Source: Rubripirellula sp. (lineage in GTDB: Bacteria; Planctomycetota; Planctomycetia; Pirellulales; Pirellulaceae). From it: a stretch of 64,000 bases of DNA. Positions 1-64,000 of the stretch are shown here, piece by piece. A program made the translations under genes and the position numbers. Below the pieces are notes generated by a model. It was not told where the DNA came from and made no database searches. It worked only from the letters and a program-made list of their open reading frames with translations. The stretch is from positions 116 to 64,115 of the forward strand of contig JBMHCO010000058.1 of the NCBI GenBank assembly GCA_049889895.1, in the 5' to 3' direction. Each line of letters opens with the position of its first letter. Positions within the stretch are counted from its first letter, which is position 1.

Positions 1-843
1 CTCGCAGAAGCCTTAACTGAGGCAGCCAACGCAAGCTCTGGCGAAGTCAAAGAGGTCCTTTGGTCGCTACAAAGTCTCTTTACCTTGGGAATGCTCGTGC
101 TATTGCAAGCAGTGCTTGGTTTTGACAACTTGCTGTATATCTCGATCGAGAGCAAACGAGTTCCTCAAGAGCAACAATCTTTGGTTCGCAAATCTGGGAT
201 TGGCTTAGCGATTGTTTTTCGCATCGCCTTACTTTTCGTTGTGGTCAATCTTGTTGACCGACTCCAAGGAACGTTCTTGTCGATCGAATCCAAACCATTT
301 TCCTTCAAACTCTCAGGTCATAGCCTCATTGTGATTGGTGGCGGGGCATTCATTTTGTGGACTGCGATCAAAGAGATCTACCACCTACTCGCTGTACCAG
401 ACATTTCAGAAGACCCGAGCAAAAAGCAAAAAAGCACGCTCGGAAAATCGATCACCATGATCGTGATCATGAATCTCGTCTTTTCGTTTGATTCGATTCT
501 CAGCGCAATGGCATTAACAAAACTGCTGTCGATCATGACGGTAGCAATCGTCATCAGCGGGCTTCTAATGATGACTTTGGCCGATAGCGTTGCAACTTTC
601 TTGCAAAAGAACCGTATGTACGAGGTTCTTGGCCTGTTCATTCTTTTTATCGTTGGAATCATGCTTGTCAGCGAAGGCGGACACCTCGCGGAGGTCCAAC
701 TCTTCGGCACTCACGTCACTCCCATGTCCAAAAGCACTTTCTACTTTGTTCTAATCGTGATGATCTTGGTTGATGTGGTACAGTCGCGATACCAGAAGAA
801 ATTGCTCGCGGAGCAGGATCGCCTTGTGAGCGACAAAACCTGA
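1..843 (+). CDS. TerC family integral membrane protein (5' end lies before the window)
   Basis: Frame +1 is open from base 1 (LAEALTEAANASSGEVKEVLWSLQSLFTLGMLVLLQAVLGFDNLLYISI). TerC motifs LGFDNLLYI and NLVFSFDSILSAMAL; multiple TM helices. Confidence 0.9.
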   Translation, partial: LAEALTEAANASSGEVKEVLWSLQSLFTLGMLVLLQAVLGFDNLLYISIESKRVPQEQQSLVRKSGIGLAIVFRIALLFVVVNLVDRLQGTFLSIESKPFSFKLSGHSLIVIGGGAFILWTAIKEIYHLLAVPDISEDPSKKQKSTLGKSITMIVIMNLVFSFDSILSAMALTKLLSIMTVAIVISGLLMMTLADSVATFLQKNRMYEVLGLFILFIVGIMLVSEGGHLAEVQLFGTHVTPMSKSTFYFVLIVMILVDVVQSRYQKKLLAEQDRLVSDKT

Positions 844-903
844 GCAGACACACTGCATCTAGAAATACAATTACCGCGAGAAATTGCTCAAAAGGATTCT
901 CAG

Positions 904-3900
904 CTAATCATCACCAAGCAAATCGATCGCTCGATCCACTTGCTGCTCTTCAAGATCAGACAACGATACAGAATGATCATTTTCGATCGCCCCACTTTGC
1001 AACAAGTCATTGGCAAATTGCTCAATGGTCAAGTCGACAGCAGGGGAATCCCAAGATACAGTCCCCGCGGTGAACTCTCCCTCTGCTACCGCTGAAAGAC
1101 TCCATCTGGAATCTCCTAGCTCCGAATCATCTTCAGACGGCGACCGAACGGAATCTTGATTGCCAGAAATCTCAGTTCCCGATTGGGGACTGTCGGTCGG
1201 AGATGCGATTGTCGGCGACTCCGCCTGGGCCTCATCCGAGTTGACTTGTTCACCTTCGCTGACCGCTTCACCCCTCAATCGCTGACGATTGATTTCATTA
1301 AGCACCAACAGAACATCGAGCGATGTGACTAATTGGTCTGCGTTAACGTCATAGGCGTAATCGTCATCCGTACGTCTGATGGGACCAGGCCCATAGACAT
1401 TCAAGTAATTGATGATGGCCAATGCATCGAGTGCTGTGACGCTACCATTTCGATCAACGTCGTAAGGATTCTCAAGATTGTGATGTGGATTTGCGTTCTC
1501 AGTGACCTCGATCACAAAAACTTCGGAAACCAAGTCAAAGACTTGCTCGCGATCCGAAACAGAGATCTCAATTTCAATCTCGGTCTGCGTATCACGCTCA
1601 ACCATTATCTGATCAAGCAATTTCAGAACGCCGTTGACCACTTCGAATCGGGAATCATTCACCGTCAAATCAAAGCGAGACGACGGAGACCCACCATCGA
1701 CCAGCACCGTCCCAACGATTGCTCCGAAGATATTTTCCGAGACATGGTTTCCTGAGAGGCTTAACCTTTGAGGCTGTTCGGGTACATCCATCACCTGCAC
1801 CAGCAGGGTCTCACGAACCGATACACTCGGGTCGTTTTCGCGAGTCGCGGTTACCACCAGAATAATCTCGGGTTCCGTTTCAAAATCGAGGTTAGCTCCT
1901 GCTTTCAGATAAAGGTGGTTCCCCTCAACTCGGAAACGGTCATCATGTACCTCCAAAATATGGTCACCGGCGTTGTAGGAATCCTGCACTGTCAGCAAAG
2001 TCAGCAGAACCTCCTCACTGTTCTCATCCACTCGAATCGCATCGGGATAAACCCTCAATTGAGGACCATCCGGGTCTTGCACTCTCAGTTGCAATGTCTC
2101 GTTGACGGAGCCTCCAGCATCCGGATCGAAGGCAGTGATCACCAAGTCGATGACGGTGTTTGTCTCAAAACTGATCTCACCACCGACAAATACAAGTTGC
2201 TCACCCACCACATCGAATCGTGAATCATCAACGACGAGGTGATGCTTCGTGGAATCAACGCCCGAAATCTGATCGGGATCTAAAACTCGGAAAGTACCGA
2301 CAATTGATCCCTGACTAATCGACTCGCTTACATCTGCCAGCATCCCCTGAATTCCACTCGGGAGATCTGCAACCGGCGTTACCTCGAATTGGACGGTTAC
2401 CGTTTCGGAGAGAGATGCACCATCGTGAACACGAAATTGAACCTCATCGACACCATAGAAATCTTGATTAGGCTCATAAGTAAGCGAACCGTCGAAACCG
2501 ATCAAAACGGTTCCATTCATTGCATGTCCCTGCTGAAGGACAATCAGTTCGTCGCCATCAGGATCGTATACCCCAGACATCAATTCGGAGGCACTGACGA
2601 CTAAGACGGAATCCTCTTGCAATGTCCAACTCAAATCTGCCGCGACTTCCGGTGGATAATTGTCTGAAAGAGGCACAACTCCGAAAGACAAATCGTCAAT
2701 CACTCCATCCGCTTCAACAGTTACCGTCAGTGAATCGGCATTGCGAAGATTGATTTCTAACAACCCATCAGCACCCAGAAGGAGCAGTGAACGGGAATCT
2801 TTCCAGATGAGATCGCGTATCTCGCCAACATCAGATAGATCCACGTCAAAACTGGCGAACGGTGCACTCCCCAACGCATCCCAAAGATCCAACCGATCGT
2901 GATCACTGCTGATGGTTGCTAGGCGTCCGTTAACTGAGTCGTATGCAATCGGCTCGGATACATTGCTGATCTGATTCAGCAATGCAAAATTTGAGTCAAC
3001 GTCGAACACAACAACAGAATCACTTGCATCCCGCGCAAGCAAGATGCCCGCTGCATCGTCGAATCCGAAAAAGCGATTCACGCTCGATAGCTGGTGCGTA
3101 GATCCCTCGATCACTTGCCCGAGCGAATCACTCCAAAGAGACACCGCGAAGTCACCCTCAACTTGCGAAGCCAAAACACTCCTTGGACCAGATGACGATG
3201 CCAAAACCATTGACCCAGTGGCAAGACTCGTGTCAGTCGCGACAATCGAAAACTCACCGGCATCCGAGTAGTCGATGAGGTGAACAATGGATTCACCCAC
3301 AGTCTCGCCCAACAGAATCCCTTGACCGTTTTGATCAATGGAAGACTGCCCCCAAGCAATCAAGGATTCTTCGACCGCTAGCCCCTGTTTCGTTACCGTT
3401 CCATCCGAAGGATTCAAAAGCCAGGAAGCTGCCTGCCCCTCACTGGCACCCAAAACCAAAAGCCTTCCGTCTGGCAGAAGATGAAAACGGTTCGCCGTAC
3501 CATCGAGGGCTACCTGACTTGTTTCGCTCTGCAGGAAGTCGCCAGATACAACCACTGCACCGTCTGAATCCTGCGAGCCGCTTGAATCAGCCGACCCTGT
3601 AGAAAGTGAAAACCAGTATTGATCTTGAGTAAGGATCGACTCCGCTTGGCTCTCACCGACCACAATCACACCAACATCAGCGGTCGCGGGGATCGTTTGA
3701 GATTGCCTTGCCCCACCGAGAAAAATCTCCAGCGAATATTCACCGGCATCAATGGCCTCGAACCGAAACTGACCATTGGAGTCAGAAAGAGCAATTGGTT
3801 CGGCAGCATCAAGAACTTGATTCTGGTTTAAATCTGCAAAAACAAGTCGGTTCGCGAGCCCAGCTTCATCAACTTCGCGGCGGAGAGTTTCGTTGGAATC

Positions 3901-4014
3901 ACCGAATATCTCCCCGGCAATCGCAGCCAGCACACAGCGATCGGTCAGTCGCTCGATAACAAGGCAACGACGAATTGCGTTTTGTCGTCTAGGTCGAAAA
4001 CGACGCTGCGCCAT
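904..4014 (-). CDS. Large planctomycete surface/extracellular protein: N-terminal planctomycete motif, SdrD-B-like domain, beta-propeller-like region, Ig/cadherin-like repeats, C-terminal dockerin
   Basis: N-terminus RRCLVIERLTDRCVLAA; IFGDSNETLRREVDEAGLANRLVFADLNQN (SdrD-B-like); NYPPEVAADLSWTLQEDSVL...DPDGDEL (Big_9/cadherin-like); dockerin DVDRNGSVTALDALAIINYLN...DVNADQLVTSLDVLLVLNEIN. Confidence 0.85.
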   Translation of the reverse strand: MAQRRFRPRRQNAIRRCLVIERLTDRCVLAAIAGEIFGDSNETLRREVDEAGLANRLVFADLNQNQVLDAAEPIALSDSNGQFRFEAIDAGEYSLEIFLGGARQSQTIPATADVGVIVVGESQAESILTQDQYWFSLSTGSADSSGSQDSDGAVVVSGDFLQSETSQVALDGTANRFHLLPDGRLLVLGASEGQAASWLLNPSDGTVTKQGLAVEESLIAWGQSSIDQNGQGILLGETVGESIVHLIDYSDAGEFSIVATDTSLATGSMVLASSSGPRSVLASQVEGDFAVSLWSDSLGQVIEGSTHQLSSVNRFFGFDDAAGILLARDASDSVVVFDVDSNFALLNQISNVSEPIAYDSVNGRLATISSDHDRLDLWDALGSAPFASFDVDLSDVGEIRDLIWKDSRSLLLLGADGLLEINLRNADSLTVTVEADGVIDDLSFGVVPLSDNYPPEVAADLSWTLQEDSVLVVSASELMSGVYDPDGDELIVLQQGHAMNGTVLIGFDGSLTYEPNQDFYGVDEVQFRVHDGASLSETVTVQFEVTPVADLPSGIQGMLADVSESISQGSIVGTFRVLDPDQISGVDSTKHHLVVDDSRFDVVGEQLVFVGGEISFETNTVIDLVITAFDPDAGGSVNETLQLRVQDPDGPQLRVYPDAIRVDENSEEVLLTLLTVQDSYNAGDHILEVHDDRFRVEGNHLYLKAGANLDFETEPEIILVVTATRENDPSVSVRETLLVQVMDVPEQPQRLSLSGNHVSENIFGAIVGTVLVDGGSPSSRFDLTVNDSRFEVVNGVLKLLDQIMVERDTQTEIEIEISVSDREQVFDLVSEVFVIEVTENANPHHNLENPYDVDRNGSVTALDALAIINYLNVYGPGPIRRTDDDYAYDVNADQLVTSLDVLLVLNEINRQRLRGEAVSEGEQVNSDEAQAESPTIASPTDSPQSGTEISGNQDSVRSPSEDDSELGDSRWSLSAVAEGEFTAGTVSWDSPAVDLTIEQFANDLLQSGAIENDHSVSLSDLEEQQVDRAIDLLGDD

Positions 4015-4543
4015 ACCAAAACCGCAAGTAAGGAAAGTGGATAAGTCGTATCAACGAGATCAATACGACCGATAGGGTTGGATCAGGCTACAGCTGAAAA
4101 GTTCCTCAAAAACCGTCCTAGCGAGGAAAAAACCATGCCTGGATGGCAAGATTCGAAAAAATCTTGTCCCACGGCCTCATGCGTACTGTCTATCATACGC
4201 TCGTTGACAGATTTTTCGCCTTCATTTTGTAGGAATTATCTTATCGCAATCCACAGGCCGCCTGCCGGTTTAACGCACTAATCGCCTGCGGTTCAACAAT
4301 TTGTCTTGTCGAGTTTGTAAATCCCCCGACAATGGCCGTGTCCCGAGCGATTTGCCCAAAGATGTTTGGGGATCATTTAGCGATGAAGGATTGTAAAAAC
4401 AGCGCAAAATCATTTACTGAGTTTGCTCTGAACTGAGTTCGACAACTGAAAAACCAAGTGTCCAGAACACACGGCGTGCAGTAGCTCGCTGTGACCGACC
4501 AACATTCACATTTTCAATTGCCTCACTTCAATTGACAAAAATC

Positions 4544-6568
4544 ATGAAACGATTTGCCCAGTTGATGATCCCCGTTTTTCTTGGGATTTCCTGTTCGGCT
4601 CGCCTCGAAGTTCATGCGCAAGGACTCAGTGGCGTTCCCCAGCGATTGGACGAAACGCTTGGACGACAACAGGTGGGAAATCAGCCATCGGGTAGTAGTC
4701 AACCTTCAAGCCAACAACGCCGCCAAGGCGGACCTGACCCGAGCTCTCTACCGGGGTACGGTGGCGGCTCGAGTGCCCCTCCAGGATCGGGCGGTTCTGG
4801 AGAGCAAATGCGTCGAGGCGGCGGGCCCGGTGCCGCACTTCCCGGATATGGAGCTGGTGGTTCTAGCTCTCCTCCGAGCGGCGGGCAGGGCATGAGAGGC
4901 TATCCGGGTGGCTCAAGCTCGCCACCCGGTTTAGGTAGCCCACAAGCGCCGGGACTCGGTGGACCACGAGGCATGGGGCCATCCGGGTCGGGCGGTGGAA
5001 GACAGGGATACGATCCTGGAATGGAAAGTGACCCCGATATGCAAATGCAAGGTGGCTACGGAGACGAGTATGGATACGGCGGACAAGGACAAGGCGTTGG
5101 TGGCCCAGCGGGAGGTGGAGGAATGAGTCCACTCGGCCCCGCTTTTGCATCGATGTTTGGTTCGATGGATCTGTCGCGACTGTTTTTTCCGTCACAGGAT
5201 ATCAACATCCAAGCAGGCCCAAAACTTAGAAACGAGGCAGAACAGGCGTTTCAAGCAGGCCACTACCCAATGGCTCTCGAGCTGATGTTCGCTCACATGG
5301 CGACCGAATACGACGACGCCAATGTTGACCTTCAAAATGTAAAATTCAGCACATTACTCAAACGCCCGGTTTGGAATGTGCGTTGGGGTGTATCGATCTC
5401 GGTGCGAGGCGATGATGTCGAAGACGCCTCACCAATCAAGGAAGGTGCCCGCCCCGCTCAAGGACTTGCATTTGGAGGCGGCCGTGGAGCTGGCCGCGGT
5501 GGTGTTGGAGACTTGGGCGGAGGCTATGAAGAGTCGATGGACCGCGATGAATTCGCGGGCGGTGATGAGCAGATGCAAATGCAGATGGAAATGGACATGC
5601 AGATGCAAGGTGAGATGGGAGGCTTCGGTGGGCTCGGTGTTCCGGGTGCACCCGGTGGTCGCGGTGGCGTCGCTGGTGCAGCACCTGCAGCTCCCAGCAT
5701 GCCGGAACGCAAAATGCTTTCCGATTCAGCAAAGCAAGAACTGAACCAGTATCTCGGCTTGGTCGAATCGGTTGTTGCTGATGAATTCAGTAAGCGATTC
5801 TCACAAGGCGATTTCGGTCCTCTGTTTACCACTGTCTCTGCACCGGTACAGATCGATTTACCGCAAACCAACGGATTCAATACCCAAGCAGCCCCTCCCG
5901 CTGCGGCACCTTCGATGAGCGTAGAACTCAATGACGCTTTGCTTGACGCCGGTGATCCTCTTCAACCCATGTGGTTACCAGGTATCTCTTATCTGGGGGA
6001 AGTGGATTCAAGCGAAACTGCACTCGAAATTGCAGAAGATCTACAGCTTGATCTCATTCTTCATTTCGATGTCAGTCTGAAACAGATCCGAGAAGGTTTG
6101 GTGCAGAATGTCTCACGTTGTCGCCTTCTACAAGTCTCACCTCCGGCGGATTCACAAGGTCGAAAGCGACACCTCCTTATCACATCTAAAGGGATGGACA
6201 ACATCGAATCTCAGCAACTTGCTGCGACCGACCGCATGACCGAGCGAGAATATGTCAATGAACAGCTCAACTCGCTTTGGAATCTAGTAGATCGAGACAT
6301 CAAAGTCGTCGATCTACCGCAACTTAGCGCAGAGGTCGCAAAACGCCGTATTTCTAGTCTGCTCTCCGGCCCGTCGAGTCGGTCACTTCGAACCTTAGCG
6401 GAAGTCCGCTATTACCAGTCAATGAACTTGATTGATGCAACGGACGTGGAACAACTCTTCCACATTGCTGGTGATCAAGACGGCTTGGTGCTCCTTTATG
6501 GCCCACTCGATCAACGAATCGAAATGAGCCGCAAATGGGCGGTAGAGGCGACTCGGCAAGAAGAATAG
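4544..6568 (+). CDS. Secreted Gly/Pro/Met-rich hypothetical protein with a folded C-terminal domain
   Basis: 678-aa ORF (track start 4532; ATG 4544 more likely). Signal-peptide-like MKRFAQLMIPVFLGISCSARLEVHAQ followed by two low-complexity tracts. Confidence 0.8.
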   Translation: MKRFAQLMIPVFLGISCSARLEVHAQGLSGVPQRLDETLGRQQVGNQPSGSSQPSSQQRRQGGPDPSSLPGYGGGSSAPPGSGGSGEQMRRGGGPGAALPGYGAGGSSSPPSGGQGMRGYPGGSSSPPGLGSPQAPGLGGPRGMGPSGSGGGRQGYDPGMESDPDMQMQGGYGDEYGYGGQGQGVGGPAGGGGMSPLGPAFASMFGSMDLSRLFFPSQDINIQAGPKLRNEAEQAFQAGHYPMALELMFAHMATEYDDANVDLQNVKFSTLLKRPVWNVRWGVSISVRGDDVEDASPIKEGARPAQGLAFGGGRGAGRGGVGDLGGGYEESMDRDEFAGGDEQMQMQMEMDMQMQGEMGGFGGLGVPGAPGGRGGVAGAAPAAPSMPERKMLSDSAKQELNQYLGLVESVVADEFSKRFSQGDFGPLFTTVSAPVQIDLPQTNGFNTQAAPPAAAPSMSVELNDALLDAGDPLQPMWLPGISYLGEVDSSETALEIAEDLQLDLILHFDVSLKQIREGLVQNVSRCRLLQVSPPADSQGRKRHLLITSKGMDNIESQQLAATDRMTEREYVNEQLNSLWNLVDRDIKVVDLPQLSAEVAKRRISSLLSGPSSRSLRTLAEVRYYQSMNLIDATDVEQLFHIAGDQDGLVLLYGPLDQRIEMSRKWAVEATRQEE

Positions 6569-6672
6569 CCCAATTGTCGCCTGATCATCTAACAAGGATA
6601 GAGTTCTCCTGAGACTCAATCGATTGATCACGACTGGCGTCGCAAATTAGAGCCAGATCAGAAGCTTTGGCA

Positions 6673-7722
6673 TCAGTCACGCGGGACTTGGATACTTCCG
6701 AGCAATCCGCGAAGCTCTTCATCAACGGAACGGCCTTCAATCTCCGCCTCAGCCGTTAACTGCACTCGGTGACGAAGGGCAGGAATGACGACGTCCACCA
6801 CATCATCGGGCACTGCGTAGTCGCGTCCATTGAACGCCGCCAAAGTGCGAGCACTTTGCATCAACGCCAATCCTGCACGTGGGCTCGCACCGAGGTGAAA
6901 AGATGGCCAATTACGTGTGGTTCGAACGATCTCATTGATATAGCCAACCAACGGATCCTCGATCAAAACCTTTCCGCACGCAGACATGACCTGAAGGATT
7001 AATTCGGGCGAAGCAACCGTCTTGACCTCTTTCTCGAGTCGATCATTGAGGTCGATCTGCAGGCTGTGCATTTTGAGAATTTCTGCTTCCTGCTCGGCAG
7101 TTGGGTAATCAACCTTGAGCTTGAACATAAAACGATCAAGCTGCGCCTCGGGCAGACTATAGGTTCCTTCGCTCTCCAGTGGATTCTGAGTCGCCATCAC
7201 CAAAAAGGGACGCGGCACCACATGGCTCGTTCCATCGACGGTGACTCGATATTCCTGCATGATTTCAAGTAGAGCCGCATGTGTCTTAGCGGGTGATCGG
7301 TTTATCTCGTCGGCGAGCAAAAACTGAGTGAACACGGGCCCGGCACGAAACTGAAACTCGGAGGTCTTCATGTCGTAGACAGGAGCCCCAGTGATGTCCG
7401 ACGGCATTAGATCAGCGGTGAATTGAATCCTGCCACAATCACACCCCAGAACTTTTCCAAGGGTTCTAACAAAGAGCGTCTTTCCCAACCCAGGAACCGA
7501 CTCGATTAGCACATGCCCGCCAGAGAATAGAGCCGTCAAAGTTCCTTGCACTAACTCATCCTGTCCAACGTACAGCTTAGACAATTCATTCGTGATCACC
7601 TCATAGAGCTGCTTGATTTTTAACAAAGTCTCTGGAGGGATCGCAGCGGAAACAGACGCACGCATCTCTTGCGGAGAACTTGCTGGAGGATTTCCACTGT
7701 TTTGTTGAGTTTCGTCGTTCAC
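6673..7722 (-). CDS. moxR: MoxR family AAA+ ATPase
   Basis: Walker A ESVPGLGKT, RIQFTADLMPSDITG, Walker B LLADEINR, ATQNPLESEGTYSLPEAQLDRF, GASPRA. Confidence 0.95.
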   Translation of the reverse strand: MNDETQQNSGNPPASSPQEMRASVSAAIPPETLLKIKQLYEVITNELSKLYVGQDELVQGTLTALFSGGHVLIESVPGLGKTLFVRTLGKVLGCDCGRIQFTADLMPSDITGAPVYDMKTSEFQFRAGPVFTQFLLADEINRSPAKTHAALLEIMQEYRVTVDGTSHVVPRPFLVMATQNPLESEGTYSLPEAQLDRFMFKLKVDYPTAEQEAEILKMHSLQIDLNDRLEKEVKTVASPELILQVMSACGKVLIEDPLVGYINEIVRTTRNWPSFHLGASPRAGLALMQSARTLAAFNGRDYAVPDDVVDVVIPALRHRVQLTAEAEIEGRSVDEELRGLLGSIQVPRD

Positions 7723-7871
7723 GGCCGAACCTGCGTGATAAATAAATGTTGAGCAGTCACCAGTCTAAGCAATGAAGCTTTACCTCTCTACCAATCGTCC
7801 GCAGTTACTTCGAACTTACACCTAAACGAGAGAGATCATGAGGGAAAACATCACGAGCAAAATCTAACTCT

Positions 7872-9242
7872 CTAAATATCCTCTGAAATATCCCCTGCTG
7901 CTTTATCGGTAGATGCACTAAGAACGTTAGCGTTATCAGCCTGCAGTGATTGGGCATACTCCTTTAACCTTCGACGAGCGTAAGTTTCACCTTTGGCTTT
8001 CTTGAGCAAAGCTCCAACAGCATCAAGGTGATGGCCGAAGTCAGATGGTGACTCTCGCTGAAGTTTTTTCGCGCGTCCAAGAATTGGAATCATGATCAAG
8101 CAGACCACTCCTCCGAGAAAAATCCCGTGCATTGTGATGAGACTTAGCGGCCATTCGGTCAACATCTCCATACCTGTTTTTACTGGACGCATCGAGACAT
8201 TATTTGCAACCGCTATCGGTACCCAGTCACTCTTTAGAAATCCAACCACGGGAGCGTCCTCCGTACTAGCACGACCCGAAAGAATAATTTCATCAGCAAG
8301 ACATCGATTCCAAGGTCTTGATAACGCGTAGTTGGTGAGCAGAGATCCGCCGGCAACCACCAAAATCTTAGAACTACCCCAGTTATTTGACCGAACCTGC
8401 ATCACGATGGGTTCCCGCCGACCGGTTTGCAGTAGTGGTTCAACGATCACTTTTGTTGTCGTGCGTGGCGCGCCCCAGTCGGCCATCAACTCTGAACCCT
8501 CCGCAGTGAGTGAGCCCGGCCCTGTTTCCCGAAACTGAATATCGCTGTTCCATGTTCCACCAACCTGTTGCGAGGAAGCCGTCTTTGGACTTGATGCCTG
8601 GACGCGATACTCGATGAAACTCGTGTGAGGTGATTCATAGGAAACACCGCCAGACGGAAACGAGGTGGGGGAATCAGCAATGGCAAGCATATCTTCCTCT
8701 TGCCCGAGCGAATTGTTTTCATCGAGCCACGGCCCTGTGAGTTCGCCAAAACTCTCGCCCCAATCCAAAGGCATCACCTCAAACCAGCCGTTGGCGTCCC
8801 ATGGTTTACGATTGAGACGCCACTGTAGTTGCTGGTTTTTCCCTCGAACTTCTCGACGACGATACTCAACCAATTGATCAGGCGGTGCTGACCCCGCAGC
8901 TCCCGACCAATAATCCACCTCGCTGCCACTGTCCGGCACGACAAAAACAAGCGTCCGGTCGCCTTGAGATAACCAAGACTCCATCCACTGGGTGACATTT
9001 TGTGAGATGGGATGAAAAACTTTCGGTGTCCAAACAATCACCTCTGTAGCTCGTACGCGATTGCTGAGCCGCGTGATATCGCGACTTCGATACCCCGCAT
9101 TTTCGTATGCCAAGCGATAACCAGCGAACCCATTCAAACTGGATTTTGCCACCGCTCCTCGCGATTCACCATACTCGGTTCTTAGGCGATCACATCCGCA
9201 CAAGCCGATCAAAAAAACGAACGCTATACTCCATCGGTTCAC
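7872..9242 (-). CDS. DUF4350-like domain membrane/lipoprotein
   Basis: Lipobox-like IGLCGC; SLNGFAGY; GSSKILVVAGGSLLTNYAL; C-terminal TM followed by DFGHHLDAVGALL; position in the operon is typical. Confidence 0.7.
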   Translation of the reverse strand: MNRWSIAFVFLIGLCGCDRLRTEYGESRGAVAKSSLNGFAGYRLAYENAGYRSRDITRLSNRVRATEVIVWTPKVFHPISQNVTQWMESWLSQGDRTLVFVVPDSGSEVDYWSGAAGSAPPDQLVEYRRREVRGKNQQLQWRLNRKPWDANGWFEVMPLDWGESFGELTGPWLDENNSLGQEEDMLAIADSPTSFPSGGVSYESPHTSFIEYRVQASSPKTASSQQVGGTWNSDIQFRETGPGSLTAEGSELMADWGAPRTTTKVIVEPLLQTGRREPIVMQVRSNNWGSSKILVVAGGSLLTNYALSRPWNRCLADEIILSGRASTEDAPVVGFLKSDWVPIAVANNVSMRPVKTGMEMLTEWPLSLITMHGIFLGGVVCLIMIPILGRAKKLQRESPSDFGHHLDAVGALLKKAKGETYARRRLKEYAQSLQADNANVLSASTDKAAGDISEDI

Positions 9243-10087
9243 CCTGCCACCTCCGTTCTTTGCGTCAACTGCCGCTCAAGCATCTCATTCTCCTGCCAGC
9301 AGCGAGTAAAATCAGACGCCTCAATGACCCTCCGGCCAAAGTAGCTGCTTTCAAACAATTTGATGACGCTCGCAAACCATTCCGAGACCTGCGGATCAGC
9401 AAATCGAGTTTCTTTCAAATACTGACGATTCGTTTTACCTCGATTCAAACGGAGACAAGCAGAACGATCGAGAATGAGTAATTGGTATGCAAAAAGGAGC
9501 ACAATCGCCTGCTCAAAATCACCTGACTGCATCATCCGCTCTGCTTCTGCGCGATAGTCTAGATTCTCTCGCTGTAATTCTTGAGGAAGATGCTGAACTC
9601 GCTCCAACAATCGCTCGTCGGAAGCCAAGGACTGATCAACCTTACGACGCCCCCCAGCTAATCCGTCCTTTCCCAAAATCCATGCGACCCAGACCCCAGT
9701 ACCAACCACCAACGCGGCAAGTAAGCACCAAGCGACTAGGTTGGTGTAGGTAAATGCCTTTCCAAAGAAATTGAAATCTGGAATCGCACTAGGGTTAGGT
9801 GCGTTAACTGATTTGGGTACCGGTTCAGCCTGAGGTAACCAATCGCTATCGCGATGAATGGAATCGTCCTGTGATGTTTTCACCTCAACAGCAACTACTC
9901 GATCAACTTCACCGTCATACCAAACCGAATCAGAAAGCACGTCCGAGGATGGCGACTGTACCACATCAGACGCAATCCCCTGACTCCCATCTGCTGCCGG
10001 CGTTCTGTGAGCAAGAGCAGCCATTAGGATGCACACACCAAGGCATCGCCAAAAGTGACACCAATGCCTAGAGATGCATGAGTTCAT
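9239..10087 (-). CDS. DUF4129 domain membrane protein
   Basis: EAERMMQSGDFEQAIVLLFAYQLLILD...GKTNRQYL...FESSYFGRR is the DUF4129 signature; one TM upstream. Confidence 0.85.
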   Translation of the reverse strand: MNSCISRHWCHFWRCLGVCILMAALAHRTPAADGSQGIASDVVQSPSSDVLSDSVWYDGEVDRVVAVEVKTSQDDSIHRDSDWLPQAEPVPKSVNAPNPSAIPDFNFFGKAFTYTNLVAWCLLAALVVGTGVWVAWILGKDGLAGGRRKVDQSLASDERLLERVQHLPQELQRENLDYRAEAERMMQSGDFEQAIVLLFAYQLLILDRSACLRLNRGKTNRQYLKETRFADPQVSEWFASVIKLFESSYFGRRVIEASDFTRCWQENEMLERQLTQRTEVAG

Positions 10088-11069
10088 CTTGCCCCCTCCG
10101 CTTCTTCGTTTCTTTCACTGCCTGCTCGCGTCGATCCACTTGAGGCAATGAGCTTTGAAATTGCCGTATCACCTCTGCTCGGATCAACAATTCCACATCC
10201 CAACCTTCCAAACGCAATCTTGTGTCTAAATAAAACAACAAACGAGCAACAACACTGATGGCAGAAACCATCCACAGACCCGCCGGGAAAATCATCAGTA
10301 ACACGGGAAGATTTAGAAAGTCCCAACGAAGAAACAAGACACCCCGAAAGGACATCAACGTCATGACCAACGCGATGCTGAGCACAAAATAAACCACCCC
10401 CTGAATGAAAAACCGCCCCCCATTTTCACCGGACGACTTCCGGTGTAGATGATTCGATCTGGTTCTCAGCGTGATCCCCAGATTGCCACCTTCACGAGAT
10501 GCGTTACCTCGCACGGGACATTTCTCCAGTAAAATAATCTCAGGGACGAATGGATTCATTCCGCGTGTGAAAAACAAAACAAACAGCACCAGTACCGGAA
10601 ACAGGTAATCCCAAAAAAACGAAGCGGGTGAGCCCCAGCGAATCAGGAGCAACAGCATTACCGGGAGCACCAAACTCCGCATCATCAGCACCCAAAAGAT
10701 TGCGCTGCGTAGCTTCCACAACTCTCTGATGACCTCTGAACAACGAAGTCTCTCTTCAAAGATCTCACGGCCGAGCCAGAGTGTCACAAGCGAACCGGCT
10801 ACCGGTGTCTGCAGAGTCACCAAGACAGCCATCCAAGTTAAGTAGCGGTAAAGTTCATAGGTCGCCTCTTCATCAGCGATACCCAAACGTGCCTCACCAA
10901 TGGGTATCCAAGCAAGAAGAGCCAGATCCATTGCGACCCAGATGGCTGCACCGGTCAAGAATCCGATAATGATGGACCGCGGATGCGTCCGCAACATTGC
11001 GAGGGTCAAATCCCCAACTTCCGACATCGAACGGGGACGCATCACCAATTTGGCTTGATCAAGTTGCAT
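10068..11069 (-). CDS. Multi-pass membrane protein of the RDD/SpoIIM/MoxR cluster (GPDPase-membrane-domain-like)
   Basis: Likely start MQLDQAKLVMRPRS (ATG 11069). Starts RPRSMSEVGDLTLAML and ends LFYLDTRLRLEGWDVEL; about 5-6 TM segments. Confidence 0.75.
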   Translation of the reverse strand: MQLDQAKLVMRPRSMSEVGDLTLAMLRTHPRSIIIGFLTGAAIWVAMDLALLAWIPIGEARLGIADEEATYELYRYLTWMAVLVTLQTPVAGSLVTLWLGREIFEERLRCSEVIRELWKLRSAIFWVLMMRSLVLPVMLLLLIRWGSPASFFWDYLFPVLVLFVLFFTRGMNPFVPEIILLEKCPVRGNASREGGNLGITLRTRSNHLHRKSSGENGGRFFIQGVVYFVLSIALVMTLMSFRGVLFLRWDFLNLPVLLMIFPAGLWMVSAISVVARLLFYLDTRLRLEGWDVELLIRAEVIRQFQSSLPQVDRREQAVKETKKRRGQDELMHL

Positions 11070-12096
11070 CCCAAATCTCCGACTGGTCTTCGCGCGGAGC
11101 GGGAAGAGTTTGGGAATCTGGAAAACCAAGGATCACGAAATAGAAACTGATCAAACCAGATGAGAAAATCGCCCAAAAGGCTTTAATGACATAGGGAGCC
11201 GGGGACGGAGACAAGAACCCCTCGGTGAATGCAGCGAGAACAAATAGCATCGCCGAGGCCGCCATGATTGGTACGGCACGTGAAGCATTTTGCCGAATCG
11301 AGTCCATTCGAGTTAGACCACCGGTTCGAAAAAGTCCCACACCAAGTCTCAGCCCTGCACCCGCCGACAATGCAATCGCAGTTAATTCGAAAGGCCCGTG
11401 AGCTGTGACAAACTCAAAGAAATGGTCACCGGCAGCCCCATCGGACCTCGCCATGTAACCAAAGACCGCTCCTAGCTGGATCGCGTTAGAGGCGAGAACA
11501 TACAGACACGGAATCAGTAAGATCCCCCAAGCAAAACAGCGCAAGCCAATGCCGGTATTGTGCTGAATGTAGAAGCCGGACATCGTCACATAATGATCAA
11601 AGCTCGCATTAAGCGGCTGCTCAAAACTCTCATCCGCCTGCTGCAAAGCCTGCTGACCGGCAATCATTTCTGCGTAACCCGGAAAGAGTTGATCTTGGAA
11701 AGCGAGGTACATGGAAAGACAAAATAAGCCGAAGAAAACGATTGCTGAAACTCGGACGCATGGGTCACCAAAAATCCGCTTCGGTGCTTCAACAAATAGA
11801 ACCTGAATCCAGTCGCTCCACTCAATACGATGTGCCCGATACAGTTGATTATGAGATCTCGCGACTAGACGATGAAGGTACGCAACCGTTGCTGGCGGCA
11901 TTTGGTAAGCATCAGCCAAAGCGAGATCAGCGCAGGCAGAGCGGTAGAGAAAAGCAAAACGTTGAATCCGCTCCGCGCCTGAAACCTCACGATTCGCACC
12001 GCGGCGAGCCTTACCGGCCAATTCCAATTCATCGCACAATCGCTCCAGTTCTTCCCACGCTGGCTGGCGATCCTTCATCCGCTTTGCAACTCTCAC
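11059..12096 (-). CDS. Stage II sporulation protein M family (SpoIIM/DUF95) membrane protein
   Basis: WEELERL...YRSACADLALA...YLHRLVARSHNQLY; YIQHNTGIG; AHGPFELTAIALSAGAGL; AAFTEGFLSP. Confidence 0.9.
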   Translation of the reverse strand: MRVAKRMKDRQPAWEELERLCDELELAGKARRGANREVSGAERIQRFAFLYRSACADLALADAYQMPPATVAYLHRLVARSHNQLYRAHRIEWSDWIQVLFVEAPKRIFGDPCVRVSAIVFFGLFCLSMYLAFQDQLFPGYAEMIAGQQALQQADESFEQPLNASFDHYVTMSGFYIQHNTGIGLRCFAWGILLIPCLYVLASNAIQLGAVFGYMARSDGAAGDHFFEFVTAHGPFELTAIALSAGAGLRLGVGLFRTGGLTRMDSIRQNASRAVPIMAASAMLFVLAAFTEGFLSPSPAPYVIKAFWAIFSSGLISFYFVILGFPDSQTLPAPREDQSEIWDAT

Positions 12097-13073
12097 TGCA
12101 CCACCTCCGTTTGGTCACTTGATGGATCATGGGTAACATGATCCAGACGATCACTCTGAGCTTGATCTTTACTGATTTCAACGGCAGCAAACTGACGCAG
12201 GGGGCTGTAGCCACGCAGCGGCGAAAGATCCACTTCATGCCGATTTTCGCCGCTGCAAATCTCGGTTCTTAGGAACGCTTGATAGTACAGCGTATACATC
12301 ATCAAGTCGGGATCGATTTCCGGTCGAAAGCCAATCTGATCCAGCACGGGTTCAATCAACCGCTTGGCAATTTCTCGACGACGCGTCGAGGTCATCTCGG
12401 TGCGACGCTCCACATACGCCGCGAGGGCACGTGCCATGCTTCTTGAGATCCGATAGTCAGCGGGAAGATAGGTAGCCAGAGCCGGAACTCGCTTGTCGTC
12501 TACCTCATCGATTGGAATGCGCCAACGTTTTTCGTCAACAACTACCATGGTGCCCGCCGCAAGATCACCCAACCTCTGCATACGCCTCGTTAACATCATC
12601 GTCGAAAGTCCCACCAAGCCAGTGGGCACCATGTAAATTGGCGGCACTCCCTCAGCTAGGTTGCTGATCGCATACATCGGTGCGAGATCAGCGATTCTCA
12701 GGAGATTACGCAGCAAGGCACCGCGACCGGTCACCGGTCGACCGGTGACTTCAATTACTCGCGTGCCAGTAACCCATTTCCCAATAGTTCGACCATTGAA
12801 ATAAGTCTCCATCAGTGTCCCGTAAAACCAACTGATCACGAAGTAGACCAAAAAGGTTGCCGCAATCAAAAACGGACCGACCGAAAACACACTCAAGAAG
12901 AAACCGGAGAGGTAGACCGGCAAAAGGATCAAAAAAATGAGTGCCCAACGAGCAACAAAGTCAATCAGATAGGCGGGCAAACGCCGAAAAGGACCCGCCA
13001 ACTGATAATCGAACGCAATATTCTCTGGCGTGATGACTTCGATCGTGGTGTCGAGAGGTCGATAGGCAACCAT
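12093..13073 (-). CDS. RDD family membrane protein
   Basis: Likely start MVAYRPLDTTIEVITPENIAFDYQLAGPFRRLPAYLIDF; GRTIGKWVTGTRVI; LLRNLLRIAD; QRLGDLAAGTMVV. Confidence 0.92.
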   Translation of the reverse strand: MVAYRPLDTTIEVITPENIAFDYQLAGPFRRLPAYLIDFVARWALIFLILLPVYLSGFFLSVFSVGPFLIAATFLVYFVISWFYGTLMETYFNGRTIGKWVTGTRVIEVTGRPVTGRGALLRNLLRIADLAPMYAISNLAEGVPPIYMVPTGLVGLSTMMLTRRMQRLGDLAAGTMVVVDEKRWRIPIDEVDDKRVPALATYLPADYRISRSMARALAAYVERRTEMTSTRRREIAKRLIEPVLDQIGFRPEIDPDLMMYTLYYQAFLRTEICSGENRHEVDLSPLRGYSPLRQFAAVEISKDQAQSDRLDHVTHDPSSDQTEVVQ

Positions 13074-13217
13074 GAATGGAGTCGCATCCAACTGAGTCAA
13101 ACTAACCGCTAAGGACCAACCCACTGCCGCTTCATCGGGTTCGAATTTATCCTATCTGTATGCTAACCGCGAACAACGAAGTAATGGAGATTGAGTCTCA
13201 GCGGAACGTCCAACTTT

Positions 13218-15128
13218 TCAAAAAAGACCAGATATTTTGTCGATGAAGGCCCATCCCCCCGCCAAGAAAAGGCCAGCACTAGAAACCCACAATCCAAAAT
13301 CCCAACCGAGAGATGGCATTAACCGCTCATCGCTTCGACGATACCGGAAATACAAAGCCGCTACAGCTAACATCGGAAGCATGATCGCCTGCATCAATCC
13401 ACTGGCGAGAACGAGCTGTTTTGGTGCACGCACAAAAACATAGACCGTCAAACACAAAAGAGGTAACAGAGCGCAATAAAACATCAACCAGAATCGTTGC
13501 TTTCCTTGAGTTCCCGCCGAGCATCCGAACACTCGCATCGCATCGGCACACACTCGAGCGTGAGAAGCATTTGCGACAAAGAATGTCGAATACAACACAG
13601 CAAACGCACCGACTAAGAAAATAGCGTGTGCAGCCTCACCGAAGACAGGGACGTACATTTCCGCAAGTGTACGAACCATCTGAGAACCCTCGGGATTCAG
13701 CCCCGCTCTCTTGAGAACCGCGGCACCGAGCAGATAGAAAGCGACGGTTGCAAACGTGTAAACGATCATCGATGCCCATGCATCCCACCGCATCACGCGC
13801 AACCAACCACGAGCCCGCAGAGCCCAAGCGTCGGAGCCATCACGTGGCCCAACCCACCGCGCGTAACCTTTCTCCAAACACCAATACGGGTACTGAATCA
13901 ACTCCGTCGCTCCAACACCGATGATCCCAAAAGCCATCAACGCAGTGGACAACCCAGCAGATGTGCTCGGGAGCCGAAAGCTCATTCCGTAAACCACATC
14001 ATCCCAACTAACTCGCCACTCGGGAAGAGTTTGAAGATGAACCAGATTTGCGATCGTCACGAACGTAAATCCAGCAACCAAAACCGTTGAAAAAGCCTGC
14101 ACCAAGCGATAGCGGCCCAACACAAGAAACACCATGCTGGTGAAAGTGATCAAGGTCGCCCACCAAACCTCATCACTCGCTCTAGGAGGCCCCCTAAGCT
14201 TGCGTTCGGTAGCGGATGCTCCTGACAACCAACTCTCCGCTTGGGCCAACCGCACTTGATCGCTAACGGAAGCCACTTCTTGCTCTCGATCACGTATTTG
14301 CTCACGTGCAACACGAACACTCGCGGTGGCCTGTTCTAAGTCAACCGCTGCTTGCTCGTACTCTGGTTTCGCAAGATAGTCTTTCTCGATTACTTCAATC
14401 GCCTCGGACAACTCGTCAAAACGTTTTTGCCAACGAGTCACATCCGCACCAGCCTCATCACCGAACTCTTCACGCGCTCGCGAGATCAAACTCTCGGTCA
14501 CATTTTTCTCAATCAATAAATCCTGGTAATGATTATGTAACTTGCCTGCTTTGGTAATCGGAAAACTCATGGTGACTGCCTGACCAACGCCACCAACAAT
14601 CCCTCCAAGTTGAGCGAGGGAAACCAAAAACATCACAAGCCAATACCAAAGAATCCAATTCACACGAAATCGAGGCCCAGGCACCTCGTTCAAGCCGTCC
14701 AGCGTCGTCCTGCCGTGCACGAGGGTGTAACGCCCAAACTCAACCTGTGCGAAAACCTTGATCATGCAGCCCACAATGATCAGCCACATCAACGTAAAGC
14801 CCGCTTCAGCACCCACAGCGGTCGTAGCAATCAATTCACCCGAACCAACAATCGATCCCGCGATAATTAAACCTGGCCCGAGCTGCTTGATAATTCCCAC
14901 AGTACTGGTTGGTGGATCAAGGACCCCAAGCGATTGCTCCACCAAACCGCTCTCACCAGAAGAGAACTTATCCCCCGTCAGGCCCGAATGATTTCCACTT
15001 TGATCCATGCAACCCTCGGCAACTGATACACCCTGATTTCCCAGCACTCGTTTCCCAGCACTCGCATCATAACTCATTACAACACACCAGATTTCCAGTG
15101 AACATGCATTGAGATATAACGGGAACAA
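13218..15128 (-). CDS. Nramp-related (APC superfamily) transporter with a coiled-coil insertion
   Basis: LGPGLIIAGSIVGSGELIATT; FGIIGVGATELIQYPYWCLEKG; GAFAVLYSTFF. True start is probably 15077 or 15008. Confidence 0.85.
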   Translation of the reverse strand: MFPLYLNACSLEIWCVVMSYDASAGKRVLGNQGVSVAEGCMDQSGNHSGLTGDKFSSGESGLVEQSLGVLDPPTSTVGIIKQLGPGLIIAGSIVGSGELIATTAVGAEAGFTLMWLIIVGCMIKVFAQVEFGRYTLVHGRTTLDGLNEVPGPRFRVNWILWYWLVMFLVSLAQLGGIVGGVGQAVTMSFPITKAGKLHNHYQDLLIEKNVTESLISRAREEFGDEAGADVTRWQKRFDELSEAIEVIEKDYLAKPEYEQAAVDLEQATASVRVAREQIRDREQEVASVSDQVRLAQAESWLSGASATERKLRGPPRASDEVWWATLITFTSMVFLVLGRYRLVQAFSTVLVAGFTFVTIANLVHLQTLPEWRVSWDDVVYGMSFRLPSTSAGLSTALMAFGIIGVGATELIQYPYWCLEKGYARWVGPRDGSDAWALRARGWLRVMRWDAWASMIVYTFATVAFYLLGAAVLKRAGLNPEGSQMVRTLAEMYVPVFGEAAHAIFLVGAFAVLYSTFFVANASHARVCADAMRVFGCSAGTQGKQRFWLMFYCALLPLLCLTVYVFVRAPKQLVLASGLMQAIMLPMLAVAALYFRYRRSDERLMPSLGWDFGLWVSSAGLFLAGGWAFIDKISGLF

Positions 15129-15224
15129 TTCAAGGAAAAACGCACGAGGCGAATCGCAATCCTTTCATCTCCGATTCGATACATCGCACCCCAGTGAACT
15201 CTGAGACCCGAGGAATTTGTCAAC

Positions 15225-16211
15225 GTGATGCGAAAAACAGTACGATTCGGGATTCTCGGAACGGGGCGTATCACACGGCGTCTGATCGCGGACCTACAGT
15301 CGACCGACGGCGTGGAAGTGAGTGCAATTGCAAGCCGAGAGATGAGCCGAGCACGGTGGTATGCAGATCAGCATGGAATTCCAACCGCTATTGAGGGATA
15401 TGAAAACCTCTTAAAACGCGAAGACATTGATGCAGTCTACATCGCGTTACCCCCAGCCCTCCATCACTCACTCGCCTTGAGCACCGCAGAAAACCACAAG
15501 GACCTGCTCTGCGAAAAACCTCTAGCAGTAAACCTCAACCAAACAGAAGAGATCGAAAAAGCATTCACTGAGAACCGGTGGCTTGACGCCACAGGATGGC
15601 TCCATCACCCGAGAACCGATGCTTTTTCAACATGGCTCAGCGACGGTTCGCTAGGCCAGATCACACATCTCAGTGCTGCATTGTCCTTCCACCAACCTTT
15701 CGTCTCGGATGACCACAGATTGAAAGCCGAATTAGGCGGAGGCTGCCTCCTTGATCTAGGCTGGTACGTCTTTGGATTTGCTCGTTTCTTCTGCCACAAA
15801 AACCCGATCGCAATCTACGCGGATGCTCTCAATCAAGCCGGCGTACCTCAACGCGTCAATGCGATGCTTTGGTTCGATGACGATACAACCGCTACCCTAT
15901 CATGTGGATACGATACCGCCACACGAAAGTGGTTTGAAGTTGCGGGAAGTGCCGCATCCCTCATCTGCGATGACTTCACCCGCCCTTGGCATGACAGACC
16001 CACAAGGTGCTGGATTCACGAAGCGTCTGGAAAAGTCCAAAGCCACACCTTTGAGGGGAACCAAGAACGCAAAATGATTGAAACTTTTATCAGCGAAAAA
16101 CCTCTGACCCGCTTCCATCAACAGGCAACCGACACGGCGAGGATCATTCACGCAGCGTCCAAATCCATTGAACGCGGAACAAAAGTATTACTCGCTGACT
16201 TGGGACTATAA
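15225..16211 (+). CDS. Gfo/Idh/MocA family oxidoreductase
   Basis: VRFGILGTGRI; DAVYIALPPALH; LLCEKP; GGGCLLDLGWY. Confidence 0.93.
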   Translation: MMRKTVRFGILGTGRITRRLIADLQSTDGVEVSAIASREMSRARWYADQHGIPTAIEGYENLLKREDIDAVYIALPPALHHSLALSTAENHKDLLCEKPLAVNLNQTEEIEKAFTENRWLDATGWLHHPRTDAFSTWLSDGSLGQITHLSAALSFHQPFVSDDHRLKAELGGGCLLDLGWYVFGFARFFCHKNPIAIYADALNQAGVPQRVNAMLWFDDDTTATLSCGYDTATRKWFEVAGSAASLICDDFTRPWHDRPTRCWIHEASGKVQSHTFEGNQERKMIETFISEKPLTRFHQQATDTARIIHAASKSIERGTKVLLADLGL

Positions 16212-16371
16212 TTAGCAAATCCGAGGCTGCTTACGTTCTCAGCCGGTTACAATTGCCGATAGTCGTTTTCTGCTGAGATACACAACGGTCTCATTAAAGG
16301 CGTTCGTTTTTCATTCGCCAGCGTCAATTGCTCACTGCTACCTATCCCCACCCCGACACAAGGCGAATTCC

Positions 16372-18126
16372 ATGCGAGTTCTAGGACACTTGCTCCAAAG
16401 AACGGTGCGATGGGGATGGCTATTCTTTCTTATCCTGATTGCATTTCGCCACCTCACCTCGGGCTTATCCGAAACGCCCGCGTCACTCGAAATCGTCGCC
16501 CTGACCTCGAATCAAGCCAAGCCCTCAACAAAGTTGATCGATTCATCCGTCGATAGCCTTACAGGTAAACCTGACAGCCTATCAGGGAATCTCTGGACGG
16601 AAGACGATCAAAAAGACCTGCATCTTTCAATCGAAAACGCCAACCGGATCCACGACACCCATCTTCTCGCTCTCGGCTTACGAAAGTCAGGGGTAGCTGA
16701 TTGGCTTACCATCTGCCGAAGACTTTCACTAGCGTTGGTTGGAAGCGGTCTGTCACTCGAGGAGATCCGTGAACTTGAGAACTATCCAACTGAACAGCGA
16801 GAACGGGTTCACCTGCAAAACCTGCTCTCTGATTCAAGGCACCACCACTACTGGGCAGAGCGGTGGGCCAGATACTTAGTTGGAACTGAAGGGGGACAAT
16901 TCATTGTTTATCGACGACGAAGATTTCGAATCTGGCTCACCGAAGTCATTTCTGAGAATCGCCCCTACGATCAAATGGTTCATGACCTACTGACCGCTGA
17001 GGGACTATGGACCGATCGGCCCGAGGTCAACTTCTACACTGCAACCTTCGATAGCAACGATGGAAACGCGGACCCAATCCGATTGGCAGCGAGGACTGCT
17101 CGCGTTTTTCTTGGACTTCGAATTGATTGCCTACAATGCCACGATGACTTCCTCGGGAATGTGAATCTTGGCGACGCCGACCAACTTCGGGAAGGAAAGC
17201 AAGAAGACTTCCATCAGCTCGCTTCCTTTTTCACCGCCGCAAAGACAAACGGCCTCCAAGGAATCAAAAGTGGTTTCAGCGATTACAAATATCAGTACTT
17301 GGACGAGAACCAAGAAGTCACGGTAGAGCCAAAGGTGCCATACGCTGAACACCTAATGCCGAACGTCGACGATCCTCGGGAAAGACTGGCCGGTTGGATC
17401 ACGCATCCGGATAACAAACAAGCGGCTCGTTCCGCGGTGAGCCATATTTGGGGACTGCTATTTGGACTTCCAATCGGCAATAGCGTTGACAATCTGCCTA
17501 TTGATGAAGAAGCCCATCCTTTACTTGACGCCCTAGCTCAGGATTTCATCGAACACCGATACGACATGCGTCGTCTTATCAGAGTCATTAGCGGACTGGA
17601 TGCCTTTCGATTGGACAGCCGAGCTGACTTTACCGTCACCCAAAAGCACGAATCGGAGTACGCGGTTTTTCCTCTCGTACAACTTCGCCCCGAGCAGGTC
17701 GCTGGGTCGATTATCCAGGCATCTCGAATCAAAAAAACCGATCGCGATTCCTCGCTCTTACTACAATTCCAAAAGCTCGCTGCGACCAATGAATTTGTGC
17801 AGCGATTCGGAGACCGTGGCGAAGATGAACTAGAATCCGAACATGTTACGATCACACAACGCTTACTAATGATGAACGGGAAGATGGTTCGTGAGAGCGT
17901 CGAATCAAACCCGATCCTCAACACGACCGCTCACCTATCGATGTTTGCAAAAGATGACTCAATGGTTGTCGATAACGCCTACCTATGCGTCCTGAATCGA
18001 CTTCCAACTCAAACTGAACAGGAACGCTTCCTTCAACGCTTGAAAGAAAGTCAAAACCGTAGCGAAGCGATAGAGGATTTGATGTGGGTACTCACAAACA
18101 GCAGCGAACTCACGTGGAATCATTGA
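16372..18126 (+). CDS. DUF1549/DUF1553 (planctomycete cytochrome c-type) protein
   Basis: TICRRLSLALVG...HYWAERWARYL (DUF1549); heme motif IDCLQCHD; LAGWITHPDN...HPLLDALAQDF (DUF1553); EDLMWVLTNSSE. Confidence 0.9.
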   Translation: MRVLGHLLQRTVRWGWLFFLILIAFRHLTSGLSETPASLEIVALTSNQAKPSTKLIDSSVDSLTGKPDSLSGNLWTEDDQKDLHLSIENANRIHDTHLLALGLRKSGVADWLTICRRLSLALVGSGLSLEEIRELENYPTEQRERVHLQNLLSDSRHHHYWAERWARYLVGTEGGQFIVYRRRRFRIWLTEVISENRPYDQMVHDLLTAEGLWTDRPEVNFYTATFDSNDGNADPIRLAARTARVFLGLRIDCLQCHDDFLGNVNLGDADQLREGKQEDFHQLASFFTAAKTNGLQGIKSGFSDYKYQYLDENQEVTVEPKVPYAEHLMPNVDDPRERLAGWITHPDNKQAARSAVSHIWGLLFGLPIGNSVDNLPIDEEAHPLLDALAQDFIEHRYDMRRLIRVISGLDAFRLDSRADFTVTQKHESEYAVFPLVQLRPEQVAGSIIQASRIKKTDRDSSLLLQFQKLAATNEFVQRFGDRGEDELESEHVTITQRLLMMNGKMVRESVESNPILNTTAHLSMFAKDDSMVVDNAYLCVLNRLPTQTEQERFLQRLKESQNRSEAIEDLMWVLTNSSELTWNH

Positions 18127-18287
18127 CTTTCGGAACGCGTCGATCAGAAAAAATATTAAAGGGTGTACACAAGGCCATTGCAGCGACTTCCTGCGTGACA
18201 GTGACTATTAATCCTTAAACTCGCTGTGAAAAAATGCACTCACTTACAAACGCATCAAACATCAACGATTCACGCAAGAACAGCACC

Positions 18288-19613
18288 ATGAATGCAGATC
18301 ATTCGTCGCCACTCTGCGATATACAGACGCACCAAATTTCGCGACGGATGCTCTTAGCATCAGGTGCCTCAACATCATTATTAAGTTCGATCTCACGAGC
18401 ATTTGCGAGCGATGAGAACACACGCAAGAACCAAGTTGAATCGCCCAGAAATGTCATCTTGCTGTGGCTAGAGGGAGGACCGAGCCAGTGGGAAACGTTT
18501 GACCCGCACCCCACAAGTCGCTTTGGCGGCGAAGCGAAAGCGATACAGACAACAGTCAAGGATTTAACGATCTCTGATCTGCTGCCTCAAACTGCTGAGA
18601 TCATGCATCATGCTGCGTTAATTAGAAGCCTGACCAGCAAGGAAGGGGATCACCAACGCGCAATCTACAACATTAAGGCAGGTTATCGACCTGACCCAAC
18701 GCTAATCCATCCCGCTATTGGTGCGGTGCTGTGCCATCAGGATCCGCAGACGGTGGATATTCCGAGACACATTTCAATCATTCCGCAGAACAGCCCCGGA
18801 CGTGGTGGCTATCTTGGCGCCGAACACGATGCATTCAAGGTCAACGATCCGGCAAGCCCCGTTCCCGATGTCCGCAGCAGCGTTTCTAAGAAGCGAGCAG
18901 ACCAACGAATCACGGATCTCTATTCAACAGTTGAAAAGGAATTCCGCAGGGGACGCCTGCAAAAGCTAGAAATGGAACGGACGCTCCACAAGACCGCAAC
19001 AGATGCTGCGTTGCAAATGATGTCAAGCGATCAACTTGATGCATTTGATGTGACCAAGGAGTCCGCTACCCTGCGTGACGGGTTCGGCGACACAGCATTC
19101 GGTCGCGGCTGCCTTGCTGCGGTAAGACTCATTCAAGCGGGGGCACGTTGCGTCGAAGTCACACTCGGTGGATGGGATTCCCATGTGACCAACCATCGAC
19201 TTCAAGCCGCCGGCTGCGCCACACTAGATCCGGCTCTCGCATCACTCATCAAACTACTCAAGGAGCGAGACCTTTTCGAGTCGACACTCGTCGTCTGTGG
19301 CGGCGAATTTGGGCGAACCCCTAGAATCAATCCAGCCGAAGGCCGTGATCATTGGCCACACGGATTCCCAATGCTGCTCGCGGGATGCGGAATCGGTGAA
19401 GGACGGGTTTACGGTGCAACATCACCCGAGCCAAAACTAGATGCCTCAAATCCTCTCGAACACGTAGAAAATCCGGTTACCATCGGCGATCTCCATGCGA
19501 CCATCTACACCGCTCTGGGACTCGAACCGCACCTTGAGTACCAAACCCCTATCGGTAGGCCAATGAAAAGAAGTGATGGCAACGCGATTCGTGAGATCCT
19601 GCGCGAAGCATAG
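18288..19613 (+). CDS. DUF1501 domain protein
   Basis: SRRMLLA twin-Arg-like leader; ILLWLEGGPSQWETFDP; GWDSH; GGEFGRTPRIN; GRDHWP. Confidence 0.95.
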   Translation: MNADHSSPLCDIQTHQISRRMLLASGASTSLLSSISRAFASDENTRKNQVESPRNVILLWLEGGPSQWETFDPHPTSRFGGEAKAIQTTVKDLTISDLLPQTAEIMHHAALIRSLTSKEGDHQRAIYNIKAGYRPDPTLIHPAIGAVLCHQDPQTVDIPRHISIIPQNSPGRGGYLGAEHDAFKVNDPASPVPDVRSSVSKKRADQRITDLYSTVEKEFRRGRLQKLEMERTLHKTATDAALQMMSSDQLDAFDVTKESATLRDGFGDTAFGRGCLAAVRLIQAGARCVEVTLGGWDSHVTNHRLQAAGCATLDPALASLIKLLKERDLFESTLVVCGGEFGRTPRINPAEGRDHWPHGFPMLLAGCGIGEGRVYGATSPEPKLDASNPLEHVENPVTIGDLHATIYTALGLEPHLEYQTPIGRPMKRSDGNAIREILREA

Positions 19614-19702
19614 AATGATCCCATCGATTTACCGAGGGAGTTGACGCCGAGTAAAAATGAGGTGATCTCTGCCCGAGCCAATTCCTTTCAAAGTTACACT
19701 CG

Positions 19703-21121
19703 ATGCCAAAACTGCGTCGCTACGTCGCCACTCAAGCTCTTCCTGCAAGTCCTATGAGTGCGTTTGATTACCATGAACGACCAGGAGCGTTGAATCGATT
19801 GATCCCGCCGTGGGAGACGGTGACAATTGAATCTTCTGACCGCTCACTAAAACCGGGTAGCCGAGTTGTCCTGAAAACATCGGTCGGGGGCGTCCCCCTG
19901 CGTTGGGTGGCCGAGCACACCGAATACAATCCACCCAATTTATTTGCGGATCGACAAATCTCGGGCCCCTTCGAGACGTGGAACCATCAACATCGCTTCG
20001 AAACTCGGGAAAGAGCCAATAGCGATCATCCATCTCAATTAATTGATCAAATTGATTACCGATTACCTCTCGGTGCGTTGGGAGATTTCTTCGGATCGGT
20101 GAAGGCTCGTCGAACCATTGAAGCGATGTTCGCTTACCGCCATCAGATCACCCATGATGACCTTCGATTGATGCACGATTATCCCCTGAATCATCTCAGA
20201 GTCGCGGTCTCGGGTAGTAACGGTTTAGTGGGCAAGGCTTTTTGCAATCTGCTCAATCTGTTTGGCCACGAAGTGCGTTCAATTGTCCGAGGTGACCAGC
20301 AAGAAAGCAATCAAGAAGCACCATGGTCTCGCAATGCTGATCAACACACTCTCTCGGGGCTCGATGCAGTTGTCCACCTAGCTGGAAAGTCGATCGCCGA
20401 TGGTCGTTGGAATCAGACGCAAAAAGCAGAGATCAGAGACAGTCGAGTCGAGAAGACAAGACAACTATGTGAACTATTAGCAACAAAAAAACAACCTCCT
20501 AAAGTTCTGGTCTGTGCATCAGCGACTGGAATTTATGGCGACCGAGGTGATGAGATTCTTGATGAACAGTCGCCACTCGGTGAATCGACAGCGAACGGAG
20601 CAGGCTTTTTAGCCCAGGTTGGCAAGGAATGGGAGGAAGCGTGCCAACCGGCTCGCGATGCCGGGATTCGCGTGGTGCACGCAAGATTTGGAATTATCCT
20701 GTCACCTCGAGGCGGAGCACTTCAAAAAATGCTCACCCCAGCAAAACTCATGGGCGGATCACTAGGATCAGGGAAACAGTGGTGGAGTTGGATTGGCCTC
20801 GATGACGCATTGGGCGCCCTGTATCACTGCATTCAGTGCGAGCAGGTTCACGGAGCCGTCAATCTTGTCACACCATCCCCAATTCAAAACAGAGACTTTA
20901 CTCGCGAGTTAGGTCGAGTCATCGGACGACCAGCCCTATTTCCAGCCCCCAAGCCGATTCTGCGTCTCGGACTGGGAGAGATGGCTGACGCGCTCCTGTT
21001 GAGTAGTGCTAGAGTGATTCCAAAAAAGCTCATGGACTCAAATTACCATTTCCGATTCACCGATCTTGGACAACTCCTTCGATACTCGCTCGGACGAAAC
21101 CTCAAGCACTCGGAAGCTTAA
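19703..21121 (+). CDS. TIGR01777-family NAD-dependent epimerase with an N-terminal SRPBCC domain
   Basis: FADRQISGPFETWNHQHRF (SRPBCC); VAVSGSNGLVG; ASATGIYGDRGDE; GSGKQWWSWIGLDD; LLSSARVIP (DUF1731). Confidence 0.92.
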   Translation: MPKLRRYVATQALPASPMSAFDYHERPGALNRLIPPWETVTIESSDRSLKPGSRVVLKTSVGGVPLRWVAEHTEYNPPNLFADRQISGPFETWNHQHRFETRERANSDHPSQLIDQIDYRLPLGALGDFFGSVKARRTIEAMFAYRHQITHDDLRLMHDYPLNHLRVAVSGSNGLVGKAFCNLLNLFGHEVRSIVRGDQQESNQEAPWSRNADQHTLSGLDAVVHLAGKSIADGRWNQTQKAEIRDSRVEKTRQLCELLATKKQPPKVLVCASATGIYGDRGDEILDEQSPLGESTANGAGFLAQVGKEWEEACQPARDAGIRVVHARFGIILSPRGGALQKMLTPAKLMGGSLGSGKQWWSWIGLDDALGALYHCIQCEQVHGAVNLVTPSPIQNRDFTRELGRVIGRPALFPAPKPILRLGLGEMADALLLSSARVIPKKLMDSNYHFRFTDLGQLLRYSLGRNLKHSEA

Positions 21122-21128
21122 AGACGCG

Positions 21129-21578
21129 ATGACAACCAACTCAATTTTCCTTCTCAACCTGCTTTCTACTTGGTACATGGTTGGCCTGATTTGGATGGTG
21201 CAGATCGTGCACTACAACCTGTATGATCGAGTTGGCGTCGACGTCTTCGCACACTACGAAGCAGAACACAATCGACTGATTACTCCCATCGTCGGCATTC
21301 CCATGCTGATCGAGATTGCGACTGCAGCCATGCTGATTTGGCAGACACCAAGCTTCATGCCAAAGTCTGCAGTGTGGATAGGACTTGGACTGATACTGCT
21401 AATCTGGTTTTCAACGCTGCTATTGCAAATTCCAGCCCACCAACGATTACTGGAAGGCTTCGATGCAATCACCTACAAACGACTGGTCTATAGTAATTGG
21501 ATTCGCACCGTTGCCTGGTCGGCTCGCGGCTTGATTCTTGGTTACTATCTATACTTTGGATTAGAGCGAATCAAGTAA
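21129..21578 (+). CDS. Small four-TM membrane protein
   Basis: WYMVGLIWMVQIVHY...QIPAHQRL...LVYSNWIRTVAW, a conserved-looking hydrophobic pattern; follows the epimerase closely. Confidence 0.8.
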   Translation: MTTNSIFLLNLLSTWYMVGLIWMVQIVHYNLYDRVGVDVFAHYEAEHNRLITPIVGIPMLIEIATAAMLIWQTPSFMPKSAVWIGLGLILLIWFSTLLLQIPAHQRLLEGFDAITYKRLVYSNWIRTVAWSARGLILGYYLYFGLERIK

Positions 21579-22460
21579 TTAGCCGTTGGCTTTCGCAATC
21601 GCTTGTACCACCGCATCACCCATATCGGCGGGAGTTGGGGCGACAACGATACCGGCATCCTCGAGCGCTGCAACTTTTTCTTCTGCAGTTCCTTTGCCGC
21701 CGCTAATGATTGCACCAGCATGCCCCATTCTCTTTCCGGGAGGTGCTGTTCGGCCTGCGATGAATGCAGCAACGGGTTTGGTGACATTCGCTTTTGCAAA
21801 TGCGGCAGCCTCTTCCTCGGCCGACCCACCAATCTCGCCGATCATCAAGATCGCTTCGGTTTGGTCGTCATCCTGATAGCGTTTTAACAGATCGATAAAG
21901 CTCGTACCCACGATAGGGTCGCCACCAAGACCGACGCAAGTACTTTGCCCGAGACCTAAATTGGTGGTCTGCCAAACCGCTTCATAGGTCAGCGTACCAC
22001 TTCGGCTCATCACACCAACCTTTCCGGGTTGGTGAATATAACCCGGCATGATTCCAATCTTGCACGAACCGGGTGTAATCACACCGGGGCAGTTAGGACC
22101 AATGAGCACCGAATTACTAGCTCGCACTTTCTCATAAACGCGAACCATATCGACAACGGGAACTCCTTCGGTGATCGCGCAGATCACTTCAATTCCAGCA
22201 TCCACGGCCTCAAGGATCGCATCGGCGGTAAACGGAGGAGGAACGAAAATCATGGTTGCGTTCGCGCCGGTCTCATGCACAGCCTCTTCGACTGTATCAA
22301 AAACGGGGATACCCTCCACGTTCTGCCCACCTTTGCCGGGTGTCACCCCGCCAACCATCTGGGTCCCATAATCCCGACAACCGAGTGAGTGGAAAGTGCC
22401 CGCATTACCGGTGATGCCTTGGCAAATGACTTTGGTGTTACCGTCAACCAGGATGCTCAT
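21579..22460 (-). CDS. sucD: Succinate--CoA ligase subunit alpha
   Basis: [18 protein letters not shown]; IGPNCPG; SRSGTLTYE; GKRMGHAGA. The track's 22526 start is an upstream extension. Confidence 0.98.
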
Positions 22461-22520
22461 TTCTGACTTGCTAGCTGGATAGAGTTGACTGAATGAAAAA
22501 AATAAAAAATCGATCTGTAT

Positions 22521-22587
22521 GTTCACCTGAACTATTCAATCGGTAAGTTCACCTGAACTATTCAATCGTTAAGTTCACCTGAACTAT
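22521..22587. repeat. 26-bp tandem repeat (about 2.6 copies) with a palindromic core, in the sucC-sucD spacer
   Basis: GTTCACCTGAACTATTCAATCGGTAA (22521-22546), GTTCACCTGAACTATTCAATCGTTAA (22547-22572), GTTCACCTGAACTAT (22573-22587). Confidence 0.95.
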
Positions 22588-23768
22588 GCAACGGCAGCAA
22601 CGATCTTCTTCGCCGCATCCGTTATGTCTGTTGCGCTGATGATGTCCACGTCGCTCTCAGCGAGCATCTTACGACCTTCTTCAACCTCGGTGCCTTCTAG
22701 TCGGACAACCAACGGAACGTTGAATCCAACGACCTTACTCGCCTCGATCAATGCAGAGGCAATCGTCGTGCAGCGTGCGATCCCACCAAAGATGTTGACA
22801 AGAACACCTTTGCAGTTCGGATCAGACAATAGAATTCGAAAAGCTTCGGTGACCTGTTCGGTGTTAGCTCCACCGCCTACATCAAGGAAGTTAGCGGGCT
22901 GGCCGCCGTGATACTTGATGATGTCCATTGTGGACATCGCGAGGCCGGCACCGTTAACCAGACACCCGATGTTACCCTCCAGTTTGACATAACTCAGACC
23001 GGACTCACTCGCACGAACCTCACTCGGTTCCTCCTCGGATAGATCCCGAAGTTCAAGTAGATCTTTGTGCCGGTACAGTGCATTACTGTCGAAGGTCACT
23101 TTCGCATCCAAAGCGATCATTTCATCGTTGCCAGTGATCACCAGCGGATTGATCTCCGCGAGTGAACAATCGTAGTCAACATAAAAACGACAGACAGCAG
23201 GCATGAATTTGAAAGCCGCTTTGGCTGCTGAACCTGTGATCCCCAGTTTCTTACAAAGCTTTCGGACTTGGTATGCCTCAAGCCCAACGGCTGGATCAAA
23301 ATGTTCTTTGAAGATCAACTCAGGCGTTTCTTCGGCGACCGCTTCGATTTCAACGCCACCCTCGGTGCTTACCATGAGCACAGGCTTTGCCACGGCGCGA
23401 TCCAAAACGATCCCGAGGTAGAGTTCGCGAGCGATATCACAACCGGCTTCGACAAAAACCTGATTGACCGTTTTACCTTCCGGCCCAGTCTGAATCGTTA
23501 CCAGAGTTTTACCAATCAAGCCCTCAGCAGCTTGCCGAACGTCATCAACTGATTGGCAAACAACAACGCCACGTTGATCAGGATTATCGGCAACGGTTCC
23601 TTTACCCCGCCCCCCGGCGTGTATCTGGCTCTTAACCACTGCGACTTTTCCGCCCAACTTTTCATAGGCAGCCACCGCTTCGTCAGGAGTCTTGGCGACA
23701 ATCCCTTCTAGGACAGGCACACCGGCTTGGCGAAACAACTCTTTGGCTTGGAATTCGTGTATCTTCAT
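22584..23768 (-). CDS. sucC: Succinate--CoA ligase subunit beta
   Basis: [12 protein letters not shown]; [11 protein letters not shown]; [18 protein letters not shown]; NFLDVGG. Confidence 0.98.
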
Positions 23769-24396
23769 CGATGCAGAAAAATGCTGTGTGTTTCAAAAAA
23801 TGGGAAAAGCATCTCGCTCCAAAACCTGCAAAGCCGCGGCAAGAATACCGCAGTTCAAGATTGGAACTGAGTTCATCAGGAGTTTAACAAACAGCCAAGG
23901 CTTCACCCCCAAACCAAGTCCTTCGAACAGAGTAGGGCGAATCGATTTCAGCATACCTGAAGGTAGTATCCACCCTCATCTGGCATTCGAATCAGGCGAT
24001 GTTGTTTTTGCTCATGATTTATCTACTTCATTTATCTACTTCGGTTCGTTCTCGGCATCGCTGTCTTGAGTGCCAAGAAACCCGTTCCGCAGCAGAACGC
24101 CTAGAATATACGCGGCATTGGCCTGCTCAGGAACCACCGTTTGAGTGACCCTCCACTACCAACCAAAAATGTGGGAGATATTGGCACGTGCCAGAGGCGA
24201 AGGCTCCTGCAGGACAACATGGATGGCACGGCCGGAGCCACAATCAAGTCCAGCTCAAACTCAGTCATCCACTTATCCGAGATGACCAACACCGGTAAAA
24301 CTGCTCGATAAACTTCTGTAGCAACCCCCTGCACAATCCCGCAGCAATCGGCTGCAACTACGCATTTCTAATAAACGCCAAGAAAGACTCAGCAGG

Positions 24397-25953
24397 ATGG
24401 ATAACGAACAAAACGGCCTGGTGATACTGAATCACAATGACAACGTTGCCATCGCAACCGAACCACTAGCTTCGGGAATCAGACGTACCGTGGGTGACCG
24501 CTCTGTTTGCCCGCAGCTACCAATACCAGCGGGACACAAGATCGCCATCCGTTCGATCCAGAAGGGCGAATCAATCATTAAGTACGGGCAACCGATTGGC
24601 CTGGCCAAAGAAGACATCGCCGAGGGGATGCATGTTCACACGCACAACCTGATGGACCACCATATCGTCTCCCACGATATCAGTGACCGTCATCCACCTG
24701 AACCACCCGCAACTCTTACCCGAGAATTCCAAGGTTTCCATCGCCCCGATGGCAAAGTTGGAACTCGCAACTATGTCGCAATCATTTCAACGGTGAATTG
24801 CAGTGCTTCGGTTTGTCATGAAGTCGTGAAACGCTTTGATGCTGAACGCCTCAAGCAATGGCCGAACGTTGACGGAGTTTTTGCGGTGACGCACGGGACC
24901 GGGTGCGCGTTAGAGTACCACGGGATTAAACATCAAATGCTCGGCCGTGTCCTTGCCGGATACGCCACTCACTGCAACGTAGGTGGAACACTTGTAATCG
25001 GTCTCGGTTGCGAGCAAACCACCTCGGGATACCTCACGGAGCATCACGGCCTTGTTTCGCTGCATGCACCTGATGGATCGAAGTTGACCAAGGACGATGG
25101 AATCCCAATGCTAACCATGCAAACTGAAGGAGGGACCCGCGCGACGATCGAGAAAGCCGTCACTCTGCTGGAACAGGTCCTTGACCGAGCAAACCAATTC
25201 CAACGCAAATCGGCTGACGCAAAGCACCTAACACTGGCGGTGGAGTGTGGTGGAAGCGATGGCTATTCTGGGCTGACTGCAAACCCAGCGGTTGGCGTCG
25301 TTTCCGACCGAATTGTTGCGTGCGGCGGCACCTCGATCATCTCAGAAACGACCGAGCTTTACGGAGCCGAACATCTTCTTGTCAAACGGAGTCGGTCTGA
25401 AGAGGTTGCTCAGAAACTGCTCGACCGCATTGAATGGTGGAAGAACTACGTTGCAATGTACGGCGGCCAGATTGACAACAATCCCTCCGTTGGCAACAAA
25501 GCGGGTGGACTCACCACCATCACGGAAAAGTCTCTCGGTGCTGTCTCCAAAAGCGGCAGCACGGCTCTGGAGGAAGTTTATCAGTACGGCGAGCAGGTCC
25601 AAACAAAAGGTCTCGTCGTGATGGACTCACCCGGCTTTGACCCAGCAAGTGTCACTGGCAAGGTCGCTGGTGGCGCGAACCTTGTGATGTTCACAACTGG
25701 TCGTGGCAGTTGCTTTGGCTGCAAACCAACACCCGTCATCAAAATCTCCTCCAATACGTCGCTATTTGAAAGACTCAGCGATGACATGGATCTTGATGCC
25801 GGGACAGTTCTTCAGGGTGAAGACTTACAAGCGACTGGAGACCGCTTTTTTGAGTACGCTCTACGCGTTGCAAGCGGTGAAAAAACTTGCAGTGAAGTAC
25901 TTGGGCTTGGAGATCACGAATTCACTCCATGGACGGTAGGACCGACCGTTTAG
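24397..25953 (+). CDS. uxaA: UxaA family altronate/galactarate dehydratase (SAF + catalytic domain)
   Basis: DNVAIA SAF domain; GTRNYVAIISTVNCSASV; ECGGSDGYSGLTANP; GNKAGGLTTITEKSLGA; FTTGRG. Confidence 0.9.
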   Translation: MDNEQNGLVILNHNDNVAIATEPLASGIRRTVGDRSVCPQLPIPAGHKIAIRSIQKGESIIKYGQPIGLAKEDIAEGMHVHTHNLMDHHIVSHDISDRHPPEPPATLTREFQGFHRPDGKVGTRNYVAIISTVNCSASVCHEVVKRFDAERLKQWPNVDGVFAVTHGTGCALEYHGIKHQMLGRVLAGYATHCNVGGTLVIGLGCEQTTSGYLTEHHGLVSLHAPDGSKLTKDDGIPMLTMQTEGGTRATIEKAVTLLEQVLDRANQFQRKSADAKHLTLAVECGGSDGYSGLTANPAVGVVSDRIVACGGTSIISETTELYGAEHLLVKRSRSEEVAQKLLDRIEWWKNYVAMYGGQIDNNPSVGNKAGGLTTITEKSLGAVSKSGSTALEEVYQYGEQVQTKGLVVMDSPGFDPASVTGKVAGGANLVMFTTGRGSCFGCKPTPVIKISSNTSLFERLSDDMDLDAGTVLQGEDLQATGDRFFEYALRVASGEKTCSEVLGLGDHEFTPWTVGPTV

Positions 25954-26123
25954 AATCCAATAGCACCAATTTCCATCCACTGCTTTTTCACTCGGTCACC
26001 AACCACTAGGATTCACTCCACCACGCTAAATTATGCGTACAATACGCCGCTGAAACGCCCCGGAGAAGCATCGACCAACGTCAGCGGCGACCTTCTCAAA
26101 TCATCCTTTAACAGCTGTGAACC

Positions 26124-27122
26124 ATGAGCCAAGCCCTTCCCAAAGTTGTCATCACCGACTTCATCAACGACTCGCTTTCCATTGAAAAAGAGGTGCTTGA
26201 AGGTGTCGCGACGGTGGAAGCGTTCGACGCTTATGACGAAATGGCATTACATGGAAAAATTGAATCCGCCAAAGCCGTCATGCTTTACCACAACCTCTCC
26301 CTCTCCGCGGCAACGATCGAAAGACTAGAGGACTGTGACTTGATTGTTCGTTGCGGTGTTGGTTTCGATAATGTCGATCATGCTTTCGCTCGGCAACGCG
26401 GAATTCCCGTTGCGAATGTTCCTGACTATGGAACCGAAGAAGTGGCCGATTCCGCAATTGGCATGGCACTCGCTCTCACTCGCGGAATCCATTTCTACAA
26501 CCAGCGAATGCGTTCCAGTCCGGAACCGTGGATGTACCACGTTTCTCCCTCGCTTTACCGGCACCGTGGTCGCGTCTTCGGAATTGTAGGCATGGGCCGC
26601 ATCGGTACCGCAACGGCCCGAAGAGCTCTAGCAATGGGAATGGACGTTCGCTTCTATGATCCATTTAAACCTGACGGTTACGACAAAGCGAACGGTGTTA
26701 CTCGAGTCGAAACACTCGAAGAGCTGATGCGTGAATCCTTTATCCTGAGCCTACACTGTCCCCTCAACGAAGAATCACGGCATTTGGTCAACGCACAGAC
26801 CCTGCAGTGGCTCCCTGAAGGTAGCTACCTCGTTAACACGTCACGCGGTGATGTAGTTGACACGGATGCAATTCCAGAGGCTCTTGCAAGCGGCAGATTA
26901 GCCGGAGCGGCGATCGATGTTCTCGCCGAAGAACCGCCCTCACCAACTAATCCTCTTCTCGTCGCTTGGAGAGACCCCAATCACCCAGCATACGAGCGTC
27001 TGCTGATCAATCCTCACTCGGCCTTTTACTGTGAGGAAGGCTTGGAGGACATGCGGCGTAAAGGAGCAGAAGCTTGCCGAAGAGCCTTGCTCGGAGAAAG
27101 GCTTCGCAACATCATCAACTAA
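26124..27122 (+). CDS. D-2-hydroxyacid dehydrogenase, CtBP-like
   Basis: RCGVGFDNVD; NVPDYGTEEVAD; GIVGMGRIG; LVNTSRG; DVLAEEP; NPHSAFY. Confidence 0.92.
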   Translation: MSQALPKVVITDFINDSLSIEKEVLEGVATVEAFDAYDEMALHGKIESAKAVMLYHNLSLSAATIERLEDCDLIVRCGVGFDNVDHAFARQRGIPVANVPDYGTEEVADSAIGMALALTRGIHFYNQRMRSSPEPWMYHVSPSLYRHRGRVFGIVGMGRIGTATARRALAMGMDVRFYDPFKPDGYDKANGVTRVETLEELMRESFILSLHCPLNEESRHLVNAQTLQWLPEGSYLVNTSRGDVVDTDAIPEALASGRLAGAAIDVLAEEPPSPTNPLLVAWRDPNHPAYERLLINPHSAFYCEEGLEDMRRKGAEACRRALLGERLRNIIN

Positions 27123-27137
27123 TCGGCTTTCGCACAA

Positions 27138-29474
27138 CTAAGTAACCTTAACGGTCTCCATTGCCGCTTCATCGGGTGCTGATTCATTGTCCACTGTCAC
27201 TGCGGACACAGTGAATTTGCGAACGATGAGCCATAGCCCGAGTGTCACCAACACAATGGAGAAGACCGCGAAGGCACCCTCCCAAAGCAACGCGGATCTC
27301 ATACTCGCCACCGGGGAGACCACCTTACGAAGTCGATATTGAACTAGAACCAAAAGGTCGGTTTGCTCCTTGTCGGCTTGCTTCCGATCGCGTAGCTGAT
27401 CAGCAGATGTATCGCCAACGGTTAGCTGGTTGGGTTTGCCCCCCCGGTTCCCCGGTAGCGACACTGGCTGCATGGCTGCAATCCACTCGCCCCCAAAATC
27501 TGCATCACCACCATCTGCTCCAGAAAGCGGGTCGAGATAGTCCACGTCGCGGCCCTCAAATAATCTGGCCATCAAAAGCGGTGGAATCTGATACCGCTCG
27601 CCGGCTACATCTGCACCGCTTCTTCGCCGCGTCTCAATCATCGGGTGCTGCAGGATCGTGCCCTGAGTCGGTCCCGGTCTGGCTTCGACTAAAACAGCAA
27701 CCTGATTGTTTCCGTAGCGACTCTGCAACAGATCGAAGTCACCCAGATTGACCGTGACAACGAACATCGCATCTGGCGCTGAACGATCCTCGCTCAAATA
27801 AATGGGGGTACTGATCGCAACTTTCCAAAGCTGCGTAGCGGTACTCGAGAATGCTGCCGACATGCGAGTTTCCTGGAGTGCCGAAACCGATCCAATTTCA
27901 GTTGTATCCTTAGGAAGGTCGGTGCGACCGCCGTGAAAATACGTTCGGTAACAATAGTTCCGTCCGCTACTATCTTGCCTCACGTCCACCGGAGAATCAT
28001 AAGCAATGGCGATGATTGTCCCCTGCCGATCGGTCACAAACATCGACGCGAGGTGCTGATCACTCAGAGGTCCATATCGCTTCAATCTCTCCGACAACAA
28101 AGCTTTGAATTTCTGATGCGATTCAGATGCGAGCAACCGACCCCTGGGATCACTCTCCTGATGTGTCGCAGCGGAAACCCCCATCTCATTGATTTCACCA
28201 ACCGCAATTGCGACCTCGGGATCATTCAGGCAAGCCTTCAGGGATGCACGAAATTCAACCTCTGCGATCTCATCTTCCGTGAGGCGATAGTAGCGATCAA
28301 TCTCGCTTTCGAGCGTTTTAGCTGCAAATGCTGCGGCAAGCTCGTTACTCTCAAACGCTTCCTGGCGAAGAGCGGTGATCGTACTTTTACTGGCCTGCCG
28401 AACGGTTCGAGCAGCAAAGATGCTGGTGGCTATAAGAATAAGCAGAGGCCCAACGATTCCCATCAGCATTAATGGTCGTCTCGTGCGAAACGCTTCGCGT
28501 CGCGACAACTCCTGCAGAATCTGCTGCACATTTGCATAACGATCCTCGGGATTTGGAGCTAAACATCGCGAGACAATCCGAGCCAACGGACGATCGACAC
28601 CCTCACGCTCTGTGAGAAGTTGCGGTGCACCTCGCTGCAAAATCATCTGCCGGTAGGATGACAATCGCTCCTCAAGAGAATTAGCCGTGTCCAACTGGCT
28701 TAAGCTACTCGGATCACGATGAGGTGGTCGCCCTGTCAGAAGTCGATAAAAAATTGCACCCAGCGCGTAGACGTCCCAACTTGCATCCGGTGACGCATGA
28801 AGATCTGCCTGCTCGGGTGCCATATAAAACAAAGTCCCCAATGCGGGCGTTTGATCGCCCGAAAGACGACTCTGACCAAAGTCTGCAAGCCTCGGTTCGT
28901 CGTCCTCACCAAGCAACAAGTTCGCCGGCTTGAGATCACAGTGCAAAACCCCTTTTCCGTGACAGCGATTCAAACCCACACAAATCTTCTGGAATAAATC
29001 AACCGCCTCGCCCACCGAGAGTCGCCCCCTCTCTTCCAACCGATCCTCCAAGGATCCGCCCGTGATCAACTCCATCACATAGTAAGGAGGCTCTGCATCC
29101 CACCCGACCTCCAAAACCTGCACCACGTAACGATCAGCAGAAAGCTGAACAAGGTTCTTAACCTCACGACTCAACAAAGACCAGTTTACTCCACCACGGT
29201 GGAGATAAAACTTGACGGCAACATCACGCCCCGTATTCAGATCCCGTCCAACCCACACCTGCCCAAACGCACCCGCACCCAAGAATCGGGTTAAGCGATA
29301 ACCGGGAACGTTCGCCGGTGGTGTGGTTGCTTGCACCGACATCTGCTGGCTGTAGGCCATCGCATCAACCGACTGAGGTTCAGTGCCGTTATCCTGGGCA
29401 CCTTCGTCTTGCTGACGCACCTGCTCAGAGTCGAACTCCTCTCGGTTGCTGGGAGGTGGTTTTTTGAAATCCAT
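27138..29474 (-). CDS. Membrane Ser/Thr protein kinase with a periplasmic Cache-like domain
   Basis: LGAGAFGQVW, VAVK, HCDLKPAN, DFG, YMAPEQ; TM RRPLMLMGIVGPLL...; MFVTDRQGTIIA, NYCYRTYFHG, VAISTPI; second TM near the C-terminus. Confidence 0.92.
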   Translation of the reverse strand: MDFKKPPPSNREEFDSEQVRQQDEGAQDNGTEPQSVDAMAYSQQMSVQATTPPANVPGYRLTRFLGAGAFGQVWVGRDLNTGRDVAVKFYLHRGGVNWSLLSREVKNLVQLSADRYVVQVLEVGWDAEPPYYVMELITGGSLEDRLEERGRLSVGEAVDLFQKICVGLNRCHGKGVLHCDLKPANLLLGEDDEPRLADFGQSRLSGDQTPALGTLFYMAPEQADLHASPDASWDVYALGAIFYRLLTGRPPHRDPSSLSQLDTANSLEERLSSYRQMILQRGAPQLLTEREGVDRPLARIVSRCLAPNPEDRYANVQQILQELSRREAFRTRRPLMLMGIVGPLLILIATSIFAARTVRQASKSTITALRQEAFESNELAAAFAAKTLESEIDRYYRLTEDEIAEVEFRASLKACLNDPEVAIAVGEINEMGVSAATHQESDPRGRLLASESHQKFKALLSERLKRYGPLSDQHLASMFVTDRQGTIIAIAYDSPVDVRQDSSGRNYCYRTYFHGGRTDLPKDTTEIGSVSALQETRMSAAFSSTATQLWKVAISTPIYLSEDRSAPDAMFVVTVNLGDFDLLQSRYGNNQVAVLVEARPGPTQGTILQHPMIETRRRSGADVAGERYQIPPLLMARLFEGRDVDYLDPLSGADGGDADFGGEWIAAMQPVSLPGNRGGKPNQLTVGDTSADQLRDRKQADKEQTDLLVLVQYRLRKVVSPVASMRSALLWEGAFAVFSIVLVTLGLWLIVRKFTVSAVTVDNESAPDEAAMETVKVT

Positions 29475-29694
29475 ATCTGAAAACCAAGTTCGTGCCGCAA
29501 CTAAGAAAGCAAATCCAATCCGAGTTTAACCTTGGAGCAGGTGGTGAATACCACCCCCACAGCAAAAGCTGGAGACAGGGAATCTCCGAGAAGCTTGGGC
29601 AGCATTCAACGGTAAACGCTGCCCGAGTCGTTTTACCTTTGGTAGGATCGTCAATCAGACCGAACCATCCCAGAACAACTCCATCGTTTACCTC

Positions 29695-31065
29695 ATGATC
29701 GAAATTGTAACGCAACAAGAGCCCAATAAAAGCGTTCGCCGAACAGAGCACCTCGCATTCATTCTCGTGAGCCTATCATTCTGCGCCGCACCAACGAGTC
29801 TCGCCAATGCAGAAACTACCGATCAAGCAACCGAAGCTCAGATCGACGGGGACATAAACATCACAAAAGCGGCGAGTCAGGCAGATGTCGCTGAGAAGGG
29901 TGAAACCAATCCAGCAACTGACTCAAAGATTCAACAAAATCAGCAATTTGACGGCCGTGAAGGTCGGGAACTTTTACTGAGAAACTTCCGCCCGAATAGC
30001 CAACTAAAAGGATCAGAAAACCTCAAACGAGCAGCAAAATTCTCGGTAGTCGATGTCCACACACATTTCCGCTTCAAACTTCGTCAAAGCGAACAAGCTC
30101 TCGATGATTTTGTTCGAGTCATGGATCGCAACCACATTGCAATTTGCTGCTCGCTCGATGGTCGCCTCGGAAGTGAACTAGATGAACACATGAACTTCTT
30201 GTGGAAGCATCATCAAGATCGCTTCGTGATCTACGCGAACGTGGATTGGCAAGGCGATGGCATAACCGATCAACCCGCGACGTGGGCCTGTCATCAGCCG
30301 GGCTTCGCTCAAAGGACTGCCGAGCAGATTGAGCAGGCCGTTAAAAAAGGTGCTAGCGGCCTCAAAGTTTTCAAACAGTTCGGACTGGGATATCGAAATC
30401 CAGACGGCAGTCTGATCAAAATCGATGACGAACGTTTTGATCCGATCTGGGCCGCCTGTGGAAGACTTGGCATTCCGGTGATCATCCACACCGCAGATCC
30501 TGCTGCATTCTTTGATCCGATTGATGAAACGAATGAGCGATGGGAAGAGTTAAGCCGGCATCCAGACTGGAGTTTTCACGGCCCACAATTTCCCTCGAGA
30601 AAAGAACTGCATGAAGCCAGAAACCGCATCATCAAACGACATCCGACCACTCAATTCATCGGCGCACATGTTGCGAATCAAGCGGAGGATCTATCCGAAG
30701 TGAGTCAGTGGCTCGACCAGTACCCCAACCTCTGGATAGAAACGGCTTCCCGGATCGCGGAACTCGGCAGGCAACCATACACTTCGCGAGATTTTTTAAT
30801 CAAGTATTCTGATCGCGTTCTGTTCGGCACCGATGGTCCTTGGCCGGAATTGAGATTGCAAATCAACTGGAGATTTTTCGAAACACGCGATGAATCATTT
30901 GATTACAGCGAGAAACAACCACCGCCCCAAGGACTCTGGAAAATCCATGCAGTGCATCTTCCCGATCACGTCCTGAAAAAGCTCTATTATGAAAACGCTG
31001 CGAAATTGATCCCCGGTGTTGCGGAACGTCTCGAGCGTCTGGAAGACAAAGTCACGGCCCCGTGA
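29695..31065 (+). CDS. Amidohydrolase (Amidohydro_2) family protein, secreted
   Basis: VVDVHTH; GLKVFK; IIHTAD; GAH; LFGTD; N-terminal signal peptide and low-complexity linker. Confidence 0.9.
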   Translation: MIEIVTQQEPNKSVRRTEHLAFILVSLSFCAAPTSLANAETTDQATEAQIDGDINITKAASQADVAEKGETNPATDSKIQQNQQFDGREGRELLLRNFRPNSQLKGSENLKRAAKFSVVDVHTHFRFKLRQSEQALDDFVRVMDRNHIAICCSLDGRLGSELDEHMNFLWKHHQDRFVIYANVDWQGDGITDQPATWACHQPGFAQRTAEQIEQAVKKGASGLKVFKQFGLGYRNPDGSLIKIDDERFDPIWAACGRLGIPVIIHTADPAAFFDPIDETNERWEELSRHPDWSFHGPQFPSRKELHEARNRIIKRHPTTQFIGAHVANQAEDLSEVSQWLDQYPNLWIETASRIAELGRQPYTSRDFLIKYSDRVLFGTDGPWPELRLQINWRFFETRDESFDYSEKQPPPQGLWKIHAVHLPDHVLKKLYYENAAKLIPGVAERLERLEDKVTAP

Positions 31066-31193
31066 CGCAGCGGTGGATTTCTTTACACTGAACGCACGAA
31101 AACTAGGGTCATCCACCGCGGCCGGAAATCCTCCCCGACATTGGGGCTTTCAAAGGGTCTCGTGCGAGTGACACAGTTCACACGATCATTCGA

Positions 31194-32258
31194 TTGACGG
31201 ACACTGCTTTGAGCCATCCCACCTTTGCCATGATCACTTGTGCTGTTGGAGCGGAAACTGCAGTGAAAGCTTCCGTCTTCGAGGAGGGCTGGCGTCTTGC
31301 ATTTTCACGGCCTGGATTCGTTACGCTGAAACACGAAGACGAAAAGCCGCCGCCCACCGGCACTTTCATTCGAACATCCTCGCTATCGATCGGTTCCTCA
31401 CGCGATCCATCGTTGAGTCACATTGCGGAAAACTTACTCTCCCAGCTTGACAAAAATTTCGACGCAAACCGCCCCTTCAACCAATTGCATGTGTGGTCCA
31501 AAGACCGTGCACCCATTGGACGATTCGGGTTCGAACCTGGCCCTGACGAAGTCTCCGAGGCAGTTAGCCAAGAAATTTTTCCGTTGTTCGCCAAGAAATG
31601 GCTGACCTGTGATCACCCTAACCGAATCGCGGAGAGCGGTGACCGAGTTCTTGATCTTGTTCTCGTGGAACCGTCGCACTGCTTTTTAGGCTGGCATGAA
31701 GCGAGTGATTGGCACACCCGTTGGCCTGGTGGTGTGCAACCGTTGACGCCAAACGAAGAACCAATCTCGCGAGCCTACTACAAGGCAGCTGAATCGATCA
31801 CATGGAGCGGGTTTACGCTTCGACCAGGTGAAACTGCGATTGAAATTGGAAGCGCACCGGGCGGTGCCTGCGGACGACTGCTGGAACTCGGCTTAAAAGT
31901 CATCGGGATTGATCCGGCGGAAATGGATCCTCGGATCGCAGAAAACAAGAACTTCACCCACCTTCGTGCACGGGCGGGCGACCTTCCTCGAAAGGTCTTT
32001 CGAGGGGCGAAGTGGCTATTGGTTGACTCAAATGTGGCGCCGGAAAAAACACTCACAACCATCAAGAACGTTGTTCTTCATCGAGACTGCACACTCGAAG
32101 GACTGTTAGTGACCCTGAAGATTGGTAACTACCAAGCGTCACAAAAAATTGCAGACTGGAAAAGTGAGATTGAAACGTGGAATCCGCAGCGGGTCCGCGT
32201 GCGTCAACTCGCTCGCAACAAGGTAGAGGTTTGCTTCGCAATCGCCTTTTCTCGGTGA
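31194..32258 (+). CDS. RlmM-like (FtsJ-fold) RNA ribose methyltransferase
   Basis: PISRAYYKAAE; AIEIGSAPGG; VIGIDPAEM; LLVDSN; TLK. Confidence 0.8.
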   Translation: MTDTALSHPTFAMITCAVGAETAVKASVFEEGWRLAFSRPGFVTLKHEDEKPPPTGTFIRTSSLSIGSSRDPSLSHIAENLLSQLDKNFDANRPFNQLHVWSKDRAPIGRFGFEPGPDEVSEAVSQEIFPLFAKKWLTCDHPNRIAESGDRVLDLVLVEPSHCFLGWHEASDWHTRWPGGVQPLTPNEEPISRAYYKAAESITWSGFTLRPGETAIEIGSAPGGACGRLLELGLKVIGIDPAEMDPRIAENKNFTHLRARAGDLPRKVFRGAKWLLVDSNVAPEKTLTTIKNVVLHRDCTLEGLLVTLKIGNYQASQKIADWKSEIETWNPQRVRVRQLARNKVEVCFAIAFSR

Positions 32259-32464
32259 GTCAAAGTCCTCCGGACGCGTGCTCTCGATGCTGAAGCAAAC
32301 GATGCTGAAGCCAGAGATCACGCGGGCACCACTCAACCCATTGCCCCTGCGCCTCCCACTTTACCAGCCTTCCAGATTCCTCTTGCGTTGCGCAACCGGC
32401 TCGATCTACTCTGCGTCGGCAGAAATGCAAGAACCGAGAAATTCCTTTAGTGTTTGGATATGCC

Positions 32465-35400
32465 ATGGAAGGCTTACGTCGAACGTTCAGTCAGTTTTCA
32501 GCACGTCTCTACGCATCGATTCTGATCGTTGGGACGATAGGCGGCTCCCATTCCCTTGCAGAAGAAGCGCAATGGATTTGGAATCATGGGAGCGATATCC
32601 ATACCGAGATCACCACCGGTGAGACATGCTATTTCCGAAAGCCGATCAACCTAAAAATTCGCTCGATCGGACGCGTTGAAATCGCTGCAGATGACCAGTT
32701 CGAGCTTTTCGTCAATGGAAAGCCGATTGGAAAAGGCCAATCATCCCGAGAACTTCAGCAGTTCGATATTACGGAACAGTTAGAGGTTGGACGCAATGTG
32801 ATTGCAGTCAAGGTGGTCAACACTCATGGAACGACTGCCGCTTTGGCTGCACGGGTTTCAATCAAGCCAGAAAAACAACCCAAGTGGTTCACTTTCAGCA
32901 CCAGTCCTTCATGGCGTGTAAGCACCGAAGCTAGCCCAATGTGGCAGTCGGTCGTCTTTAACGATCGCTTATGGGGAACAGCGTCTTCCTTCGGCGAACT
33001 CGGCGACACGGTTCCTTGGGATCGTGCGGTGGACGTCGTGGCCGAAGTACAAACTGAACAACAAGAACGGTTCCAAATTCAAAAGGGGTTTGGTGTTCAG
33101 CGAGTGCTGAGCGATGAAAAGATCGGCTCAATCATCGCAATGACTTTTAACGAATTCGGGCATCTGATCGTCTCAAGAGAAAACGGCCCGCTGCTACTCA
33201 TTTCCGACAAGGATCAGGATGGTATCCCTGAACATGTCACCGAGTATTGCGATCAGGTGATCAACTGCCATGGAATCTTAGCACTTAACGGAGAAGTATT
33301 TGTCACTGGCGAAGGTCCGGAGGGGACTGCTCTTTATCGACTCAGTGACGCAGACCGTAACGGCCACCTTGAGGGCATCAAAGCGATTGTGAAGTTCGAT
33401 CATCAAAGTGGTGAACATGGGCCTCATGGTCTTCGCTTGGGTCCAGATGGGATGATCTACATTGCTGTCGGCAATCATGCAAAAGCCCTCGGGAAAACCG
33501 GGGACGGCGAAACCCTTCGAAGCAGCTATGAGGGAGACTTACTTCCTCGCTACCAGGACCCCAACGGCATGGGTATGGGGGTCAAGGCACCGGGCGGAAC
33601 AGTGATTCGTACGGACATCAACGGCAGCATGATCGAGACTGTTGCGGGCGGGCTTCGAAACGCCTATGACCTTGTGTTCAATCCAGCAGGCTCACTCTTT
33701 GTCCATGACTCGGACATGGAATCCGACCTTCAAACCTCTTGGTATCGGCCAACAGCATTGTTTGACGTCTCTGAAGGCGGAGAACTCGGATGGAGAGCTG
33801 GCTGGGCGAAATGGCCTGAGTACTACATGGACCGATTACCCAATCTTCTCGACACTGGCAGAGGCAGTCCGACAGGAGCCACCTGCTATGAGCATCACAT
33901 GTTCCCGGCCCGATACCACCAATCTCTTTTCTTGGCAGATTGGTCTGAGGGTAGAATTTTGAATGTACGTCTCAAACCACGCCAATCAGGTTACGTCGCT
34001 GAAAGCGAAGTCTTCCTCAAAGGCCAACCGTTGAATGTTTCAGATTTGGAAGTGGGTCCTGACGGGGCGATGTATTTTTGCACCGGAGGTCGTGGGACCT
34101 CTGGAAGTATTTACCGAGTCATTTACAAAGGCGAAGTCCCCGACCGGATGCGGCAGCTGGGGACCGGAATTTCCGCCGCCATTCGCCAACCACAAATCGA
34201 ATCCGCTTGGGCGCGTCAATCAGTAGCAGCAGTACGCCAAGAACTGGGCGACCAATGGGGTCAACTCGTCGCCGGTGTTGCACTTAGTAACGATAACCCA
34301 CCTCACTATCGAACCCGAGCAATTGATCTGATGCAACTGTTTGGGCCCGTGCCGAACGAAAAACTGTTGCTGGAGCTAAGTTCTGCACCGAATGAACAAG
34401 TTCGTGCCAAGGCAGCTTGGATGATGGGGCTGCACCCAGGTGAGCAAAGCCACCAGCGGTTACTCGAACTACTTGGGGACGACAACCCAAAAGTCCAGCG
34501 TTCAGCTTGTGAGGCAATGTTACGCAGCGGCCAGATCCCCGCCGACGCCCAGCAAATCGTCCCCCTCCTCGAATCCAATGATCGAAACCTCGCCTTCGTC
34601 GCGGTACGGCTGCTTGAAAGAATCCCAAGTAGCCAATGGCAAAATCGCATCCTCGAATCGGACAATCCAAGGGTTGCGATCCTTGGGATGATGGCACTTG
34701 TGAATGCTTCACCTAGTCGCGAAACGAGCCTTCGCGTGCTTGAAAAGGCGAGTGAGTGGATGTCGGGCTTCATGTCGGACAACGATTTTCTTGACTCACT
34801 TCGCCTCTGCCAGATCGCATTACATCGAGGAAAAGTTGAGCCGGAAGCGGTTACGGGACTGAGAGATCAAATCGCTGAAGAGTTCCCAGCGGGTGACCAT
34901 CGAATGAATCATGAACTGATTCGACTTGCGGCCTACCTGGAGGCAGATGCGGTATCCGATCGAGCGCTCACTTACCTTTACAGTGACCATGATGAGATGG
35001 ATCGGACGCTTGTCGCGATGTACCTGCAATTCCTTTCACATCGCTGGAGTGCAGAACAGCGTTTCCGCCTTCTGAAGTACTACGAAAATGCAAGTACGGC
35101 GACCACTTCCGCATCTCTGGCAATGTATTTGCAGAATGTTACGAAGGACTTTGCCAAATCACTCAGTGACGATGACATCCTTGCCATCCTTGAACAGGGC
35201 GCCTCTTGGCGGAATGCAGCCTTGGCTTCTCTGGATCACATCCCACAACCGGTTGATGAAACGATGGCGGCGACCCTGAGGAATCTTGATCAGAACCTCG
35301 TCGATGCTCCCGACCACAGTGAAATTGAACGTCGACTACGAATCGGAATCGTTGCTCTATTGGCGACTTCCGGCGAACAAGAGTCGTTCGAGTACCTCCG

Positions 35401-36268
35401 AAGTCTCTGGAGAACCGAACCAGAACGCCGACCAATTATCGCACTTGGTCTCGCCCAGCAACCTGATGGGGACAACTGGGATTACTTGGTGCGAAGCTTG
35501 AATGTGCTTTCCGATGAAGCGGCAAATGAAGTCGCCAGAGCGTTGAATTCAGTCGCCATTGCAACGGATGATCCGATGGCTCTGCGTCAGCTTATTCTCT
35601 TGGGTGTGAAGGCTGAACAAAAACAAAGCTCATTCAAAGATTTTGAAGCACTGCTCGAGCATTGGACGGGAATGCAACGACCTCAAGACGCGGATCAATC
35701 GATGCGTCCGTGGCAGAAATGGTACGCCAAGACGTATCCGGATCGCCCATTGGCGGAACTTCCCAATGGAGATGATTCGCGGTGGGACTTTGACCAACTT
35801 GTCAGCTACATCAACAGCAAAGACGGAAATCAGGGGAATCCAGAAGTGGGACGAAACATTTTTGCGAAAGCGAAGTGTGTTCAGTGTCACCGAGTTGGAG
35901 AAGATGGCCAATCAATCGGTCCAGAGCTGACCGGCATTGCAAGCCGCTTTACCAAACGAGAAATCCTCGAGTCGATCCTCTATCCGTCTCACATTATCAG
36001 CGACCAATACGCAAGCAAGAAAGTCCTGACACTCGATGGGGAATCGTACACTGGGATGCTCAGTGAACTAGGCAATCAGACCCTCCAAGTCAGAGACTCC
36101 AATAATCAAATCCTCGTTATCAAAGAAGAAAACGTGGATCAGATTTTGCCGAGCAGCAGCAGCATCATGCCTGCTGGCCTGCTGGATGATTCGAGCCTTC
36201 AGGAAATCAGCGATCTGATGTCGTTCTTAGGAGCTGTCCCGAGCGTTGAGATCGCGACGAAGCCGTAA
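32465..36268 (+). CDS. PVC-type heme-binding protein (sugar-binding-like N-domain, dehydrogenase-type beta-propeller, HEAT repeats, C-terminal cytochrome c)
   Basis: YFRKPINL...AADDQFELFVNG; EHGPHGLRLGPDGMIY; GLRNAYD; GRGSPTG; GRNIFAKAKCVQCHRVG...GPELTG; ESILYPSHII. Confidence 0.9.
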   Translation: MEGLRRTFSQFSARLYASILIVGTIGGSHSLAEEAQWIWNHGSDIHTEITTGETCYFRKPINLKIRSIGRVEIAADDQFELFVNGKPIGKGQSSRELQQFDITEQLEVGRNVIAVKVVNTHGTTAALAARVSIKPEKQPKWFTFSTSPSWRVSTEASPMWQSVVFNDRLWGTASSFGELGDTVPWDRAVDVVAEVQTEQQERFQIQKGFGVQRVLSDEKIGSIIAMTFNEFGHLIVSRENGPLLLISDKDQDGIPEHVTEYCDQVINCHGILALNGEVFVTGEGPEGTALYRLSDADRNGHLEGIKAIVKFDHQSGEHGPHGLRLGPDGMIYIAVGNHAKALGKTGDGETLRSSYEGDLLPRYQDPNGMGMGVKAPGGTVIRTDINGSMIETVAGGLRNAYDLVFNPAGSLFVHDSDMESDLQTSWYRPTALFDVSEGGELGWRAGWAKWPEYYMDRLPNLLDTGRGSPTGATCYEHHMFPARYHQSLFLADWSEGRILNVRLKPRQSGYVAESEVFLKGQPLNVSDLEVGPDGAMYFCTGGRGTSGSIYRVIYKGEVPDRMRQLGTGISAAIRQPQIESAWARQSVAAVRQELGDQWGQLVAGVALSNDNPPHYRTRAIDLMQLFGPVPNEKLLLELSSAPNEQVRAKAAWMMGLHPGEQSHQRLLELLGDDNPKVQRSACEAMLRSGQIPADAQQIVPLLESNDRNLAFVAVRLLERIPSSQWQNRILESDNPRVAILGMMALVNASPSRETSLRVLEKASEWMSGFMSDNDFLDSLRLCQIALHRGKVEPEAVTGLRDQIAEEFPAGDHRMNHELIRLAAYLEADAVSDRALTYLYSDHDEMDRTLVAMYLQFLSHRWSAEQRFRLLKYYENASTATTSASLAMYLQNVTKDFAKSLSDDDILAILEQGASWRNAALASLDHIPQPVDETMAATLRNLDQNLVDAPDHSEIERRLRIGIVALLATSGEQESFEYLRSLWRTEPERRPIIALGLAQQPDGDNWDYLVRSLNVLSDEAANEVARALNSVAIATDDPMALRQLILLGVKAEQKQSSFKDFEALLEHWTGMQRPQDADQSMRPWQKWYAKTYPDRPLAELPNGDDSRWDFDQLVSYINSKDGNQGNPEVGRNIFAKAKCVQCHRVGEDGQSIGPELTGIASRFTKREILESILYPSHIISDQYASKKVLTLDGESYTGMLSELGNQTLQVRDSNNQILVIKEENVDQILPSSSSIMPAGLLDDSSLQEISDLMSFLGAVPSVEIATKP

Positions 36269-36505
36269 CAAAACCGTCACTAATCACCACCGCCGATCAT
36301 TAGATTCTGCGTTGATGGTTAGATTCTGGGATGTGTTCGCGAAAAATAGAACGATTATCCCGTCAAGAGCAGCTCGGTACGGCTCAGATCACTTCCCAAA
36401 AGCACCCATGGCGGGCAGAATATTGGTTCGCCGAGAAGGGCACGGCAATTCCTCCTGCCCTTCCGACTTTTGCTGCTCGATTACGCTTTTTTGTTGGGAT
36501 CAATT

Positions 36506-38920
36506 GTGGAACGCCGTCTGCTAACGTTTCTCGTCGCTTCGACCGCGTTCTTCGTTTTCTACACTTGGGTGCGGATGACTTTCATCCCACCTGAGCCGAA
36601 ACCAGCTGACACGGCCGCAGAGGTTTTGGTTGAAGACGGGTCAAGCTCAGTCGATGTTACACAAACCGAAGCGGACGAATCGGCAGCTGAAATGGCAGCC
36701 GAAAACACCGCCAAGGATGACGAGCCCACCGAAGAAACGATCACGGTAGAGAGGCCAGCCGATCCCACTTGGATCACTCTTGGCTCGATGGCTCCTGAAG
36801 ATGGGTACTTCCTGTTGGTCACCCTCAACACCCGAGGCGCGGGGATTGAGCGAATTGAAATGACCGAGCGAAACGAATCGGGTGCACTCCGATATCGGCG
36901 CGTCGATGTTCGATCCGGTTACCTCGGGTACCTCGCAGCTGAATCATCTAGCAAGGCTGACGGGGTCGTCGTGAATGTCGTGGGGCCCGGAACGCCAGCG
37001 GAGGCCGCAGGCATTCAACCTGGCGATGTGATCATGTCCTTGGCAGGCCAAGCCGTCGCCAATCGCGAGCAACTCAATCAAGCTCTCTCCGAAACCAAGC
37101 CGGGTGATGAAATTCAACTCACGCTGCTTCGCGGCGAAACGCAAAGCGAAGTCACGCTGTCCGCCAAGCTATCCGAACATCCACTGGATCTGGTTAGACT
37201 TGCCAAGGATGGTGGTGCGGATCAGGTGCCCGGAAATCTCTCGAGAGCTTCGTGCTTGCTCACACTCAGTCAGGTCAATCGCAAAAGTATCGAACCGAGC
37301 GGCCGCAATATCGCTGGCTTGGTTGATCCCATGAATCTCATCTGGAATGTGGATTCAAGCAATTCAGTGGCTTCAGACACGTCAACATCTGCAGCCGCAC
37401 TGTCTCTGGAGTTGTCCGCCGAAGAAATGTCAGTCGTCAACGGAGACGCTGTTCGACTGAAAAGAAATTACTATCTCGCTCCGGGATCATACGATCTGGA
37501 CATGGCGATTCAGATTGACAACCTTTCGGATGAGAGTCAGGACTTGGCATACCGCCTTGAAGGTGCCAACGGCATCACTCTCGAGGGTTGGTGGTACAGC
37601 AACAAGATCAGTCCACACTGGGGTGGTGGAGCCGCAGCTCGAGATATTGTTTGTCAGTCACAAGCGGGAAGCCACCGACTGCTTAGCGGCTTCAACCTTT
37701 TGAACCGCGCAAAGAAAGAAACCGCGGATCCAAACGAGACCATCTTTGCCGGTGACAGCGGCGAATCGGAACGCAATCTCCGATACATCGGAGTCGACGC
37801 TCAATACTTCACCGTTGCTTACATCCCGCCCGAAGGCAAAGATTTCTTCACGACGCTTCGTCGAGCCTCCGCGGGGATCGCAGCTGAAGCAACAGAAATC
37901 CCGCGTCATCAAGAACGCGCGGTGAACACCACCTTTTTCCTCGACAGTCGCGTTGCGGAAGTCCCTGCAGGAAGTTCACTCCGACAAGAACTGCGTCTTT
38001 TTGCTGGCCCGAAGCAGCCAGCTATCCTGGAACAGTATGGACTCGAAGACTGTATCTACTACGGCTGGTTTGCCACCTTTGCAAAAATCCTTTCCGGCCT
38101 GCTTCATGTTCTTGATAACGTTGGTAACTATGCCGTAGCCATCATCCTTCTGACCGTCATTGTTCGTGGCTGCATGTTCCCACTTAGCCGTAAAGCTGCA
38201 GTGAACGCGCAGAAGATGCAAGAACTCGCTCCAGAAATGAAGAAAATCAACGAGCGATACAAAGATGACATGGAGGGTAAGCTTCGAGCGCAACGAGAAC
38301 TGCAACAGCGAGTTGGCTTCAATCCGCTTGCCGGTTGCCTCCCCATGTTTATTCAGTTACCGATCTTCATCGGTCTGTACCGAGCGCTCTCAGTCGACAT
38401 CGAACTGCGTCAGGCGGCAGTTTCCTCTTCGACAGACTGGGCCTCAAACCTTGCTGCACCTGACATGTTCCTCTTCTGGGGTGACTGGCTCTGGGACTAC
38501 TTCTCCGGTCGCGGCACGGGCTGGCTGGGACCCTATTTCAATCTGCTTCCCGTTGTAGTTGTCGTTCTATTTTTGACGCAGCAAAAAATGTTCATGCCTC
38601 CCGCAACGGACGAACAAACTGCAATGACGCAAAAGATGATGAACATCATGACACTCATGATGGGACTTTTCTTTTTCCGCGTTCCGGCCGGTCTATGCAT
38701 CTACTTCATCACAAGTAGCCTGTGGGGTATCTGCGAGCGAATCCTCGTAAAGAAGACGCTCCCTGACACAAAACATTTTGACTCGACTGTACTTGAAGGA
38801 GTTGGCGGGAAGGCAGAAAAATCTCAGAGCTTGGTTGACCGACTGAAAAGTCAGGTTGCAAAGCCGGACATGCCTATCGAACGGCCAAACCAACGTAAAC
38901 GACCCCCAAAGAAAAAGTAG
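36506..38920 (+). CDS. yidC: Membrane protein insertase YidC with a PDZ insertion
   Basis: GTG start MERRLLTFL; GVDAQYF; FAGPK; YYGWF; [16 protein letters not shown]; [16 protein letters not shown]; [17 protein letters not shown] segment [19 protein letters not shown]. Confidence 0.96.
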
Positions 38921-38950
38921 CGGTCAAACAACTCGATGCTTCTCGCGACC

Positions 38951-39379
38951 CTAGATGTAGAACATCGATGCTTCACCGCGGTGAAATCGCTCTGCGAGAT
39001 CACTGAGCCGGACAGAACTGAGAACCTCTCGTGAAGCTCGGGACATCTCTTCCCAGACTTCTTGCAGCATCATCTCTGCCGCCGTGGTCTTCCCCGTGCT
39101 GGGATTGCCTGAGTCCTGATAGCCCATCGTCTCCGCGATTTCCAGCAGGCTAACATCTTCAGGACGCACCAATAGGCGATACCCCCCTTGGCTTCCTCGC
39201 ACGCTCTGAACCCAACCTGCAGTACGCAAGGATCGAAAAATCTGAACCAGAAATGGCCCTGGAACCCCGTGCTGATCTGAGATTTCACGTAGAGAAACAG
39301 GAGCCTGCTCCGATGACCGAGAAGCCAGCTCTAACATTGCAAGACAGGCGTAGTGCACTCGAGCTGAAATCATGATCAA
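38951..39379 (-). CDS. Rrf2 family transcriptional regulator, CymR-like (no Fe-S cysteine triad)
   Basis: SARVHYACLAMLELA; FLVQIFRSL; SVRGSQGGYRL; VSLLEI; lacks the IscR C-terminal cysteines. Confidence 0.93.
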   Translation of the reverse strand: MIMISARVHYACLAMLELASRSSEQAPVSLREISDQHGVPGPFLVQIFRSLRTAGWVQSVRGSQGGYRLLVRPEDVSLLEIAETMGYQDSGNPSTGKTTAAEMMLQEVWEEMSRASREVLSSVRLSDLAERFHRGEASMFYI

Positions 39380-39414
39380 GCACCCCAGTAAAAACTCTTT
39401 CAGTAATCTTGCGG

Positions 39415-40251
39415 CTAGTTATGCAACCCACACTCTGTCTTCTTGAACCCGCTCCAACGCCCAGCTCGCTCATCCTCACCCGGCAAGACCGCACGGGTAC
39501 AAGGGCGACAGCCCACACTCGGAAAGCCTTGGTCATGCAGCGGGTTGTAGGGGATATTCATTGAAGTGATCAGCGACCAAACTTCTCGCTTAGTCCAATT
39601 TGCCAATGGACTGACCTTCACTAACTGAAACTTTCGATCCCACCCAACGATCGGAGCCTTGGCTCGGTCCTCACTTTGGTCGCGGCGAATGGCGCTGGCC
39701 CAAGCGTGTTGTCCGCGCGCAGCGTCGTGAAGGAGACTCAACTTTCGATCGAAACAACAGCGATTAGGATCGTTTGCGTAGACCGGCCCACCATTGACTC
39801 GCTCGTATTCCTCAACGGTCAATTCAGGCTTTTTTAATTCGACTTCGATCCCGTACCGCTCCGTGACTTGCTCGCGTAATCTCAAGGTCTCTTCGAACTG
39901 ATACCCCGTATCCAAATTAAAAATTGGAGTCTCCGGAGCGATCTCAGCGAGCATGTGGATGATCGTCATACCCTCGGGGCCAAACGCGGTGGCCATCGTA
40001 AACTTTGGAGCAAAACGCTCTACCGCCCAACGCAAAATATCCTGCGGCGTTGCAGTTTCGAGCCGATCACTCTCTCGCTTGAGCTCACTAAGTAGCTCAT
40101 CGGTTGGCTCCAAGGGTGGCGCAGCGGCCAAGGCACCCCGATTTCTATCGGCGTCGATTGAAACCACTTGCAGCGGTGGTTTTCCCTGAGATTGAGATGG
40201 AATGTCACCATCCGGCTTCAATTTTTTCATTTTTAAACGCGAAGCATTCAT
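39415..40251 (-). CDS. cysH: Phosphoadenylyl-sulfate / APS reductase
   Basis: TAFG; FNLDTGYQF; RCCFDRK; KVSPLANW; PSVGCRPCT; ERAGRW; KTECGLH. CC...CxxC suggests the Fe-S (APS reductase) type. Start is ATG 40251 or 40230. Confidence 0.95.
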   Translation of the reverse strand: MNASRLKMKKLKPDGDIPSQSQGKPPLQVVSIDADRNRGALAAAPPLEPTDELLSELKRESDRLETATPQDILRWAVERFAPKFTMATAFGPEGMTIIHMLAEIAPETPIFNLDTGYQFEETLRLREQVTERYGIEVELKKPELTVEEYERVNGGPVYANDPNRCCFDRKLSLLHDAARGQHAWASAIRRDQSEDRAKAPIVGWDRKFQLVKVSPLANWTKREVWSLITSMNIPYNPLHDQGFPSVGCRPCTRAVLPGEDERAGRWSGFKKTECGLHN

Positions 40252-40286
40252 GCCATTTTCACCCAGAATTCGGGCGAACAACCCAA

Positions 40287-40318
40287 ATACTACAAACATG
40301 ATCCACTTAGTCAAGTAT
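40287..40318 (-). promoter_or_regulatory. Putative sigma70 promoter of cysH-rrf2 with an overlapping Rrf2-type operator half site
   Basis: Minus strand ATACTTGACTAAGTGGATCATGTTTGTAGTAT: -35 TTGACT (40314-40309), 16-bp spacer, -10 TAGTAT (40292-40287). Confidence 0.5.
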
Positions 40319-40787
40319 GTGATCGGTTAAATCGTTTTCCAACTGAAGCTGAACGGTTCAAATGGGTACGAAAGCAGAAATTTAACTGCGTAGAACGGCC
40401 TGTATTACAGAACACCCTGATTCTCGGGCAAGCACTTAAACCAGAGACAATTGGCCGCTTCCAGAAGCGAAGGTCAAGGTGCTCCAGCGTCGACTCCGAT
40501 GAACAAAGAGGTAAGCAGCTCCGCAGCAAACCGAAACAAAGGCCCGGGCCGGACAGAGACGCAGGTCTACCGGCAGCATTGAGCGCATAAGCGGGCTGGA
40601 TCATCGGGACTTGCGTGAGGAGGCCGAGATTTGCGTGAGGAGTTCCGGTAGCCATGAGCGATCCTGGAGTTCGGGGAACCTATCGAGTTCAGTGCCGAAC
40701 CGGCCAAATCGATGATCAGTTGATGGTAACAGCATGTTAAAATTTTGGGTGACGAGAACCATCGGCGACCTCAATCGGATACCAGCG

Positions 40788-42053
40788 ATGTCACAAAACA
40801 ATCACCATCGTCGATACAGCCTCCTATGTAGGCTTAGGATTTCTGCCGCAGCGTTCAACGCTTGCATCTACTTCTGCCTGCCACTTCCTTCCGCGAGTCT
40901 CTTAGCGGATACCGTCGAACTCTCTGGCGGAGGCCATCTCAGTGGGCAGGTAGAGCGTAAGGATGACTACGTGGTCGTTAGGATTGACGACTCGATTCAG
41001 ATCGCCTTACCCGCAAGTCGGGTGCAAAGGGTGGTCAAAAGCGAATCACTTGATGCCTATCGCGACTTGGCTGCAAAGCTAGGAGACGACGCTGAGAAAC
41101 ATTACCAGATGGCGCTTTGGTGTGTTCGCTCGGAACAGGTGCCTGGTGAAATACAAAAATACAAAGACTACCACCTGCAACGTACCATCGCACTGGATCC
41201 CGATCATGCGAAAGCTCGAGCCGCACTGGGATTCACACAAGAAAATGGACGCTGGATTCAGACCAATCAATTAATGACCGATCGTGGAATGGTACCGGGA
41301 ACCACGGGTTGGGAACTTCCCGAGGCTGCAGCGATTGCCGACTATCAAGACTCGCAGAATGTAGATGCCAGACAGTGGACTCGTGAAGTCAAACGTTTGG
41401 TCGCGGTGGTACTTCGAGGTTCATCCAAGGCACCGGAGGCACTCGAGAGTCTCAAGGCGATTGATGATCCTCTTGCTGCAGGCGCGATCGCGGGTGAACT
41501 CCTCGAGTCTCGTGGCAAGTCGATTCAAAGTCGCCAACTGCGAATGGTTTGGATTGAACGCTTAGGACAGTACCGAAATCTTGTCGCGGTAGAAGCGTTG
41601 GTGCGCACTGGTCTCGAAGAGCCTGACAATGTGATTCGAGAAGCGGCGCTCGAGCAACTCGTTGATTATGGATCTGATTCGGCCATCGCAACCTACCTGC
41701 AATACCTAGGTAGCAATGACAACAAGCTGGTTAACCGAGCCGCTCAGGCACTCACTTGGTTTCCTGACCCGGAACGATCCATTCAGTACATCAAATCATT
41801 GGTCACCACCCACCAATATGAATCAGCGCCGGGCCCAGAGATGCAGGTCGGTTTTGGAGAAAACGGAGGTGGTTTGCAGATGGGGGGCAAAAAGCAAGTT
41901 CGCACTGAAAGACGCAAGAATCCCGCCGTGCTAACCTTGGTTAAAGAGGTGATGCCTGAGGAAGTAGACTTTGGATATGACGAACAAGCGTGGCTCAAAT
42001 ATGTCGCTGAGCAGCGTAATCAATTCAGTGGTGATTTAAGACGAGACCCCTAG
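40788..42053 (+). CDS. Secreted planctomycete HEAT-repeat protein
   Basis: ADTVELSGGGHLSG; LDPDHAKARAALGF; helical repeats IREAALEQL and VNRAAQAL. Confidence 0.8.
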   Translation: MSQNNHHRRYSLLCRLRISAAAFNACIYFCLPLPSASLLADTVELSGGGHLSGQVERKDDYVVVRIDDSIQIALPASRVQRVVKSESLDAYRDLAAKLGDDAEKHYQMALWCVRSEQVPGEIQKYKDYHLQRTIALDPDHAKARAALGFTQENGRWIQTNQLMTDRGMVPGTTGWELPEAAAIADYQDSQNVDARQWTREVKRLVAVVLRGSSKAPEALESLKAIDDPLAAGAIAGELLESRGKSIQSRQLRMVWIERLGQYRNLVAVEALVRTGLEEPDNVIREAALEQLVDYGSDSAIATYLQYLGSNDNKLVNRAAQALTWFPDPERSIQYIKSLVTTHQYESAPGPEMQVGFGENGGGLQMGGKKQVRTERRKNPAVLTLVKEVMPEEVDFGYDEQAWLKYVAEQRNQFSGDLRRDP

Positions 42054-42056
42054 GTT

Positions 42057-43181
42057 CTATCGAGTCTCTCGAATGACCTCTCGCACGAACTTTTGATCGA
42101 CATCACCAACCAGATCAACTGCACCTATGCGGCTCGGCAGAATGAATCGAAGCTTTCCGTGCTCCACTTTTTTGTCTCGCATCATGACCGGGAGCATCTG
42201 ATCAGGATCCGCTTCGGGTAGCACAACAGGGAGTCGACACTCCTCGAGCAATCGAGTCTGTCGTTCTAACAAGTCATCGCTAACCAATCCTAACCGCTGA
42301 GCTAATCGAGCGGCCATCTCCATTCCAATAGAGACGGCCTCACCGTGCAGCAGCTTTCCGTATCCACAAGTTGCTTCAATCGCGTGTGCAAAGGTGTGGC
42401 CATAGTTCAAAATGGCACGTCTTCCGCTGGTTTCTCGTTCGTCTTCACCAACCACTCTTGCTTTACTCTCGCAACTCTTTTCAATGGCGTAACGAACCGC
42501 ATCACTTTGTCGATTGACGAGATGCAAAGCATTCGCTTCAAGCCAACTAAAAAAATCGGCATCATCAATCACGCCATACTTGACCACCTCGGCCAAACCA
42601 CTGAGATAACTTCGGTCCGGCAAAGTTGAAAGCACATCAGAGTCAATCAGAACAAGGGATGGCTGCCAAAATGCTCCAACCATATTTTTGGCCGTTGGTA
42701 GATTGATCCCGGTTTTACCACCAACGCTACTGTCAACCATCGCCAAAAGTGTGGTTGGCACCTGAACAAACCGAACACCTCGGGCAAACGAAGCGGCAAC
42801 GTAACCAGCTAGGTCCCCAACGACACCGCCACCAACGGCAATTACTACGCTTTTGCGGTCTCCACCCTCAGCAAGAATCCACTGCAATAGGCGATTGAAT
42901 TCTTCAATTGATTTACTGCCTTCACCTGATTGCACAGAGGTTTCGCTAACGCGAACCGAGACGGCCTTCTGCTCGAATGCCACCTTGAGTTGGTCAGCCC
43001 AGGGTGATTTCACTGCTTCATCTGAAATCAATAAGGCATGGCTCAAATCTGGAATTGCTTCCAGTATCAAGTCGACAAACCGACCAACCTCTCCACTGGA
43101 GATTTGAATATCGTAACTTCGATCACCAAGCTGAACTCGGACGCAGGATTGACTGTCCGAAGAGCTTCTTTCAGAGTTCAT
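42057..43181 (-). CDS. aroB: 3-dehydroquinate synthase
   Basis: GEGSKS; GGGVVGDLAGYVAA; PTTLLAMVDSSVGGKTG; LNYGHTFAHAIE; HGEAVSIGM; DKK. Start ATG 43181. Confidence 0.98.
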   Translation of the reverse strand: MNSERSSSDSQSCVRVQLGDRSYDIQISSGEVGRFVDLILEAIPDLSHALLISDEAVKSPWADQLKVAFEQKAVSVRVSETSVQSGEGSKSIEEFNRLLQWILAEGGDRKSVVIAVGGGVVGDLAGYVAASFARGVRFVQVPTTLLAMVDSSVGGKTGINLPTAKNMVGAFWQPSLVLIDSDVLSTLPDRSYLSGLAEVVKYGVIDDADFFSWLEANALHLVNRQSDAVRYAIEKSCESKARVVGEDERETSGRRAILNYGHTFAHAIEATCGYGKLLHGEAVSIGMEMAARLAQRLGLVSDDLLERQTRLLEECRLPVVLPEADPDQMLPVMMRDKKVEHGKLRFILPSRIGAVDLVGDVDQKFVREVIRETR

Positions 43182-43528
43182 GAGGTCGGAGATCCAGTTT
43201 TCGCTAATTTGGTACAAGCAGGCAGAGACAATCTTTGGGAATAGGTTATTCGCAAACCCCACCACGCGCCCATCACCCCAAGTCAGACTCTTCCAAGAGG
43301 CTTGTAGCTTGCGTCCCCCTTTACTGAGAAAAAGGCTGATCAACCTAAAATGTCAGGATTGCTGCCAAACCGCATTCAAGCTGAAGCGATTCGACGTTAA
43401 TCTCCGTGAACAGGTCGAGGGACGCCGAATCAGACTCACATCAGCATCTTCTGGTTGCTCGATTTACAGAATTCTACAATCCTTTCGTAACCAGCAACCT
43501 TCATTCACTTTTTGCACCCAATCTCGCC

Positions 43529-44125
43529 ATGTCGCAAGGCTCAACAAACCCGATCAGCGATCACTCTGACAAATACAACGACCCACGGGTGAGCATTACC
43601 TGGCGGGGCATTTTGATTGCGGTGGGAATCGGCATTTTCAGCATCGTCGGTGCGGCAGTGAGTATCGTTGGCCGCAGCACAAAGCTTGATAAAACCACGC
43701 AATTCTGGGGTAAAGAAGTCATTCTCGCGCTACAACTTGGTGAACGCATGGAACTCCGTCCGCGTGGCAGGGAGACATTCACGCCGGTCGATCTATCAGG
43801 TACCCCCGGACTTGGGCACCTGCGTCGGTTGCTGCTAGATGAGCGGAATTATGACTTTACCACGCCCGGCGAGGGCAATGCGATGGAAGACTGCGGGGAG
43901 CCGATTGAAAAAAAACCACGTTGCATCCAACTTCGACTGACCGACCCCACAGCACACCGCTTTGACGTGGTGGAATTGGATCTGAATCTGGAGACAGGTT
44001 GGGTGGGAACCTCGGACGGTCAACGCCGAATTCGCGTCCTCGAAAGAACGCTACCAAAGCTACGTAAATACTTCGAGACGACCATCACCGTCCAACAACT
44101 TCGCTCGGACTTCCGTGATAAGTAA
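43529..44125 (+). CDS. Hypothetical single-TM protein
   Basis: MSQGSTNP start; TM ILIAVGIGIFSIVGAAVSIVG; soluble C-terminal domain; fills the gap between genes. Confidence 0.7.
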   Translation: MSQGSTNPISDHSDKYNDPRVSITWRGILIAVGIGIFSIVGAAVSIVGRSTKLDKTTQFWGKEVILALQLGERMELRPRGRETFTPVDLSGTPGLGHLRRLLLDERNYDFTTPGEGNAMEDCGEPIEKKPRCIQLRLTDPTAHRFDVVELDLNLETGWVGTSDGQRRIRVLERTLPKLRKYFETTITVQQLRSDFRDK

Positions 44126-44529
44126 TCCGAGGTAAAGCTAGGGCACCGCGCTGCAAAAGAGTCTCTCACTCACGATTCCACGACTATTTTCGGGAATCAG
44201 GCGGCGAGATGGGCGGCAAATTCAATAACTCTGGGGATATAGCGAACACACCCATCAGTCGTGGAAGACCAGGGCATACGCCTCAAAACTGCTACAACCG
44301 CCATTTCTCACCCACCTCTATTGGACAATTTACCGCCCTCGGCGAGAGGATCGGGTATACTTTTACGATGAGAAAAACAGCCCGAGCGGTTTGTGAGGAG
44401 CGAACGTGAAATTCGCCCGCTAACGTTTAACCCTGCACACAATGCGTCCCTTTCGAACAACTTGTCGGGTTGCACGCCTTATCTCGCACGAAACTCGATC
44501 CCCATTGTCTCTTTGAAAATAAGACAATT

Positions 44530-46116
44530 ATGCCCGAGCAATCCTCACCAAATCCCGACGATCTGATCCCACAACTTCCTTCGGATCACGATGCTCACGC
44601 TGATTCGGAAGCTGAAGTCTACGAAGATGCTGACCCCACACGCCACTTCCTTTGGTTCCAAGCGGCTCCAGCTTGGTTGGTCAGCATGGTGGTTCATGTA
44701 CTGATCTTGCTTGTCCTTGGATTGGTTACGATTGCTGACCCGATCAAAATCGTAAACGTCCTCTCAGCAAATTACTCGGGCGAAGAAGGTCCTGAGGTCG
44801 AGGAATTTACCATCGAGGAAATGGACCCCGGGGACATAAGTGAACTCGAGGAAGAAGTGGTGGAACCAGTTGATGTCGCAGAAGCGATGGAAATGGTTGA
44901 GCCGACTCCGATGGATCCAATGGAAATTGCGACCGTCGACTTTGAGGTAACGGACTTCGCCTCGGAAATGGCGCCCACTGCAATGTCGCTTCAAACTGTC
45001 TCTTCGCTGAATGTTCAGCCAATGAGCAGCCGAACGGCCGACATGAAGAAAAAGCTACTGCGCGATTATGGCGGAAACGAATCCAGCGAAGCTGCCGTAA
45101 CCGAGGCTCTTAAATGGTTGTCACGACACCAGATGCCCAATGGTGCTTGGACATTCCAGCACAACCTCGTCTGCAACGGTCGCTGCGGCAACCCCGGTGA
45201 ACCCAATCGTGCCAAGGCATTCAATGCAGCAACCGCAATGGGTGTTCTGCCATTTATGGGTGCAGGTCAAACGCACAAAGCAGGAGAGTTTCGTGAGGTC
45301 GTGTTTCGCGCCCTGAGATTCCTTGTCCAGAACGGAAAAGCAGGAACTCAGGGTGGTCTTCCTGTGTTGGACCTGAGTGAAGGTGCTGGCAACCTTTATT
45401 CTCATGGGCTAGCAGCTATCGCGCTTTGTGAAGCATACGCAATGACCGAAGATCCAGAATTGCTTGCTCCAGCTCAAGCAGCAATCAACTTCATTGTGTA
45501 TGCTCAGTGTCGTGACGGAGGCTGGAGATATCGACCACAGCAACCCGACGGCGGTGATACATCGGTAACAGGCTGGCAGGTCATGGCGCTCAAGAGCGGT
45601 TACATGGGGCACCTGATCATCCCACCACGCACCATCCAAGGCACTTTGCTCTTTCTAGACAAAGTCCAGTCCAACAACGGCGCCATTTACGGATACGCCG
45701 GCCCAAGTACGAGCATGCGGCCATCAACCACCGCAATTGGCCTCCTTTGCCGCATGTACACAGGCTGGGACAAGAAGCACCCTGGGATCGTCGCTGGTGT
45801 TGAAGGCCTTGCGAAAGTCGGCGTTCTCAAAAATGACATCTACTACGACTACTATGCTGCTCAGGTCCTGCGTCACTACGGTGGAGAAAAGTGGGACAAG
45901 TTCAACGTCGAACTTCGTGATTGGCTCGTCTCCACTCAATCACAAGACCCGGGATCCAAAGGTAGTTGGCACTTCCCTAACAGTGCTTCACATCGTGGAC
46001 CCAAAGAGGGTGGGCGGCTTGCGAGTACAGCATTCGCAACCATGATCCTCGAAGTCTACTACCGCCACATGCCACTCTATGCGGATGCTGCGGCTGAAGA
46101 CGAGTTCCCCCTCTAA
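44530..46116 (+). CDS. Membrane-anchored prenyltransferase/squalene-oxidase-repeat (alpha/alpha-barrel) protein
   Basis: TM AWLVSMVVHVLILLVLG; acidic linker; ALKWLSRHQMPNGAW; AQCRDGGWRY; DTSVTGWQVMALKS; YYDYYAAQV; TAFATMILEVYYRH. Confidence 0.88.
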   Translation: MPEQSSPNPDDLIPQLPSDHDAHADSEAEVYEDADPTRHFLWFQAAPAWLVSMVVHVLILLVLGLVTIADPIKIVNVLSANYSGEEGPEVEEFTIEEMDPGDISELEEEVVEPVDVAEAMEMVEPTPMDPMEIATVDFEVTDFASEMAPTAMSLQTVSSLNVQPMSSRTADMKKKLLRDYGGNESSEAAVTEALKWLSRHQMPNGAWTFQHNLVCNGRCGNPGEPNRAKAFNAATAMGVLPFMGAGQTHKAGEFREVVFRALRFLVQNGKAGTQGGLPVLDLSEGAGNLYSHGLAAIALCEAYAMTEDPELLAPAQAAINFIVYAQCRDGGWRYRPQQPDGGDTSVTGWQVMALKSGYMGHLIIPPRTIQGTLLFLDKVQSNNGAIYGYAGPSTSMRPSTTAIGLLCRMYTGWDKKHPGIVAGVEGLAKVGVLKNDIYYDYYAAQVLRHYGGEKWDKFNVELRDWLVSTQSQDPGSKGSWHFPNSASHRGPKEGGRLASTAFATMILEVYYRHMPLYADAAAEDEFPL

Positions 46117-46211
46117 GACTCAACCCCGCGTAAGCGAGCGGCACCTTCGGGATCTAGAAGATCATCAAACAGCAATCATGCTACGTCGTGGTCGCTGATT
46201 GCTCATGCAGA

Positions 46212-47585
46212 TCAGGAAAAGGTGAGCCAGCAAATCAAGGTAACAACGACGGCACCGATCACGTTGAGCGCAAACCCTTCTTTAGCCATCTCGCGAATGG
46301 TCAGTTGATCACTACCGAAAACAATTGCATTGGGCGGTGTTGCGACTGGTAGCATGAATGCAAAGCTAGCACTTATTGCGGCAGGCACCATCACCAGACG
46401 AGGGTCAATGCTCGCCGCAACTGCGGTCGCTGCAAGGATTGGCAGAATCAAATTCGCGGTCGCGGTGTTACTACTGACCTCAGTCAAGAAAGTCACCGAA
46501 AAACAGACAGCAGCAATCATGACCAACGTAGGAATATCGGAAAGCCGAGTGAGCGAAGAAGCGATGACCTGATCCAATCCAGATTCAGTGAACGCACGTG
46601 CGATTGCGATCCCACCGCCAAAAAGAATCAAAACGCCCCACGGTATTTTCTTGCAGTCTTCCCACGACAACAACGTACTCCCCTTTAAGTTTGGGATGCA
46701 ATGCATTGCCACCACTGCAAGTAAAGCCACGCTTGCATCTGAGGCTCCCTCGAGCCCAAACGCACCGGACCATCCTCCTTGGGGACCTTTACGAGTGATC
46801 CACAACAATGCGGTAATCACAAAAACCGTGAGTGTTGCAATCTCTTCAAATCGCCATGCCCCAACCCTGGGTAACTCAAGCGATTCAGACCGCGAAAGAC
46901 CTCGAGTCAACCAGAAGCCAATCAGCGGAAGCATCACCAACACCACGGGTAACGCCCACTGCATCCATCTGGTGAACGACGGCTCAACCCCTCCTGCAAC
47001 CTCGGTGTAGAGCCGCATAAAAACGAGATTCGGAGGTGTACCAATCGGTGTCCCGATACCTCCCACGCTAGCTGCGTAAGCTACCCCCAGCAGAAGACAT
47101 TTTTTGAGAGCTAGATCACTGCTATGTGCGGTAACAGCTAAAACGATGGGCAATAGCATCAAGACGGTGGCAGCATTGGAAATCCACATGCTCAAAAATG
47201 CCGATGCAGCCATGAACCCAAAAACCAAACGCCTTCCTCCATTTTCCCCGCGAAAACCATGAACCATCATGACGGCAATGCGGCGGTGGGACCCGCTTTT
47301 TTCCATCGCCATCGACAGCATGAATCCTCCCATCATGAGTAGAACGAGAGGGTCACCATAAGCACCGCCAACCTGTTTCGAATCTAGCACTCCAACCAAT
47401 GGCAGCACCGCGATAGGTATCAAACTGGTCACGGCAATTGGCACCGGCTCGAAGATCCACCAGATCGCACAGCAAACCACCACTGCCGCTGTCCATGCAA
47501 TGTCAGCACCATGCCCGATCCCAAACATGGTAAGCCAGGTCACGAAGGCAAGGCCTGGCCCCAAGAACATTGTTGTCGTCTTCAT
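46212..47585 (-). CDS. SLC13/DASS family Na+:dicarboxylate/sulfate symporter
   Basis: LSMWISNAAT; GGIGTPIGTPPN; TEVSSNTATA; FMLPVATPPNAIVF. Confidence 0.93.
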   Translation of the reverse strand: MKTTTMFLGPGLAFVTWLTMFGIGHGADIAWTAAVVVCCAIWWIFEPVPIAVTSLIPIAVLPLVGVLDSKQVGGAYGDPLVLLMMGGFMLSMAMEKSGSHRRIAVMMVHGFRGENGGRRLVFGFMAASAFLSMWISNAATVLMLLPIVLAVTAHSSDLALKKCLLLGVAYAASVGGIGTPIGTPPNLVFMRLYTEVAGGVEPSFTRWMQWALPVVLVMLPLIGFWLTRGLSRSESLELPRVGAWRFEEIATLTVFVITALLWITRKGPQGGWSGAFGLEGASDASVALLAVVAMHCIPNLKGSTLLSWEDCKKIPWGVLILFGGGIAIARAFTESGLDQVIASSLTRLSDIPTLVMIAAVCFSVTFLTEVSSNTATANLILPILAATAVAASIDPRLVMVPAAISASFAFMLPVATPPNAIVFGSDQLTIREMAKEGFALNVIGAVVVTLICWLTFS

Positions 47586-47715
47586 TGAAACTCTCGCCAG
47601 CACATACACTCGGATTGAACACCGCCGGTGTAGCATACAAGAATCTGCCGAGTGCTGCCTGATTGCAGGGAACGGGATCCAAAACAATCACCTTGAGTTG
47701 ACAAAAGGTCAACTC

Positions 47716-48600
47716 TCAATCAGTCTCGATTTGGCTGCCGTAAGGACGAGAACTAATCACACCTTCTTGTGGACTGCTGGCGGTCGCATAAAGCCGTTTT
47801 GGGATCCGTCCCGCCAAGAACGCGTCACGCCCAGCCAGTGCAGCATTCCGCATCGCGCGTGACATCAGAATAGGATCTCGAGCGTGAGCGATTGCGGTGT
47901 TGAGCAACACGCCATCGGCCCCCAATTCGAAGGCTGCACTGACATCACTGGCAGTTCCAACCCCAGCATCAATGATCACAGGGTAATCAGGATCATCTTC
48001 TTTGAGGTACTCGAGAATGATTCGAAGATTGTTAGGATTTAGCAAACCCTGACCGCTCCCAATTGGGCTTCCGGCTGGCATAACGCTTGCCGCGCCAGCA
48101 GCCTTGAGACGCTGAGCAGTGACCGGACAGTCGCTGGTATAGCACAGCACGCTAAAACCATCTTTGACCAACTCCTGACATGCCTCCAACGTTCCAGCGG
48201 GATCAGGCAAGAGGGTTCGACTATCGCCGAGAACCTCGAGCTTTACCCAATCGGCTCCCGAATTACCAAGTGTTCTAAGGATCTCACGCCCGAGCTTTGC
48301 CGCACGAACCGCATCTTTAGCGGTGTAACAGCCGGCTGTATTGGGCAGCAGGGTGTACCGGTCAAGGTCAATGAAGTCGAGAATATTTTGACCGCTTCGA
48401 TCGTACAGTTTTTCTCGACGAACAGCGACCGTTACACAGTCACTACCAGATTGTTCCAAGGAATCTCGCATCTGCTCCATCGTGTCATATCGACCGGTGC
48501 CTACGATCAATCGGCTATCAAGTGTGTGGCTGCCCACCACCAGCCGCTTATCCTTGCGAGTTCCCGATTGGACGACGGTTGTTTCAGAGGTGGATGACAC
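47716..48600 (-). CDS. thiG: Thiazole synthase
   Basis: [10 protein letters not shown]; LPNTAGC; WVKLEV; [12 protein letters not shown]; DAGVGTASD; [15 protein letters not shown] start about 48600. Confidence 0.98.
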
Positions 48601-48705
48601 GATTGCTTCTTTACTTTTCAAATCTAAAACAGAGTCATATTGTGACCCAAAAAACTGTCACAGCGTTATTCAGCCTCACAAATCCGAGGCACCGCGATAT
48701 CAACC

Positions 48706-48909
48706 TCAACCGCCACCAACCAAGGTTACAACCTCGAGTTGATCGCCAGCTTGAACAACTCGAAAGGCGTGCTCTTCACGAGGCACAACCTCCGCATTGA
48801 CTTCGACAGCGAGGTAATTTGGAGGAACATCAACCAACTCAAGAACTTGCTCCAACGTACTCCCAATTGGCACGGAAACCGCTTCGCTGTTAACGTGGAT
48901 CTCAATCAC
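48706..48909 (-). CDS. thiS: Sulfur carrier protein ThiS
   Basis: [11 protein letters not shown]; C-terminal EVVTLVGGG; lies directly upstream of thiG. Confidence 0.97.
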
Positions 48910-49094
48910 TCTTGATGTCAAATTGTAAGAGGAAAGGAAAAGCAGGACGCGAAAAAGCGATCGGCTGATCGCTCACTCCGCGAATTTTCGCTCACCCTAT
49001 GATCGCCCGTTTGTGCGGTTTCCGAAACCACCATTTAAGCAATCCAGCAAAAATCGGCTAGAACCACCAGTCGATTGGCCAAGTACCGTGATGT

Positions 49095-49129
49095 AAAAAA
49101 GCCTCCTGTATCGTCTGACACAGAAGGCT
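49095..49129 (-). terminator. Probable intrinsic terminator after the sugar-isomerase gene
   Basis: Minus strand AGCCTTCTGT-GTCAGACGAT-ACAGGAGGCT followed by a T run. Confidence 0.6.
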
Positions 49130-49167
49130 ATTCAAAAACAACCATGATGAGCTGTGTGGCGGAGACG

Positions 49168-49197
49168 TCCGTACCGAGATTCGAAGGTCGGTACGGA
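49168..49197. repeat. Perfect 10-bp inverted repeat (REP-like hairpin)
   Basis: TCCGTACCGA-GATTCGAAGG-TCGGTACGGA, just downstream of the 49212 stop codon. Confidence 0.8.
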
Positions 49198-49211
49198 GCT
49201 AAAACCGCTGA

Positions 49212-50213
49212 CTAATTACCTTCGTCAAAAGCCGCATCGAAAGCACGATTGCTCGGTGAAAAGTCCAAACGCTTGGTGAATTCGCAAGCCTCTCGAGCAC
49301 CGAAGGTTCGCTCCATTCCACTGTCTTCCCATTCGATAGACAGAGGACCTTGGTAGCCGATGTCATTCAACGCGCGAATGATCTCTTCAAAATTCACACC
49401 ACCACGACCGGGACTGCGAAAATCCCAACCTCTTCGATGATCACCAAAATTGATATGGCTGGCCAAGATACCGCTGCGGCCATCAAGCTTGACGATGGCG
49501 TCCTTGATGTGGACGTGGTAGATCCGGTCAGGAAACGCTCGAATGAATTCAACCGGATCAACTCCCTGCCAAATCAAATGACTGGGGTCAAAGTTGAAGC
49601 CAAACTCGGGTCGATGATCAAGTGCTTCCAGAGCACGCTGAGCGGTGTAAATATCAAACGCGATTTCCGTTGGATGCACTTCCAACGCAAATCGGACTCC
49701 GCACTCTCCAAACACATCCAAGATCGGATTGAACCGCTCGGCCAAAAGATCAAAACCGGCATCAATCATGCTGGGCGGCACGGGCGGGAAAGAATAAAGA
49801 AGATGCCAAATGCTGCTGCCGGTGAAACCATTGACAACATCGACGCCAAATTTTTGTGCGGCACGAGCCGTATTCATGAGTTCTTCGACCGCTCTCTGAT
49901 TGACCCCCGCCGGATCTCCATCACCCCATACGTACGGAGGCAGGATGGATTCGTGTCGCTGATCGATATTGTCAAGCACTGCCTGACCTACGAGGTGGGC
50001 ACTAATTGCGTGGCACTGAAGACCAGCATCATCCAGTTGCTTACGCTTGTTTTCACAGTAGTCATCCTCGGCGATTGCTCGATCGACCTCGAAATGGTCA
50101 CCCCAGCAAGCTAATTCGATGCCGTCGTAACCGAACTCGGCGGTCATTCGAGCCATTTCTTCGATGGGAAGATCTGCCCACTGGCCAGTGAAAAGGGTGA
50201 CGGGACGTGCCAT
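49212..50213 (-). CDS. Sugar phosphate isomerase/epimerase (xylose-isomerase-like TIM barrel)
   Basis: [10 protein letters not shown]; FALEVHPTE; FDPSH; YHVHIKD; LSIEWED. Confidence 0.93.
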
Positions 50214-50471
50214 GAAGGTCTCCAGCGTGATTGGTATAAGAAGAACACAAGAATTCCGGTCGCGATATTTTGCGCGCTCCCGCCCTCACCCTGCAACATG
50301 CCACCGGACCCCCTCCTGCTTTTCCAAGGGACAGGAAAGGACAAAAGTGGTGTTCCGGCAGGGAAGATAGGGTTAAAATCACATGTTCGCTCTGAGTCAT
50401 TCTCAGTGGTGAGTCAGTCTTAACGGATCGACCCATCATCATTTCCACGTCCAATACGCAAGAGCCAAACG

Positions 50472-51620
50472 ATGCCGACGCGATTCGTTTTCATTATTTT
50501 TATTTCTGCGTTCTCATTTTTGGGTCTCCAAGACGCACCTGCTCAGGAGACGACCTCGCCTGCGAATGGAAAAAAGGTTATCTCGAAGGCAGCCAATCCA
50601 GCTGAAATCGAACTTGCTGCATCAAAAGGTATCGAGTTCCTTCGTCAAAGGGGGCAAGGTGACGACGGAGCATTCAGCCCCGAGTCAGGCGCAGCAGTGA
50701 CGGGACTCTGCGTTCGAGCCATCCTCGAGCATCGCCCCCAAGCAATCAGTGACCCGGTCATTAAGCGAGCACTGAAGTTTCTTGAATCCAAGATCCAAAG
50801 TGACGGAGGGATCTACACACAAGGCTCCAAGCACCGTAACTATGAGACTTCTGTTGCCGTCGGAGCACTGATCAAAGCCAATCAGGACGGTCAGTATGAC
50901 AGCGTCTTGGATCGTGCAGAGCTTTTCCTGAAGGGGCTACAGTGGGACGAAGATGAGGGAGCCAGCCCGAAAGACCCCGCGTACGGCGGCGCCGGGTACG
51001 GTAGCCATGAACGTCCCGATCTCTCCAACACCTCGTTTTTGATCGACGCACTTCGTGATCTTGGTAACGACGCAAACGACCAAGCGATCCAGAAGGCATT
51101 GCTGTTTGTGAAAAGAACCCAAAACCTACCCGGCCATGGAAACGACACACCACATGCGAACTCGGTGGGTGACGGCGGCTTCTACTACACCCCAGCCGCC
51201 GGCGGTGAAAGTCAGGCCGGCGAGACAGATGGCGGCGGTCTAAGGAGCTACGGTTCAATGACCTACGCCGGCCTGAAGAGCATGATCTACGCCGGTCTGT
51301 CCGCGGATGATCCTAGGGTCATTGCAGCAATGAATTTTATCCGCAAGCACTATAGCCTCACCGAAAACCCAGGCATGGGGCACGCCGGTCAGTTCTACTA
51401 CTACCACACCTTCGCCAAATCCCTCAACGTCGCTGAAATTGACATCCTTGATGACTCAGACGGTAAGCCTCACGATTGGCGAAGCGAACTGGGTGGGCAA
51501 CTAATCGCCATGCAACAGGCTGACGGGTCTTGGGTCAACCAAGAAAACGACCGCTGGATGGAAGGGGACCGGCAACTGGTGACTGCCTACGCCCTTTTGG
51601 CTCTTGCAAACTGCAAGTAG
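50472..51620 (+). CDS. Secreted prenyltransferase/squalene-oxidase-repeat (alpha/alpha-barrel) protein
   Basis: Signal peptide; QSDGGIY; GGAGYG...PDLSNT; DGGFYY; SYGSMTYAGLKS; QQADGSW; TAYALLAL. Confidence 0.85.
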   Translation: MPTRFVFIIFISAFSFLGLQDAPAQETTSPANGKKVISKAANPAEIELAASKGIEFLRQRGQGDDGAFSPESGAAVTGLCVRAILEHRPQAISDPVIKRALKFLESKIQSDGGIYTQGSKHRNYETSVAVGALIKANQDGQYDSVLDRAELFLKGLQWDEDEGASPKDPAYGGAGYGSHERPDLSNTSFLIDALRDLGNDANDQAIQKALLFVKRTQNLPGHGNDTPHANSVGDGGFYYTPAAGGESQAGETDGGGLRSYGSMTYAGLKSMIYAGLSADDPRVIAAMNFIRKHYSLTENPGMGHAGQFYYYHTFAKSLNVAEIDILDDSDGKPHDWRSELGGQLIAMQQADGSWVNQENDRWMEGDRQLVTAYALLALANCK

Positions 51621-51682
51621 ACAGCGAACTGTGACGATGCGGGCTGAATATGCTGACAGCTGAATCCCGACGCTGATTTCCT

Positions 51683-51808
51683 GAAACAGACCACCGAAAC
51701 AGACCACTGGGGAATTGAATTTGCTTAAGCCGATGCGGTAAGCAACAGCGTTCACCTCAAAATGGTTATGCTTACGACTCATAAGAATATGCTTACGACT
51801 GATAAGAA
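51683..51808. repeat. Cluster of short tandem duplications and a hairpin
   Basis: GAAACAGACCAC(C) x2 (51683-51707); TTGCTTA...TAAGCAA inverted repeat (51721-51745); TATGCTTACGACT[C/G]ATAAGAA x2 (51767-51808). Confidence 0.9.
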
Positions 51809-51911
51809 TCGGAGCATGTCGAGCGTGCAGTCGCAGAGATGAGCCGAATCGATTTGCGGTTGAGCACGAATGAAGTAAAGCGTCTCCAAAGATCACAAGG
51901 CACAATTTGTC

Positions 51912-53057
51912 ATGATGCAGCCCCCCCGATGTGGATCGATTGTTTTGTTTCTGCTGTGTTGCTTTTCGCCAGCGATGGGAGACGAGTCGTCGCAATCAGC
52001 TACGGATGAAGCCGCGCCGAGCCAATGGATCACTTCAATTGCGCCCCTGAGTGATGATGGCACCTTTGTTGCGGCCACGGCGAACGGGCTATTAATGCAA
52101 CCCGCCTCGGTGGATCGACTTACAAGTGACCAGCCTCAAGCAAGAACTCAGCTCTACACACATCCAGCTGCGGTATGGTGTGTGGTGTCTTTCTCAGAAG
52201 GAAAAAAAATCGCCAGCGTTGACTATCGCGGGAATTTAGCGATCTACGATTTGGCAGAAGCGAACCTCGCAATGCACGAGAAAGCTCTCGAGCGTTGGTG
52301 CCAGAGTCTCATCGTTGCTCCGAGCGGCGATTTGCTCGTTGCGGGCAATGAAGCGGGAAAAATCTTGGTCTGGAATGTCGCGGATTCCAAAGTGGCCAAG
52401 TCCGTCGAACTCGATGGCCATGCAATAACGGGGCTTGCGATCTCACCCGATCAAAAACAGCTTGCAGCGAGTGACGGTAGCGGGCAGATCCATTTCCTTC
52501 AGTGGCCGAATCTGGAGCCCGTAGGAAAGTCCAAAATCAGTGACTCTCCAGCATGGTGTGTTGCCTACACTCCGGAAGGAGATCAGGTTCTCGTGGGTAG
52601 TGGAGACAACCACCTTTATCAACTCGGCAATCAAGCTGATGCAGAGGCCAAAGTGGTTGCGACTGGCCTGGACTGGATAACCAATCTCGCGATTTCGGAA
52701 AGTGGCGAGATTGCCGCCGGCGAAGTGGGAGGCAACCTTCACATGATATCCAATGGGATGACCGCCACACCCGTCATCAAGACGTTCACTTCATCAAGCG
52801 GCGTTTGGTCGCTCTGCTGGAATGGAACGCAAGAACTACTTGTTGGGTCAAGAAAGGATGGCATCTCCCGAATGGGACGCTCATGGGACTGGATTGCGGA
52901 ACCGAAGAAAAGTGAAAGTGAAACTGTTCCCGATGAAGCATCCAAGGAAGAAGCCAGTGAGACCGCTTCCAAAGAAAAGGAGACTGCTGAAACGAGCGAG
53001 TCTGCCGAAACACCTGAGAAGCCAGAGTCGAATCAGGCAGATCCCAACTCAAAGTAA
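51912..53057 (+). CDS. Secreted WD40-repeat beta-propeller protein
   Basis: Repeats HPAAVWCV, WCQSLIV, HAITGLAISPD, AWCVAYTPEG, WITNLA, VWSLCW; acidic C-terminal tail. Confidence 0.88.
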   Translation: MMQPPRCGSIVLFLLCCFSPAMGDESSQSATDEAAPSQWITSIAPLSDDGTFVAATANGLLMQPASVDRLTSDQPQARTQLYTHPAAVWCVVSFSEGKKIASVDYRGNLAIYDLAEANLAMHEKALERWCQSLIVAPSGDLLVAGNEAGKILVWNVADSKVAKSVELDGHAITGLAISPDQKQLAASDGSGQIHFLQWPNLEPVGKSKISDSPAWCVAYTPEGDQVLVGSGDNHLYQLGNQADAEAKVVATGLDWITNLAISESGEIAAGEVGGNLHMISNGMTATPVIKTFTSSSGVWSLCWNGTQELLVGSRKDGISRMGRSWDWIAEPKKSESETVPDEASKEEASETASKEKETAETSESAETPEKPESNQADPNSK

Positions 53058-53155
53058 ACACTCCGCTTTTGTGACCTTGCAGCACCTGCACCGAATCAAT
53101 CAGATCCACACGCTGTCACTATTGCTAAATTCGTTGACAAAAGAGAACCCAGAGA

Positions 53156-53572
53156 ATGAAGTCGCCCCTGCAAGCCATGCGAGATTTGCTTGAAGAGGAT
53201 CAACGCTACAAGCTCGAAGCGTACCAATTCATCCGCGAAGCGCTACAGTATGCTCACGAACACATTCTTGTGTCACCCGAAGCGACAACCGGCCCAAGTG
53301 GAGAGATGACACCGCGGCACATCACTGGTCAACAACTCTGCGAAGCGTGTCGCCTCTATGCGATTGAACAGTATGGCTACCTTTCCAAGATGGTACTCGC
53401 CAAATGGGGTGTGCACTCAACGAGTGACTTTGGCGAAATTGTTTACAACCTCATCCGGATCGAGCAGATGAGAAAAAGCGAGTCTGACCAACGTGAAGAT
53501 TTTGACGATCTGTACACGTTCGACGAAGCGTTTGAACCAAATTTTGAATTGGCACCTCATGATCAAACCTAA
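53156..53572 (+). CDS. Minf_1886/TIGR04138 family PVC-restricted protein
   Basis: RYKLEAYQFIREAL; RHITGQQLCE; EQYGYL; WGVHSTSDFGEIVYNLI. Confidence 0.88.
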   Translation: MKSPLQAMRDLLEEDQRYKLEAYQFIREALQYAHEHILVSPEATTGPSGEMTPRHITGQQLCEACRLYAIEQYGYLSKMVLAKWGVHSTSDFGEIVYNLIRIEQMRKSESDQREDFDDLYTFDEAFEPNFELAPHDQT

Positions 53573-53585
53573 CCGGAACAAGCAG

Positions 53586-54458
53586 ATGCTTCACATAAAA
53601 GAATTCACTCGCGTCTTCGTGCCGCATCGGATGTGGTTTCGCATCGCAGTGATTACCGTCATGAGTTGCCAACTCGCGACGGCGATTCATGCCCAATCCA
53701 CCGAGGCATTAGACCAGCAGGCGATCACCCAGGAGCAGCCCTCCGCCATCACGACCGAATCCAAACGGGTTGAGAGACCGAGACCGGAGGAAGATGCGAG
53801 GCGCACCTACCTCGGCCGTGTGCTGGCTCAGCCCATGTCTCATCTCGGTGCGAACTGGCTTGTCCGACCGGAACGGGACCAAGAGGAAAACGCGAGCTTG
53901 TCATTCAAACAACTGCAACTGAAAGAGGGCATGACGGTTTGTGACCTCGGTTGCGGTAATGGCTACTGGACGCTTCCGATGGCGCGTGATGTTGGAAGCA
54001 CAGGTCGAGTTCTTGCGGTCGACATCCAACCTGAGATGCTCCAAAAACTCCGCGAACGCTCCGCACAGTTCAATTACACGCACATCGAACCGATCCGCAG
54101 TACGGTTAGCGACCCAAAGCTTCCCAAAAACGAGGTGGATCTATTGTTGATGGTTGATGTCTACCATGAATTCTCGCATCCTGAGTCGATGCTTTGGGGA
54201 ATTCGCCGATCTCTCAAACCCAACGGTGTTGTTGCGTTGCTCGAGTATCGTGAGGAGGACCCACGTGTGCCCATCAAACCGCTGCATAAGATGTCCAAGA
54301 ACCAAATTTTGAAAGAGTATCAAGAGAACGGGTTCAAACTGGTTCGCGAATTCAACGAGTTACCTTGGCAACACCTGATGTTTTTTGCCAGGGATGACAG
54401 CCCACTTCCAGAAATTGAAGCCAAGCCGACACAACAGGTACTCGAAGAACTCGAGTAG
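53586..54458 (+). CDS. Secreted class I SAM-dependent methyltransferase
   Basis: VCDLGCGNGYW; VLAVDIQPEML; LLLMVDVYHEFSHP. Start uncertain (53586-53631). Confidence 0.9.
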   Translation: MLHIKEFTRVFVPHRMWFRIAVITVMSCQLATAIHAQSTEALDQQAITQEQPSAITTESKRVERPRPEEDARRTYLGRVLAQPMSHLGANWLVRPERDQEENASLSFKQLQLKEGMTVCDLGCGNGYWTLPMARDVGSTGRVLAVDIQPEMLQKLRERSAQFNYTHIEPIRSTVSDPKLPKNEVDLLLMVDVYHEFSHPESMLWGIRRSLKPNGVVALLEYREEDPRVPIKPLHKMSKNQILKEYQENGFKLVREFNELPWQHLMFFARDDSPLPEIEAKPTQQVLEELE

Positions 54459-54525
54459 GTTATACTGCCGGCCATCAAAAAAGACCAACTTGCACATAGA
54501 GCCAAAAACCAAAGAGCTTAGACGC

Positions 54526-55923
54526 ATGTCCATCCTGCTACGTCTCAATGTCATGATGTTCCTTCAGTTCTTTGTCTGGGGTGCGTGGTTCGCCACACTT
54601 GGACTGGCTTTGGGGAATTATGACCTTGGCGACATTACAGGGGATGCATACAGCTCAGCACCCATCGCCGCAATTTTTGCTCCTCTTTTCTTAGGCCTGA
54701 TAGCTGATCGATTCTTTGCCTCTGAAAAGGTCATGGGAATCCTGCTTTTAATTGGTGGAGTTCTCCTGCTAGGCATACCGATGGCCGACGCGGATCCAAA
54801 GTTGATCTATTTGTTCATACTTGGGCACATGCTTTGCTATATGCCAACCCTTGGTCTTGGAAACACCATTGCTTTTACTCACATCCAAAACCAAAGCGAT
54901 TTCCCAAAGATTCGCGTATGGGGAACGATCGGTTGGATTGTTGCTGGACTTGTGGTTGGAGGCCTAGGATGGTCAGCAAGCATGAATATGTTCTGGCTGG
55001 CTGGATCTGCATCCATCATCCTTGGAGCATTTTGCTTCACTCTGCCAAACACACCACCACCTATGAAGGGTGAGCCAATTCAGTTTAGATCCCTGCTGAT
55101 GGTTGACGCTTGGCGTCTTTTGAAGGATCGCAATTTTTTCGTCTTTGCGATCAGCTCAACCTTGATATGTGTTCCGCTTGCCTACTATTACAGCGTCACT
55201 TCAGTCTACCTCGGCCAAACTGGTTTTACAGAACCAGCTGCAACAATGACGTTGGGCCAAATGTCCGAAATCTTTTTCATGCTTTTGATTCCCTTCTTCT
55301 TCAGGAAACTCGGACTTAAGAGCATGATCCTGATTGGAATGGCTTGCTGGGTTTTGAGGTACCTACTTTTCGCTTTCGGTGCTCCGAGCCAAATCACTTG
55401 GATGATCTTACTTGCGGTAGCAATGCACGGTATCTGCTATGACTTCTTCTTCGTGACCGGATTCATGTACACCGACCAGAAAGCGCCTCGAGAAATTCGC
55501 GGCCAAGCCCAATCGCTGCTCGTTTTTCTAACACAGGGAATCGGCATGTTTTTCGGGTACAAAGTCGCCGCTGCGGGTTCTTTTCTCGGCATCGACCTTG
55601 GATTCACAATTGGTGAGTACGGCAAACAAATCTCAAGCAGCAAAGCCTACGAAAATGCGATAAAAGAAGCTTCAGGTGAACTTGAACCTGTTAGCTTCTT
55701 TGAAACCTTCGCAACCATGTTTTCTCGGCAACTACCGGATGGCCTAGATCAAGTTCTCTTGAGCGAGACAATGCTTCAGTGGAAGAACTTCTGGATCTTC
55801 CCATCCATAATGGCAGGCGGCATCTTCATTTTGTTTTTCTTGCTCTTCCACGACAAAGCAAAATCAAGCGATGAGTCTGATGGAGGTTCGAACAGCGAGC
55901 CTGAAAATATTGCCACAAACTAA
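54526..55923 (+). CDS. MFS nucleoside:H+ symporter (NupG/XapB-like)
   Basis: MMFLQFFVWGAW; FPKIRVWGTIGWI; TLGQMSEIFFM; HGICYDFFFV. Confidence 0.93.
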   Translation: MSILLRLNVMMFLQFFVWGAWFATLGLALGNYDLGDITGDAYSSAPIAAIFAPLFLGLIADRFFASEKVMGILLLIGGVLLLGIPMADADPKLIYLFILGHMLCYMPTLGLGNTIAFTHIQNQSDFPKIRVWGTIGWIVAGLVVGGLGWSASMNMFWLAGSASIILGAFCFTLPNTPPPMKGEPIQFRSLLMVDAWRLLKDRNFFVFAISSTLICVPLAYYYSVTSVYLGQTGFTEPAATMTLGQMSEIFFMLLIPFFFRKLGLKSMILIGMACWVLRYLLFAFGAPSQITWMILLAVAMHGICYDFFFVTGFMYTDQKAPREIRGQAQSLLVFLTQGIGMFFGYKVAAAGSFLGIDLGFTIGEYGKQISSSKAYENAIKEASGELEPVSFFETFATMFSRQLPDGLDQVLLSETMLQWKNFWIFPSIMAGGIFILFFLLFHDKAKSSDESDGGSNSEPENIATN

Positions 55924-57191
55924 GCAACGTGTGCAGGACGGCGACGCCCAAGATCGATCACCTCTGTGGGTGACATCTGACGTAGCCTAGCGGTGACAAA
56001 CTCGGGTGCATTCATCGATGACGTGATCGCTGACCACCGATTGATCGATTGAAGAATCACATCGGAACCGAGGCGATCAAAGAATGCGGACCAAGTGCGT
56101 TTGGAATCAAACCCGAGTCCTCCCCGCATCGCCAGATCCAACTCAGCGGTTGAACCAATGACTCCGTCAAGTCTCGCCAAAACCGCTTCGATCCACATCG
56201 GCACAGCGAGCAGCATCATCACCTGCTGCTCGTCAACGACTGGCGATTGACTTTGATATTGCTGTATCAACTGTGCCGTTTCTTGAGCGACGTCCATTGA
56301 GCGACGGCCATCGACGTAGTCATAAAAGCCACCGCCAGCGAATCGTCCAGACCGACCTTTTTTCACCAATGCAGGTAACAGCGGGGCAGGGCATAGCCGT
56401 TTGGGAAAAGCTCTCCAAAAGACACGCCCCGCATCAAAAGCCGTTCGCGTCCCAATCCAGTCAATCAACTCCAGCGGTGAGATTGGCATCCCGTATCGCC
56501 TTGCCGCGCGGTCAATAACGCGAGGAGAAACGCCGCGACAAAGCAATTGCATTGCCTCGTTGAGGTAAGGGGACAGCAGGCGATTCACAATAAAACCAGG
56601 AGAGTCCTCAACCTGAATCGGTTGCTTATTCAGTCTTAGAACATGCGAAATCGCTTGATAAATTGTCTCGCGATCGCTGCCCAAACCACTCGCTACTTCC
56701 ACCGCTTGGCGAGCGTGAACGGGCATGAAAAAATGCATACCACACAGTCGCTCAGGAAACTTCAGCCCCGTCGCAATCTGTTGAATTTGCAAGTTGGAAG
56801 TGTTGCTGCAGTAAACAGACAACTCTCCAAAGACCGCCTGCGCCTGTTGAAAAAACTCCTGCTTTACCTCGAGACGCTCTGAGATGGATTCGATGACGAT
56901 CGTCGGATGCCCTGCTGCCCTCGCATCGGCATCGAAAGAGAACTCGAGGGCATGCCCAAGTTCCTCAATGCCTGACACCGAACTCGCCGAAACCGGTGCG
57001 TGGCGAGCATCGCGAAGGAGCTCTTCTCCTGCAACCTGCAGGTGCGTTAGATCGTGATCGATAAGCGTGAATGGGATTCCCGCCATCAAATGACATCGAG
57101 CAATCTCTCGACCTACCACTCCAGCACCAACCAACACCGTTGACGCTTGTGGAGTTATTCGTTTTTCAGACACTGAAGATTCCTTCAACAA
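55920..57191 (-). CDS. 3-hydroxyacyl-CoA dehydrogenase family protein (no enoyl-CoA hydratase domain)
   Basis: LVGAGVVG; IESISERLEVK; SNTSNL; GMHFFMP; DSPGFIVNRLL; duplicated C-terminal domain. Confidence 0.9.
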   Translation of the reverse strand: MLKESSVSEKRITPQASTVLVGAGVVGREIARCHLMAGIPFTLIDHDLTHLQVAGEELLRDARHAPVSASSVSGIEELGHALEFSFDADARAAGHPTIVIESISERLEVKQEFFQQAQAVFGELSVYCSNTSNLQIQQIATGLKFPERLCGMHFFMPVHARQAVEVASGLGSDRETIYQAISHVLRLNKQPIQVEDSPGFIVNRLLSPYLNEAMQLLCRGVSPRVIDRAARRYGMPISPLELIDWIGTRTAFDAGRVFWRAFPKRLCPAPLLPALVKKGRSGRFAGGGFYDYVDGRRSMDVAQETAQLIQQYQSQSPVVDEQQVMMLLAVPMWIEAVLARLDGVIGSTAELDLAMRGGLGFDSKRTWSAFFDRLGSDVILQSINRWSAITSSMNAPEFVTARLRQMSPTEVIDLGRRRPAHVA

Positions 57192-57230
57192 AGTGCTGAT
57201 CGTGTATCGCCCCTGCAGATTGGACCTACA

Positions 57231-58118
57231 TTAGGCGGCTAACATGCTTCGATCCTGAAGCGTCGCTCGAACATCCCTAAGATTCTCCGTTGACTCCAAC
57301 CAATGGATGGGAACCTTTCCATAAAACGCAGCCCAACCGGTGAAGGTGCTTGGTGGACCAACCAACAAGTCCGTCCCGGCAAACCCATACAAATCCTCGA
57401 TCACCCCATCGCTCTCGCAAGACACGGTGAGCCCAGAAAAATCATGTTCTCTCAATATGCCATTACCGCACACCAAGAAACCAACACGCGCCGGGGCTAG
57501 CTGTTCCCGGATTTGACGCATCACGTCGGCATATTCACTGGTTGGGTAAAAGTACTTGCCGTTGAGATAGGTAGCGTAATCGCCGTGTCGAATGTGAACA
57601 CCAACAATCACATCCGCTTGATCACGCAATCTGTTTAATCGTGCATCGATCGAAGCCTGCACGGTTTCAGGGATCGCAAAATGTGTGCGAATCACCTCGG
57701 CGTGCTGATGAAGTAGTCGCTCACTTCGAAACAACCACCCTTGGAGCAAGACATGCCGACTCCAGACCAACGAAGCAAATTCATCGCTGCCCAGATCCAT
57801 CGACTCGCCGTGGCCCAAACGAATCACCCTAAGCTTGGAAAAGTTCCCACCTAGGGCGTGAAGTCCGCGACCACCGAACTCCACCGCCTTACTCAAAACG
57901 TGCCGGCCCCACTGTGACGGTTGACCTGACTGACGCGGTGATATGGGATAGTGACACCAACGATCATGAGCGGTACGCGGAAACATGCTGGCGTACTCAG
58001 CGAACGACGGATTGACTAGCTCAACACCGTACTCTTCTGCGGCAGCGATCAGGTGCGCGTAGAGAAAGAGACGATTCCCTAGTTGGCCAAATTTTTTTCC
58101 AAGGATCATCATGATCAT
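57231..58118 (-). CDS. GT11 family alpha-1,2-fucosyltransferase-like protein
   Basis: N-terminal GQLGNRLF; VGVHIRHGDY; STFTGWAAF. Start 58118-58109 more likely than 58133. Confidence 0.88.
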   Translation of the reverse strand: MIMMILGKKFGQLGNRLFLYAHLIAAAEEYGVELVNPSFAEYASMFPRTAHDRWCHYPISPRQSGQPSQWGRHVLSKAVEFGGRGLHALGGNFSKLRVIRLGHGESMDLGSDEFASLVWSRHVLLQGWLFRSERLLHQHAEVIRTHFAIPETVQASIDARLNRLRDQADVIVGVHIRHGDYATYLNGKYFYPTSEYADVMRQIREQLAPARVGFLVCGNGILREHDFSGLTVSCESDGVIEDLYGFAGTDLLVGPPSTFTGWAAFYGKVPIHWLESTENLRDVRATLQDRSMLAA

Positions 58119-58480
58119 CGTTCCCGTGAGCACCCTCGCTCGAGGATCGGATTCCGCTTTGATGTTGTGATCGCTTATTGCAGATCACCGCCACCAAAAA
58201 CCGTCCGATCGCCCCCCATCTCAACCCCATCCTGCACACTGGAGAAGTAGGCAATATACGTCTGTGGGATAAGCTATTGTGAATAGCCCAGAACAACAAG
58301 ATCGTTTCTTCAGCCGAGATACGTCGGCAAACGAATCCCGGTCAGTAAATCGATACCTCAAACGGGATTCGATCACCCTAAGAGCGTTATTAGCCTCTCT
58401 GCAACCACGTTCGTTACGAACTTCTTCTCGCCCGCCCAAGATGGAAGGCGTTCCAGATGGAAGACGCCATTGACGAAGCC

Positions 58481-58560
58481 CCAGTTCATGAAGTTGCCAG
58501 TTCATGAAGTTGCCAGTTCATGAAGTTGCCAGTTCATGAAGTTGCCAGTCCATGAAGCCG
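58481..58560. repeat. 16-bp tandem repeat, 4 perfect copies plus 1 degenerate copy
   Basis: CCAGTTCATGAAGTTG x4, then CCAGTCCATGAAGCCG; internal palindrome TTCATGAA. Confidence 0.97.
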
Positions 58561-58743
58561 ACCGCTTGCAGAAATTGCTAGCTTTTAGTGGGCGGTTAGG
58601 AATCTCGGCAAATCCCAATCGCCCTGCGAAGCTTAAATGCTCCTCAGGGATAAGCAATTCCGCCGGCAGTCGCTAAACTGGCAGCGAGTCGCTTTGCGTG
58701 TCGCGAGTTGACTGCTCACCTTTTGACTGCCGAGATAGGGAAG

Positions 58744-59754
58744 ATGAATAAAATTTGCGTCGGAATAGTTGGCGCCACCGGGTATACCGCTCTGGAAACC
58801 GCACGCCTTCTCCTTCAGCATCCTGAAGCCGAGGTGGTTGTAGCGACGAGCCGAAACGATGCGGGGAAGCCTCTCTCGGAGGTTCACCCATCCTTAAGTG
58901 GCCGTTTGAATGTCACCATCAGTGAACTGGATATCCAAGAGATCTGCCGTGATTGCGATGTAGTCATGTGTTGCTTGCCACACGGAGCATCTGCGGAGAC
59001 AGTCAAACAGTTAGTTGAAGGCGGCACACGAGTCGTCGACTTCAGTGCAGACTTCCGGCTATCGAGTCTTGAAACATACGAGCGTTGGTACGGAGTCAAA
59101 CACCCATGGCCCGAGCGCATTGGCTCAGTCGCTTACGGGATGCCTGAATTCTTCGCCGAGCAGATACGGGAAGCGGACATTGTCGCAAATCCAGGATGCT
59201 ATCCAACGTCCGCCATTTTACCTCTCGCGCCGCTCGTTGAGTCTGGACTCATCGAATCCGACGACATCATTATCGACAGTAAGAGCGGCGTTAGTGGTGC
59301 CGGCAGGAGCGCGAAGGTTGCAACGCTCTACTGTGAGACGAACGAGTCGATTGCTGCTTACGCGGTGGGGACCCATCGCCATCAACCTGAAATCGACGAT
59401 CTGGTGACTCGAATCAGTGGCACAGCGATCGAGAGTCTCTTCACTCCACACCTCACTCCGATGGATCGAGGCATTCTGTCAACAATATACGTTCACTCCA
59501 AAGCGGAAGTATCGGACATCATGGAATGCTGGCGAACCAAGTATGCGGATTCTCCATTTGTTCATCCCGTTGACCATCTACCTGCAACCAAATTTGTTTC
59601 AGGTACAAACCACGTACAGATGACAGCACGCAACTCTGGTCGTCGGAAAGTCCTTGTTTGTGCGATCGACAATTTGGCCAAAGGTGCCAGCGGTGCAGCG
59701 GTGCAGAATCTCAACGTGATGTTCGGATTGCCTCAAAGTCTCGGATTAACTTAG
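58744..59754 (+). CDS. argC: N-acetyl-gamma-glutamyl-phosphate reductase
   Basis: IVGATGYTALE; CLPHGAS; DFSADFRL; ANPGCYPT; SGVSGAGR; IDNLAKGASGAAVQN. Confidence 0.98.
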   Translation: MNKICVGIVGATGYTALETARLLLQHPEAEVVVATSRNDAGKPLSEVHPSLSGRLNVTISELDIQEICRDCDVVMCCLPHGASAETVKQLVEGGTRVVDFSADFRLSSLETYERWYGVKHPWPERIGSVAYGMPEFFAEQIREADIVANPGCYPTSAILPLAPLVESGLIESDDIIIDSKSGVSGAGRSAKVATLYCETNESIAAYAVGTHRHQPEIDDLVTRISGTAIESLFTPHLTPMDRGILSTIYVHSKAEVSDIMECWRTKYADSPFVHPVDHLPATKFVSGTNHVQMTARNSGRRKVLVCAIDNLAKGASGAAVQNLNVMFGLPQSLGLT

Positions 59755-59831
59755 CCCACGCTAAGTTCACCACAAGCTAAACTGAACATTCATCTAATCT
59801 CATGCGATCTCTCATAACGTGAAGCGACTTT

Positions 59832-61034
59832 ATGTCGGACAGCCCCAAACAAGACGAGTCGGATCGATCTAATGGCGGAAATTCCCCTTGGACTCCCAGC
59901 CATGACGATTCAAAGGAAAACCCGATATCGGCTCAGTATGATTCACTCAGTGATGCTCCGGTCACGGCAGAACTCGTTACAAGTTCAACAAATACTGAAG
60001 CAGATGGCGAGTCTTCCGAAGCGATCATGGAAGCCTCCGATACTGACACATGGAGCGATCAGAGTTCAGGACCGATCGCTCCGCGACACGTAAGCGATTC
60101 CACCGATCGATGGTGGTCGGCGGTGGCGATGGTCGTGATTTCGCTGGTCTCGTTTTTGATGATGAGTGTTTTGATGGCGGCTGTCGCAGTTGTCATTGTC
60201 TCGGAAAATGTTTCGCTCGAGATGCTTCAGACCCCAGAATTGATGGAACAAGCGCTCGCGGAAACGATGAAGTCGCGTCTCGGACTATTCATTTCGCTTG
60301 TAATTCCTCAGATCGCGCTCGTCGGCCCATGTCTTCTAGCTGCAATTCTTTCTCCGGTTCCATTCGCACAAAGACTCGGTCTCGTTCGCGGACGTTGGCC
60401 GATCTGGAGCTGGCTGGCCGTTGGAGCGGTATCGCCACTTGTGGGAATCATCTCGGGCCTATTTCTGAGCCTGTTTGTCGAAGAAAGCGAAAGTCTCAGA
60501 AATATGAACGAGATTTTTCGAGATCATGGGACCAATGGTTTCTTCCTTCCACTCGCGTTCATGATCGGTGTAACACCAGCCCTGTGTGAGGAACTACTTT
60601 TTCGTGGCTACATTCAGCAACGATTAACCCGTTCGTTTCGCCCATTGTGGGGGATCGTGATTTCTTCGTTCCTGTTTGCCGCTTTCCACATGGACTGGGT
60701 TCATGTGCTTGCAGTCTTCCCGCTCGGTCTGTTTCTCGGCTGGGCTACTTGGCGAAGCGGATCACTCTTGCCAGCAATGGTTGGTCACTTTGTGAACAAC
60801 TTTGTAAGCGTGATTGGAATCGTGGTCGCACCGAGTGAAAATCAGGACACACTTGGGTTACCTGCCGCGGCACTCAGCTTGAGTGTTTTTGGTTTTGGTC
60901 TACTTGGAGTTGCGGCGATTGTATGGGTCGCCCGGCGGTACAAAGACTCTGAGGCAGCGGTGCAGTGTCAGACGGTGTCTGGTCAGACACCTGTGAGTCC
61001 GAGCCTAGATCAAAACGATCTTCATATGAATTAA
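59832..61034 (+). CDS. CPBP family intramembrane glutamic endopeptidase
   Basis: EELLFRGY; FAAFH; GHFVNN; disordered acidic N-terminus. Confidence 0.93.
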   Translation: MSDSPKQDESDRSNGGNSPWTPSHDDSKENPISAQYDSLSDAPVTAELVTSSTNTEADGESSEAIMEASDTDTWSDQSSGPIAPRHVSDSTDRWWSAVAMVVISLVSFLMMSVLMAAVAVVIVSENVSLEMLQTPELMEQALAETMKSRLGLFISLVIPQIALVGPCLLAAILSPVPFAQRLGLVRGRWPIWSWLAVGAVSPLVGIISGLFLSLFVEESESLRNMNEIFRDHGTNGFFLPLAFMIGVTPALCEELLFRGYIQQRLTRSFRPLWGIVISSFLFAAFHMDWVHVLAVFPLGLFLGWATWRSGSLLPAMVGHFVNNFVSVIGIVVAPSENQDTLGLPAAALSLSVFGFGLLGVAAIVWVARRYKDSEAAVQCQTVSGQTPVSPSLDQNDLHMN

Positions 61035-61048
61035 TCAGGTCGAGGTAA

Positions 61049-64000
61049 ATGTTTGGACTACGACTCGGCTTTGAACAACCGATCTATCTGCTGCTGTTGG
61101 CGATTTTGCCACTGATCTGGTGGATGGGTGCGGGTCCACTTCGAGTCCTTGGTTCTGTACGTCGTTGGCTAGCCATGAGCCTGCGCACCATTCTTTGGCT
61201 GATTGTTGTTTTAGCTTTGGCGGGCGTGCAATGGGTATGGACCAGTGATCGGCTGACGGTGATGTACATCCTCGATCAGTCCGAAAGCATCCCCGTAAGC
61301 AAACGACAATTGATGCTTGATTACGTCATCGATTCGGTACGTGAACATCGAAATCGTGAACGAGAAGATCGCGCCGGGATCATCGTCTTTGGAAGACAAG
61401 CAGCAATTGAAATCCCCCCCTTTGATGACGACATCCCTGAGATCGGAAAACTCGAAAGTCTCCAAACTCCCATCGATGCCACCAATCTTGAGTCCGCGCT
61501 CAATCTCGCTCAAGCCTCCATGCCGGAAGACACAGCCCGAAGAATCGTTATTATCACCGATGGTAATGAAAACATGGGCCAAGCATCTGCAGTCGCAACA
61601 CGCTTAACCCAGTCGGGAATTGGTATCGACATCGTGCCGATCGTGCTCGACACCCCGAGTGAGGTGGTGGTTGAAAAGATCGATCTCCCCAGTGATCTTC
61701 GCAAGGGTCAACCGTTTGAAGCGAGAGTCGTCCTCAGCCAGTACAGTGATCGTGAAAATCCCCAACCAGTTTCGGGAAAAATCCGAATCAAGCAGAGTGT
61801 CCGCGGTGAAGAATCATTGCTGATGGAAGAACCCTTGGTTCTCAACCCCGGCAAAAACGTGGTTCCGATCCAACACCAGATCGACCAACCGGCAGCCTAC
61901 GTTTACGAAGCCGAATTCATTCCGGATACCTCTCAAGACGACGCGATCCGCAAGAACAATTCTGCAACCGCCTACACCTACGTGAAGGGAAGTGGTCGCG
62001 TATTACTGATCGAGGAGGCTTCGAGAGTTGGTGACTACGACCTGCTGATCCAATCATTGCGGGACGCGAATATTGAAGTGGTTAATGAAACCAACGAAAG
62101 ACTCTTCGGCTCGCTAGCTGAACTACAGGCCTATGATGCAGTGATTCTTGCTGGAGTCCCTCGGGTATCGGGAGAAGAAAGCAGCAGCATCACCTCTTTT
62201 TCGGACGAGCAGATTGACATGCTCGTCAGCAACACGCAAAAACTCGGAGCAGGCTTGTTGATGATCGGTGGCCCCGAGGCCTTCGGTGCAGGGGGGTGGA
62301 CCGGTACCAAACTTGAAAAAGCGATGCCGGTAGATTTTCAAATCAAAAACTCCAAGGTCAAAGCGACCGGCGCGTTAGCTCTCATCATGCACGCGAGCGA
62401 AATGCCGCAAGGAAATTACTGGCAAAAGGTGATCGCCAAAGCGGCAATTGAACAACTTGGTTCAAGCGATTACGCGGGAGTCCTTCACTGGACAATGAGA
62501 GGTGATGCGTGGCTATGGGGTGGAACCGATGGCAATCTTGGAATGCTCGAGGTCGGCGGAAACCGACAGGCGATGCTCGCGAGAATCGGGAAGATGACCC
62601 CTGGCGACATGCCACAATTTGAACCGGCGATGAAAATGGCTGTCGCGGGTCTGGCTGGATGCCCCGCAGCGGTCAAGCATTGTGTGATTATTAGCGATGG
62701 CGACCCAAGTCCACCCAACGCATCGACGATCCAAGCTTTCATCGATAACAAGATCAGCATCAGTACCGTTGCGGTCGCTTCGCATGGCCTGACGGAAAGC
62801 AAGCGACTTAAAGATATCGCTGAAGCAACCGGTGGGAAGTACTACTCTGTTTCTGACGGCAGAGCCCTCCCACGAATCTTTCAAAGAGAAGCTCGACGCG
62901 TCTCGCGGCCACTGGTCTATGAACCAGATGGGGGCGCGGTACCGCAGATTATCTTTCCTCACGAATCGATGCAGGGGATCGAGAAAGTACTCCCGCCGAT
63001 CACCGGTTTTGTCTTGACACAAACCAAAGAGAGTCCGCTCGCGCAGGTCCTGATCCGAAGCCCAAAACCTGAATCTCCGGAAAATGCGACAATTGCAGCC
63101 ACATGGACTTACGGATTGGGTCGCACGGCGGTGATCACAACGGATGCGGGCGCCCGATGGGCGGCTAACTGGTCCAACTGGGATGGCTACCAGAAACTGT
63201 ACAGCCAGATCGTTCGGTGGCTCATGCGTCCCACCGGTGATACCGGGCAATTCAGCATTTCATCGACAACGCGAGATGGGGAGGTCGAGGTGGTCGTCAA
63301 CGCGCTTTCTGACGATGACGCCTATCTCAATTTCTTAGATGTTCAAGCGACGGTTATCGCCCCAGATTTAACCTCCGTTCCTCTGAGACTGCGTCAATCA
63401 GCACCTGGACGATACATCGGCTCATTTCCCACAACCCAAACTGGAAGTTACTTCGTCAACGTGATTCCTGGAATTGGCAATCCGCCCCTGAGCACTGGGG
63501 TCTCCGTTCCTTACAGTTCAGAATATCGAATCCGAAAATCGAATCTCGCGTTGATCGATGCCCTCGCCAGCCAAGCACCGCCTGGCGGGACAACAGGCAA
63601 AGTCTTTCCCGCCTTGGACGCATCCACAAACGCACGCGATCCCAACTCGAACCCCTTCCGGCCCGGTCTCGCCTCAGCTCGCAGGATGCAAGATGCATGG
63701 CCATGGTTTGTGTTGGTCGCCTCCTGTGTCTTGCTTGGAGATATTTTCGTTCGTCGTGTTGCCATTCGTTTCAACCTGCTAACCGCTCAAGTCAAGACAC
63801 CGCAAAAAGCCAGCGAAGCGGATCTTCAAAAACAAGAGAGACTGTCCACACTTGGAAAAACCAAGCAGCAACTTGCAAAGTCCATGCGGCAAAATAGTGA
63901 AGGACGATTCAAAGTCAACCAAATCGACGAAACAGCACAAACAGACAATGATGGAATTGAGGGAGAATTCAGGACGACCAATAGAAAGAAGGATCCTCAA
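61049..64000 (+). CDS. Membrane-anchored double-VWA + glutamine-amidotransferase-like protein (runs off the window; missing from the ORF track)
   Basis: GAGG RBS then ATG 61049: MFGLRLGFEQPIYLLLLAILP; VWA1 YILDQSES...TNLE...ITDGNEN; YDAVIL...GAGLLMIGGPEAFGAGGW; VWA2 LIMHASEM...ISDGDP; C-terminal TM WPWFVLVASCVLLGDIFVRR. Every segment I translated, including the last ~340 bp, is open in the same frame. Confidence 0.92.
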   Translation, partial: MFGLRLGFEQPIYLLLLAILPLIWWMGAGPLRVLGSVRRWLAMSLRTILWLIVVLALAGVQWVWTSDRLTVMYILDQSESIPVSKRQLMLDYVIDSVREHRNREREDRAGIIVFGRQAAIEIPPFDDDIPEIGKLESLQTPIDATNLESALNLAQASMPEDTARRIVIITDGNENMGQASAVATRLTQSGIGIDIVPIVLDTPSEVVVEKIDLPSDLRKGQPFEARVVLSQYSDRENPQPVSGKIRIKQSVRGEESLLMEEPLVLNPGKNVVPIQHQIDQPAAYVYEAEFIPDTSQDDAIRKNNSATAYTYVKGSGRVLLIEEASRVGDYDLLIQSLRDANIEVVNETNERLFGSLAELQAYDAVILAGVPRVSGEESSSITSFSDEQIDMLVSNTQKLGAGLLMIGGPEAFGAGGWTGTKLEKAMPVDFQIKNSKVKATGALALIMHASEMPQGNYWQKVIAKAAIEQLGSSDYAGVLHWTMRGDAWLWGGTDGNLGMLEVGGNRQAMLARIGKMTPGDMPQFEPAMKMAVAGLAGCPAAVKHCVIISDGDPSPPNASTIQAFIDNKISISTVAVASHGLTESKRLKDIAEATGGKYYSVSDGRALPRIFQREARRVSRPLVYEPDGGAVPQIIFPHESMQGIEKVLPPITGFVLTQTKESPLAQVLIRSPKPESPENATIAATWTYGLGRTAVITTDAGARWAANWSNWDGYQKLYSQIVRWLMRPTGDTGQFSISSTTRDGEVEVVVNALSDDDAYLNFLDVQATVIAPDLTSVPLRLRQSAPGRYIGSFPTTQTGSYFVNVIPGIGNPPLSTGVSVPYSSEYRIRKSNLALIDALASQAPPGGTTGKVFPALDASTNARDPNSNPFRPGLASARRMQDAWPWFVLVASCVLLGDIFVRRVAIRFNLLTAQVKTPQKASEADLQKQERLSTLGKTKQQLAKSMRQNSEGRFKVNQIDETAQTDNDGIEGEFRTTNRKKDPQ

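Follow-up and report, generated by a model that had tools for sequence, protein, structure and literature searches.

The six genes at positions 6673-13073 of the window, the 64,000-nucleotide stretch of Rubripirellula sp. DNA analysed here, are the Pirellulaceae copy of a widespread module, RDD-SpoIIM-Mid-DUF4129-DUF4350-MoxR-DUF58, which is present in a single copy in this genome. The locus is an ordinary copy of a known module and not a new system, and its DUF58 component has moved elsewhere in the genome rather than been lost. An earlier note on this DNA described a six-gene module; the six genes are real, but the canonical form has DUF58 as a seventh gene, which lies here on another contig.

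Organization of the operon and its proteins

The five membrane-protein genes and the MoxR ATPase gene form a real, tightly packed operon on the minus strand in the order RDD, SpoIIM-like, Mid, DUF4129, DUF4350-like, and MoxR (Table 1), where Mid is the name we coin for the six-transmembrane (TM) protein. The overlaps and coordinates reported in the earlier note are all as described in the sequence, including the gap of roughly 150 bp. The stop codon of the RDD gene shares a GTGA with the GTG start of the SpoIIM-like gene (12093-12096), as does that of the DUF4129 gene with the GTG start of the DUF4350-like gene (9239-9242), while the SpoIIM-like stop overlaps the Mid ATG by 11 bp (11059-11069) and the Mid and DUF4129 genes overlap by 20 bp (10068-10087). 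A GGAG-like motif lies a few bases 5' of every start. The 4-bp overlap is the commonest operon junction in bacteria, and the coupling is thus real but in itself not unusual. The outer coordinate of 13073 is also correct as the RDD start, as this Met is aligned in 8 orthologues; the longest ORF extends to 13124. Three related loci (L009, L010, and L012) keep the same junction pattern, with the 11-bp SpoIIM/Mid overlap in all three, and the genes flanking the module vary from locus to locus. An Nramp-like transporter gene adjoins the operon here and in four relatives; this adjacency does not extend beyond the window's sub-clade, being absent at the 20 other module loci, and it is therefore a matter of local synteny.

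Table 1. Genes of the operon and the intergenic gap, in order along the minus strand
Feature	Length	Positions	Strand	Evidence or remark
RDD-family membrane protein	326 aa	12093..13073	-	First operon gene; PF06271 E 5.4e-18
SpoIIM-family polytopic membrane protein	345 aa	11059..12096	-	PF01944 E 1.4e-28
Mid, all-helical six-TM membrane protein	333 aa	10068..11069	-	No Pfam family
DUF4129 bitopic protein	282 aa	9239..10087	-	PF13559 E 5e-5, 23.7 bits (Pfam cut-off 24.8)
DUF4350-like protein	456 aa	7872..9242	-	PF14258 E 0.042 alone (not significant); homologues and fold
Intergenic gap	149 bp	7723-7871	-	Between the five membrane genes and moxR
MoxR-type AAA+ ATPase, soluble	349 aa	6673..7722	-	PF07726 AAA_3 E 2.3e-60; AAA_lid_2 (PF17863) E 9e-22

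The gap upstream of moxR marks where the module naturally divides into two halves. The corresponding DUF4350/MoxR junction is a 4-bp overlap in relatives L010 and L012, and the module of one genome (G319) is broken exactly at this joint, with MoxR and DUF58 together and split from the rest. Within the gap, no terminator or promoter match rises above chance, and the RNA fold is not better than those of shuffled sequences (z +1.44).

The Pfam labels RDD, SpoIIM, and MoxR AAA_3 are solid. In the RDD protein, the RDD domain is followed by a Lys/Arg-rich C-terminal region of ~150 aa that is probably cytoplasmic. The adjoining gene, as in the seven-gene module, encodes the SpoIIM-like protein, which combines a basic N-terminal domain of ~105 aa (DUF8413, precomputed Pfam) with about 5 TM helices; homologues across Pirellulaceae share 61-67% identity and carry PF01944 and PF28475. 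RDD and SpoIIM are fused in 6 other Planctomycetota loci. The SpoIIM-like gene is the only one of its family in the genome, and the view that it cannot act in sporulation is upheld, with no genome-wide match to SpoIID or SpoIIP (PF08486, PF07454; genome 94% complete) in an organism that does not sporulate.

Mid, which has no Pfam or NCBIfam match, carries three conserved cytoplasmic motifs, one at the N-terminus (MQLDQ..R.R), one in a loop (PFxPEIxLLExCP...RSxxLH), and one close to the C-terminus (YLDTRxRLEGWxVEL). The MQLD sequence lies at or near the N-terminus in all 24 aligned Mid proteins, which fixes the start at 11069. The AF2 model (pLDDT 79, pTM 0.74) has no solved structural relative among PDB folds (best match E 0.23). 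The family consists of 931 representatives at E<=1e-3, and among the best 150 of these, fusion to DUF4129 occurs in 18 and to DUF4129 plus DUF4350 in 3. Searches with the Mid profile yield a protein at the equivalent position in 20 other Planctomycetota loci, and hhalign pairs Mid with a fused Catenovulum protein at a probability of 77% (E 2e-5).

Mid is followed, as elsewhere in the module, by the DUF4129 protein, in which an N-terminal signal-anchor, a periplasmic segment of ~90 aa, and a TM helix precede a cytoplasmic helical DUF4129 domain. The PF13559 score is slightly below the Pfam cut-off; the protein has positional orthologues in all module loci and lines up collinearly with the C-terminal half of proteins in which Mid and DUF4129 are fused. 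The DUF4350-like protein consists of a lipobox (LCGC), a periplasmic GldG/IFT52-GIFT-like α/β domain of ~340 aa, a C-terminal TM helix, and a cytoplasmic helical tail of ~70 aa, with G16 and C17 invariant in its alignment. The DUF4350 label given to it previously is not significant on the protein alone, but PF14258 is present on its full-length homologues (35-54% identity), and the predicted fold agrees. The top PDB match of the AF2 model (pLDDT 75.9) is the IFT52 N-terminal domain (5fms_A; E 5.3e-4, probability 1.00), with a moderate TM-score of 0.48 on the target. The modelled fold thus matches the GIFT domain of IFT52, the eukaryotic counterpart of GldG, and agrees with the link of DUF4350 to GldG obtained by HHpred (PMC5898192). 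Together with the homologues, this match places a bitopic, GldG-like protein of the DUF4350 family upstream of MoxR. A weak ABC_transp_aux signal also appears in a bona fide DUF4350 orthologue.

The ATPase has an AAA_3 core with Walker A (GLGKT) and Walker B (LLADE) motifs and an AAA_lid_2 domain, which place it among MoxR (MRP-type) AAA+ proteins; its nearest solved structure is 2r44 (E 1.7e-74), and it matches bpMoxR weakly (32.8 bits versus 202.6 for AAA_3). In our tree, it falls within a clade of 26 module MoxRs (support 96/85), and the 11 paralogues of this genome are all outside, showing that the module has a dedicated MoxR lineage.

Distribution of the module and the DUF58 adaptor in trans

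Another 20 Planctomycetota loci show the canonical seven-gene order, and wherever the contig allows, DUF58 comes immediately after MoxR; partial or rearranged forms occur on Rhizobium, Catenovulum, and Nocardia replicons. Two proposals of the earlier note are borne out by this survey: that the neighbourhood recurs across phyla, and that it is a co-conserved unit with a MoxR of its own, the gene order being kept in 24 loci, with MoxR following DUF4350 in all except G319, and the module MoxRs forming their own clade. Within the family, the module is present in 74/81 genera, single-copy and vertically inherited.

Directly downstream of MoxR, where DUF58 is expected, and on the rest of the window's contig, no DUF58 is found. 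The component is present in trans, as an orthologue on another contig (G000:C101:24776-26227), and this protein shares 48% identity along its entire length with a linked DUF58 from a genome of the same family. As matches, the module DUF58s all rank above every paralogue of this genome. The protein does not have the canonical MIDAS (DxSxS...T...D): it reads DCGRMM at the expected position, and TN replaces the β4 SD. All module-type DUF58s aligned have DxGRxM instead of DxSxS, and nearly all are missing the β4 SD, which Rhizobium retains. The eight ~300-aa DUF58 paralogues of this genome keep both DxSxS and the β4 SD (TD in one). The DxGRxM signature separates the module vWA adaptor from ordinary DUF58 proteins, and the adaptor can thus be found even when it is unlinked. 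The relocated gene lies just downstream of an aldehyde dehydrogenase gene, and because the same AIRS-Aldedh-DUF58 context is seen in 5 genomes, the relocation is one event in an ancestor of the window's sub-clade.

The membrane/MoxR locus and the DUF58 locus are retained or lost jointly. Of 81 genera in the family, 71 have both the Mid and DUF58 loci and 6 have neither, with Mid only in 3 and DUF58 only in 1 (Fisher p = 1.7e-6). The two loci are linked within 4-5.3 kb in 39 of the 71 genomes with both and lie on one contig 1.7-4.6 Mb apart in 7, while in 25/71 they are on different contigs, a separation that, in fragmented assemblies outside the sub-clade, is not proof of unlinkage. In the window's sub-clade, they are unlinked in 14/14 genomes having both.

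Comparison with known systems

The earlier note rated this locus the best candidate in the window for an uncharacterised system, which overstates its novelty: the neighbourhood was already partly described in PMC5898192 and the mycobacterial cluster in PMC8191103. In agreement with its statement that there is no established function, our literature search gave no function assigned to the module and no experiment on it. What is new for this copy is the relocation of DUF58, the co-inheritance of the two loci, the pattern of fusions and splits, the GIFT-like fold, and a Mid protein without a structural relative.

The same protein families are found in mycobacterial Rv3689-Rv3695 (moxR2 = Rv3692) and its M. 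chelonae and M. abscessus orthologues. A transmembrane protein, DUF4350, MoxR, DUF58, SpoIIM-like, and RDD are listed there as neighbouring co-regulated genes (PMC8191103), and Rv3694c and Rv3695 co-purify with a divisome protein (PMC8093794). DUF4129, MoxR, DUF58, RDD, and SpoIIM are also together on the Nocardia replicon. Whereas the mycobacterial cluster has DUF58 in cis and RDD/SpoIIM separately transcribed, in this genome DUF58 lies apart, and all five membrane genes are co-oriented and coupled. In archaea, arCOG01314 (DUF4350) is membrane-anchored with a GldG-like flavodoxin-fold ectodomain and lies beside a MoxR ATPase and a vWA protein, and SpoIIM homologues of non-sporulating bacteria adjoin vWA and COG0714 ATPase genes (PMC5898192). 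Makarova, Galperin, and Koonin (2015) predicted, without tests, that such a neighbourhood encodes a secretion or membrane-remodelling complex (PMC5898192). The archaeal neighbourhood adds Ig-like S-layer proteins and is without the RDD, Mid, and DUF4129 of this module.

Like NorQ/NorD, CbbQ/CbbO, and RavA/ViaA, the module pairs a MoxR-class ATPase with a vWA-fold partner that would act on a membrane protein. In the general principle of such pairs, a vWA finger enters the AAA+ pore and force is passed to the target (PMC9976466, PMC13036017). NorD has an intact MIDAS (DxSxS-T-D) that binds acidic residues of NorB and enables Fe insertion, whereas the module DUF58 has DxGRxM, usually no β4 Asp, and a membrane anchor. 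The MoxR-DUF58-TgpA and Bat (BatI/BatII/BatA-E) operons likewise combine a MoxR and DUF58 core with envelope membrane proteins. TgpA-type transglutaminases end in a cytoplasmic DUF4129 domain; no transglutaminase domain occurs in the module proteins, and the DUF4129 protein shows PF13559 only. Unlike those operons, the module is also without the vWA BatA/B or a TPR protein, and its DUF58 belongs to a different, MIDAS-less subfamily.

Three further comparisons concern single components. In the SpoIID-SpoIIM-SpoIIP engulfment machine of B. subtilis, SpoIIM serves as the polytopic scaffold that brings in bitopic proteins whose domains lie outside the cytoplasm (PMC5898192). The SpoIIM-like protein here is of the same PF01944 family, with the extra N-terminal cytoplasmic domain (DUF8413), and by analogy such a scaffold is a plausible model for recruitment of the DUF4129 and DUF4350 proteins. 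The predicted periplasmic fold resembles that of GldG, an accessory of the gliding-motility ABC transporter, and of IFT52 GIFT, but the GldA/GldF ABC partners are not encoded in or near the module, with no ABC domains in the operon, in the flanking proteins, or in L009, L010, and L012. Relative to the MoxR-vWA-β-propeller conflict system (Kaur et al. 2020), the module proteins have no sensor, effector, or signalling domains.

Proposed mechanism and alternatives

By analogy with these pairs, we propose, with a probability of about 0.6, that a MoxR hexamer and a membrane-anchored, MIDAS-less vWA adaptor remodel an inner-membrane complex exposing a GldG-like periplasmic domain, the whole being a seven-component inner-membrane module. 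The natural fusions and splits suggest the sub-complexes RDD·SpoIIM, Mid·DUF4129·DUF4350, and MoxR·DUF58, of which the first two would join into one inner-membrane complex; we infer all contacts within the module from gene order, fusions, and co-occurrence. The best-conserved surfaces of this complex would be cytoplasmic (the Mid motifs, DUF4129 domain, DUF4350 tail, SpoIIM N-domain, and RDD C-domain), and its output, the lipid- and TM-anchored GldG/IFT52-like domain, would face the periplasm. On the model of NorQ/NorD and similar pairs, the hexamer of MoxR would hold the DUF58 vWA domain and pull with ATP, and this pull would assemble the membrane complex or switch its state. Because DUF58 has DxGRxM rather than DxSxS and usually misses the β4 Asp, it is probably a resident subunit held by a fixed Arg-acid contact to its partner and by the two TM helices it carries, and less likely a chaperone in passing contact through a bridging metal; a MIDAS-less vWA might not engage MoxR as NorD does. 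In the cell, the module likely serves to build, export, or remodel a component of the envelope.

The proposal of Makarova et al. for the archaeal DUF4350/MoxR/vWA genes (PMC5898192, sections 3.2-3.3) would instead make the module a dedicated secretion system with a polytopic conduit, GldG-like periplasmic cargo handling, and energy from MoxR. Most components are indeed membrane or periplasmic, and the DUF4350-like fold resembles GldG, a transporter accessory, but no conserved cargo gene, secretin, ABC ATPase, or permease adjoins the module loci, whose flanking genes vary, the archaeal S-layer partners are absent, and MoxR ATPases are known as remodelling chaperones and not as translocation motors; we consider this reading unlikely. 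Rather more doubtful is metal or cofactor insertion, in which MoxR and the vWA protein would load metal into a module membrane protein or a neighbouring transporter or enzyme, as in NorQD, CbbQO, CoxDEF, and chelatases. Among the proven roles of MoxR/vWA pairs this one is the commonest, and the invariant Glu, Cys, and His of the Mid cytoplasmic loop and the adjoining Nramp-like gene would suit it; however, that adjacency is confined to the sub-clade, the module DUF58 is without metal-binding MIDAS residues, and no metalloenzyme is conserved in the module.

MoxR-vWA pairs do function in threat-sensing and defence systems, among them the conflict systems of Kaur et al. (2020) and the Esr pathway of oral Actinobacteria (PMC7159879, PMC13622651), and the weak bpMoxR match could point the same way. 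Such a role is nonetheless very improbable here, with no β-propeller sensor, kinase, FHA, or effector domain in the module proteins and PADLOC matching 0/7 of them, while the single-copy, vertical inheritance and a MoxR tree that follows the module fit housekeeping and not a defence island. That a membrane-protein operon merely has an unrelated MoxR as a chance neighbour, as the 149-bp gap and the lack of a vWA partner in cis might hint, is already hard to hold: the one exception to the DUF4350-MoxR order is G319, where MoxR moved with DUF58, the DUF4350 and MoxR genes overlap by 4 bp in relatives, and the module MoxRs share a clade of their own.

Beyond the remodelling module that we favour, a bolder reading, which we offer as speculative, is that it represents an unrecognised class of AAA+-driven inner-membrane machine rather than a usual pair of chaperone and client, with a MoxR hexamer permanently docked at the membrane via the TM-anchored, MIDAS-less vWA, the conserved Arg of DxGRxM replacing the metal ion, and the motor mechanically driving a complex of Mid·DUF4129·DUF4350 and RDD·SpoIIM so that a component of the envelope is moved or remodelled across the inner membrane. 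If this were true, the natural fusions and splits would define its sub-assemblies, and the Pirellulaceae sub-clade that carries DUF58 in trans would offer a natural experiment on whether the machine can do without an adaptor co-expressed in stoichiometric amounts. The module is among the more widespread bacterial gene clusters without a tested function, occurring in Planctomycetota, Proteobacteria, Actinomycetota (including M. tuberculosis), and in part Archaea. This copy constrains the problem with a full parts list, including the un-named six-TM family here called Mid, and with fusions and splits that hint at which proteins touch. Knowing what the module does would close a gap in our view of envelope biology and in our understanding of MoxR/vWA motor action at membranes.

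A split copy of a widespread module

The window operon is a further member of a known, widespread module, and its split organization is unusual. When the ORFs of 20-kb contexts, taken in all six frames, were searched with HMMs of the module proteins, we observe one recurring order, RDD-SpoIIM-Mid-DUF4129-DUF4350-MoxR-DUF58, where Mid is our working name for an unnamed polytopic protein. DUF58 directly follows MoxR wherever the contig permits, including in a locus from the window's own family, the Pirellulaceae (L047). Positional equivalents are identified by a Mid profile in 22/301 sampled Planctomycetota genomes. The order is DUF4129-DUF4350-MoxR-DUF58-SpoIIM-RDD on a Rhizobium chromid and RDD-SpoIIM-(Mid+DUF4129-like fusion)-DUF4350-MoxR-DUF58 on a Catenovulum chromid, and the module families are likewise grouped on a Nocardia replicon. 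BLASTP of the window DUF4350-like and DUF4129 proteins against Catenovulum proteins was not significant, while Mid matched its Catenovulum counterpart by BLASTP at N- and C-terminal motifs only, a match that hhalign then supported. The module families also match the mycobacterial Rv3689-Rv3695 set (PMC8191103). Mycolicibacterium smegmatis has orthologues of this set and, with Planctopirus limnophila, is a candidate laboratory carrier of the module. In control searches, the SpoIIM, DUF58 and MoxR profiles, as well as DUF4350 at a loose E threshold, also found matches in Caulobacter vibrioides and Bacteroides thetaiotaomicron, where the full module may be present. Neighbourhoods of DUF4350/MoxR/vWA and of SpoIIM-vWA-COG0714 have already been described, with a secretion or membrane-remodelling complex predicted for them (Makarova, Galperin, Koonin 2015, PMC5898192); a functional study of the module was not found in the searched literature. 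The earlier note, which had read the operon as an uncharacterized membrane complex serviced by a MoxR protein, was right in outline, but it missed an adaptor encoded in trans and overstated the novelty.

As that note had proposed, six co-directional genes span 6673-13073, and the claimed overlaps hold: GTGA at 12093-12096 and 9239-9242, 11 bp at 11059-11069, and 20 bp at 10068-10087. The gap preceding moxR is 149 bp by strand reading. A GGAG-like motif lies 5' of every start in the operon, and the starts are considered fixed because the RDD Met at 13073 is aligned in eight orthologues and MQLD occurs at or near the N-terminus in 24/24 aligned Mid homologues. The junction pattern, including the 11-bp overlap, is kept in three related loci (L009, L010, L012). 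Bacterial operons often contain overlaps of this kind, and the coupling, though real, is therefore unremarkable alone. Promoters and terminators scanned across 6400-15400 did not rise above shuffled expectation; no terminator was found in the gap before moxR, whose RNA fold is no better than that of shuffles.

Features of the window operon, its neighbours and the relocated DUF58 gene
Feature	Coordinates	Strand	Basis
RDD	12093-13073	minus	ORF listing and direct strand reading
SpoIIM-like	11059-12096	minus	ORF listing and direct strand reading
Mid	10068-11069	minus	ORF listing and direct strand reading
DUF4129	9239-10087	minus	ORF listing and direct strand reading
DUF4350-like	7872-9242	minus	ORF listing and direct strand reading
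MoxR	6673-7722	minus	ORF listing and direct strand reading
Nramp-like	13218-15128	minus	
678-aa ORF	4532-6568	plus	
1036-aa protein	904-4014	minus	
Module-type DUF58	G000:C101:24776-26227		whole-genome scan

Directly upstream of the operon and co-directional with it is an Nramp-like gene, which was rejected as part of the module, its adjacency being confined to the window's sub-clade (defined by Mid E <= 1e-106). In L009, L012 and two further loci (L075, L076), this gene points away from RDD and in the same direction as a GFO/IDH/MocA gene. Its orientation in the window looks like a single-gene inversion; no convincing inverted repeats were found flanking it. For the 678-aa ORF, which is convergent with moxR, Pfam and NCBIfam searches found no family; no homologue adjoins the module in other loci, and the ORF is therefore placed outside it. 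The 1036-aa protein, in which cadherin-like/Big_9 repeats are combined with a dockerin type I domain, probably serves as a surface adhesin and has no relation to the module.

Family assignments and predicted topology

The labels RDD, SpoIIM and MoxR are firm, whereas the DUF4129 score of the window protein (23.7 bits) falls slightly below the Pfam cut-off of 24.8. The DUF4350 profile is not significant on the window protein alone (E 0.042), which has full-length homologues at 35-54% identity with PF14258 and the UniRef name DUF4350. The top PDB match to its AlphaFold2 model (36 input sequences, pLDDT 75.9) is the IFT52 N-terminal GIFT domain (5fms_A, E 5.3e-4, probability 1.00). In eukaryotes, the counterpart of GldG is the GIFT domain of IFT52. 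The fold match agrees with the tie between DUF4350 and GldG found by HHpred (Makarova et al., PMC5898192). No family in Pfam or NCBIfam was found for Mid, which is modelled as an all-helical six-TM bundle (pLDDT 79, pTM 0.74); the best fold-search match (E 0.23) was generic helical-bundle noise (GPCRs, ABC exporters), and no structural relative was assigned. A PDB sequence search with DUF58 and the SpoIIM-like protein gave zero matches. In a topology sketch drawn from hydropathy and the positive-inside rule, the conserved Mid motifs, DUF4129 domain, DUF4350 tail, SpoIIM N-domain and RDD C-region are placed on the cytoplasmic side, and the GIFT-like domain, whose lipobox Cys is invariant, in the periplasm.

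Relocation of DUF58 and proposed sub-assemblies of the module

No DUF58 was found on the window's contig or in the closest related loci (L009, L010, L012). Loss in this lineage is ruled out by a search of the whole genome (G000), which locates on contig C101 one DUF58 of module architecture, whose two N-terminal TM helices precede a DUF58 domain at the C-terminus. With the linked DUF58 of L047, this protein shares 48% identity across its full length, and each of the module DUF58s, those of Rhizobium, Catenovulum and Nocardia included, outscores all own-genome paralogues against it. All module-type DUF58s carry DxGRxM (DCGRMM in the C101 copy) at the position where eight ~300-aa paralogues of G000 carry DxSxS of the MIDAS, the metal-ion motif of vWA domains, and in most of them the β4 'SD' is changed to T/S-N/H. 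By identity, ranking and motif, the C101 protein is of the module type, and the adaptor is therefore relocated, not lost.

Co-conservation is borne out by the recurring gene order and by a survey of 81 genera of the family: Mid and module DUF58 are both present in 71 genomes and both absent in six, with Mid only in three and DUF58 only in one (Fisher p = 1.7e-6). The two genes are linked, 4-5.3 kb apart, in 39/71 genomes; they lie 1.7-4.6 Mb apart on the same contig in 7/71 and on different contigs in 25/71. Within the window's sub-clade, they are unlinked in 14/14 genomes having both, and no DUF58 match was found in the fifteenth (G328). An aldehyde dehydrogenase gene of the same orientation lies 54 bp 5' of the C101 DUF58 (L067:10282-11832, 8773-10227). 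The same arrangement is kept in G365, G316, G324 and G348, and this shared context in five sub-clade genomes points to a single ancestral relocation. Given this conservation, the relocated DUF58 may now be transcribed from the promoter of the aldehyde dehydrogenase gene.

The module MoxRs form a supported clade (96/85), outside of which all 11 MoxR paralogues of G000 fall. In one other genus of the family (G319), the module is split at a different joint, with the five membrane genes at 2.48 Mb (L077, G319:C1:2470001-2490000) and the MoxR-DUF58 pair 1.7 Mb away at 4.20 Mb (L074, G319:C1:4195501-4209500); this unlinked MoxR is still inside the module clade. RDD and SpoIIM occur as a single ORF in six loci, and the best 150 Mid representatives include 18 Mid-DUF4129 and three Mid-DUF4129-DUF4350 fusions, collinear with the separate proteins. 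Together, the fusions and the two kinds of split suggest three sub-assemblies: RDD·SpoIIM, Mid·DUF4129·DUF4350 and MoxR·DUF58.

Full-length MoxR paralogues number 12 in G000, which also has about 15 DUF58-like genes, across several contigs; four of the MoxR genes lack an adjoining DUF58, and four of the DUF58 genes lack an adjoining MoxR. Four long MoxR-adjacent DUF58-like proteins (C88, C116, C138, C73:19817) lack DxSxS. Near a contig end (G000:C173:28392-30697), an orphan DUF58 that has the canonical DxSxS precedes an ORF of 624 aa, which matches DUF4350 weakly (E 5e-4), and this may be another GldG-like/DUF58 pairing.

Possible functions of the module

MoxR ATPases act with vWA partners, and in NorQ/NorD, the pore of the hexamer receives a finger of the vWA domain while the MIDAS face binds acidic residues of the membrane target (PMC9976466, PMC13036017). 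By analogy, this motor logic would apply to the module. Unlike that of NorQ/NorD, however, the module vWA is membrane-anchored and has a conserved Arg in place of the MIDAS metal ligands, and these features favour a resident subunit over a visiting chaperone. Loss of the MIDAS also weakens a role in metal insertion, for which the Nramp-like neighbour offers little, as it adjoins the operon in the window's sub-clade only.

The MoxR tree and conserved gene order speak against mere co-location of the genes. G000 lacks SpoIID and SpoIIP, and a sporulation-type DMP role is thereby excluded, which bears out the earlier statement that the SpoIIM-family protein does not act in sporulation. For a true secretion system, as Makarova reads these neighbourhoods, no cargo or conduit gene is conserved. 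Against defence or sensing stand the absence of sensor and effector domains, zero matches in a PADLOC search, and the single-copy, vertically inherited state of the module. For the membrane complex that we favour, an ATP-driven pull on the vWA would assemble or switch the complex, with the periplasmic GldG-like domain as its output. In the cell, the module probably serves envelope biogenesis, export or remodelling.
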